Virus record (IMG/VR): IMGVR_UViG_2531839233_000005 | Coordinates: 1 to 4,571 of that record | DNA: 4,571 nucleotides | Direction: 5' to 3' (one strand) | Source of the DNA: a virus | Taxonomy: Duplodnaviria; Heunggongvirae; Uroviricota; Caudoviricetes | Shown: positions 1 through 4,571 of the stretch, piece after piece | How positions within the stretch are numbered: position 1 is the first letter of the stretch | Layout of the letters: the number at the start of each line of letters is the position of its first letter | Position numbers and translations under genes: made by a program | The notes under the pieces: model-generated | Databases searched by the model: none | What the model was told of the DNA's origin: nothing | Seen by the model: the letters and a program-made list of their open reading frames with translations, nothing else

Positions 1-44
1 GCTGATCCCTGGACGCCTTCCATTCTGATGTTTGACTCGCCCAC
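1..44 (-). CDS. Possible 5' end of first gene of a leftward early operon (partial, runs off window start); product unknown
   Basis: Minus-strand GTG at 44-42 preceded by GAGGA (reverse complement of 52-56) with 7-nt spacing; frame stays open to the window edge (VGESNIRMEGVQGS...). Only 14 codons are visible. Lies downstream of the predicted leftward promoter at 124-153. Confidence 0.25.
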   Translation of the reverse strand, partial: MGESNIRMEGVQGS

Positions 45-123
45 TGAGAAATCCTCTGCTTCCCCTTAACGCCGGGTAGCGGAACTGTTTGCTGAGAACA
101 CCGTGCGGTGTCTTGATGAGTAG

Positions 124-176
124 AATTTAGAATAGCCTAAGAGTTATGGTCAAGCTTTTTGTGTAGAAAAACCTAA
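124..176 (-). promoter_or_regulatory. PL-like leftward promoter with two operator-like palindromes (OL-like)
   Basis: Minus-strand -35 TTGACC (reverse complement of 148-153), 18-nt spacer, -10 TAAATT (reverse complement of 124-129). TTAG-aatagc-CTAA at 127-140 overlaps the -10 and spacer; gTAG-aaaaac-CTAA at 163-176 lies just upstream of the -35. Both share the motif found in the 661-727 operator cluster. Confidence 0.4.
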
Positions 177-251
177 GCTTCTTGATGTAAAAAACACAAG
201 TATTTGAAAGTTTGTGCTTTTTATTACAGAGAGTTGCGAAAAAAAGGGGGG

Positions 252-659
252 TTATTTATTTGCGCTTCTTTTGCGAGCTTTGAGTAGTTCTTCAAAAAGT
301 TTGTTGAAATTCTCAACTCGAGCACGCATCTCTGACAACAGAGCCTTTTGCTCTGACTCAGGCAGTGCGTCGAACAGTTGAAGCAACTCTTTTTGATCTT
401 CTGTCAGATTGACTGGCTGATTATCTGGGATCGGTTCGCCTGGTTGCTTATCTTCATCTCCAAAAAGAAGCCAAGTCGGCGAGCACTGAAGCGCCTGGCT
501 CAGTGCGAATAATCTCTTCCCCGCTGGCTGTGTTTCATCTCTTTCCCATTGAGAAATTGTTACGTGAGCGACTTTGACCAGCTTACCTAATGCGGCCTGA
601 GACAGTTTTAATTTTTTTCGCCTGTATAAGAGGCGAGCACCGAAGGTTTCGTTTTTCAT
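252..659 (-). CDS. dicA: Prophage repressor, DicA-like (XRE-family HTH, CI analogue), 135 aa
   Basis: Complete 135-aa ORF. N-terminal XRE-type HTH (LSQAALGKLVKVAHVTISQWERDETQP). Length and the C-terminal segment (LFALSQALQCSPTWLLFGDEDKQP ... ALPESEQ ... EMRARVENFNKLFEELLKARKR) match what I recall of E. coli Qin DicA. Divergent from a Cro-like gene. No SD upstream of the ATG. Confidence 0.85.
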   Translation of the reverse strand: MKNETFGARLLYRRKKLKLSQAALGKLVKVAHVTISQWERDETQPAGKRLFALSQALQCSPTWLLFGDEDKQPGEPIPDNQPVNLTEDQKELLQLFDALPESEQKALLSEMRARVENFNKLFEELLKARKRSANK

Positions 660-667
660 ATTAGGTA

Positions 668-696
668 ATTCTAATTTTTCTTGACTTAGGTTTCTC
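668..696 (-). promoter_or_regulatory. PRM-like promoter for the repressor gene, probably giving a leaderless or near-leaderless mRNA
   Basis: Minus-strand -10 TAGAAT (reverse complement of 668-673) ends 8 nt before the A of the repressor ATG (659). Weak -35 (GAGAAA, reverse complement of 691-696) at 17-nt spacing. The -10 is overlapped by the operator site at 661-674. No SD for the repressor. Confidence 0.35.
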
Positions 697-709
697 TACG
701 ATCTAGTTT
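681..709 (+). promoter_or_regulatory. PR-like rightward early promoter
   Basis: -35 TTGACT at 681-686, 17-nt spacer, -10 TAGTTT at 704-709 (TA...T conserved). Overlapped by operator sites at 686-699 and 710-727. Drives the Cro-like gene, whose RBS AAGGG (724-728) sits 7 nt before the ATG at 736. Confidence 0.4.
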
Positions 710-735
710 CCTTAGGAAAATCTAAGGGTTTCGAT

Positions 736-963
736 ATGTTGAAAATTGATGCTATAGCGTTTTTTGGCAGCAAAACAAAGCTTGCCAATGTCGCAGGAGT
801 TAGGCTGGCAAGCGTTGCTGCATGGGGGGAACTGGTTCCTGAAGGTCGCGCGATGCGCCTGCAAGAGGCATCCGGCGGGGAACTTCAGTACGACCCCAAA
901 GTTTATGACGAATATCGTAAGGCAAAGCGGGCGGGGCGGTTGAACAATGAAAATCACCACTGA
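736..963 (+). CDS. dicC: Cro-like regulator, DicC/YdaS family, 75 aa
   Basis: Complete 75-aa ORF divergent from the DicA-like repressor. Motifs typical of DicC/YdaS Cro analogues (FGSKTKLA..AGV..ASV..W, then GGELQYDPKVY). The symbol is assigned from synteny and recalled similarity, not from a search. Confidence 0.75.
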   Translation: MLKIDAIAFFGSKTKLANVAGVRLASVAAWGELVPEGRAMRLQEASGGELQYDPKVYDEYRKAKRAGRLNNENHH

Positions 964-1498
964 ACAGGTTTGTGAGGCTCTGGATACCTGGGTATGCCGA
1001 CCAGGAATGACACAGGAGCAGGCGACGATATTAATCACGGAAGCATTCTGGGCTCTGAAAGAACGCCCGAACATCGATGTTCAACGCGTCACGTTTAATG
1101 ATGGCGAGGTTGATCAACGGGCGCTGGGCGTTAACCGGGTGAAGATATTCGAACGCTGGAAAGCTATCGACACCAGAGATAAGCGTGACAAATTCACGGC
1201 GCTGATTCCGGCAATTATGGAGGCTATCCGGATCAGCGATTTCAGATTGTATTGTGAAATTACTGACGGAAAAAGCATTACGTACATGATCGCCGGGTTA
1301 AACAAAGAATATGGCGATGTGGTGGAGTCCGGGCTGCTTTTTGCGGATCCAGTTGTTGTGGAACGTGAGACTGACGAGCTTATAGAAAAAGCTATTGCTT
1401 TCAAGCACGCGTATCGTCAGCAATACCAATATTACTTTGCAGATAAACAAATGTCTGCCAGGGGGGCGTATGAGTATCGATGCACTACGATGGGCTAA
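947..1498 (+). CDS. YdaT-like protein (CII-analogous regulator / 'toxin YdaT' family), 183 aa
   Basis: Complete ORF starting at an ATG that overlaps the dicC-like stop by 17 nt. Sits immediately after the Cro-like gene, as ydaS-ydaT does in Rac and CP-933P. Contains the LIPAI motif and the MKI..E N-terminus I recall from YdaT. Longer than the roughly 140 aa I recall for K-12 YdaT. Confidence 0.55.
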   Translation: MKITTEQVCEALDTWVCRPGMTQEQATILITEAFWALKERPNIDVQRVTFNDGEVDQRALGVNRVKIFERWKAIDTRDKRDKFTALIPAIMEAIRISDFRLYCEITDGKSITYMIAGLNKEYGDVVESGLLFADPVVVERETDELIEKAIAFKHAYRQQYQYYFADKQMSARGAYEYRCTTMG

Positions 1499-2510
1499 AA
1501 AGGTGAAAACCGGCAGTTCATCCAGTAAGTCAGTATTGACCTGGCTTGCTGATATGTGCGGTGCCGATTTGTGTGCATACCCGTCTGTATCTGCACTGGC
1601 AGAAGTAACGGAACTGAACAAAAAGACTGTGCAGGACAGCTTACGACACCTGATGGAGATTGGGTTAATTGTTGATACCGGTGAGAGAAAAGGCAGAACA
1701 AAGCAAATTGTGGTGTACCGACTTATCGGTGTAGAAGAAAGTGTTGCCGAGCCTGAATACACCCAAAAACGGGAGTCTTTAAAGGTGGGTAAAATTGGTG
1801 CTGTTAATAAAAACAGTACCGAAAATGGTTATGTTTCAGCACAAAACAGACCCAAAAACAGAACTCTTAGCTGCATGGAAAATAACCAAAGACACCCAAA
1901 TTTTCCATCAAAGACACCCAAAAACGGATCACGGAACCCAAAGGAACCCAAAGATCTAAACCCCACACATAACGCACGCGAGAGTGCTCCGACCAGTGAG
2001 CAGGAAGTTTTGTCGTTACAGGCAGCCCCCCCTGTATTCCTGTATGGCCTGAGCGAACCCATCGGAAAATTCCCGATGAGCGATAGCTGGTATCCGTCAC
2101 GGGATTTTCGACGACGGGCTGCGTTGTGGGGGATGGCTTTGCCGGAGACAGAATTTACACCTGCTGAACTTGCCGCCTTCCGGGACTACTGGGCAGCGGA
2201 GGGGAAAGTGTTTACGCAGATTCAGTGGGAGCAGAAATTCGCCCGTCACGTAAATCACGTCAGGGCGCAGGTTAAACCAGTCAGCAAAGGGGTAAACCAT
2301 GCAGCAGCACCAGGTGGCACCGCATCACGGGCAGTTCAGGAAATTCGGGCAGCACGTGAGCAGTGGGAACGTGAAAACGGATTTATCAGCAACGGAAACG
2401 GCCTGGAAGCTGTGGGAACTCATGGGGGAGGTTTATTCGAACCGCTGGACCCAGAAGAACGGGGCCGCACCTTCGAAGCTCTGGATTGCCCAGATTGGTG
2501 CGATGACTGA
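1470..2510 (+). CDS. Phage replication initiator (O analogue): N-terminal HTH, low-complexity linker, DnaT-like C-terminal domain; 346 aa
   Basis: ATG at 1470 preceded by a G-rich SD (GGGGGG, 1461-1466); the TTG at 1395 from the ORF track is rejected. N-terminus MSIDALRWAKK...LIVDTGERKGR is typical of prophage initiator wHTH. C-terminal W..PS..F....W..F..W..KF..HV pattern resembles the DnaT ssDNA-binding domain. The linker is encoded by the iteron-like repeats. Confidence 0.8.
   Translation: MSIDALRWAKKVKTGSSSSKSVLTWLADMCGADLCAYPSVSALAEVTELNKKTVQDSLRHLMEIGLIVDTGERKGRTKQIVVYRLIGVEESVAEPEYTQKRESLKVGKIGAVNKNSTENGYVSAQNRPKNRTLSCMENNQRHPNFPSKTPKNGSRNPKEPKDLNPTHNARESAPTSEQEVLSLQAAPPVFLYGLSEPIGKFPMSDSWYPSRDFRRRAALWGMALPETEFTPAELAAFRDYWAAEGKVFTQIQWEQKFARHVNHVRAQVKPVSKGVNHAAAPGGTASRAVQEIRAAREQWERENGFISNGNGLEAVGTHGGGLFEPLDPEERGRTFEALDCPDWCDD
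1757..1953. repeat. Iteron-like direct repeats (candidate replication origin) inside the initiator gene
   Basis: CCCAAA cores at 1762-1767, 1851-1856, 1895-1900, 1917-1922, 1937-1942 and 1947-1952. ACACCCAAAAACGG is repeated exactly at 1759-1772 and 1914-1927. AAGACACCCAAA is repeated at 1889-1900 and 1911-1922. GGAACCCAAA is in tandem at 1933-1952. The four distal cores are spaced about 22, 20 and 10 bp. An AT-rich stretch lies at about 1786-1845. Confidence 0.5.
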
Positions 2511-2964
2511 ACAGCAAATCCGTCTGGTGTGCCGTCAGTGCATGGACCGCTGCCGGGCGGGTGAAACGTGGCCCCCGGACCTGGCTGAGTTTGTTGCGCT
2601 GATTTCGGAGAGTGGGGCAAATCCATTTGGTCTTACGGTGGATGCCGTGATGGAAGAGTACCGGCGCTGGCGCAATGAATCCTGGCGATACGACGGGAGT
2701 GATAAATACCCGTGGCCACAGCCTGTGCTGTACCACATCTGCCTCGAAATGCGTACCAGAGGGATTGAGCGCCAGATGACGCAAGGTGAGTTAAAACGAC
2801 TTGCGGAACGGCAACTGACGAAATGGGCAAAGCATGTTGGTAACGGGATGAGTGTTCCGCCAGTGCGACGACAACTGGAAGGGGCGAAACACCCGCAAGG
2901 GCCAACGCCAATTGAACGGCTGAAACAGGAATACGAACGCCGGAAGGCAGCTGGTTTTATTTGA
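2299..2964 (+). CDS. Replication protein P-like (DnaB helicase loader), 221 aa; start uncertain
   Basis: C-terminal half aligns by eye with lambda P (WPPDLAEFVALI vs LPSPGQFVAWC; YDGSDKYPWPQPVLYHICLEMRTRG..QGELKRLAERQL vs YPDAESYPWKSNAHYWLVTNLYQNMRANALTDAELRRKAADEL). ATG at 2299 has SD AAAGGGG (2286-2292) at 6-nt spacing. Alternative starts are 2422 and 2503; the 2503 ATG nearly abuts the initiator stop at 2508-2510. Confidence 0.7.
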   Translation: MQQHQVAPHHGQFRKFGQHVSSGNVKTDLSATETAWKLWELMGEVYSNRWTQKNGAAPSKLWIAQIGAMTEQQIRLVCRQCMDRCRAGETWPPDLAEFVALISESGANPFGLTVDAVMEEYRRWRNESWRYDGSDKYPWPQPVLYHICLEMRTRGIERQMTQGELKRLAERQLTKWAKHVGNGMSVPPVRRQLEGAKHPQGPTPIERLKQEYERRKAAGFI

Positions 2965-2997
2965 ATCTGAGAAACGATTTTGTCGGAGGAAATATTA

Positions 2998-3714
2998 ATG
3001 GAAACCGTATTTGACGCACTGAAAGCACTGAAAAAAGCCTCTTCACAGGTAGTGGCATCGCGCCTTGGAATTAGTCGTGAAGAGGCTGTCAACGAACTGT
3101 GGAAACTGAAACGCCGTGGAGAAGCGGATAACAAGGGGGCGATATGGTGGCTGACTCAGGCTGGTGAAAGTGAACCGGTGTCACCGGTACCGAAAGTGAC
3201 GGCGCAAATGCTGACAGAGGCGATTGAACAACATGGCCCACAAACGGCGGATGAACTGGCATTGATGTTCGGAATTACCTCCCGCCGGGCGAATTCATCG
3301 CTGGCAATGGCAATCAGCAAAGGGTGTCTGATTCGCGTGAATCAGGATGGTAAATTTCGTTACTGCATACCGGGCGTTGATTTACCGGCAGAGCCGAAAG
3401 CAGCATCCGTAGCTGAAACGGAGGGTAAAGCCCTTCCTCAGCCAGCTGGTGTTGCGTTACCAGTCCAGGAAACGGCTGCACAGGAAGAAATTAAAACAGA
3501 AGCGGTGGAGGACATTGTGAAGTTGCAGCAATCGTTCACTGAAGCGAAAGCAGATGACCTGATTCTACCATCGCTGCATGTGGCTAACCGCGAGCTGCGC
3601 CGGGCGAAAAGTAATGTTCAGAAGTGGGAGCGAGTCTGTGCTGCGCTACGGGAACTGAACAAACACAGGGATATTCTCCGGGATATTACCGCCACCAGAG
3701 AGCAGCAGCGGTGA
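2998..3714 (+). CDS. Hypothetical protein, 238 aa: two predicted winged-helix-like segments, acidic/Pro-Ala linker, charged helical C-terminus
   Basis: ATG at 2998 with SD GGAGGA (2985-2990) at 7-nt spacing; the TTG at 2980 is rejected. Residues about 1-55 and 70-125 look like wHTH units ([19 protein letters not shown]; [29 protein letters not shown]). Stop TGA 3712-3714 overlaps the next start. Confidence 0.75.
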
Positions 3715-4028
3715 GTGGCTGGAAGAAGTGGCGCTGGGCTGAAATCCTGATACTCCGGCAGTGTGCGGGAACGATGAGAGTCGAAAGCATCGGTTATCTG
3801 ATTGGCCGTAGTGAGTCAGCCGTCAGGACGAAAGCGCGGGAACTGGGTATCAGCATGATGTTACGGGGTGATTATCACCAGTCAGCCAAATGTTCACAGC
3901 GTGATATTGAGCTGGCGTGGCAACTGCATCAGCGTGGTGTACCCCGACGGGAAATTGCCGAAAAGTTTGGGATGAAGTTGGGCGCAGTGAATAACTACGT
4001 TTATTTCGACAGGAGGGTTCAGGAGTGA
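3711..4028 (+). CDS. Small dual-HTH DNA-binding protein with GcrA-like N-terminal segment, 105 aa
   Basis: GTG at 3711 overlaps the upstream stop (GTGA), implying translational coupling. [42 protein letters not shown] resembles the GcrA N-terminal HTH pattern (W..E..L......IA..LG.SRNAV.GK..RLGL). A second HTH-like segment is [19 protein letters not shown]. Alternative start ATG 3774. Confidence 0.6.
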
Positions 4029-4327
4029 GGGTGAGGGTTTATATCGCCGGTCCGATGACGGGATATGAAAATTTTAACCGCGAGGCATTTCACAAAACGG
4101 AAGAGGTGCTGAAACGGGAAGGGCATACCGTTTTAAACCCGGCAGTACTTCCGGACGGGCTGACTCAGCCACACTACATGGATATTTGCATGGCAATGCT
4201 CCGTTGCGTGGATGCGGTTTACATGCTGAAAGGCTGGCAGCAGTCGGCAGGTGCAGGGGCTGAGCTGGCACTGGAGGAGAAACCGGGCCATGCGGTGATT
4301 TTTCAGGAGGTGGGCAGTGAATATTGA
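4025..4327 (+). CDS. DUF4406-family protein (nucleoside 2-deoxyribosyltransferase-like fold), 100 aa
   Basis: GTG at 4025 overlaps the upstream stop (GTGA), with AGGAGG (4011-4016) 8 nt upstream. N-terminal VYIAGPMTG, then NPA and GW..S.GA..E matching what I recall of DUF4406/NDT-like small phage proteins. Confidence 0.7.
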   Translation: MRVRVYIAGPMTGYENFNREAFHKTEEVLKREGHTVLNPAVLPDGLTQPHYMDICMAMLRCVDAVYMLKGWQQSAGAGAELALEEKPGHAVIFQEVGSEY

Positions 4328-4571
4328 CCCGGCGATAACGATTGATATGGCCCTGAACGCCGGCCTGGCACTTCTTGGTTATTTCTACATTATGTTCTGC
4401 AGCGGACGATGGCTGTCACTGTTGTTCATGAAAAAATGGAATAAACGCCGTAAGCAGGAGCAACGCCAGAAGGCAATGGATGCATTTTTCGAAGCCTTCG
4501 GAATTGACGGCATGGAACCAGGGGATCCAGCTCGCGCAATCAGCAGAGGGGGCGTAGTAATCCTTGTATAC
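4317..4571 (+). CDS. Hypothetical membrane-anchored protein (partial, continues past window end)
   Basis: Absent from the ORF track because it has no stop in the window. GTG at 4317 with strong SD AGGAGG (4305-4310) at 6-nt spacing; overlaps the DUF4406 stop by 11 nt. 85 codons open to the window end. Predicted TM helix (ALNAGLALLGYFYIMFCSGRWLSLLFM) followed by a basic stretch (KKWNKRRKQEQRQK). Confidence 0.5.
   Translation, partial: MNIDPAITIDMALNAGLALLGYFYIMFCSGRWLSLLFMKKWNKRRKQEQRQKAMDAFFEAFGIDGMEPGDPARAISRGGVVILVY

Follow-up and report, generated by a model that had tools for sequence, protein, structure and literature searches.

In E. coli K-12, the dicBp promoter of the Qin prophage is under the control of the repressor DicA: deletion of dicA raises its activity 22-fold and the Rem antirepressor raises it 165-fold, whereas deletion of dicC does not derepress it (PMC10448788). 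K-12 DicA is not cleavable by RecA and does not contain an Ala-Gly cleavage site (PMC10448788). In an in vivo assay, DicA bound the Oc operator (TTGTTAGTCATAACTAACAA), and this binding was abolished by an A-to-C substitution in the CTAA arm; no binding of DicA to Om and Oa was seen in that assay (PMC3441716), i.e., not every copy of the motif need be a strong site. For DicC, ChIP-seq in K-12 pointed to inferred sites on either side of dicA, with the motif TT(A/C/T)G...C(G/A/T)AA (PMC11430063). In 2020, the DicA site at K-12 dicBp was recorded as low-evidence, and its location was listed as unknown (PMC7567609). Another described system is CP-933P, a sister prophage from O157, in which a tested PL promoter with the operators OL1-3 is regulated by CI-like and Cro-like proteins (PMC8630535).

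The window (the whole stretch of DNA that was analysed, 4571 nt) opens with 251 non-coding bases, followed by a repressor gene on the minus strand, a 76-nt intergenic region, a DicC-like gene and, on the plus strand, a YdaT-like gene. Positions 1-800 are 100% identical to prophage Sp9 of E. coli O157:H7 Sakai, EDL933 and many other O157 genomes. We propose, with a probability of roughly 0.85, that positions 124-176 are the OL/PL unit of a DicA/DicC-type lambdoid immunity region and the orthologue of K-12 Qin dicBp. At the level of sequence, this assignment is carried by the operator sites and their non-random distribution, the promoter match, the positional homology to dicBp, the covariation of operators and repressor, and the left-arm genes of identical prophages. 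So read, the element is an ordinary, well-understood prophage switch, orthologous to a known regulatory unit.

The likeness to K-12 dicBp comprises a repressor of the same subfamily (62% identical to K-12 DicA), the TTAG-N6-CTAA operator core, the promoter layout, a near-identical leader, and dicF and dicB downstream. The two loci differ in the promoter spacer (18 nt here, 17 nt in K-12) and in the -10 hexamer (TAAATT here, TAATCT in K-12); furthermore, the present locus has a hairpin and a U-run before OL2, and both ydfA and ydfB have been replaced to the left of position 60. The sequences of the operator spacers also differ from those of Qin, although the arms are common to both, and the binding specificity may be shifted. 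With the PL933P promoter of CP-933P, the locus shares membership of an O157 prophage family, a right arm with YdaS/Cro-like and YdaT-like genes, and a leftward promoter that lies past the repressor operon, is accompanied by copies of the right-hand operators and is subject to CI-like/Cro-like repression (PMC8630535). However, CP-933P has a different repressor (PaaR2), another operator sequence and three OL sites instead of two, and it carries paaA2-parE2 between the repressor gene and PL, where the window has a 75-nt gap without a gene. The locus resembles the OL/PL regions of lambda and P22 in that its repressor gene lies between operator clusters, which would govern early promoters pointing in opposite directions; the core of the promoter is overlapped by the nearer operator, and the repressor and the Cro-like protein would bind common sites. 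Unlike those phages, which have three left-hand sites, the present locus has two, and its operator is a 14-bp core dyad repeated at a 36-bp spacing. In addition, the PL transcript of lambda carries nutL and encodes the N antiterminator; in the Sp9 left arm, no N-like gene is annotated and no nutL was recognised. Genes like rexAB are absent here.

The first-pass annotation had placed two copies of the TTAG-N6-CTAA motif at 127-140 (with perfect arms) and 163-176, had described them as overlapping a minus-strand sigma70 promoter, and had concluded that the repressor gene is bracketed by operator clusters as lambda cI is; each of these statements agrees with what we found. The motif search recovered TTAGAATAGCCTAA at 127-140, where the TTAG and CTAA arms are perfect; in the second copy, GTAGAAAAACCTAA at 163-176, one arm deviates at a single position (GTAG). 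A promoter scan of the minus strand identified the -35 hexamer TTGACC (153-148) and the -10 hexamer TAAATT (129-124), separated by an 18-nt spacer, which together match 9 of the 12 consensus positions. This is a moderate match with a spacer of 18 nt, and an alternative reading of the -10 element as CTAAAT would give a spacer of 17 nt. The predicted transcription start is the A at position 117 (minus strand), 7 nt past the -10 hexamer. The promoter-proximal operator, OL1 (127-140, TTAGGCTATTCTAA on the minus strand), occupies the spacer, and its right arm overlaps the -10 hexamer; the distal operator, OL2 (163-176, TTAGGTTTTTCTAC on the minus strand), lies upstream of the -35 hexamer, from which it is separated by 9 nt, and the starts of the two operators are 36 bp apart. 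No third left-hand operator is found in 1-251 even when two mismatches are allowed, and the term "pair" is therefore correct. On the other side of the repressor gene, the right-hand cluster (661-725) consists of three sites, at 661-674 (perfect), 686-699 (with a CTAC arm) and 712-725 (perfect), all located in the 76-nt region between the divergent repressor and cro-like genes, and these are the positional counterparts of Qin Oa, Om and Oc. The repressor gene is thus flanked by two sites on the left and three on the right, and the core of all five is that of the experimentally defined Oc operator.

This arrangement recurs in an aligned set of eight loci, which comprises the window, K-12 Qin and six further E. 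coli loci, represents at least five immunity subtypes and, for the six further loci, includes repressors that are 53-100% identical to that of the window. In all eight, the distal dyad (the position of OL2) is followed after 8-10 nt by a -35 hexamer (148-153 in the window, minus strand; TTGACC or TTGCCT in the set) and a spacer of 17 or 18 nt that contains the proximal dyad. The -10 hexamer (124-129 in the window; TAAATT or TAATCT in the set) is formed partly from the right arm of this dyad and is followed, 13-14 nt further downstream, by the invariant CACCGCACGG, again in eight of eight loci. Comparison of the three closest loci places the substitutions in the operator spacers and flanks and none in the arms or hexamers. 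The window region can be aligned position for position with the K-12 Qin dicA-ydfA intergenic region, the home of dicBp, which reads TTAGCTATAGCATA, 9 nt, TTGACC, gatatg, TTAGTCATGGCTAA, tcttg and onwards. Within it, dicBp consists of TTGACC, a 17-nt spacer that contains TTAGTCATGGCTAA, the hexamer TAATCT and then the matching leader, and OL1 takes the position that TTAGTCATGGCTAA has there. The stretch that the window has in common with heteroimmune prophages extends from position 118 to position 60, so that the border of the immunity-specific module coincides exactly with the predicted start, A117. From the sequence comparison, position 118 is both the edge of the predicted start and a typical border of an immunity module.

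The 59 nt at 60-118 (minus strand) form a conserved 5' leader of the leftward operon, which in relatives runs directly into the Shine-Dalgarno sequence and ATG of ydfA. The leader is matched in approximately 2800 E. coli genomes, across heteroimmune DicA-type prophages, and that of K-12 is nearly identical to that of the window (CATCAA(G/C)ACACCGCACGGTGTTCTCAGCAAACAGTTCCGCTACCC..GCGTTAAGGGGA). Its mean pairwise identity is 96.4%, compared with 89.2% for the adjacent ydfA. The ribosome-binding region TTAAGGGG lies about 12 nt before ydfA in relatives, and its reverse complement accounts for the TAA at 67-69. A convergent rightward gene ending at 67-69, the arrangement that the first-pass annotation had named as evidence against a leftward operon, can be ruled out, as no plus-strand ORF of at least 30 aa ends there and the bases are part of the conserved leader. 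Near its 5' end, the leader contains an invariant dyad, ACACCG-CA-CGGTGT (98-111, minus strand), for which a 6-bp hairpin closed by a tetraloop is predicted at approximately +7 to +20 of the transcript; this hairpin never varies. Folding of the whole leader gave no significant result (z = -0.37), only the short 5' hairpin being notable, and an Rfam search at E values up to 1 (Sp9 segment 4500-8000) returned no family in the leader, its only matches being DicF and STnc100, both further to the left. A tentative and rather doubtful extension would be that the leader (118-60) is a cis-acting RNA element through which the toxic dicBF-type early-left operon is controlled, at the level of stability, termination or translation, and that it passes between prophages independently of the immunity cassette, as a module of its own. 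If true, such separate exchange would explain why the leader is better conserved than ydfA across heteroimmune prophages.

The left-hand sites, although bound by protein, could instead serve mainly to anchor a loop or to titrate the repressor and thereby tune the switch on the right, i.e., repressor autoregulation and PR repression, with promoter hexamers that are weak or inactive in a decayed prophage. Although OL of lambda does enhance OR regulation by looping (PMC8630535), and although the promoter matches only 9 of 12 positions with an 18-nt spacer and the canonical first gene, ydfA, has been lost from this prophage, the -35 and -10 hexamers are kept at fixed positions in the heteroimmune loci while neighbouring bases vary, the homologous K-12 promoter is active and repressed by DicA (PMC10448788), and the leader downstream is better conserved than the coding gene next to it. 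We therefore consider a function mainly in looping or titration to be unlikely.

The OL/PL reading further depends on the regulators encoded beside the sites. The repressor gene (252-659, minus strand) encodes a protein of 135 aa that matches the NCBIfam DicA family, NF007257, over its full length (241.6 bits against a cut-off of 101). A Pfam search of this protein returned only HTH-type domains, of which HTH_3 was the best, and no match to Peptidase_S24; lambda CI, by comparison, carries an S24 peptidase domain at its C terminus and undergoes self-cleavage with RecA. The Cro-like gene (736-963, plus strand) encodes 75 aa and was assigned to the DicC subfamily by NCBIfam (NF007282, 167.6 bits against a cut-off of 130) and is also matched by P22_Cro in Pfam. 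It should be noted that the operator at 661-674 ends 1 nt before the ATG of the repressor gene and contains TAGAAT 8 nt upstream of that ATG, with no good -35 element. These features of the region 657-690 (minus strand) suggest that the repressor mRNA has no leader and depends on an activator, as has been reported of the lambda cI and paaR2 mRNAs, and that its promoter is weak and activated by DicA, as has been reported of K-12 dicA.

When the repressor differs, the operators differ with it. In strain CUVET18-1475, the recognition helix of the repressor reads GSSISLWES in place of HVTISQWER (H-V-(T/S)-(I/V)-S-Q-W-E-R in TTAG-type repressors). This locus has TTGAGTTTTCTCAA as its right-hand operator and, with unchanged placement with respect to the promoter, TTGAGTTTTCTCAT and ATGAGAAAACTAAA as its left-hand ones. 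Similarly, a further immunity type, with a 139-aa repressor, has its own dyad, TACCCAYAGGTA, on both sides of the repressor gene. The operators thus change with the repressor and on both sides at once, which is the behaviour expected of true left and right operators. The sites might nonetheless be used mainly by the DicC-like Cro protein and not by the DicA-like repressor, for example in turning down early-left transcription after induction. Indeed, the sites inferred from DicC ChIP-seq in K-12 lie on both sides of dicA and have a similar motif (PMC11430063), and in one in vivo assay DicA recognised just one of the three motif copies on the right (PMC3441716), but it is deletion of dicA, and not of dicC, that derepresses dicBp in K-12 (PMC10448788). 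The operator changes also track the recognition helix of the repressor, and we regard a role mainly for Cro as very unlikely. Moreover, the sharing of sites by repressor and Cro is the lambdoid norm, so that use by the DicC-like protein would be an addition to the OL/PL reading and not an alternative to it.

With no more than one mismatch allowed, TTAG-N6-CTAA occurs five times in the whole 4571-nt window, and all five sites fall inside its 327 non-coding bases. Dinucleotide shuffles of the whole window gave a mean of 1.14 matches and reached five in 2 of 200 cases, and shuffles of the 327 non-coding bases alone gave a mean of 0.19 sites and reached five in 0 of 20000. A motif-free repeat search of positions 1-800 returned 124-140/661-677 and 163-177/685-699 as its two top inverted-repeat pairs, which means that the left sites are near-copies of two right-hand sites: over the 14-mers, OL1 is identical at 12/14 positions to TTAGGTAATTCTAA (661-674), and OL2 at 13/14 positions to TTAGGTTTCTCTAC (686-699), the imperfect CTAC arm being common to both members of the latter pair. 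That the motif arose by chance in AT-rich intergenic DNA at 127-140 and 163-176, or survives there as a relic, with no present function, is strongly disfavoured and extremely improbable, for although two or more sites (with at most one mismatch) do arise in 0.9% of shuffles of 1-251 alone (179/20000) and the prophage shows partial decay (the zinc-ribbon gene nearby has a nonsense mutation), no shuffle of all non-coding bases reached five sites, the left sites are near-identical to specific right-hand ones, their position is conserved, and they covary with the repressor in a heteroimmune relative.

The stop codon of the repressor gene lies at 252-254, 75 nt from position 176, which agrees with the earlier estimate of about 75 bp. 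The accompanying statement that there is no slot for rexAB-like morons holds for this locus, where the 75-nt gap contains no gene, but is not universal, since paaA2-parE2, for example, occupies this place in relatives. One such relative, a prophage integrated at ompW with an identical P gene, has a paaR2-paaA2-parE2 module in place of the dicA-like gene, with the toxin-antitoxin pair occupying the slot between repressor and PL. In the window, the gap is occupied by an A/U-flanked hairpin followed by U6 (188-223, minus strand), for which folding gave -11.2 kcal/mol and z = -3.5, and which may be a weak, or bidirectional, terminator of the repressor transcript. A consensus terminator scan of 178-255 found no canonical intrinsic terminator after the repressor gene, and this candidate was rejected, only the weak A/U-rich hairpin with its U6 having been found by folding. 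The scan missed the hairpin because its A/U-rich stem contains too few G-C pairs. The hairpin is symmetric enough to act in both directions; in close relatives, its stem is kept and its loop is variable, and the heteroimmune CUVET18 locus has a different hairpin and T-run in the equivalent place.

Beyond the first 800 bases, the window remains identical to Sp9-type loci through position 2390 and then diverges: approximately 130 differences are present by 3150, and nothing aligns beyond 3111. The window encodes a 221-aa P-like protein that recurs, without any difference, in an E. coli ED1a prophage and in a PaaR2-type prophage, whose immunity regions are quite different. The switch of relatives at 2390 and the shared P-like protein indicate a recombination junction inside the replication genes, and by sequence comparison the window is a mosaic relative of Sp9-type prophages. 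Neither complete E. coli genomes nor phage records contained a match over its full length, an exact 50-mer had no hit in a collection of genome contigs, and prophages retrieved through exact protein matches had either the left part (1-2390) or the P gene in common with it, never the two together. The content of the left arm was read from prophages that are identical over window positions 1-2390, and the left flank of the window itself is inferred from these. In Sp9-type prophages, the left arm adjoins ompW and encodes, all on the minus strand, ydfC, a 135-aa ORF, a DicF-like RNA, dicB, a DUF1482/ydfD-like gene, a large exonuclease, xis and int. The expectation that the leftward arm would resemble the dicB operon of Qin was therefore well founded. 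The Rfam score of the DicF-like RNA of Sp9 (segment positions 5458-5507, minus strand), 43.5 bits (E = 1.9e-7), does not reach the gathering score of 48; DicB of Sp9-type prophages scored 127 bits in Pfam. The stretch between DicF and dicB in Sp9 (5264-5469, minus strand) also has a sub-threshold match to STnc100, of 32 bits.

The beginning of the leftward operon is less conventional. In this prophage, ydfA, the usual first gene, has been replaced to the left of position 60, and the leftward transcript would run antisense through a zinc-ribbon pseudogene for approximately 500 nt before reaching ydfC. A rightward zinc-ribbon gene of the ECs_2282 family lies approximately 90-290 nt to the left of the window (plus strand); it is intact in strain W60, and in Sp9 it is interrupted by an in-frame stop codon (E14*). 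The Sakai and PGAP annotations show a 99-aa antisense ORF at this locus instead (ECs_5719 / WP_001240336.1). As a candidate first gene of the operon, this minus-strand ORF was rejected: it has no family match, lies antisense to the zinc-ribbon gene that is intact in W60, and probably does not represent a genuine gene. Approximately 6 kb to the right of the window start, the right arm of Sp9-type prophages contains a Rem-family gene (PF27490, plus strand), and by analogy it is the obvious candidate inducer of PL, because K-12 Rem relieves the repression of dicBp by DicA.

For this prophage, we infer repressor binding, occlusion of the promoter, the point of initiation, what OL2 contributes and how induction comes about as follows. 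Dimers of the 135-aa DicA-like repressor would bind the TTAG-N6-CTAA dyad, and occupied OL1, located in the spacer and over the -10 hexamer, would exclude RNA polymerase. OL2 probably contributes through cooperative binding or through looping to the right-hand operators, and the DicC-like Cro protein probably uses the same sites as the repressor. Inactivation of the repressor would release leftward transcription from near position 117; a Rem-type antirepressor is the more likely agent than RecA cleavage because the repressor has no peptidase domain. The transcript would then comprise the conserved leader and the early-left operon, i.e., ydfC, the DicF sRNA, dicB, the ydfD-like gene, the exonuclease, xis and int.

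The arrangement described here is otherwise a textbook lambdoid one, and it leaves the general picture unchanged. What it offers is a map of DicA operators at a dicBp-type promoter, placed on comparative grounds, where the exact site at K-12 dicBp had been listed as unknown: a proximal site over the -10 hexamer, a distal site 9-10 nt upstream of the -35 hexamer, and a start at the edge of the immunity module. Both DicF, a small RNA, and DicB, a small protein, influence cell division; a link between DicF and the regulation of virulence in EHEC has also been made. Within this context, the locus marks, in O157:H7, the control point of one prophage copy of DicF and DicB.

Follow-up and report, generated by a model that had tools for sequence, protein, structure and literature searches.

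The intergenic spacer at positions 660-735 of the window (the whole stretch of 4,571 nt that was analysed) is very probably the right-hand operator region of a DicA/DicC immunity switch that shares common ancestry with the immC region of phage P22 and the dicA-dicC region of Qin (K-12). As in immC, three 18-bp palindromes are interleaved with the predicted PR and PRM counterparts, here between a repressor gene, dicA, and the divergent cro-type gene dicC; two further sites of the same kind lie beyond the 3' end of dicA, in and next to a leftward promoter (Table 1). The switch is a new allele of a known kind, which has been described since 1986-88 and was extended in 2012 and 2023.

Table 1. Genes, operator sites, promoter elements and terminator-like hairpin of the immunity region (window coordinates)
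Feature	Positions	Strand	Sequence	Remarks
dicA-type immunity repressor gene, 135 aa	252-659	-		ORF, Pfam, identity to K-12 DicA
dicC, Cro-type regulator gene, 75 aa	736-963	+		Pfam P22_Cro, identity to K-12 DicC
Site 1 (Qin Oa, P22 OR3)	661-674		TTAGGTAATTCTAA	exact; centre 667.5, +8.5 from dicA ATG
Site 2 (Qin Om, P22 OR2)	686-699		TTAGGTTTCTCTAC	7 of 8 arm bases, CTAC; centre 692.5, +33.5
Site 3 (Qin Oc, P22 OR1)	710-727		CCTTAGGAAAATCTAAGG	14-bp core 712-725, TTAGGAAAATCTAA, exact; centre 718.5, +59.5
dicC promoter -35 (PR analogue)	681-686	+	TTGACT	same hexamer, same place in most relatives
dicC promoter -10, predicted	704-709	+	TAGTTT	17 nt past the -35; aligns with K-12 TATCTT
dicA maintenance promoter -10 (PRM-like), predicted	668-673	-	TAGAAT	sequence reading; position equals that of the annotated P22 PRM -10
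Leftward operator 1 (OL1 analogue)	127-140		TTAGAATAGCCTAA	exact; between -35 and -10 of the leftward promoter
Leftward operator 2 (OL2 analogue)	163-176		GTAGAAAAACCTAA	one mismatch; 36 bp from OL1
Leftward early promoter (dicBp/PL analogue)	124-153	-	TTGACC-18-TAAATT	promoter scan; TTGACC at 148-153
Hairpin with a U-run behind it, past the dicA stop codon	188-223	-		inverted repeat; fold -10.3 kcal/mol, z=-3.5

In the repressor, an N-terminal HTH domain similar to that of P22 c2 is joined by a linker to a short C-terminal region predicted to be helical. As originally predicted, this is a short XRE repressor without an S24 domain: HTH_3 alone was found by Pfam in the 135 residues (at 12-64, with the HTH families confined to residues 6-72), and no S24 peptidase domain was detected. 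The predicted DicA type is borne out by 63% identity to Qin DicA over 131 of the 135 residues, including the C-terminal EMRARVxNFNKLFEELLKAR, and by the divergent neighbour, DicC, which shares 83% identity with K-12 DicC and matches both the P22_Cro family (E=3e-13, 49.7 bits against a cut-off of 30.2) and P22 Cro itself (1rzs, E=6e-7). Residues 2-69 of the repressor align in the same numbering with the N-terminal domain of P22 c2 (E=1e-21), and the homology ends at residue 69. In the recognition helix, Val33, Ser36, Gln37, and Trp38 are shared with P22 c2, whereas Asn32 is replaced with His and Ala34 with Thr. A single-sequence AF2 model of the repressor, of low confidence (mean pLDDT 58), gives a faint indication of C-terminal helices beyond a linker. 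The AU-rich hairpin of 12 bp that follows the dicA stop codon is probably the dicA terminator.

Exact matches to TTAG-N6-CTAA occur at only three positions in the window, namely, in sites 1 and 3 and in leftward operator 1, against 0.07 expected, and none of 200 shuffles of the window yielded three of them. When up to one mismatch is allowed, just two positions are added across the 4.6-kb window, those of site 2 and of leftward operator 2. The set of three palindromes that had been predicted between the two genes is therefore real, with the qualification that the motif is exact in the outer two, the middle one carrying one mismatch (CTAC); the two leftward operators had been overlooked. The centre-to-centre spacing, predicted at 25-26 bp, was measured as 25 bp between sites 1 and 2 and 26 bp between sites 2 and 3. 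Site 3 is the best palindrome of the set and abuts the dicC Shine-Dalgarno sequence. All five sites, site 2 included, obey a symmetric inner rule, TTAGR-N4-YCTAA; with up to one mismatch, this refined motif has five matches in the window against 0.32 expected, all five in the two regulatory regions. In related prophage DNA (16-20 kb), exact TTAG-N6-CTAA is found solely at three positions of the immunity region.

The spacer is AT-rich, with only about 29-35% GC, a composition that could favour the view that the sites are chance palindromes of intergenic DNA; therefore, positions 660-735 were also shuffled separately, with dinucleotide composition preserved (n=20,000). On average, a local shuffle contained 0.0075 exact sites and 0.11 sites with one mismatch; two exact or three one-mismatch sites were not reached in any of the 20,000. 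A chance origin also runs against the retention of the site positions across genera. Taken together, the shuffles, the invariance of the arms, and the conservation across lineages effectively refute this explanation.

Conservation was assessed over 19 loci in species-representative genomes, 80 loci in viral contigs, 8 contexts in which the repressor is identical to that of the window, and a number of phage records. Among 65 loci of the immunity type of the window, 15 distinct spacer haplotypes were distinguished, in which none of the 24 columns in the operator arms but 13 of the 52 other columns vary (one-sided Fisher p=0.004, a value that is supportive rather than strict because the haplotypes are related). 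At a greater distance, 13 representative lineages from Escherichia species, Citrobacter, Symbiopectobacterium, and Rahnella carry a recognition helix of the form HV[TS][IV]SQW. In these, the cores of Oa and Oc deviate from the motif at no more than one position and lie at fixed distances, with the site 1 core at +8.5 or +9.5 throughout, and the 6-bp centres vary freely. In lineages with other helices (SISLWES, SVFKWE, TIFKWE), the TTAG-N6-CTAA motif was not found. Site 2 follows a different course: it has a single mismatch only in the clade of the window and 2-3 mismatches elsewhere, where the right arm is lost. Within that clade, a 69%-identical relative retains a site 2 with one mismatch, at a different base (TTAGGAATCTTTAA).

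The base immediately inside TTAG varies together with the recognition helix. Purines occupy this position in 57 of the 60 half-sites associated with HVTISQW, and pyrimidines do so in all 30 half-sites of the Qin class, HVSVSQW, counts that, like those of the haplotypes, are not independent. This covariation points to distinct immunity specificities built on a common core. The outer flanking base, C here and G in Qin, was considered as a specificity determinant and rejected because relatives in E. ruysiae and E. albertii have G with the same helix.

The -35 hexamer of the dicC promoter, TTGACT, occurs at the matching place in most of the homologous spacers, K-12 Qin included, and in P22, with TTGACC in one lineage. 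The -10 hexamer is weak, with three of the six consensus bases. Alignment with the K-12 -10, with the -11 A in register, predicts a dicC transcript start at about position 716. On the opposite strand, the dicA transcript would start 2-4 nt before the AUG, at about 661-662, and thus be nearly leaderless; on reading the sequence, no Shine-Dalgarno motif is present ahead of the dicA ATG. The dicC and dicA promoters were missed by a consensus promoter scan, which called only the leftward promoter and a single site within dicA; the dicC -10 and the dicA promoter were placed by homology only. With this placement, site 1 holds the PRM-like -10, site 2 overlaps the last base of the dicC -35 and the promoter spacer, and site 3 spans the aligned dicC start. 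By alignment, then, the overlap originally proposed agrees with the sites at both ends of the region: sites 2 and 3 cover the PR-like -35 and start, and site 1 the PRM-like -10.

Some spacer variants of the same immunity type have altered dicC promoter hexamers, either TGGTTT in place of the -10 TAGTTT, with loss of the -11 A, or TTGGCT in place of the -35 TTGACT. The operator arms are intact in these variants. The alterations may mean that, in cryptic copies, the lytic promoter is decaying or has been damped.

The leftward operators resemble their counterparts in relatives and in P22 in both place and spacing. The TTGACC hexamer of the leftward promoter, which lies between the two operators, is also found in K-12 dicBp and P22 PL, and leftward operator 1 is collinear with P22 OL1. 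The leftward transcript is predicted to start at about position 117. A counterpart of this operator lies 79-121 bp past the dicA stop codon in all relatives, and the paired leftward sites are 35-36 bp apart in most lineages, compared with 35 bp between OL1 and OL2 of P22. The leftward leader (positions 60-120, minus strand) and the K-12 dicBp-ydfA leader are near-identical, although the repressors share just 63% identity, and the mosaic boundary with other relatives is at about position 60. The leader contains a hairpin, ACACCGTGCGGTGT (98-111); as a whole, it folds no better than shuffled sequences (z=-0.24). In modules of the Qin type, this promoter leads to the ydfA..dicF/dicB operon; the dicB gene falls beyond the window and was seen in 8 of the 8 fuller contexts of the identical repressor. 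In some of these contexts (at 11684-12547), a 284-aa Phage_pRha/ASH protein is encoded in the leftward operon just before dicB, and is a second candidate for an antirepressor-type regulator besides Rem.

The function of the sites can be approached through Qin, where Oc (TTGTTAGTCATAACTAACAA) is bound by DicA in vivo and loses this binding when its CTAA arm is changed to CTCA (PMC3441716). Qin DicA bound to Oc represses dicC and stimulates dicA, and the K-12 dicC start mapped by 5'RACE falls in Oc (PMC3441716). The annotated position of Oc relative to dicCp is -8 to +12, and plasmid-borne Oc titrates DicA (bioRxiv 10.1101/2025.05.13.653802). Om and Oa, the naming of which is attributed to a 1988 paper in Mol Gen Genet, are operators predicted in Qin from the sequence, and neither bound DicA alone in vivo, a result given there as data not shown (PMC3441716). 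Sites 1 and 2 of the window may therefore be weak or dependent on cooperativity.

The failure of K-12 Om to bind DicA (PMC3441716) raises the alternative that sites 1 and 3 alone work as operators, giving a two-operator switch. Site 2 would then play no part in repression and be a TTAG that happens to follow TTGACT, combined with a chance CTAC. The loss of the right arm in most lineages, with 2-3 mismatches, agrees with this alternative, and about 0.11 one-mismatch sites are expected by chance in the 76-nt spacer. However, both arms of site 2 are invariant in the 15 haplotypes while the flanking columns vary, and the 69%-identical relative keeps a one-mismatch site although the mismatch is another one. 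Furthermore, site 2 lies exactly at the position of P22 OR2, a member of a proven operator family, and fits the inner R/Y rule. On balance, we consider a switch with only two operators unlikely and retain site 2 as a member of a three-site set.

Another possibility, that the palindromes are mainly sites of DicC (Cro) or promoter elements and that DicA acts elsewhere, is highly improbable. It would fit the coincidence of site 1 with a -10-like hexamer, the normal use of the same operators by Cro-type proteins, and the differences in DicC sequence between immunity types. It does not fit the binding of K-12 DicA to the homologous Oc, which depends on the CTAA arm (PMC3441716), nor the 57%-type similarity of the DicA HTH to that of P22 c2, a reader of TTAAG-N4-CTTAA, nor the covariation of the operator variant with the DicA recognition helix.

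With DicA as the principal ligand of the sites, a mechanism can be proposed in which a DicA dimer would read the 18-bp sequence nnTTAGR-N4-YCTAAnn via the c2-like HTH. Site 3 would be the strongest, primary operator, where DicA would block the dicC promoter at its start point and stimulate the weak dicA promoter as in Qin, and site 2 would be an auxiliary operator on the dicC -35 and spacer. Site 1 coincides with the predicted -10 and start point of dicA, whose transcript would be nearly leaderless, so that this site would serve in negative autoregulation of dicA and as a target of DicC. The leftward sites would shut the promoter that drives the dicB operon in relatives. The switch would be flipped by the small antirepressor Rem, or by a stochastic or stress-driven takeover by DicC, and not by RecA-stimulated autocleavage. 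We infer DicA binding in this phage, the hierarchy of the sites, the dicA start, and cooperativity; physical binding of DicA is known for K-12 Oc alone (PMC3441716).

A more elaborate combination, comprising cooperative binding at three sites via the C-terminal region, bridging of the right and left operators over about 540 bp, and heteroimmunity with Qin through a single base class, is doubtful as a whole. If it held, the inner purine and the inner pyrimidine would be read by Thr34/Ile35 and by Ser34/Val35, respectively. Because the middle site is near consensus in the clade of the window, cooperative binding without a classical oligomerisation/cleavage domain might persist there.

As was argued at the outset, induction cannot run through autocleavage because the repressor lacks an S24/LexA-like peptidase domain, as judged from its sequence: no S24 match was obtained in place of the C-terminal S24 domain, Ser/Lys dyad, and Ala-Gly linker site that characterise cleavage of the P22/lambda type. 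The antirepressor route suggested instead has a published counterpart. DicA and DicC form a bistable switch, DicA has no cleavage site, and Rem is the DicA antirepressor (PMC10448788). A search of the fuller relatives for an antirepressor detected rem in 9 of 9, namely, PPompW and the 8 contexts that carry the identical repressor. In these, rem stands beside hok, at a distance of 5.4-7.6 kb on the side of dicC; inside the 4.6-kb window, no antirepressor gene was found. Rem was identified by BLASTP against K-12 Rem and precomputed PF27490 matches; PPompW Rem is 72% identical to K-12 Rem.

An exact LexA box (CTGT-N8-ACAG) near rem was not found in the relatives examined. LexA control of rem through such a box was rejected: the sole exact CTGT-N8-ACAG of these prophages is inside the replication gene, away from rem. 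The rem gene has a promoter-like sequence of its own, TTGAAG-N17-TAGAAT, after the hok terminator (PPompW 12368-12400; K-12 about 3480-3510). Within the spacer of this promoter lies the palindrome TTCCGG-N6-CCGGAA, with one mismatch in the K-12 copy and none in that of PPompW; it could be the operator of a regulator of Rem.

Downstream of dicC, Pfam identifies genes for a YdaT/CII-like protein, a DnaT-domain O-like protein, a lambda-P-like protein, a DUF1627 protein, and a DUF4406 protein. The O-like replication gene (1470-2510) contains a cluster of direct repeats at 1756-1952, with units of the ACACCCAAAAACGG type at 1756, 1845, and 1911, CAAAGACACCCAAA at 1887 and 1909, and two copies of GGAACCCAAA at 1933-1952; at these repeats, the GC skew changes direction locally. 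The repeats look like origin iterons located within the initiator gene, as in lambda and P22. Beside these putative iterons, at 1801-1816, lies the perfect CTGT-N8-ACAG mentioned above (CTGTTAATAAAAACAG), which resembles a LexA box, is kept in all relatives checked, and may be there by chance or be related to the origin. The P-like ORF (2299-2964, 221 aa) and the O-like gene share about 210 nt, and relatives annotate products of 140-153 aa, so the true start is probably internal. An Rfam scan of the whole window gave no match.

The PPompW prophages of Stx-producing E. coli align with 3.1 kb of the window at 96.5% identity. The immunity cassette (100-760) is present in 751 of 5,426 complete E. 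coli genomes, including PPompW-type Shiga-toxin strains, and because it is so common, the operator map and the predicted determinant of heteroimmunity are useful for annotation. Both also help to predict cross-talk among co-resident DicA-type prophages and Rem antirepressors. The understanding of how such switches work is unchanged by the finding.

One of the closest known systems is that of Qin. Both have a 135-aa, two-part repressor, a divergent DicC, and a TTGACT -35 between the sites, and the operator centres are at +9.5, +34.5, and +59.5 from the dicA ATG in Qin compared with +8.5, +33.5, and +59.5 in the window. In both, an operator lies inside a leftward TTGACC promoter, the leader is nearly identical, and rem stands beside hok, in the case of the window in its relatives. 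The differences concern the recognition helix (VAHVTISQW in the window, ISHVSVSQW in Qin) and the inner operator base, a purine in the window (TTAGR-N4-YCTAA) and a pyrimidine in Qin (TTAGYCATGRCTAA), which suggests heteroimmunity. In addition, the middle site is near consensus in the window and degenerate in Qin, and the module of the window is adjacent to intact O/P-type replication genes, whereas that of Qin resides in a decayed prophage.

In the annotated genome of the Salmonella phage P22, the centres of OR3, OR2, and OR1 are at +9.5, +34.5, and +57.5 from the c2 ATG, the PR -35 TTGACT lies between OR3 and OR2, the 5' end of the RM transcript is 4 nt before the c2 ATG, and OL1 and OL2 are located around a TTGACC -35. 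P22 and the window share a homologous Cro, 18-bp operators with a 4-bp centre, the same -35 hexamers, and a nearly leaderless maintenance transcript. Given the collinear spacing and the common -35 hexamers, the sites are positional homologues of the P22 operators, beyond analogy to lambda. The lambda-style OR1-3 analogue of the original prediction thus stands as to switch geometry but not as a new analogue, the relationship being one of homology to the known P22/Qin system. The c2 consensus, ATTTAAG-ATAT-CTTAAAT, is read through Val33 and Gln37 (PMC5175364). The half-site is TTAAG in P22 and TTAGR in the window, where the repressor has His in place of Asn32, and on this comparison repressor residues may be tentatively assigned to operator bases. 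P22 c2 is a 216-aa protein that has a LexA-like cleavage/oligomerisation domain and is subject to RecA-dependent induction, in contrast to the 135-aa repressor of the window without such a domain, and P22 has three OL sites, compared with two recognisable in the window.

With regard to induction, the Gifsy phages of Salmonella are similar to the window. DicA has been listed in the group of uncleaved Gifsy repressors, GfoR/GtgR (PMC3121763). The repressors of Gifsy-1, -2, and -3 (GfoR, GtgR, and GfhR) are, like that of the window, short (about 136 aa) and are not cleaved at induction. The Gifsy antirepressors GfoA, GftA, and GfhA, like Rem, are small and encoded outside the immunity region, and they inactivate the repressors; they are LexA-controlled, whereas no exact LexA box was found near rem in the relatives examined.

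Lambda shares with the window the arrangement of three operators between divergent repressor and cro genes, with the distal site on PR and the proximal one on the maintenance promoter, and shares with switches of the Qin/window type a leaderless repressor mRNA and a bistable output. The operators and the Cro fold of lambda are unrelated to those of the window, and the window system would not involve RecA cleavage. The lambda operator centres, which we take to be at -19, -42, and -66 from the repressor start, compare with -8.5, -33.5, and -59.5 in the window, the sites of which would accordingly be about 10 bp closer to the repressor start. Finally, activation has been reported from the distal operator, Oc, in Qin, in contrast to OR2 in lambda.

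Follow-up and report, generated by a model that had tools for sequence, protein, structure and literature searches.

We identified a candidate replication origin within the 4571-nt stretch of DNA analysed here (the window), which corresponds to the immunity/replication region of a PPompW-type lambdoid prophage from E. coli. In our assessment, positions 1756-1953, in the stretch of the prophage's own initiator gene that encodes the linker, are probably the iteron array of its replication origin. An earlier note on this DNA had proposed an array of this ori-lambda-like kind for the linker of an O-like replication initiator, and the proposal is supported by codon and reading-frame tests across homologous genes, by a P-like neighbouring gene, by the modular exchange of the initiator N-terminus together with its repeats, and by the three-frame iterons of lambda. 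Initiator binding, unwinding, helicase loading and origin activity are what we infer from these sequence comparisons.

A repeat array inside the initiator gene

The word ACCCAAA occurs six times on the + strand of the window (at 1761, 1850, 1894, 1916, 1936 and 1946), with no other copies in its 4571 nt. The expected number was 0.83 +/- 0.91 and a count of six was reached in 0 of 200 dinucleotide shuffles, in agreement with the six or more CCCAAA-core direct repeats that had been described previously. Viewed directly against the translation, these six copies occupy all three reading frames. The 14-nt exact repeat described alongside them is likewise present (CAAAGACACCCAAA, at 1887 and 1909), together with a longer family of 24-nt repeats (at 1756, 1845 and 1911), and the distal ACCCAAA copies measured 22, 20 and 10 bp apart, as had been claimed. 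The repeat unit is ~17 bp long with the core CCCAAAAACGG, and so extends beyond the CCCAAA word. Alignment to relatives placed six iteron positions in the window, spaced 24, 32, 33, 44 and 22 bp apart, and a terminal element after them:

1762-1772, + strand: iteron position 1, perfect core CCCAAAAACGG; full unit ~1756-1775; read T-Q-K-R
1786-1796, + strand: iteron position 2, decayed (TGGGTAAAATT); relatives have CCAAAAACGG
1818-1828, + strand: iteron position 3, degenerate core ACCGAAAATGG, with 3 mismatches
1851-1861, + strand: iteron position 4, CCCAAAAACAG, with 1 mismatch (G-to-A) against the perfect core; read R-P-K-N-R
1895-1905, + strand: iteron position 5, variant core CCCAAATTTTC (a CCCAAATTT variant); read H-P-N-F
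1917-1927, + strand: iteron position 6, perfect core CCCAAAAACGG; read T-P-K-N-G
1931-1953, + strand: terminal element, CGGAACCCAAAGGAACCCAAAGATC (two copies of GGAACCCAAA), supported by TRF and cross-genus conservation

Position 2 was placed by alignment to homologues from Edwardsiella, Serratia and Scandinavium. The variant at position 5, CCCAA(A/T)TTT, is also found at the equivalent place in EPP-1 and LZ35 and resembles lambda iteron 3 (CCCTCAAATTGGGGG). Within the terminal element, TRF reports 2.1 copies of GGAACCCAAA at 1933-1953; the element is homologous to a DNA-conserved block (CGGAAYCTAYCA..GAACC..AAAGATCT) that follows the last iteron in relatives, and cross-genus conservation of its DNA was seen in two reading frames. 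The short distal repeats at 1936 and 1946, which had been counted among the iterons, are probably not full iterons and belong to this separate terminal element (CGGAAYC), which could represent half-sites or else an element flanking the origin.

Other kinds of element were also considered. The window contained no Rfam family, and a consensus scan detected no promoter or terminator at the array, with overall counts at or below shuffle expectation. Programmed frameshifting at CCCAAAA was dismissed, as the motif is present in all three frames and is followed by no alternative ORF.

The initiator and the adjacent helicase-loader gene

The gene that contains the array is annotated in LC567818 and RefSeq, and its stop codon overlaps the start codon of a lambda-P-like gene (ATGACTGA):

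1470-2510, + strand: initiator gene, ORF of 346 aa
1470-1736, + strand: N-terminal HTH_36-type winged-helix domain, aa 1-89 (Pfam, AlphaFold2, Foldseek)
2049-2303, + strand: DnaT-like ssDNA-binding domain, aa 194-278 (NCBIfam, PDB, Foldseek)
2503-2964, + strand: lambda-P-like helicase-loader gene (Pfam Phage_lambda_P, E 1e-15; phrog_109, E 4.5e-54)

An AlphaFold2 domain map divides the initiator into an N-terminal winged helix and a DnaT-like ssDNA-binding domain, separated by a disordered linker and followed by a disordered tail, and the N-terminal half of the protein matches phrog_1032 ('replication initiation protein', E 5e-55). Pfam HTH_36 is sub-threshold in the window protein (22 bits, cut-off 25) and above threshold in homologues. 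The predicted N-terminal domain comprises four helices (H3-11, H17-30, H40-47 and H51-64) and a beta wing (67-85), with pLDDT mostly 66-86 and a dip to 58 at aa 31-40, and Foldseek returned weak matches to generic wHTH proteins, including DNA-bound RepA_N plasmid initiators. This winged-helix domain is presumed to bind the iterons. The repeats are located, as the earlier note had stated, in the inter-domain linker, which separates the N-terminal HTH (aa ~1-88) from the DnaT domain; AlphaFold2 predicts this linker (aa 89-194) to be disordered (pLDDT <35), and coding imposed by the DNA would therefore be tolerable there.

The DnaT-like nature of the C-terminal domain, also recognised previously, was borne out by Pfam DnaT (PF17948, aa 201-267, E 9e-17), by PDB DnaT chains (E 1e-29) and by Foldseek matches to 4ou6/6aeq (TM 0.9, 53-58% identity). 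The protein nevertheless does not match DnaT over its full length: its score with the NCBIfam DnaT equivalog NF002770 is 93.5 bits, where the cut-off is 201, and only model positions 82-166 are covered. The three-helix C-terminal ssDNA-binding domain is common to E. coli DnaT and the window protein, but in place of the DnaT N-terminal domain the latter has the winged helix, its presumed origin-binding domain, and the iteron linker. An iteron-plasmid Rep protein was similarly rejected, with no Rep_3 match, RP-C sub-threshold only (E 0.003-0.008), and the RepA_N winged-helix matches from Foldseek weak. Direct homology to lambda O was not supported either: BLASTP found nothing, hhalign gave a probability of 4%, and Pfam Phage_rep_O remained sub-threshold (E 0.067, 14 bits, cut-off 28.7). 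In the O-like profiles phrog_678 and phrog_345, the window initiator and lambda O align to the same region, transitive evidence by which the relation of the N-terminal domain to lambda O would be distant at best. The product of the downstream gene is short (153 aa); phrog_109 is described as 'P-like helicase loader', and PGAP labels the gene 'replication protein P'.

Comparison with ori-lambda and the search for an unwinding element

The arrangement corresponds to the lambda type in that at least four direct repeats of ~15-20 bp, ~2 helical turns apart, lie inside an initiator ORF. Direct repeats of ~17-19 bp, about two helical turns apart, are shared with ori-lambda (in gene O, with P) and with Stx-phage O/iteron systems (PMC7466680). 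The likeness to ori-lambda also extends to the placement of the annotated iterons in the linker-coding middle of O in all three frames, to a unit built of a C-rich part, an A-tract and a G-rich part with one CAAATT-type variant copy (CAAATTGGGGG), to the N-terminal DNA-binding domain and iterons forming one specificity module, and to a P-like next gene and a site in a pR-type early operon. The window differs from lambda in having an N-terminus of HTH_36 type rather than Pfam Phage_rep_O, a core of the form CCC-N6-GGG where lambda has CCCTC-N5-GAGGG, a DnaT-like C-terminal domain where lambda has Phg_2220_C, a short P-like protein, and no clear 40-bp A/T-rich region after the array.

The earlier note had additionally placed an AT-rich stretch just upstream of the repeats. 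AT-rich DNA does exist (1778-1850, GC 0.36-0.38), but it forms part of the array itself, coinciding with the decayed iteron positions, and is not a conserved separate element; GC is 0.50-0.54 downstream of the mosaic junction described below. The nearest-neighbour profile identified one segment within this stretch:

1778-1818, no strand assigned: least stable 40-bp duplex inside the initiator gene

At -48.0 kcal/mol (window mean -57.0, sd 4.0), this segment is a candidate for the first to melt, although it is not conserved in relatives, and lower stability was computed for intergenic DNA and for some coding stretches upstream. In several relatives an A-rich tract lies directly 3' of the array; in the window this tract is shortened by the mosaic junction, and neither the stability profile nor alignment to relatives revealed a conserved AT-rich unwinding element adjoining the array in the window.

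This last result favours a reading in which the initiator-binding sites are mainly regulatory, serving autorepression, a transcriptional roadblock or handcuffing copy control, while replication truly starts elsewhere in the prophage. Plasmid iterons act in both initiation and negative control, and the sites here are within the operon that encodes the initiator, which also fits such a role. We consider this reading improbable, however, given that the layout matches ori-lambda, whose intragenic iterons are the origin, that the A-rich tract directly follows the array in several relatives, and that three complete phage genomes (PPompW_132418, phiV10 and EPP-1) contain no second cluster of the motif. 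The 11-mer CCC[AG]AAAACGG is present in these genomes in 2, 4 and 5 copies, respectively, every one of them in the initiator linker, with none outside the linker or on the other strand.

Variation of the array among E. coli prophages

Parts of the window are present in 3622 of 5426 complete E. coli genomes. Within E. coli, variable sites amount to 8.8% in the iteron cores compared with 19.4% in the rest of the linker. The core at position 1 is unchanged in 79/79 copies, as is that at position 6 in the 78/79 copies retaining it, the sequence of the remaining copy being divergent from position 5 onward. Overall, hardly any variation is seen over about 79 copies at positions 1, 5 and 6 or in the terminal element, which suggests continuing constraint. 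At position 2 the core is lost in every E. coli copy; position 3 retains an ...AAAACGG core in 23/79 and has the common form, ATGG, in 56/79; and position 4 has the perfect core in 63/79 and a CAG haplotype in 14/79. The window allele combines the minority CAG at position 4 with the common ATGG at position 3. It has lost the consensus at positions 2, 3 and 4 and keeps the perfect core at only 2/6 positions, and its origin may for this reason be weakened. E. coli copies differ by point polymorphism only, nearly all intact alleles among 80 copies encode 346 aa, and the number of repeats, whose possible variation among relatives had been raised previously, does not vary in close relatives.

In PPompW genomes, an exonuclease gene and a portal gene are frameshifted and an IS element is present, and this copy may consequently not fire. 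Together with the two remaining perfect cores, the loss of position 2 and the haplotypes at positions 3 and 4, these defects lend some weight to the view that the array is a decaying relic of a functional origin, carried by a defective prophage lineage in which the initiator no longer binds or fires productively. That the initiator and P-like ORFs are intact in the window and in most copies, and that positions 1, 5 and 6 and the terminal element have hardly changed, makes such decay unlikely; furthermore, lambda itself is functional with four iterons.

Conservation of the linker repeats as DNA

The strongest constraint on how the repeats are to be read came from 49 non-redundant homologues, ranging from Enterobacterales to Desulfovibrionaceae, which were picked through N-terminal peptide patterns alone. 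Their linkers contain 88 copies of CCC[AG]AAAACGG, whereas resampling of synonymous codons with the peptide kept yields 2.85 +/- 1.7 11-mers (maximum 11 in 1000). Where P[KE]NG is read in frame, proline is encoded by CCC in 68/68 cases (background 14%), the second codon is AAA or GAA in 68/68, and AAC is used in 66/68 (background 45%). Across the family the 11-mer is found in all three reading frames, and in more than one frame in 38 of the 48 genes having at least 3 copies; 22/90 copies read as QKR or PKT instead of PKNG. Of the 186 spacings, 92 are not divisible by 3, and the distribution peaks at 17-18 and 21-25 bp. Variants by host were also observed, such as CCCAACAACGG in Acinetobacter and CCCCCGAAC in Desulfovibrionaceae.

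Judged by these comparisons, the linker repeats are conserved as DNA, not as protein, and the 'PKNG-like' peptide repeats can be explained as a reflection of the DNA sites in the protein. The earlier note had assigned the DNA a role beyond its coding and had named, as the pattern that would speak against this, homologues that keep the linker peptide while scrambling the DNA repeats; the DNA is conserved far beyond peptide need, and that pattern was therefore not seen in the 49 homologues.

The same data bear on whether the repeats could be a by-product of a functional Pro-Lys-Asn-Gly-type linear peptide motif in the linker, for instance one for docking of a host protein. Many family members do have xP[KE]NG-like peptide repeats, with variants PNNG, PKSG and PKIG, and a disordered linker is typical for short linear motifs. 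The synonymous sites are frozen, however, one DNA word is read as TQKR, PQKR, HPKT or PKNG depending on frame, and a 17-bp spacing changes the frame at each copy. As the sole explanation, a peptide repeat is effectively refuted by the codon-resampling and frame tests, and we give a motif of this kind very little credence.

The N-terminal domain and repeats as an exchangeable module

The array ends at a boundary between sequences of different affinity:

1950-1965, no strand assigned: mosaic junction (megablast matches start at query 1950 and 1954; protein alignment)

DNA 3' of this junction, encoding the DnaT-like C-terminus and the P-like gene, is 86-87% identical to Rac-SA53 ydaU/ydaV and to phage pPE4, whose N-terminal domains and linker repeats are unrelated to those of the window, and the DnaT-like C-terminus is thereby joined to unrelated N-termini exactly after the array. 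The same N-terminus with the same iterons is combined with a DnaT-like C-terminus in the window and phiV10, with a lambda-O-type Phg_2220_C C-terminus in EPP-1, and with other C-termini in H20 and LZ35, and the gene following HTH_36-type initiators with iterons encodes a P-like protein or a DnaB-like helicase. From Enterobacterales to Desulfovibrionaceae, the motif accompanies the N-terminal winged-helix domain whatever the neighbouring genes or C-terminal domain, and it is absent where the gene at this junction has a different N-terminal domain. The N-terminus and repeats thus behave as one exchangeable module that ends exactly at the junction near 1950-1954.

We also observed that a GATC-containing AAAGATCT motif is recurrent at junctions in several phages. 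Although this recurrence and the end of the array exactly at the mosaic junction could indicate that the repeats are bound by another protein (a host factor or a Cro-like/YdaT-like regulator) or serve as a recombination 'linker' for module exchange, the tracking of the motif with the winged helix across hosts, and its absence beside other N-terminal domains, make this extremely improbable.

Relation to other replication modules

In phiV10 (gp43/gp44; epsilon15-like phages, Uetakevirus), the same HTH_36 plus DnaT initiator is followed by a lambda-P-like gene, and six CCC/ACC-[AG]AAAACGG repeats are found at the same place with a spacing of 17-23 bp. Its N-terminal domain is ~42-48% identical to that of the window; it differs in that its copies are all in one frame and in having three copies of AACCAGTCAT after the array. 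The phiV10 record carries no ori annotation. The Rac ydaU/ydaV module (oriJ) shares with the window the DnaT-like C-terminus and P-like gene, at the DNA identity given above for Rac-SA53, and a dicA/dicC/ydaT-like regulator context, but Rac-type YdaU has a DUF1376 rather than an HTH_36 N-terminus and is without CCCAAAAACGG repeats.

The combination of an HTH_36 plus DnaT_C protein with a P-like gene has already been published for DopC of Cellvibrionales and Oceanospirillales, which has an HTH_36 N-terminus and a DnaT C-terminal motif, with the P-like DopE encoded immediately downstream (Brezellec et al. 2017, PMC5509034). The authors derived DopC/DopE from lambdoid O/P-type genes; the pair is chromosomal and domesticated, and no iteron-like sequences were reported in dopC (PMC5509034). 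The window differs from DopC/DopE in lying in a lambdoid prophage immunity/replication region and in carrying iterons, and because the prophage copy retains them it represents the presumed ancestral phage state of this pair.

Discussion

Under the origin reading, a pR-type early operon (cro-like, YdaT-like, initiator and P-like genes) would be transcribed through the array, and the N-terminal winged-helix domain of the initiator would bind the ~17-bp units, about two helical turns apart, whose core CCCAAAAACGG can be viewed as a CCC/GGG mini-dyad around an A5 tract. Several bound initiators would then bend or wrap the DNA and destabilise nearby low-stability DNA, after which the DnaT-like domain may bind the exposed single strand, dock the P-like protein, or both, with the P-like protein delivering host DnaB. 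The openly accessible literature, searched for the motif and for iterons in phage initiators of the HTH_36 or DnaT type, yielded no earlier description of these iterons and no experiments on binding or replication in this initiator family. Most likely, the array is a new example of the known lambda-type arrangement and not a new kind of system; it adds no new principle and extends the lambda paradigm to another initiator family.

A replication module that is very common among E. coli prophages, the effector-carrying PPompW prophages of EHEC included, gains a concrete candidate origin of ~200 bp, and the domesticated DopC/DopE pair gains the iteron-bearing phage-type counterpart that had been missing. 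The family-wide comparison has more to offer than this one locus: with a recognisable DNA word in the linkers of the HTH_36-type initiator family, the origins of hundreds of phages and prophages become annotatable by sequence alone. The word CCC[AG]AAAACGG also persists with hardly any change in many lineages of initiators that share only 35-60% N-terminal-domain identity with that of the window and whose hosts range from Enterobacterales to Vibrio, Acinetobacter and Pseudoalteromonas. A more speculative scenario, which we regard as doubtful, is that binding specificity is as conserved as the DNA word. In that case an initiator from one phage could fire, or titrate, the origin of an unrelated phage or of a resident prophage, and vice versa, which would mean replication cross-talk or incompatibility between co-resident elements; the DnaT-like domain would then link these origins to a restart-primosome-style hand-off of ssDNA to P-DnaB.

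Probable iterons in the linker of the initiator gene

The window comprises the immunity and early-replication genes of a lambdoid E. coli prophage, among them the replication initiator in whose inter-domain linker the earlier note had placed the repeats. Positions 1-3111 match PPompW prophages of EHEC strains at 96.5% identity, and among 5426 complete E. coli genomes 3622 contain parts of the window.

Gene order in the window
252-659, minus strand: dicA/cI-like repressor
736-963: Cro-like gene
947-1498: YdaT-like gene
1470-2510, plus strand: "phage replication protein", 346 aa (the initiator)
2503-2964: lambda-P-like gene, its ATG overlapping the initiator stop codon
thereafter, in order: DUF1627/YdaW-like gene, HTH protein, DUF4406

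Both the CCCAAA-type direct repeats and the 14-nt exact repeat proved real: ACCCAAA occurs six times (0.83 expected; six reached in 0/200 shuffles), always on the plus strand and within 1761-1952, and the exact pair is found at 1887/1909, together with a 24-nt family in three copies (1756/1845/1911) and a 10-bp tandem at 1933-1953. Strand composition is unusual here, with GC skew to -0.40 and AT skew to +0.58. The linker location also held, as the repeats follow the N-terminal HTH region and precede the Pfam DnaT domain (aa 201-267), and an AlphaFold2 model built with 23 homologues shows a folded winged-helix domain at aa 1-88, pLDDT <35 at aa 89-194 and a confident DnaT-like domain at aa 195-267. 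The copies are translated as TQK, RPKN, HPN, TPKN, NPK and EPK, and thus use all three frames. Six conserved iteron positions emerge when homologues from E. coli, Kluyvera, Scandinavium, Edwardsiella and Serratia are aligned.

Iteron positions in the window
Position 1, 1762: CCCAAAAACGG, perfect
Position 2, 1786: TGGGTAAAATT, decayed in all E. coli copies
Position 3, 1818: ACCGAAAATGG, degenerate
Position 4, 1851: CCCAAAAACAG, one change off perfect
Position 5, 1895: CCCAAATTTTC, variant
Position 6, 1917: CCCAAAAACGG, perfect

Among E. coli copies, variable sites make up 8.8% of iteron cores vs. 19.4% of the rest of the linker, and 1880-1953 is nearly invariant. Position 1 is invariant in 79 copies and position 6 in the 78 (of 79) that retain it, while position 4 is perfect in 63/79, the window carrying the minority CAG for CGG (14/79) in a haplotype that, compared with the E. 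coli copies L008-L087, combines it with the common ATGG at position 3. An AT-rich stretch just upstream had also been proposed; a low-stability segment does exist (1778-1818, the least stable duplex found within the initiator gene), but it falls within the array, where the iteron positions have decayed, and relatives do not conserve it.

Selection on DNA rather than peptide

The core CCC[AG]AAAACGG is repeated 2-5 times (more if near-matches are included) directly after the winged-helix domain in 4/4 diverged phage homologues. For the comparative analysis, we gathered homologues by N-terminal peptide patterns only, ignoring the linker, which yielded 80 near-identical copies from E. coli plus 60 diverse genomic loci. 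In 49 non-redundant genes, we then resampled synonymous codons 1000 times, drawing on the codon usage of the locus concerned and leaving the peptide unchanged. The linkers hold 88 strict 11-mers vs. 2.85 ± 1.7 expected (maximum 11 in 1000). Within in-frame P[KE]NG, proline is encoded by CCC in 68/68 cases (background 14%), Lys/Glu by AAA/GAA in 68/68 and Asn by AAC in 66/68 (background 45%); a further 22/90 copies, read in other frames, encode QKR or PKT. These codon and frame results exclude a peptide motif as the sole cause of the repeats, and contradict the scenario, raised at the outset as one that would undo an origin, of a linker peptide kept over synonymously scrambled DNA. The DNA word explains the PKNG-like peptide repeats.

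At least three copies of some linker 10-mer occur in 48/49 genes, 38 of these 48 using multiple frames, vs. mostly 1-3 copies in C-terminal controls and shuffled linkers. Of 186 spacings, 47 are 17-18 bp and 67 are 21-25 bp, and 92 are not multiples of three. Clade-specific variants (the CCCAACAACGG type in Acinetobacter, CCCCCGAAC in one Desulfovibrionaceae genome) retain both the CCC[AG]A core and a spacing of 17/22 bp. Across the complete genomes of PPompW_132418, phiV10 and EPP-1, the 11-mer is confined to the initiator linker, with none outside it on either strand.

Initiator and P-like proteins

Over its first 165 aa, the initiator matches phrog_1032 ("replication initiation protein") at E 5e-55; several "replication initiation O-like" PHROGs match less strongly. 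Its C-terminal part matches PDB DnaT chains (E 1e-29), with a Foldseek TM of 0.9 to the DnaT ssDNA-binding domain (4ou6/6aeq). Orthology to DnaT itself was rejected, since only positions 82-166 of the NCBIfam equivalog model are matched, at 93.5 bits vs. a cut-off of 201. The protein is a replication initiator with a DnaT-type ssDNA-binding domain.

The gene 3' of the initiator encodes a P-like helicase loader, and the same architecture (HTH_36 + DnaT_C, then P-like) is annotated in the phiV10 record. PGAP and the Rac-SA53 annotation start the P-like gene at ATG 2503 (153 aa); its frame is open from ATG 2299 (221 aa), and residues 18-69 of this longer ORF also align to phiV10 P by BLASTP, so that P-like N-terminal similarity extends into a ~200-nt overlap with the initiator's disordered tail (2299-2510). 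This could reflect a long overlap in another frame, a P that is truncated at its N-terminus, or the occasional fusion of annotations. The phrog_15931 profile (482 positions) covers the DnaT-like and P-like parts together.

A second conserved element and an exchangeable module

The short distal copies had been counted as part of the iteron array. The repeats are present (GGAACCCAAA twice, 1933-1953), but they align with a separate conserved element, CGGAAYCTAYCA...GAACC...AAAGATCT, which follows the last iteron in relatives. As a pattern, C[AG]GAAYCTAYCA...GAACC...AAAGATCT recurs at window 1931-1953 and in compared loci L004, L088, L090, L092, L096, L005, L006 and L100, with AACCAGTCAT repeated 2-3 times in phiV10 and H20. 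Its reading frame differs between genera (ESTSNL in the Edwardsiella/Serratia group vs. RNLP in the Enterobacter/Kluyvera group), so this element too appears to be selected as DNA; it may comprise half-sites or an origin-flanking element. An A-rich, lambda-like tract follows it in several relatives and is cut short in the window by a mosaic junction.

Megablast matches to Rac-SA53 and phage pPE4 start at 1950 and 1954, the exact end of the array. Their YdaU-type proteins share the initiator's C-terminus from LNPTH on, with unrelated N-terminal domains and linker DNA. Fused to this DnaT-like C-terminus, the protein database holds HTH_36, DUF1376, T5orf172 + DUF1376 and "replisome organizer" N-termini; conversely, the window-type N-terminal domain is joined to Phg_2220_C (lambda-O-type) in EPP-1 and to different C-termini in H20 and LZ35. 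As its next gene, EPP-1 has a P-like one and LZ35 one for a DnaB-like helicase, and neither was found downstream in H20. The N-terminal domain and repeats thus act together as a single exchangeable module, the same logic as in lambda O.

The sharp junction (...AAACCCCACACAT) lies at ~1950-1965 in the window, ~2980-3020 in locus L002 and ~2980-3010 in L003 (pPE4), joining three unrelated N-terminal modules to the same C-terminus. Each module has a short tandem repeat directly 5' of it (GGAACCCAAA, GATACA or CAGATAA, each twice), and GATC-containing AGATCT occurs there in 2/3 (window, Rac-SA53), and also in EPP-1 and H20. The dicA / ydaT / DnaT-like / P-like module of pPE4 (PP818812.1, "Actinobacillus phage vB_Apl-pPE4") shares 87% DNA identity with the Rac-type module of E. 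coli, which is odd for its recorded host, Actinobacillus pleuropneumoniae; host misassignment or recent transfer is worth checking.

Elsewhere in the window, a 23-bp tandem repeat (AAGCTTCTTGTGTAGAAAAACCT, x1.9; 152-195) downstream of the repressor gene, a palindrome (CCTTAG-N6-CTAAGG, 710-727) between the repressor and cro-like genes and more CTAAG/CTTAGG words nearby are probably immunity-switch operators. The last ~270 bp (4304-4571) are 92% identical to Stx1/Stx2 phages (VT2-Sakai and others) on the opposite strand, marking a further segment boundary (mosaic or inverted) near 4304-4320.

Comparison with lambda and proposed mechanism

In lambda, the annotated ori-lambda iterons (ATCCCTCAAAACGAGGGA and relatives) lie mid-O in three frames (PQNEG, PKTRD, SLKLGD, PSKQGD). 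Both systems follow a C-run, A-tract, G-run layout, but the CCC-GGG distance is 6 nt in the window family vs. 9 nt in lambda. Lambda has one CAAATTGGGGG variant iteron, and in the window family a conserved position (1895 in the window; also in EPP-1 and LZ35) is occupied by a CCCAA(A/T)TTT variant. Two O-like PHROG profiles are matched by both lambda O and the initiator, over the same part, although the N-terminal domain shows marginal sequence homology with lambda O and the initiator is not a member of Pfam Phage_rep_O. We infer that the array works like ori-lambda, with a non-Phage_rep_O initiator.

Drawing on the lambda paradigm and on the DnaT C-terminal domain, which is known to bind ssDNA (PDB 4ou6), we propose that early-promoter transcription would run through the iteron site and that the winged-helix domain would bind the iterons, its conserved family residues (D69, T70, G71, E72, G75, T77, and K52/T53 in the recognition helix) paralleling the conserved CCC[AG]A core. 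Bound initiators would oligomerise and bend the A-tract DNA, adjacent DNA would melt, and the DnaT-like domain would take ssDNA and/or the P-like protein, which would hand over host DnaB.

It is possible, though less likely, that the iteron sites are mainly regulatory. Possibly, too, the window's own array has decayed in a defective prophage: its minority position 4 allele and the two frameshifted genes and IS element in PPompW suggest that this origin may be under relaxed selection, while the invariance of positions 1 and 6 wherever present argues against decay. Binding by a different protein, or a role as recombination signal, is improbable, as the motif tracks the N-terminal domain through widely differing gene contexts, and genes that have other N-termini at this junction lack it.

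Placement of an origin within an O-like initiator gene is textbook knowledge, and the HTH_36 + DnaT_C / P-like architecture is published. DopC/DopE, a domesticated pair with this architecture, was derived by its authors from lambdoid O/P genes, and dopC is without iterons according to them (PMC5509034), in contrast to the window. Our literature search, covering work outside subscription-only sources, found no paper describing the window-family iterons. As a family-wide origin word, CCC[AG]AAAACGG could let origins be annotated from sequence.

Follow-up and report, generated by a model that had tools for sequence, protein, structure and literature searches.

Evidence for a long dual-coding overlap between the replication initiator gene and the P-like helicase-loader gene in a tailed-phage lineage

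The replication initiator gene and the gene for a lambda P-like helicase loader that follows it share 212 nt (2299-2510), read in two different frames, in the lambdoid prophage DNA analysed here (hereafter the window: 4,571 nucleotides of the IMG/VR record IMGVR_UViG_2531839233_000005, class Caudoviricetes). Comparison with relatives suggests, with a probability that we put at roughly 85%, that this is a genuine long dual-coding overlap in which P has its own start at 2299. The gene structure, the conserved start, the avoidance of stop codons and the partitioning of selection between the two frames are documented below. Few same-strand overlaps of more than 100 nt have been verified in bacteria and phages, and candidates mostly prove to be annotation artefacts. 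The overlap described here has been kept in enterobacterial prophages and as far away as Vibrio phages, and links two proteins expected to interact at the replication origin; our literature searches found no published description of it.

The two reading frames

The initiator frame runs from the ATG at 1470, the same position as the RefSeq start in relatives, to the TGA at 2508-2510, and is open throughout. The P-like frame, +1 relative to the initiator, opens at 2296 directly after a TAA (2293-2295), has its first ATG at 2299 and ends with a stop at 2962-2964. An initial annotation of the window had described both frames as open over 2299-2510 and had named in-frame ATGs at 2422 and 2503 as possible alternative P starts; the open reading frames bear out the former, and both ATGs are present. 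The relevant features, all on the + strand, are as follows.

1470..2510, +, replication initiator gene, 346 aa (open reading frame; N-terminal HTH, DnaT-like domain, 79-residue tail)
2070..2270, +, DnaT-like ssDNA-binding domain, initiator residues 201-267 (Pfam; upstream of the overlap, single-coding)
2286..2292, +, putative P Shine-Dalgarno (SD) site AAAGGGG, inside the initiator coding sequence
2299..2301, +, proposed P start codon ATG (last two bases of initiator CAT and first base of GCA)
2299..2964, +, full P-like helicase-loader gene, 221 aa (open reading frame, Pfam Phage_lambda_P, phrog_109)
2299..2382, +, P leader, residues 1-28, predicted disordered, weakly constrained
2319..2378, +, conserved initiator-tail segment TASRAVQEIRAAREQWEREN, residues 284-303, probably helical, read over the P leader
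2383..2499, +, helices 1-3 of the folded P N-domain, residues 29-67 (AF2 prediction; within the initiator gene)
2404..2507, +, distal initiator tail, Gly/Asp/Glu-rich, ...EPLDPEERGRTFEALDCPDWCDD, open and without detectable amino-acid constraint
2422..2424, +, internal ATG, Met42 (RefSeq P start in Salmonella, Klebsiella and Citrobacter relatives)
2503..2510, +, ATGACTGA with the ATG of Met69 (RefSeq P start in E. coli), overlapping the initiator TGA at 2508-2510

The initiator tail beyond the DnaT-like domain had been counted as 76 codons; it comprises 79 residues, with the ending ...ALDCPDWCDD as described. The initial annotation had further considered open frames of this length in both phases unlikely by chance, which hardly holds for a single sequence: 5.7% of 70-codon windows are open in the +1 frame of other long open reading frames from related loci, and for the window itself, conditional on the protein sequences, an open frame has a probability of 0.92 for P in 2299-2403 and of 0.29 for the initiator in 2404-2507. 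The openness of one sequence is thus weak evidence, and significance rests on the comparison across lineages, where it is indeed found. At the RNA level, folding of 2240-2360 is unremarkable (z = -1.3), and no Rfam families were found in the window.

The initiator and the P-like protein

The initiator matches the Pfam DnaT model (PF17948) above threshold (61 bits, cut-off 25) at residues 201-267, and HTH_36 matches its N-terminal part. Residues 194-278 also match positions 82-166 of the 179 positions of the NCBIfam DnaT model NF002770, with a score (93.5 bits) far below the equivalog cut-off of 201 and short of a full-length match. By these profile comparisons, the protein carries a DnaT-like domain but is not DnaT itself.

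The P-like protein is recognized by Pfam Phage_lambda_P (PF06992; 58.3 bits, cut-off 26) at residues 59-188 and by phrog_109, annotated as 'P-like helicase loader', at residues 19-221 (E 2e-62). Homologues of 212-223 aa cover 96-100% of the 221-aa form down to 43-55% identity, and distant relatives align from query residues ~21-38. In the AF2 model (mean pLDDT 76), residues 1-27 have pLDDT values below 50, and three helices (29-46, 48-54 and 60-67) are predicted at pLDDT 82-90. Across relatives, W39, K53, N54, G55 and W62 never vary and W50 and P58 almost never, and Trp36 and Glu40 are conserved. The top Foldseek matches of the model are lambda P chains from complexes with DnaB: 9oa1_Z/Y/V (probability 1.0, TM 0.43-0.53) and 8v9s, with a TMt of 0.88 and an rmsd of 1.0 over 70 columns. 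At the profile level, hhalign pairs residues 86-194 with lambda P residues 94-203 (probability 92%), and the PDB profile match begins at residue 57. The proposed alignability of the N-terminal part to lambda P therefore stands only in part: the resemblance is weak in sequence, while the whole model matches the full-length lambda P fold (TM 0.5, probability 1.0).

In lambda P, residues 103-233, the C-terminal part, bind DnaB (PMC6391071), and homology to this part suggests that the P-like protein may likewise bind and load host DnaB and be recruited by its cognate initiator. Some P relatives (in phi80, HK225 and the loci L048-L051) have a different N-domain and share residues 93-221 alone, a swap that fits an N-domain specific to the initiator.

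Conservation of the layout and of the P start

Our comparison set comprised four Vibrio phages and 44 Enterobacterales loci from about 20 genera; the loci fall into 22 lineages that share less than 80% nucleotide identity. The initiator frame lies at P-1 throughout the set (44/44 intact loci and the four phages), and its stop is found 29-101 nt past the P Trp50 codon, giving overlaps of 149-224 nt. The Vibrio phages, whose P proteins are only 24-31% identical, share this layout, and their overlaps measure 191-212 nt. A scan of IMG/VR with a mixed alignment retrieved 94-100% relatives only and served for counting polymorphisms, not for depth. Both frames are intact in 80/80 IMG/VR relatives, with a 3-nt difference as the sole length polymorphism. 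The same database scanned with two Vibrio P-like proteins yielded a single locus. Two loci with P but no initiator (L037 and L045) were considered as an ancestral non-overlapping state and rejected as such, being prophage remnants beside chromosomal genes.

The initial annotation had noted a good SD for the ATG at 2299: AAAGGGG precedes this ATG by 6 nt, and its duplex energy with the anti-SD is -7.9 kcal/mol. The Enterobacterales loci keep GGAGG or GGGG 6-10 nt before the equivalent ATG, at a mean duplex energy of -8.2 kcal/mol against -2.6 for the background, where 2.4% of positions are as strong; the site is weaker in two Vibrio phages (-3.5 and -3.8 kcal/mol). The ATG itself is found in each of the 44 loci and each Vibrio phage, even though the initiator residues read over it vary (H/N/Y/D, then A/V/G/E, always as xAT-Gxx) and would alone preserve it with a chance of ~0.43 per lineage. 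It is from this conserved SD and ATG, together with the stop avoidance described below, that we infer translation of the P leader. As regards separability, a T2300C change would turn the P ATG into ACG and be silent in the initiator (CAT to CAC, His277).

Stop avoidance and selection in the two frames

The initial annotation had proposed that a stop in either frame among homologues, or conservation confined to one frame, would speak against a dual-coding region. Neither is seen. Within the overlap, both frames are free of stops in every intact homologue, and selection is detectable on the initiator at ~2317-2400 and on P from ~2375 on.

Stop codons were evaluated by simulation over fixed segments, with single-coding flanks as the calibration (155 observed, 181 simulated; 92 observed, 91 simulated); this replaced a first test that was conditioned on the observed stop position and whose product overstates significance. 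In the initiator frame, 0 stops contrast with ~17-20.3 expected over 23 codons in 22 lineages (from P W36 to eight codons past Trp50), a segment that represents the first 23 codons of the distal tail. The P frame has 0 stops against 7.6 expected. The lineages share ancestry, and below 80% identity their synonymous sites are treated as effectively independent in these expectations. For a given initiator protein, an open P frame over 2299-2403 has a mean probability of 0.71, so that openness there is a weak argument for any one sequence; the initiator frame would remain open to its observed stop with a mean probability of only 0.23 (at most 0.33 in 21 of the 22 lineages).

The pairwise substitution statistics, in which the same sequences enter many pairs, divide the overlap in two. 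Over 2319-2378 the initiator frame has a dNN/dNS of 0.46-0.56, and across the first half 0.26-0.75, against 1.0-1.9 in shadow-frame controls; in the single-coding control region 2070-2270, the values are 0.24-0.51 for the initiator and 0.73-0.99 (dNN/dSN) for the shadow P frame. The P leader (residues 2-25) is without constraint at moderate and high divergence (dNN/dSN 0.84-0.96 in pooled divergences), with 0.27-0.32 among close pairs, where the initiator has 0.26. Further on, the P-frame value falls to 0.41 for residues 27-38 and to 0.33 for residues 32-43; it ranges over 0.13-0.41 across residues 29-67, and its values in 2422-2502 (0.13-0.38) equal those of the P-only part. In 2404-2505 no constraint was seen on the initiator frame (dNN/dNS 0.49 with a CI of 0.17-1.8, 0.9, 1.2 and 1.1); P synonymous diversity in the distal-tail region is 10-38% below that of the P-only part. 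Both frames appear to be selected together only in ~2362-2412, and across the whole first half only among close relatives. In 20 close haplotypes, changes that alter both proteins in 2302-2403 have a density of 0.02, against 0.32-0.36 for changes altering a single protein, whereas the two classes are equal (0.08 and 0.09) in the initiator-only control from the same haplotypes. As judged from these substitution patterns, constraint is split between a putative initiator tail helix read over a disordered P leader and, beyond it, the P N-domain read over an unconstrained tail.

In agreement with this split, the TASRAVQEIRAAREQWEREN motif is kept across Enterobacterales and recognizable in the Vibrio phages, while the motifs apparent in the distal tail (EPLD.EER, D..DW) are forced by invariant P codons, as read from the sequence. 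The distal tail is shorter in L028 and L046, and in L135 it is lost before the region corresponding to 2404-2507. A G2439T change would be silent in P (TCG to TCT, Ser47) and create a TAA at initiator codon 324.

Alternative readings

Two alternatives shorten the P gene. According to the RefSeq model, P starts at 2503, and the genes overlap by just the 8 nt of ATGACTGA, a classical translational-coupling junction; PGAP uses this start in every E. coli genome inspected, and the genes of the lambda O/P and phi80 15/14 pairs regularly meet in ATGA-type junctions. The comparative data nevertheless contradict it: the codon at 2503 is ATG in just 14/26 lineages, Met69 is not conserved, and a start there would remove three confidently predicted helices together with the best-conserved block of the protein (W50, K53, N54, G55, P58, W62), which is under the same constraint as the P-only part, and the Pfam match begins 10 residues upstream of Met69. 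We therefore regard the 2503 start as wrong and, on the comparison of sequences, as excluded. A start solely at 2422 (Met42) would reduce the overlap to 89 nt and make the open frame and ATG at 2299 a by-product of the initiator sequence. This ATG is present in 24/26 lineages, is preceded by a moderate SD-like GGGA(G) (-5.1 kcal/mol) and is taken by RefSeq for the 180-181-aa forms in Salmonella, Klebsiella and Citrobacter, and both the cheapness of an open P frame in 2299-2403 and the lack of constraint on the leader at moderate divergence are what such a start would lead one to expect. Nevertheless, it is quite unlikely to be the sole start. Met42 falls inside the confident helix 29-46, downstream of the invariant Trp39 and the conserved Trp36 and Glu40, of constrained residues 27-38 and of the point from which distant relatives align (residues 21-38), and its codon is CTG in L026 and Vibrio phage D67. 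Furthermore, the SD and ATG equivalent to 2299 are universal despite the varying initiator residues, and no P-frame stop is seen where 7.6 are expected. Position 2422 may serve as a secondary start.

A reading of low but appreciable probability accepts the overlap as real and confines the importance of the tail to its proximal helix, the distal 35 initiator residues (2404-2507) being a neutral run-on that lasts until P codons happen to create a stop. The dNN/dNS of about 1, the forcing of all distal motifs by invariant P residues and the earlier tail ends in L028, L046 and L135 are as expected of a run-on; against it stand the missing initiator-frame stops, the low probability of reaching the observed stop and the lowered synonymous diversity of P, all of which point to a tail that is kept open. 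Far less probable is a programmed ribosomal frameshift joining the two frames into an initiator-P fusion in place of two independently initiated proteins. Fusions do appear in databases, with DnaT-like and P domains in one open reading frame (phrog_15931 and the proteins P0120 and P0104), but the contig of P0120 (L139) has several more frame disruptions in the initiator and in the C-terminus of P, indicating a pseudogene or an assembly error. No X XXY YYZ slippery heptamer was found in the window, nor one conserved across lineages, and a -1 slip from the initiator frame would miss the P frame; the conserved SD and ATG account for P expression without a frameshift. For these reasons the frameshift was rejected, and an independently started P overlapping the initiator gene is the reading followed below.

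A possible role of the overlap

Under the dual-coding reading, P would be translated by means of its own SD from the ATG at 2299, 212 nt before the end of the initiator stop and in the +1 frame, and one stretch of mRNA would specify both the C-terminal 70 residues of the initiator and the N-terminal 70 of P. Approximately 2299-2400 would encode a conserved, probably helical initiator tail, with a disordered leader in the P frame; approximately 2380-2510 would encode the first three helices of the P N-domain, with an initiator tail dictated by P codons yet kept free of stops.

The same tail follows five initiator bodies with distinct Pfam architectures (HTH_36+DnaT; Phage_rep_O; DUF1376; HTH_36/DnaD_N without DnaT; DUF6291) and is borne by further initiators without a Pfam match. 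The mosaic junction was taken from the multiple alignment and the Pfam architectures; local protein alignments were discarded for this purpose, as long gapped alignments and the shared N-terminal HTH blur the junction between initiator types. A protein search with the tail alone was uninformative, returning only 8 near-identical partial E. coli proteins.

In lambda, O recruits the P-DnaB complex. By analogy, the initiator tail might be a docking element for the P N-domain. As the 5' end of P contains the sequence that encodes the tail, recombination would pass on tail and loader together, as one cassette that could be joined to many different origin-binding initiator bodies: any origin-binding module recombining in frame upstream of the P ribosome-binding site would automatically gain a P-recruiting tail. 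We offer only tentatively, and with less than even odds, the idea that the overlap is such a portable compatibility cassette, with a docking helix of the initiator for its loader encoded within the 5' leader of P. It would explain why the same 70-residue end occurs on O-type, DUF1376, DUF6291, HTH/DnaD-like and DnaT-like initiators. The common tail on unrelated bodies suggests how replication modules may stay compatible after recombination, and the cassette, if real, would force the two sides of an interaction interface to be inherited together in the mosaic genomes of phages.

Comparison with known systems and annotation

The gene order is that of lambda O/P and phi80 gene 15/gene 14, an origin-binding initiator followed by a helicase loader, and lambda P, too, begins with a leader, ~40 residues long, ahead of the first helix that is conserved. 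In both of those phages, however, the genes overlap by merely 4 nt (ATGA), as against 149-224 nt out of frame here; the P N-domain (residues 29-85) is family-specific here, with weak sequence similarity to lambda P, and the initiator is of the HTH+DnaT-like type rather than Phage_rep_O, although the relative L025 is O-type with the same tail. What the initiator has beyond E. coli DnaT is an HTH at its N terminus and the 70-residue tail overlapping P. Uetakevirus PAS61 likewise has a DnaT-like initiator ('primosomal protein I') followed by a P-family loader, but there the overlap is 4 nt, about 30 initiator residues follow the DnaT domain and the N-terminal region of P is of the lambda type; a long overlap is thus no necessity of DnaT-like initiators.

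Long same-strand out-of-frame overlaps that arose by overprinting are known in phages, as in lambda Rz/Rz1 and phiX174 D/E and A/B/K, and typically pair an ordered, constrained segment in one frame with a disordered, weakly constrained one in the other. Unlike these cases, the present one is a terminal overlap of two full-size neighbours with no embedded gene, the constrained and unconstrained frames appear to swap roles half-way, and the two proteins presumably act as partners within a single pathway.

The RefSeq 'replication protein P' entries WP_000139447.1 and WP_000139485.1 (153 aa) and the GenBank PPompW 'phage replication protein' (140 aa) represent the same gene with the same stop. Their models start at the 2503-equivalent or later and drop at least 68 residues, including the most conserved block. 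Accepting the start at 2299 would mean that RefSeq P in more than 1,200 complete E. coli genomes misses its first 68 residues; three different starts are annotated in other genera. Entries of 215-223 aa and of 180-181 aa come from other genera and from some E. coli records (P0002, P0004, P0040 and P0061).

Genomic setting and the two reading frames

The window corresponds to the early-right region of a prophage of lambdoid (Rac/PPompW-like) type, and near-identical DNA (95-99%) is carried by 1,253 of 5,426 complete Escherichia coli genomes. Its genes are:

252-659, minus strand, dicA/cI-like repressor
736-963, cro/dicC-like gene
947-1498, YdaT-family gene
1470-2510, initiator with N-terminal HTH and DnaT-like domain
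2299-2964 (end of stop codon), P-like helicase-loader gene (P)
downstream of P, DUF1627 gene (start at TTG 2980 in the mechanical ORF list; equivalent of ATG 2998 in RefSeq relatives)

This operon contains two shorter out-of-frame overlaps, of 17 nt (947-963, cro-like/YdaT-family genes) and 29 nt (1470-1498, YdaT-family/initiator genes); RefSeq annotation of relatives includes both. The replication region of PP818812.1 ('Actinobacillus phage vB_Apl-pPE4') shares 88% DNA identity with the E. coli prophage and Rac-SA53, a match that makes the recorded host unexpected.

The window sequence bears out the initial annotation in that the initiator and P frames are both open through 2299-2510. The P frame, +1 relative to the initiator, opens at 2296 directly 3' of a TAA; the proposed start signal, ATG 2299 with AAAGGGG upstream, is present, as are additional ATGs at 2422 (Met42) and 2503 (Met69), and the initiator terminates at TGA 2508-2510. 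In this phase the third base of a P codon is the first base of an initiator codon, and the third base of an initiator codon is the second of a P codon. Such openness had been called unlikely by chance; it is unusual, but only mildly so for a single sequence, as 5.7% of 70-codon windows in other long ORFs of related loci are open in the +1 frame.

Conservation of the layout and of the P start

The comparison drew on 42 loci (one genome per species), nine loci with annotation from E. coli or phages, 80 from IMG/VR, and several Vibrio phages. The initiator ORF lies in frame P-1 in 44/44 intact Enterobacterales loci, from genera including Escherichia, Citrobacter, Enterobacter, Klebsiella, Pluralibacter, Pectobacterium, Rahnella, Serratia, Erwinia, Buttiauxella, Rouxiella, Samsonia and Limnobaculum, and its stop falls 29-101 nt past the codon of the conserved P residue Trp50, giving overlaps of 149-224 nt, in contrast to only 4 nt in lambda, phi80 and Uetakevirus PAS61. 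The layout is alike in Vibrio phages D67, K250, D68 and 1.214.O (P identity 24-31%, overlaps of about 191-212 nt), D67 retaining even the TAA-ACC-ATG surroundings found in the window, and in the metagenomic relative L135 the overlap is 137 nt, the initiator terminating directly after the conserved tail helix. Both frames are intact in all 80 close IMG/VR relatives (L055-L134), where overlap length varies solely by one 3-nt indel (209 or 212 nt), which leaves both genes in frame.

Among otherwise complete loci, the sole disrupted copy is that of Leclercia adecarboxylata NCTC13032 (L044, 2974-3647), in which a frameshift within the overlap breaks P in two and fuses its leader to the frame of the initiator tail. 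Two P-like genes without an upstream initiator (L037, 2992-3618; L045, 2974-3543, beginning just 10 residues ahead of the W.LW motif) are probably decayed prophage remnants; they lie beside apparently chromosomal genes, one neighbour resembling ttcA and the other a transporter.

An ATG stands at the 2299-equivalent in every locus, in Enterobacterales with GGAGG, GGGG or GAGG 6-10 nt 5' of it. The initiator residues over this start differ (VNHA, TENA, NSHV, TGYV, GSDA, GFYA, QQHE and others), yet the codons are constantly xAT then G. Anti-SD pairing at this start averages -8.2 kcal/mol (background -2.6), a strength matched by just 2.4% of background positions; at P positions 42 and 69 it is -5.1 and -4.5 kcal/mol.

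When 31 homologues with identities as low as 43% are aligned, P residues W50, K53, N54, G55, P58 and W62 are invariant, as is W39 once Vibrio sequences are added. The Pfam match begins at residue 59; the PHROG 'P-like helicase loader' profile spans residues 19-221, and distant relatives (29-45% identity) align from about residues 21-38 in an exhaustive search with residues 1-100. AlphaFold2, run with the family alignment, leaves residues 1-27 disordered and confidently predicts helices at 29-46, 48-54, 60-67 and 71-86. Structurally, the model is matched best by lambda P chains from complexes with DnaB; sequence-profile likeness to lambda P is solid only over residues 86-194 (from residue 57 in a PDB profile search). 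Five proteins of 800-1,048 aa (P0145, P0150, P0154, P0157, P0172) match residues 12-60 (leader and first helix of P) in 5-10 repeated stretches, which may reflect compositional similarity or a repeat protein.

Stop avoidance and frame-specific selection

Synonymous codons of the constrained protein were re-drawn over fixed segments and other-frame stops counted. No initiator-frame stop was observed against 20.3 expected (23 codons x 22 lineages, <80% nucleotide identity), or about 17 after calibration on the P-only part (155 observed, 181 simulated). No P-frame stop was observed in the first half of the overlap against 7.6 expected (calibration: 92 observed, 91 simulated). A version conditioned on the observed stop gave p-values averaging 0.23, which are not to be multiplied.

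OLGenie-style ratios show that constraint passes from the initiator frame to the P frame half-way along the overlap.

Table. Selection by frame, with single-coding controls; multi-value ratios run from close to distant pairs.
Region; initiator dNN/dNS; P dNN/dSN
Initiator-only control; 0.24-0.70; 0.73-1.05 (shadow)
2302-2403; 0.26, 0.65, 0.58, 0.75; 0.32 (CI 0.19-0.55), 0.67, 0.77, 0.96
2404-2505; 0.49 (CI 0.17-1.8), 0.9, 1.2, 1.1; 0.07-0.5
P-only control; 1.0-1.9 (shadow); 0.10-0.53

By sliding window, initiator constraint covers about 2317-2400, and P constraint begins near residues 25-30 (about 2375); they coincide only over about 2362-2412. In a set of 20 close haplotypes, both-protein variants within 2302-2403 are 16-fold rarer than one-protein variants (density 0.02 versus 0.32-0.36), the two classes being equal in the initiator-only control. 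Synonymous diversity of P is 10-38% lower within the overlap than outside.

Competing gene models

The initial annotation left open a real long dual-coding overlap or a shorter P starting at 2422 or 2503. The conserved layout and start, stop avoidance and frame-specific selection support the former, and from these comparisons we judge it very probable (about 85%) that 2299 is the start of P and that translation runs through 2299-2510 in both frames. RefSeq/PGAP places the start at the 2503-equivalent in each E. coli genome inspected (153 aa), leaving an 8-nt initiator/P junction, ATGACTGA, and PPompW GenBank records place it still further downstream (140 aa). A start at 2503 is contradicted by the invariant residues W39 to W62, all upstream of Met69, and by the codon itself, ATG in only 14/26 lineages, Leu or another residue replacing Met69 in many homologues. 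The 2422 start, used by RefSeq/PGAP for the 180-181-aa proteins of Salmonella, Klebsiella and Citrobacter, is CTG in L026 and D67 and thus not the universal one. One P family has three RefSeq/PGAP starts by genus (within window 2299-2503; L004-L009), the third giving 215-223 aa in Symbiopectobacterium and in part of the Salmonella and E. coli records. Across the databases, other genera have 180-181-aa forms and 212-223-aa forms with the 2299-type start, each named replication protein P. E. coli RefSeq annotation systematically truncates the P gene.

A frameshift fusion of initiator and P was rejected, there being no slippery site in the window and none conserved across lineages. Database 'fusions' (P0120, P0104, phrog_15931) were traced to a contig whose frames are disrupted at several points: Logan contig ERR3685978_1776 (L139) has apparent initiator-P fusion ORFs, and the PHROG profile phrog_15931 matches both proteins. 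As L139 carries several further frame breaks, it is probably a pseudogene or assembly error, and the phrog_15931 family seems to be built on sequences like its broken fusions. An RNA element was likewise rejected (no Rfam match; fold z-score -1.3). No paper describing the overlap was found in the literature searched, an absence that is no proof of novelty; the overlap adds a new and well-supported case to a phenomenon already known.

The initiator tail as a shared module

The distal tail motifs EPLD.EER and D..DW, as read from the sequence, are wholly dictated by the codons of P's invariant NRW..KNG and WIAQIG, and the proximal segment ...SRAVQ.IRAAR..W... is conserved independently. One tail of about 70 residues is common to initiator bodies of at least five Pfam architectures:

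HTH_36+DnaT, window
Phage_rep_O, L025
DUF1376, L026 and L029
HTH_36/DnaD_N without DnaT, L027, D67 and D68
DUF6291, 1.214.O
no Pfam match, others

Conversely, phi80 gene 14 (X13065), HK225 and L048-L051 encode P relatives with another N-domain, the common part being only residues 93-221, which suggests domain-level mosaicism within P. This C-terminal part presumably binds DnaB; lambda P residues 103-233 are sufficient for that binding (PMC6391071). The P N-domain and initiator tail would be the partner-specific parts and, because their coding physically overlaps, may form one recombination unit.

Follow-up and report, generated by a model that had tools for sequence, protein, structure and literature searches.

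Four overlapping genes downstream of the replication genes of an Escherichia coli lambdoid prophage are probably separately exchangeable accessory genes

The window analyzed here, i.e., the whole stretch of 4,571 nt, corresponds to the immunity, replication, and early accessory part of an Escherichia coli lambdoid prophage. Its genes are listed in Table 1. The gene order, namely, cI-like, cro, YdaT-family, DnaT-like, and P-like genes followed by accessory genes, matches the O-P-ren-nin layout of phage lambda. The four genes under study, termed G1 to G4, are the next plus-strand genes 3' of the P-like loader gene and thus occupy the slot of lambda ren and nin, which bears out an earlier proposal, made in a first-pass annotation of this DNA, that they lie in a nin/accessory region. 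Genes found farther downstream in relatives include ead/Ea22, DUF551, hokD, DUF968, and RusA.

Table 1. Genes and sites in the window and the full-length counterpart of G4
Feature	Coordinates	Strand	Remarks
cI-like repressor	252-659	minus	
cro	736-963	plus	
YdaT-family gene	947-1498	plus	cII position
DnaT-like/O-like initiator	1470-2510	plus	
Lambda-P-like loader	2503-2964	plus	
G1 Shine-Dalgarno site, GGAGGA	2985-2990	plus	Between the P-like gene and G1, which are 33 nt apart; sole non-overlapping junction
G1, DUF1627 protein	2998-3714	plus	238 aa; full-length relative of K-12 Rac YdaW
G2, predicted DNA-binding protein	3711-4028	plus	105 aa; GTG start overlaps the G1 stop (GTGA)
G3, DUF4406 protein	4025-4327	plus	100 aa (98 aa from GTG 4031); minimal nucleoside-2-deoxyribosyltransferase fold
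G4, DUF4752 small protein	4317-4571	plus	Begins with GTG, overlapping G3 by 11 nt; incomplete at the window end
Full-length G4	6603-6920 of L003		105 aa in O157:H7

G1 to G4 are four open reading frames on the same strand, the last of which continues beyond the window end, so that G4 is present without its last 63 nt. In E. coli O157:H7 strain TR01, PGAP annotates identical frames and starts for all four genes and calls their products DUF1627, a 105-aa hypothetical protein, DUF4406, and DUF4752 of 105 aa. The start/stop overlaps described in the first-pass annotation proved to be exact, with GTGA at 3711-3714 and 4025-4028 and with an 11-nt overlap between the GTG at 4317 and the TGA at 4325-4327. 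Each gene had also been assigned its own Shine-Dalgarno site. This is correct for G1 (GGAGG, spacing 8), G3 (AGGAGG, spacing 8), and G4 (AGGAGGTG, spacing 4), all of which have strong sites, but not for G2, where the site is weak and consists of GAG only. The GTG start of G2 at 3711 was assessed using homologues from Salmonella, Pantoea, Citrobacter, and Enterobacter, in which residues 8 to 21, located upstream of the next ATG, are conserved. Since these residues are conserved in other genera, the shorter G2 starts called in some genomes are probably wrong. The start of G3 is ambiguous, as a GTGAGG-GTGAGG duplication places a GTG at 4025 and another, in frame, at 4031; the majority of the G3 homologues begin two residues later.

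Overlaps of this type are found along the entire operon. In the window, overlaps of 17, 29, and 8 nt were observed for cro and the YdaT-family gene, the YdaT-family and O-like genes, and the O-like and P-like genes, respectively (the last figure based on the PGAP-annotated start of the P-like gene), and in the O157 prophage, the chain of overlaps goes on downstream of G4. The DUF977/DUF4406 and DUF4406/ead junctions of relatives, as well as those between G2 and other genes, likewise overlap by 4 nt, and overlaps with neighboring genes are also seen for the replacements of G2 (DUF977) and G4 (ead/Ea22-like). The start/stop overlap is thus a feature of the whole operon and not the marker of a cassette. 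The previous deduction of a four-gene module with stoichiometric expression does not hold, because the overlaps are operon-wide and are also seen with alternative genes.

G1 is a member of the DUF1627/YdaW family. Its residues 76 to 230 match the Pfam profile (PF07789) over the whole domain (positions 1 to 155 of 155) with 272 bits, as compared to a gathering threshold of 28.1. The protein comprises an N-terminal three-helix helix-turn-helix (HTH) (residues 1 to 54, approximately), a winged helix predicted with confidence (residues 69 to 123), a disordered linker (residues 131 to 183), and C-terminal long helices (residues 163 to 237). The structure model has an overall pLDDT of 62 and is derived from a shallow alignment, so that only the domain formed by residues 69 to 123 was used. 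G1 had been labeled a tandem winged-HTH protein; one winged helix is confidently modeled, and the second one is probable. G1 is predicted to be a DNA-binding protein. PDB sequence searches with both the single protein and the family profile returned no informative relative. The PHROG profile of a "Ren-like exclusion protein" weakly matches the winged helix (residues 71 to 120, E value of 1.5e-4), and no significant similarity was detected between G1 and lambda Ren itself (BLASTP E value of 22; hhalign E value of 0.15 and probability of 0.4%). A gene encoding a helicase loader is located directly upstream of G1 in all 109 loci inspected, of which 61 encode a DnaC-type and 48 a P-type loader. 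The steadiest partner of G1 is thus the replication module and not G2 to G4. As for the literature on this family, K-12 YdaW has been described as a predicted transcription factor the function of which is not known (PMC9308461) and, in a screen based on overexpression, scored as one of the prophage-encoded "blockers" of RcaT, the toxin of retron-Sen2 (bioRxiv 10.1101/2020.06.22.160242); in a preprint on Pas-sRNA, DUF1627 serves merely as a neighborhood marker.

The C-terminal part of G2 (about 40 residues, approximately 60 to 98) is an HTH of the sigma-70 region 4/HTH_23 type. No Pfam family scored above the threshold for this protein, and its conserved N-terminal half had no Pfam match at an E value of ≤10 when the N-terminal halves of five members were searched. 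PDB searches with the single protein and the family profile retrieved the tandem-HTH protein 2lvs, which is matched by the C-terminal HTH, and otherwise repeat-protein noise. G2 had been termed GcrA-like, a designation that reflects a motif-level likeness and lacks statistical support. Pfam GcrA was absent from the matches of 20 full-length family members at an E value of ≤1, no GcrA chain was found in the PDB family-profile search, and the best hhalign alignment to GcrA, in which the C-terminal HTH is placed against GcrA residues 3 to 38, reached a probability of only 65%. A segment of Caulobacter GcrA, QLGGVTRNAVIGKVHRLGLS, resembles a G2 segment with 40% identity over 20 residues, but the sigma-70-interacting C-terminal domain of GcrA is absent from G2. 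The classification of G2 as a GcrA family member was consequently rejected.

For G3, the designation as a DUF4406 protein with a nucleoside 2-deoxyribosyltransferase (NDT) fold was corroborated by a Pfam score of 115.1 bits (PF14359, cutoff of 22, profile positions 2 to 90 of 91) and by a flavodoxin-like NDT fold. Residues Y6, D53, S74, G76, and E80 (S74-x-G76-x-x-x-E80) are invariant in 28 homologues, and their spacing corresponds to that of Y7/D72/D92-x-G-x-G-x-E98 in the NDT structure 1f8x, an equivalence based on motif and fold only. Sequence comparisons gave no such relationship: the alignment of the DUF4406 profile to the Lactobacillus leichmannii NDT (1f8x) by hhalign was neither significant nor meaningful, G3 did not match the NDT Pfam model, and no informative relative was found in PDB sequence searches with the single protein and the family profile. 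G3 differs from the NDT, DNPH1 (Rcl), and MilB proteins of this superfamily in three respects, since (i) these proteins contain 135 to 165 aa and G3 only about 100 aa, (ii) G3 is devoid of the C-terminal portion by which NDT active sites are completed across the dimer, and (iii) G3 is placed in a Pfam family of its own, DUF4406. This family is spread over phages and prophages of many bacterial phyla. In other phages, DUF4406-like domains are fused to dATP/dGTP diphosphohydrolase or MazG-like domains, and an Enterobacter prophage has a gene of that family in the same region. In line with these observations, G3 is most likely an N-glycosidase that acts on nucleotides or nucleosides. NDT-like domains also occur as NAD+-depleting effectors in retron Ec86, as reviewed in PMC13276650.

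The part of G4 contained in the window (85 aa) matches DUF4752 (PF15944) with 124.5 bits and an E value of 1.8e-36 (cutoff of 27; profile positions 1 to 79 of 84) and in addition phrog_667. The proposed membrane anchoring of G4 is in accordance with an N-terminal hydrophobic segment (residues 9 to 37, approximately) that is followed by the basic cluster KKWNKRRK, but the hydrophobicity of this segment is borderline, with a Kyte-Doolittle maximum of 1.54 over 19 residues. G4 is probably a small membrane-anchored protein.

The window is composed of two parts. The first, up to about nt 3000, shows approximately 100% identity with a prophage found in E. coli strain 350, and the second, from about nt 3150 to the window end, matches a Rac-like O157:H7 prophage at 100%. 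The two parental prophage backbones are joined around 3000-3150, just 3' of the G1 Shine-Dalgarno site. Judged by these identities, the window is a recombinant in which a G1-G4 block of the O157:H7 type has been joined onto a backbone of the strain 350 type.

The four genes were found to occur in nearly all subcombinations, and their joint occurrence is nested and confined to close relatives. We compiled 67 viral contigs with a close G1 relative and enough downstream sequence. All four genes were present in 21 of these loci, G1-G2-G3 in 23, and G1-G2 in 16, whereas the remaining loci contained G1 alone (6/67) or G1 and G3 (1/67). Among 5,426 complete E. coli genomes, 2,195 contained G1-like DNA and 381 the full block; in 275 of the latter, the block was at least 99% identical to that of the window. 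The top-ranked full-block genomes, among the matches listed, were all O157:H7 or O157 strains. Other arrangements included DUF977-DUF4406, DUF977-DUF4406-DUF4752, G1-G2 followed by unrelated genes, DUF4406 with ead/Ea22 next to it on the downstream side, and a lone DUF4752 gene, and BLAST matches stopped at gene borders (4018/4022 and 4304-4313). The E. coli relatives of G2 with at least 79% identity were flanked by DUF1627 and DUF4406 genes in 60 of 60 loci, even where the G1 allele had diverged to about 62% identity. This constant flanking could reflect a functional link of G1, G2, and G3 instead of shared ancestry.

A different picture was obtained for other species. In 80 DUF4406 loci, each from a different species other than E. 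coli, G1 was never found, G2 was present in two cases (downstream and not upstream), and G4 was present in three (never adjacent). The upstream neighbors of DUF4406 varied, the commonest being RusA (6 of 77 loci), and so did those downstream, where DUF968, lysozyme, and metallophosphoesterase were most frequent (5 of 75 loci each); no recurrent partner was detected among the neighboring genes. G2 homologues adjoin a RecE/integrase arm in Salmonella and have neighbors unrelated to G1 in Pantoea and Enterobacter, and the G4 homologue of phage VT2-Sakai (orf78) is located in a different region. In an Enterobacter prophage, DUF4406 and a G2 homologue lie within about 900 nt. We considered the proteins encoded upstream of G2 homologues as diverged versions of G1 and rejected this idea, as no BLASTP similarity was found for those of Enterobacter (235 aa) and Salmonella (271 aa); neither these two nor the 110-aa protein of Pantoea belong to a Pfam family. 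A 169-aa protein containing DUF4406 and DUF4752 (P0008) was considered as a Rosetta-stone fusion and was discarded as well, since it is a frameshifted read-through with an out-of-frame tail. Conserved co-occurrence across divergent genomes, our test for a multigene module, was not observed. The first-pass annotation had suggested an undescribed four-gene module and had named the lack of synteny in related prophages as an argument that would refute it; this is largely what was found, with no synteny beyond close E. coli relatives.

To identify potential functions in defense and signals for expression, different searches were conducted. Scans of the four proteins against PADLOC-DB v2 yielded no meaningful match (a single one at chance level, with an E value of 0.022 at 11 bits), and nothing meaningful was retrieved from NCBIfam. 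In the profile searches, none of the four products matched a known ATPase, nuclease, or defense family. When the complete window was compared with Rfam at an E value of ≤1, no match was obtained. A consensus scan of the region 2800-4571 retrieved no promoter-like site, where 1.3 are expected by chance, and the three terminator-like sites represent no excess over the 1.9 expected; the expression pattern proposed below is derived from this consensus scan only. We found no functional study in the literature on DUF4406, DUF1627, DUF4752, and the RefSeq protein accessions.

Taken together, these data argue for G1 to G4 being separately exchangeable accessory genes of a pR-type operon and not subunits of one system, a reading to which we assign a probability of about 0.8. 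The stretch would correspond to the promoter-proximal portion of the nin-like accessory segment that forms part of the rightward early operon in an E. coli lambdoid prophage of the Rac/CP-933R type, and its genes would probably be cotranscribed with the cro, YdaT-family, O-like, and P-like genes on prophage induction, with translational coupling of the same kind as in the rest of the operon. In this segment, (i) G1, in the ren slot, would bind DNA and combine winged-helix domains with long helices at the C terminus, (ii) G2 would be a small HTH protein that binds DNA, (iii) G3 would be a minimal NDT-fold enzyme that carries the Tyr, Asp, and (Ser or Asp)-x-Gly-x-Gly-x-Glu set, and (iv) G4 would be a small, probably membrane-anchored protein. 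The Tyr/Asp/Glu set is that of nucleoside deoxyribosyltransferases and dNMP N-glycosidases. During phage replication, G3 would most likely cleave a nucleotide or nucleoside at its N-glycosidic bond.

These data also have to be weighed against the idea that G1-G2-G3, with or without G4, form a functional unit in which two DNA-binding proteins direct or regulate the NDT-fold enzyme, for example, to exchange or remove bases on DNA or for a counter-defense activity, and in which the overlaps serve expression at a fixed ratio. The 60 G2-anchored E. coli loci, some of which combine diverged alleles, all maintain the gene order G1-G2-G3 and its 4-nt overlaps, G1 to G4 have been transferred together to another immunity/replication backbone in the window, and the Enterobacter prophage again combines DUF4406 with a nearby G2 homologue. 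However, all 80 DUF4406 loci of other species lack G1, an upstream G2, and a recurrent partner; DUF977 takes the place of G2 in many E. coli prophages that have kept DUF4406; 16 of the 67 G1-anchored loci contain G1-G2 without G3; G2 homologues of Salmonella and Pantoea are found without both partners; in other genera, the gene upstream of G2 encodes a protein that is not homologous to G1; and the single DUF4406-DUF4752 fusion is a frameshift artifact. We therefore regard such a unit as rather unlikely.

Lambdoid accessory regions do gather genes for lysogenic conversion and anti-phage defense, and a module of this type, expressed from the repressed prophage, would be compatible with the NDT-like NAD+-depleting effectors of retron Ec86 (PMC13276650) and with the apparent membrane anchoring of G4, a trait of some exclusion proteins. 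This explanation is nevertheless highly improbable in the light of the absence of PADLOC and NCBIfam matches for the four proteins, the lack of promoter-like sites together with terminator-like sites at the chance rate, and the absence of a sensor or partner domain in G3. Moreover, all four genes are tied by overlaps into the pR-type operon downstream of cro. In lambda biology, an operon of the pR type is silent in the lysogen. There is also a small chance of individual roles for one or two of the genes, as factors in counter-defense or host takeover, the candidates being DUF4406 as a widespread, minimal, nucleotide-destroying N-glycosidase of phages and full-length YdaW as a blocker of retron toxins. 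If so, the substrate of DUF4406 could be a dNMP produced by the dATP/dGTP diphosphohydrolase or MazG-like domains found fused to it in other phages, NAD+, or a nucleotide immune signal, and DUF1627/YdaW would block a retron-type toxin, as did the K-12 fragment in one overexpression screen.

The block is already catalogued, both as DUF families and in O157:H7 genomes, and, on the preferred reading, i.e., that of separately exchangeable genes, represents an ordinary nin-type accessory region of a lambdoid prophage. It is found nearly unchanged in hundreds of genome sequences of E. coli O157:H7, and the data argue against a new multigene machine. Two general lessons can be derived from these data, namely, that start/stop overlaps in the early operons of phages provide no evidence of a functional cassette and that synteny among close relatives alone should not count as a module. 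The remaining leads concern single genes: DUF4406, which has about 100 aa with a catalytic-looking motif intact, and DUF1627/YdaW, which follows the helicase loader and was a hit as a retron-toxin blocker. The literature on retrons and NDTs provides leads for such single genes and does not support a four-gene system.

One of the closest known counterparts is the Rac-like prophage of O157:H7 TR01, which we take to be CP-933R/Sp10. It contains the same four genes (EEL45_RS07345-07360) in the same order, with identical overlaps and start codons, and its DNA is 99.9% identical to positions 3400-4570 of the window, whereas its left side differs, with RacR-type immunity and repressor and with P-like and O-like genes that are 92% and 82% identical, respectively. 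The Rac prophage of K-12 (ydaS-ydaT-ydaU-ydaV-ydaW) encodes a further DUF1627 protein, YdaW, to which G1 is 58% identical over residues 1 to 138 and which shares its slot directly after the helicase-loader gene. However, the K-12 protein, a pseudogene fragment of 150 aa, is truncated at its C terminus, whereas G1 is full length, with linker and C-terminal helices, and the preceding loader is of the DnaC type in Rac and of the P type here. None of G1 to G4 is a lambda nin gene, but G1 is located in the position of lambda ren, the first gene after P, and the operon logic is that of the lambda nin region, with its many small, overlapping, and individually dispensable genes.

The interval at the 5' end of G1, the DUF1627 gene (YdaW relative) that opens the four-gene block G1 to G4, is, as judged by sequence comparison, a recombination junction. 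To its left the window is ~100% identical to the prophage of E. coli strain 350, and to its right it is 100% identical to an O157:H7 Rac-like prophage. It follows from these two matches that the G1 to G4 block was grafted onto a different immunity/replication backbone. G1 is a mosaic in its own right: depending on the E. coli genome, only nt 1 to 114 or only nt 224 to 681 of the gene are matched, and ydaW, its copy in the K-12 Rac prophage, ends after residue 150, directly against a lysis gene.

Coordinates of the features discussed (window positions, except for the last line)
Feature	Position	Details
YdaT-family gene	947-1498	cII position; 183-aa "toxin YdaT family" protein
24-nt iteron-like copies	1756, 1845, 1911	core ACACCCAAA
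14-nt iteron-like copies	1887, 1909, 1939	core ACACCCAAA
P-like frame	2299-2964	open already from ATG 2299
PGAP start of P-like gene	ATG 2503	at ATGACTGA overlap
G1	2998-3714	mosaic
Recombination junction (sequence comparison)	~3000-3150	
Tandem duplication	4025-4036	GTGAGG-GTGAGG
Enterobacter prophage contig L229	3846-6701 (contig)	rep O, DnaB, DUF4406, 55-aa gene, 235-aa gene, G2 homologue, two small genes, dATP/dGTP pyrophosphohydrolase (PF04447)

GTG is the start codon of G2 (HTH protein), G3 (DUF4406), and G4 (DUF4752) alike, and the tandem duplication provides G3 with two in-frame GTG starts. Three consecutive genes with this start codon are unusual. DUF4406 was also found in other settings. 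The gene order in the Enterobacter contig differs from that of the window, and fusions of DUF4406-like domains to dATP/dGTP pyrophosphohydrolase occur in BFVD and in PHROG families. A 169-aa protein from a Logan assembly (P0008) contains both Pfam domains, DUF4406 and DUF4752; it was rejected as a real fusion, since it arises where a frameshift lets G3 read through into G4.

Upstream, the gene in the cII position matches the YdaT-family Pfam profile weakly (24.8 bits versus a cutoff of 21) and overlaps cro by 17 nt and the O-like/DnaT-like initiator gene by 29 nt. The true start of the P-like gene is uncertain, because the Pfam lambda-P match begins ~10 codons 5' of the PGAP start; initiation at ATG 2299 would result in an overlap of 212 nt with the O-like gene. 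The initiator gene contains iteron-like direct repeats (1756 to 1952), which probably constitute the replication origin of the prophage. In lambda, the ori iterons are located within the O gene, and the iteron-like repeats of the window likewise lie within the O-like gene.

Follow-up and report, generated by a model that had tools for sequence, protein, structure and literature searches.

We analysed a window (the whole stretch of DNA under study, 4,571 nucleotides) that covers the part of a lambdoid prophage devoted to immunity and replication: a divergent HTH repressor gene and a P22-Cro-like gene, assigned by Pfam and PHROG, are accompanied by a rightward series of genes (Table 1). From cro on, all genes are co-directional and either overlap or leave gaps of no more than about 16 nt, so that the earlier note's term early operon is a reasonable one. 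Scans of the window for consensus promoters and terminators and an Rfam search yielded nothing above chance. The O-like initiator (1395-2510) contains a DnaT DNA-binding domain (PF17948, E=1e-16), and its longest ORF overlaps that of the P-like gene (2299-2964) by ~210 nt; in the RefSeq models of the homologous genes the starts lie further on and the overlap shrinks to 8 nt.

Near the right end of this series lies the gene that concerns us here. It is a real open reading frame, as the earlier note had described it, and the YIAGPMTG motif to which that note pointed is present at residues 6-13. Its GTG start codon and the stop codon of the preceding gene share the letters GTGA (4025-4028), an arrangement that also occurs at the DUF1627/HTH junction (3711-3714), and it shares 11 nt with the downstream DUF4752 gene (4317-4327). 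The upstream HTH gene matches PHROG 323, 'transcriptional regulator' (E=2e-24), and has weak matches to Pfam HTH families.

The encoded protein matches Pfam DUF4406 (PF14359) over residues 4-92, corresponding to model positions 2-90 of 91 (E=2e-33, 115.1 bits vs a cut-off of 22), and PHROG 355, which is named 'nucleoside 2-deoxyribosyltransferase' (E=4e-43). In E. coli O157:H7, the identical gene sits in the prophage adjoining potC/potD (L001, 9426-9728), and RefSeq calls its product WP_001310212.1 a 'DUF4406 domain-containing protein', a label that it applies across hundreds of E. coli genomes. Public databases thus already cover the gene, its family and its superfamily label. In the literature, we found no assay of any DUF4406 protein and the name DUF4406 in three papers, each time in passing; the protein itself and the Pfam and InterPro accessions were not found there.

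Table 1. Positions of the features discussed, numbered within the window
Feature	Position	Strand	Basis
Rightward early operon: Cro-like, YdaT/cII-like, O-like (DnaT domain), P-like, DUF1627, HTH, DUF4406, DUF4752	736..4571	+	Pfam, PHROG
Upstream HTH gene; probably begins with GTG at 3711, across the DUF1627 stop, and ends across the DUF4406 start	3711..4028	+	PHROG 323, RefSeq model
AGGAGG, putative Shine-Dalgarno-like sequence 8 nt before the GTG start	4011..4016	+	sequence
DUF4406 coding sequence, 100 aa, GTG start, TGA stop (4325-4327)	4025..4327	+	ORF list; PF14359; identical span in RefSeq
Codons 6-13, YIAGPMTG, predicted strand 1 and following loop	4040..4063	+	sequence, alignments
Codon 25 (A25T)	4097-4099	+	codon comparison
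S74-A-G76-A-G-A-E80 segment	4244..4264	+	aligned to 2a0k PDCGTAFE and DNPH1 S98-G100-E104; MilB spacing
Helix alpha3 stretch with R78G, A84E and L87P	4256..4285	+	codon comparison, 19 close relatives
Downstream DUF4752-family gene with predicted membrane helix; runs off the window	4317..4571	+	sequence, RefSeq annotation of a 99.9% identical region

Exchangeable neighbours of the DUF4406 gene

The window is itself a recombinant mosaic, with 96.5% identity to PPompW-type prophages over positions 1-3111 and 99.9% to the O157:H7 prophage over positions 3600-4571; as one piece, the whole window occurs in no complete E. coli genome. At least 80% of the segment 3600-4571 is held by 382 of 5,426 complete E. 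coli genomes, and in 276 complete E. coli records the best match to it is at least 99% identical. The identical DUF4406 allele also occurs in a separate viral contig (L006). In E. coli strain 350, the match to the module extends to position 4018, after which a different gene of 75 aa replaces DUF4406.

Among 78 close relatives (60-99% identity), the gene upstream of DUF4406 belongs to seven unrelated types, with the HTH type of the window accounting for 24, and the gene downstream to 15 types, with DUF4752 accounting for eight. For five of the seven upstream types, representative loci show a 4-nt overlap between the end of that gene and the beginning of DUF4406, which suggests that cassettes are exchanged at gene boundaries. 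The earlier note had imagined the protein as coupled to DNA-binding proteins. Since the neighbours vary freely and none is consistent, we see no functional link to the DNA-binding ones, and, the neighbourhoods being mosaic, we reject a functional coupling to the HTH and DUF4752 genes. We see in this single-domain member of the family an ordinary accessory gene that lambda-like prophages can swap, located in the replication-proximal ('nin-like') part of their early operon.

At more distant loci, where we considered, to the left and to the right, the two closest ORFs running in the same direction (80 loci, 252 non-redundant proteins), the neighbours include helicases (ResIII/DEAD, SNF2, DnaB), RusA, YbcO, VRR-NUC, NinB and about nine clusters of DNA methylases, and a single dCTP-deaminase-like protein was found among the 252. 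Given such varied neighbours, we regard DUF4406 as a free-standing early DNA-metabolism cassette that has no obligate partner.

Two further observations concern these loci. DNA methyltransferases (N6/N4, C5, MT-A70) are the commonest specific neighbours, at a raw count of about nine of the 252 clusters; in Brujita (L005, gp55-gp57) the DUF4406 gene lies between two methylases, and locus L081 also belongs to the methylase set. Moreover, in 11 of the 80 diverse viral loci (L105, L108-L110, L114, L117, L118, L131, L132, L135 and L143; e.g. L109:3465-4139) DUF4406 forms the N-terminal part of a fusion of ~220 aa with DUF6378 (PF19905), a domain whose PHROG label, 'phosphofructokinase', is doubtful and for which neither a solved relative nor, even at E=10, a further Pfam match was found.

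Fold, conserved residues and the window allele

The AlphaFold2 model of the protein, computed with 94 homologues, is confident, with a pLDDT of 88.5 and a pTM of 0.83. It places strands at residues 4-8, 35-37, 64-67 and 90-93 and helices at 19-31, 48-59 and 75-85, and it resembles nucleoside 2-deoxyribosyltransferases (NDTs), DNPH1/Rcl and MilB. True NDTs (2a0k, 6evs) are the best Foldseek and profile matches. Searches of PDB sequences with the single protein or a narrow profile returned nothing relevant, and NDTs were reached by a broader profile alone: one built from 62 diverse members finds T. brucei NDT (2a0k) with E=2.9e-4 over positions 2-95. Several relatives also cross-match PF05014 and DUF1937, below threshold. 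Together, the model and the profile link to 2a0k support the NDT/Rcl-like Rossmann fold that the earlier note had put forward.

Residue equivalences to DNPH1 and MilB are taken from sequence-profile alignments; the human DNPH1 sequence that we used is identical to the PDB chains at residues 20-162, and the substrate complex 8qhq carries E104Q. In the alignment to 2a0k, S74-x-G76-A77-x-x-E80 lies over P-D-C-G-T-A-F-E. The comparison of the profile with DNPH1 (hhalign) is weak (E=0.028), and it places Y6 on Y24, S74 on S98, G76 on G100 and E80 on E104, in the same register as with 2a0k. Indeed, S74-A-G76-A-G-A-E80 shares its S-x-G-x-x-x-E spacing both with S98-L-G100-V-G-Y-E104 of DNPH1 and with S97, G99 and E103 of MilB. 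The earlier note had raised the conservation of a catalytic Glu/Asp, and this holds for the glutamate, Glu80 being near-invariant and aligned to DNPH1 E104, whereas the general-acid aspartate (Asn in some enzymes of the fold), expected where the helix after strand 2 begins, does not appear to be family-wide. The sole candidate general acid in the window protein is D53, as judged from the alignments; it is present in only 45% of DUF4406 representatives, and its alignment is ambiguous, since D80 of DNPH1 falls two positions from it and the Asp of 2a0k three.

The DUF4406 domain stops after strand 4 and the chain ends seven residues later, without the five-stranded parallel sheet (order 21345) of the N-(deoxy)ribosyltransferase-like (DrHyd) superfamily. 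MilB and DNPH1 both possess a fifth strand and an additional helical element, which in DNPH1 extends into the active site of the partner subunit. Likewise, the alignment to 2a0k ends at residue 106 of 161, and the C-terminal element contributed by the partner subunit has no counterpart in DUF4406. By the predicted model, DUF4406 is a truncated, four-stranded version of the NDT/DNPH1/MilB fold. Alongside these missing active-site parts, we name, by inference only, the conserved N18-R19 of a DUF4406 loop as a candidate pair.

At 50% identity, the family comprises 17,435 clusters (E<=0.001), and many of the members collected come from phages and prophages. Across the 266 members examined, S74, G76, A77 and E80 are conserved at 93-96%; for S74 (96%), G76 (94%) and E80 (94%), the remainder are nearly all gaps. 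At position 6, 84% of the representatives have Tyr and 11% have Phe. Ten further conserved positions (N18, R19, F22, N38, P39, P43, G45, Y51, M58 and W71) have no counterpart in the known enzymes. Codon differences among the relatives are mainly synonymous (non-synonymous/synonymous 1017/2620 = 0.39), which indicates purifying selection on the reading frame in the family.

The window protein has the length of its family and shares its motifs YIAGPM.G, NR..F, LNPA.LP.GL, YM.I and GW..S.GA..E. It keeps all of the family-conserved residues Y6, G9, N18, R19, F22, N38, P39, P43, G45, Y51, M58, W71, S74, G76, A77 and E80, whereas A84 is replaced by Glu at a position where about 91% of the family have Ala, and Pro87 and Gly78 likewise set this allele apart. 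Compared with 19 close relatives, four codon changes are unique to the window, A25T, R78G, A84E and L87P; all are single-base and non-synonymous, and unique synonymous changes number zero. Under the family ratio, a crude calculation gives ~0.006 for four of four being non-synonymous. Three of the changes, R78G, A84E and L87P, fall in helix alpha3, the one that bears Glu80 and whose counterpart in DNPH1 is the dimer-interface helix. This pattern of codon changes suggests relaxed constraint or a lineage-specific shift, and because of the three unusual substitutions in the Glu80 helix, the window copy may be functionally impaired.

Probable substrate class and proposed reaction

What DUF4406 might do is best judged against the enzymes that share its fold. 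In DNPH1, a 2'-deoxynucleoside 5'-phosphate N-hydrolase, the triad Y24/D80/E104 operates through a covalent glycosyl-enzyme intermediate formed by E104, and the phosphate of the substrate is held jointly by S98 and, from the other subunit, S128' (PMC10603095). DUF4406 is ~45 residues shorter and without strand 5; it has neither the helical extension from which S128' comes in trans nor the helical element with E55/H56. The sequence similarity to DNPH1 is not significant on its own, and the equivalent of D80 is uncertain. MilB binds the phosphate by Ser97 and Gly99 and uses E103 as nucleophile (PMC4081090). MilB and BlsM are N-glycosidases of CMP and hydroxymethyl-CMP; MilB differs from DUF4406 in having five strands, 170 residues, a conserved Asp78 and, where DUF4406 has Tyr, a Phe linked to ribose preference.

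The NDTs of PF05014, represented by T. brucei 2a0k, have the same Tyr and Glu and provide the best sequence-profile link, which covers nearly the whole domain. PF05014 does not match the window protein at E<=0.1, and relatives score 17-21 bits vs a cut-off of 28.8. The Asp of the NDT motif D-x-G-T-x-x-E, which is said to hold the 5'-OH of the nucleoside and is absent, as Asp/Asn, from nucleotide-specific members (PMC12884076), is Ser in DUF4406, and the C-terminal third of NDTs, ~55 residues past the aligned region of 2a0k, is absent. DUF1937 (PDB 1t1j, a structural-genomics protein) is a separate, uncharacterised Pfam family and adds nothing on function.

Another useful comparison is with DmtZ of Z-genome actinophages, an NDT-fold dAMP hydrolase/deoxyribose-5-phosphate transferase whose gene is adjacent to or fused with that of a Dut-like enzyme, and which uses Trp124 of the second monomer (PMC12884076). 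Judged by its published description, it resembles DUF4406 in being a phage-encoded NDT fold with a dNMP substrate and a triad containing the Tyr6-type and Glu residues. DmtZ is linked to a dNMP-handling Dut-like enzyme, as DUF4406 is linked to a dNMP kinase or dUTPase in some phages. The same description sets the two apart: DmtZ had no Pfam model and hence is not DUF4406, and it has ~145 aa, five strands, a second-monomer residue in use and a place in phages with 2-aminoadenine DNA. Pfam and PHROG assignments found no dut or purZ genes in the window.

Three lines of evidence argue for a substrate class. The invariant Ser, at a position where nucleoside-specific NDTs have Asp, favours 5'-phosphorylated deoxynucleotides over nucleosides. 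Tyr rather than Phe at position 6 favours deoxynucleotides, by analogy with DNPH1 and MilB, which act on deoxyribose and ribose, respectively. Finally, natural fusions of DUF4406 to dNMP kinases favour dNMP substrates. Such fusions occur on two independent contigs among the 80 diverse viral loci, as single uninterrupted, collinear ORFs that are 54% identical (L116:3501-4364, 288 aa; L163:3501-4388, 296 aa), and their P-loop kinase domain is assigned to PF21448 (E=1e-14 and 2e-20) and to PHROG 139 (6e-47). In addition, the gene immediately after DUF4406 in Vibrio phage 1.075.O encodes a dUTPase, and Arthrobacter phage Tweety19 has a gene for a dNMP kinase nearby.

On these grounds, we infer catalysis, substrate class and biological role as follows. 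DUF4406 would bind a 2'-deoxynucleoside 5'-monophosphate, with Tyr6 positioning Glu80, and Glu80 would attack C1', releasing the base and leaving a covalent deoxyribose-5-phosphate ester on the enzyme. This ester would be resolved by water, making the protein an N-glycosidase, or, less likely, by another base, which would amount to phosphodeoxyribosyl transfer. The role of the reaction would be to edit or clean the dNMP pool during phage DNA replication. We consider such a minimal dNMP N-glycosidase working through a covalent Glu80 about as probable as all other readings taken together. The absence of strand 5 and of the C-terminal element, the apparent lack of a conserved general-acid Asp and the weak match to DNPH1 speak against the proposed activity. 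Against a pool-editing role stands the observation that the neighbours are mostly genes of DNA replication, recombination and methylation, with few nucleotide-pool enzymes; moreover, it is not obvious what purpose the destruction of dNMPs would serve in a temperate phage with ordinary DNA.

As a member of a known family, the gene is of modest interest. Enzymes that share its fold have lately been shown to be important, DNPH1 as a sanitiser of the nucleotide pool and DmtZ in the synthesis of phage 2-aminoadenine DNA. The proposed reaction predicts that a protein of 100 residues cleaves dNMPs in a Glu80-dependent manner without the element that usually completes the active site in trans. If true, this would be the smallest working version of the catalytic fold, and it would give a function to thousands of phage genes.

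Alternative readings of the family

The truncated fold, the absence of the trans-acting active-site element and a general-acid Asp that appears not to be conserved would also fit a protein that is no enzyme at all, being a nucleotide-binding or structural remnant or, in the case of this allele, a decaying gene in a cryptic prophage. The four unique non-synonymous changes, including A84E and a proline in helix alpha3, with no unique synonymous one, point the same way, as does the O157 prophage with the identical allele, which carries several pseudogenes. Nevertheless, we think this rather unlikely: Glu80, Ser74, Gly76 and Tyr/Phe6 are near-invariant over the 17,435 clusters, as catalysis would predict from the alignments, and the whole family is under purifying selection. 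As for decay, the ORF is intact, the same allele recurs in the separate viral contig, and the region is highly conserved in the 276 complete E. coli records mentioned above. A classical NDT, swapping bases between free deoxynucleosides, is suggested by the name that PHROG 355 and many GenBank and UniProt entries give to relatives, by the true NDTs at the top of the Foldseek and profile matches, and by the transferase activity known for some phage PF05014 NDTs (bioRxiv 10.1101/2025.10.22.683976). The sub-threshold PF05014 scores, the invariant Ser at the position of the motif Asp, as in nucleotide hydrolases, and the missing C-terminal third nonetheless make this activity unlikely.

Two readings place the target outside the ordinary dNMP pool. 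The relationship of the fold to TIR and DrHyd proteins makes it structurally possible that DUF4406 acts, as a hydrolase or a sponge, on NAD+/ADP-ribose-derived or other nucleotide immune signals in counter-defence. We judge this quite unlikely, since sequence profiles tie DUF4406 to NDT and DUF1937 and not to TIR, whose sequence signature was not found in the window protein, and since the S-x-G phosphate motif and the kinase fusions point to mononucleotides. NCBIfam and the PADLOC defence library gave no match to the protein, a link in the literature was not found, and DrHyd-type NAD enzymes are rare in viruses (survey of Iyer et al.). The DNA enzymes that dominate the neighbourhoods in diverse phages, among them the methylase clusters, RusA, helicases, YbcO and VRR-NUC, raise the thought that DUF4406 acts on DNA itself, removing or exchanging a base at a 5'-phosphorylated end or a methylated site together with phage methylases and recombination nucleases. 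However, no neighbour is consistent, such phage regions carry methylases and nucleases regardless, and the papers on DNPH1, DmtZ and MilB describe no characterised member of the fold that is active on polymeric DNA; we consider this very unlikely.

A broader variant of the dNMP N-glycosidase reading starts from the report that Dam-methylated m6-dAMP is a danger signal of at least one E. coli defence system (bioRxiv 10.64898/2026.01.15.699771). DUF4406 proteins would then be a widespread, hitherto unrecognised class of erasers of dNMPs, perhaps of modified ones such as m6-dAMP, serving counter-defence or pool editing. The present evidence lends the defence link no specific support, and we rate this variant as highly improbable.

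Database names of short DUF4406-type genes vary. Some are deposited as 'MazG-like pyrophosphatase', 'MazG-like protein' or 'deoxycytidylate deaminase' (L004 gene 28, L166 Orisa01_00067, L167 gene 52). What had looked like 'MazG-like' and 'dCMP deaminase' fusions in GenBank (H55, H56) proved to be merely inconsistent names on such short genes, so that these labels are evidence of neither function nor fusion. The 'MazG-like protein' record is a fragment call of 42 aa, and other DUF4406-type genes are named NDT or hydrolase.
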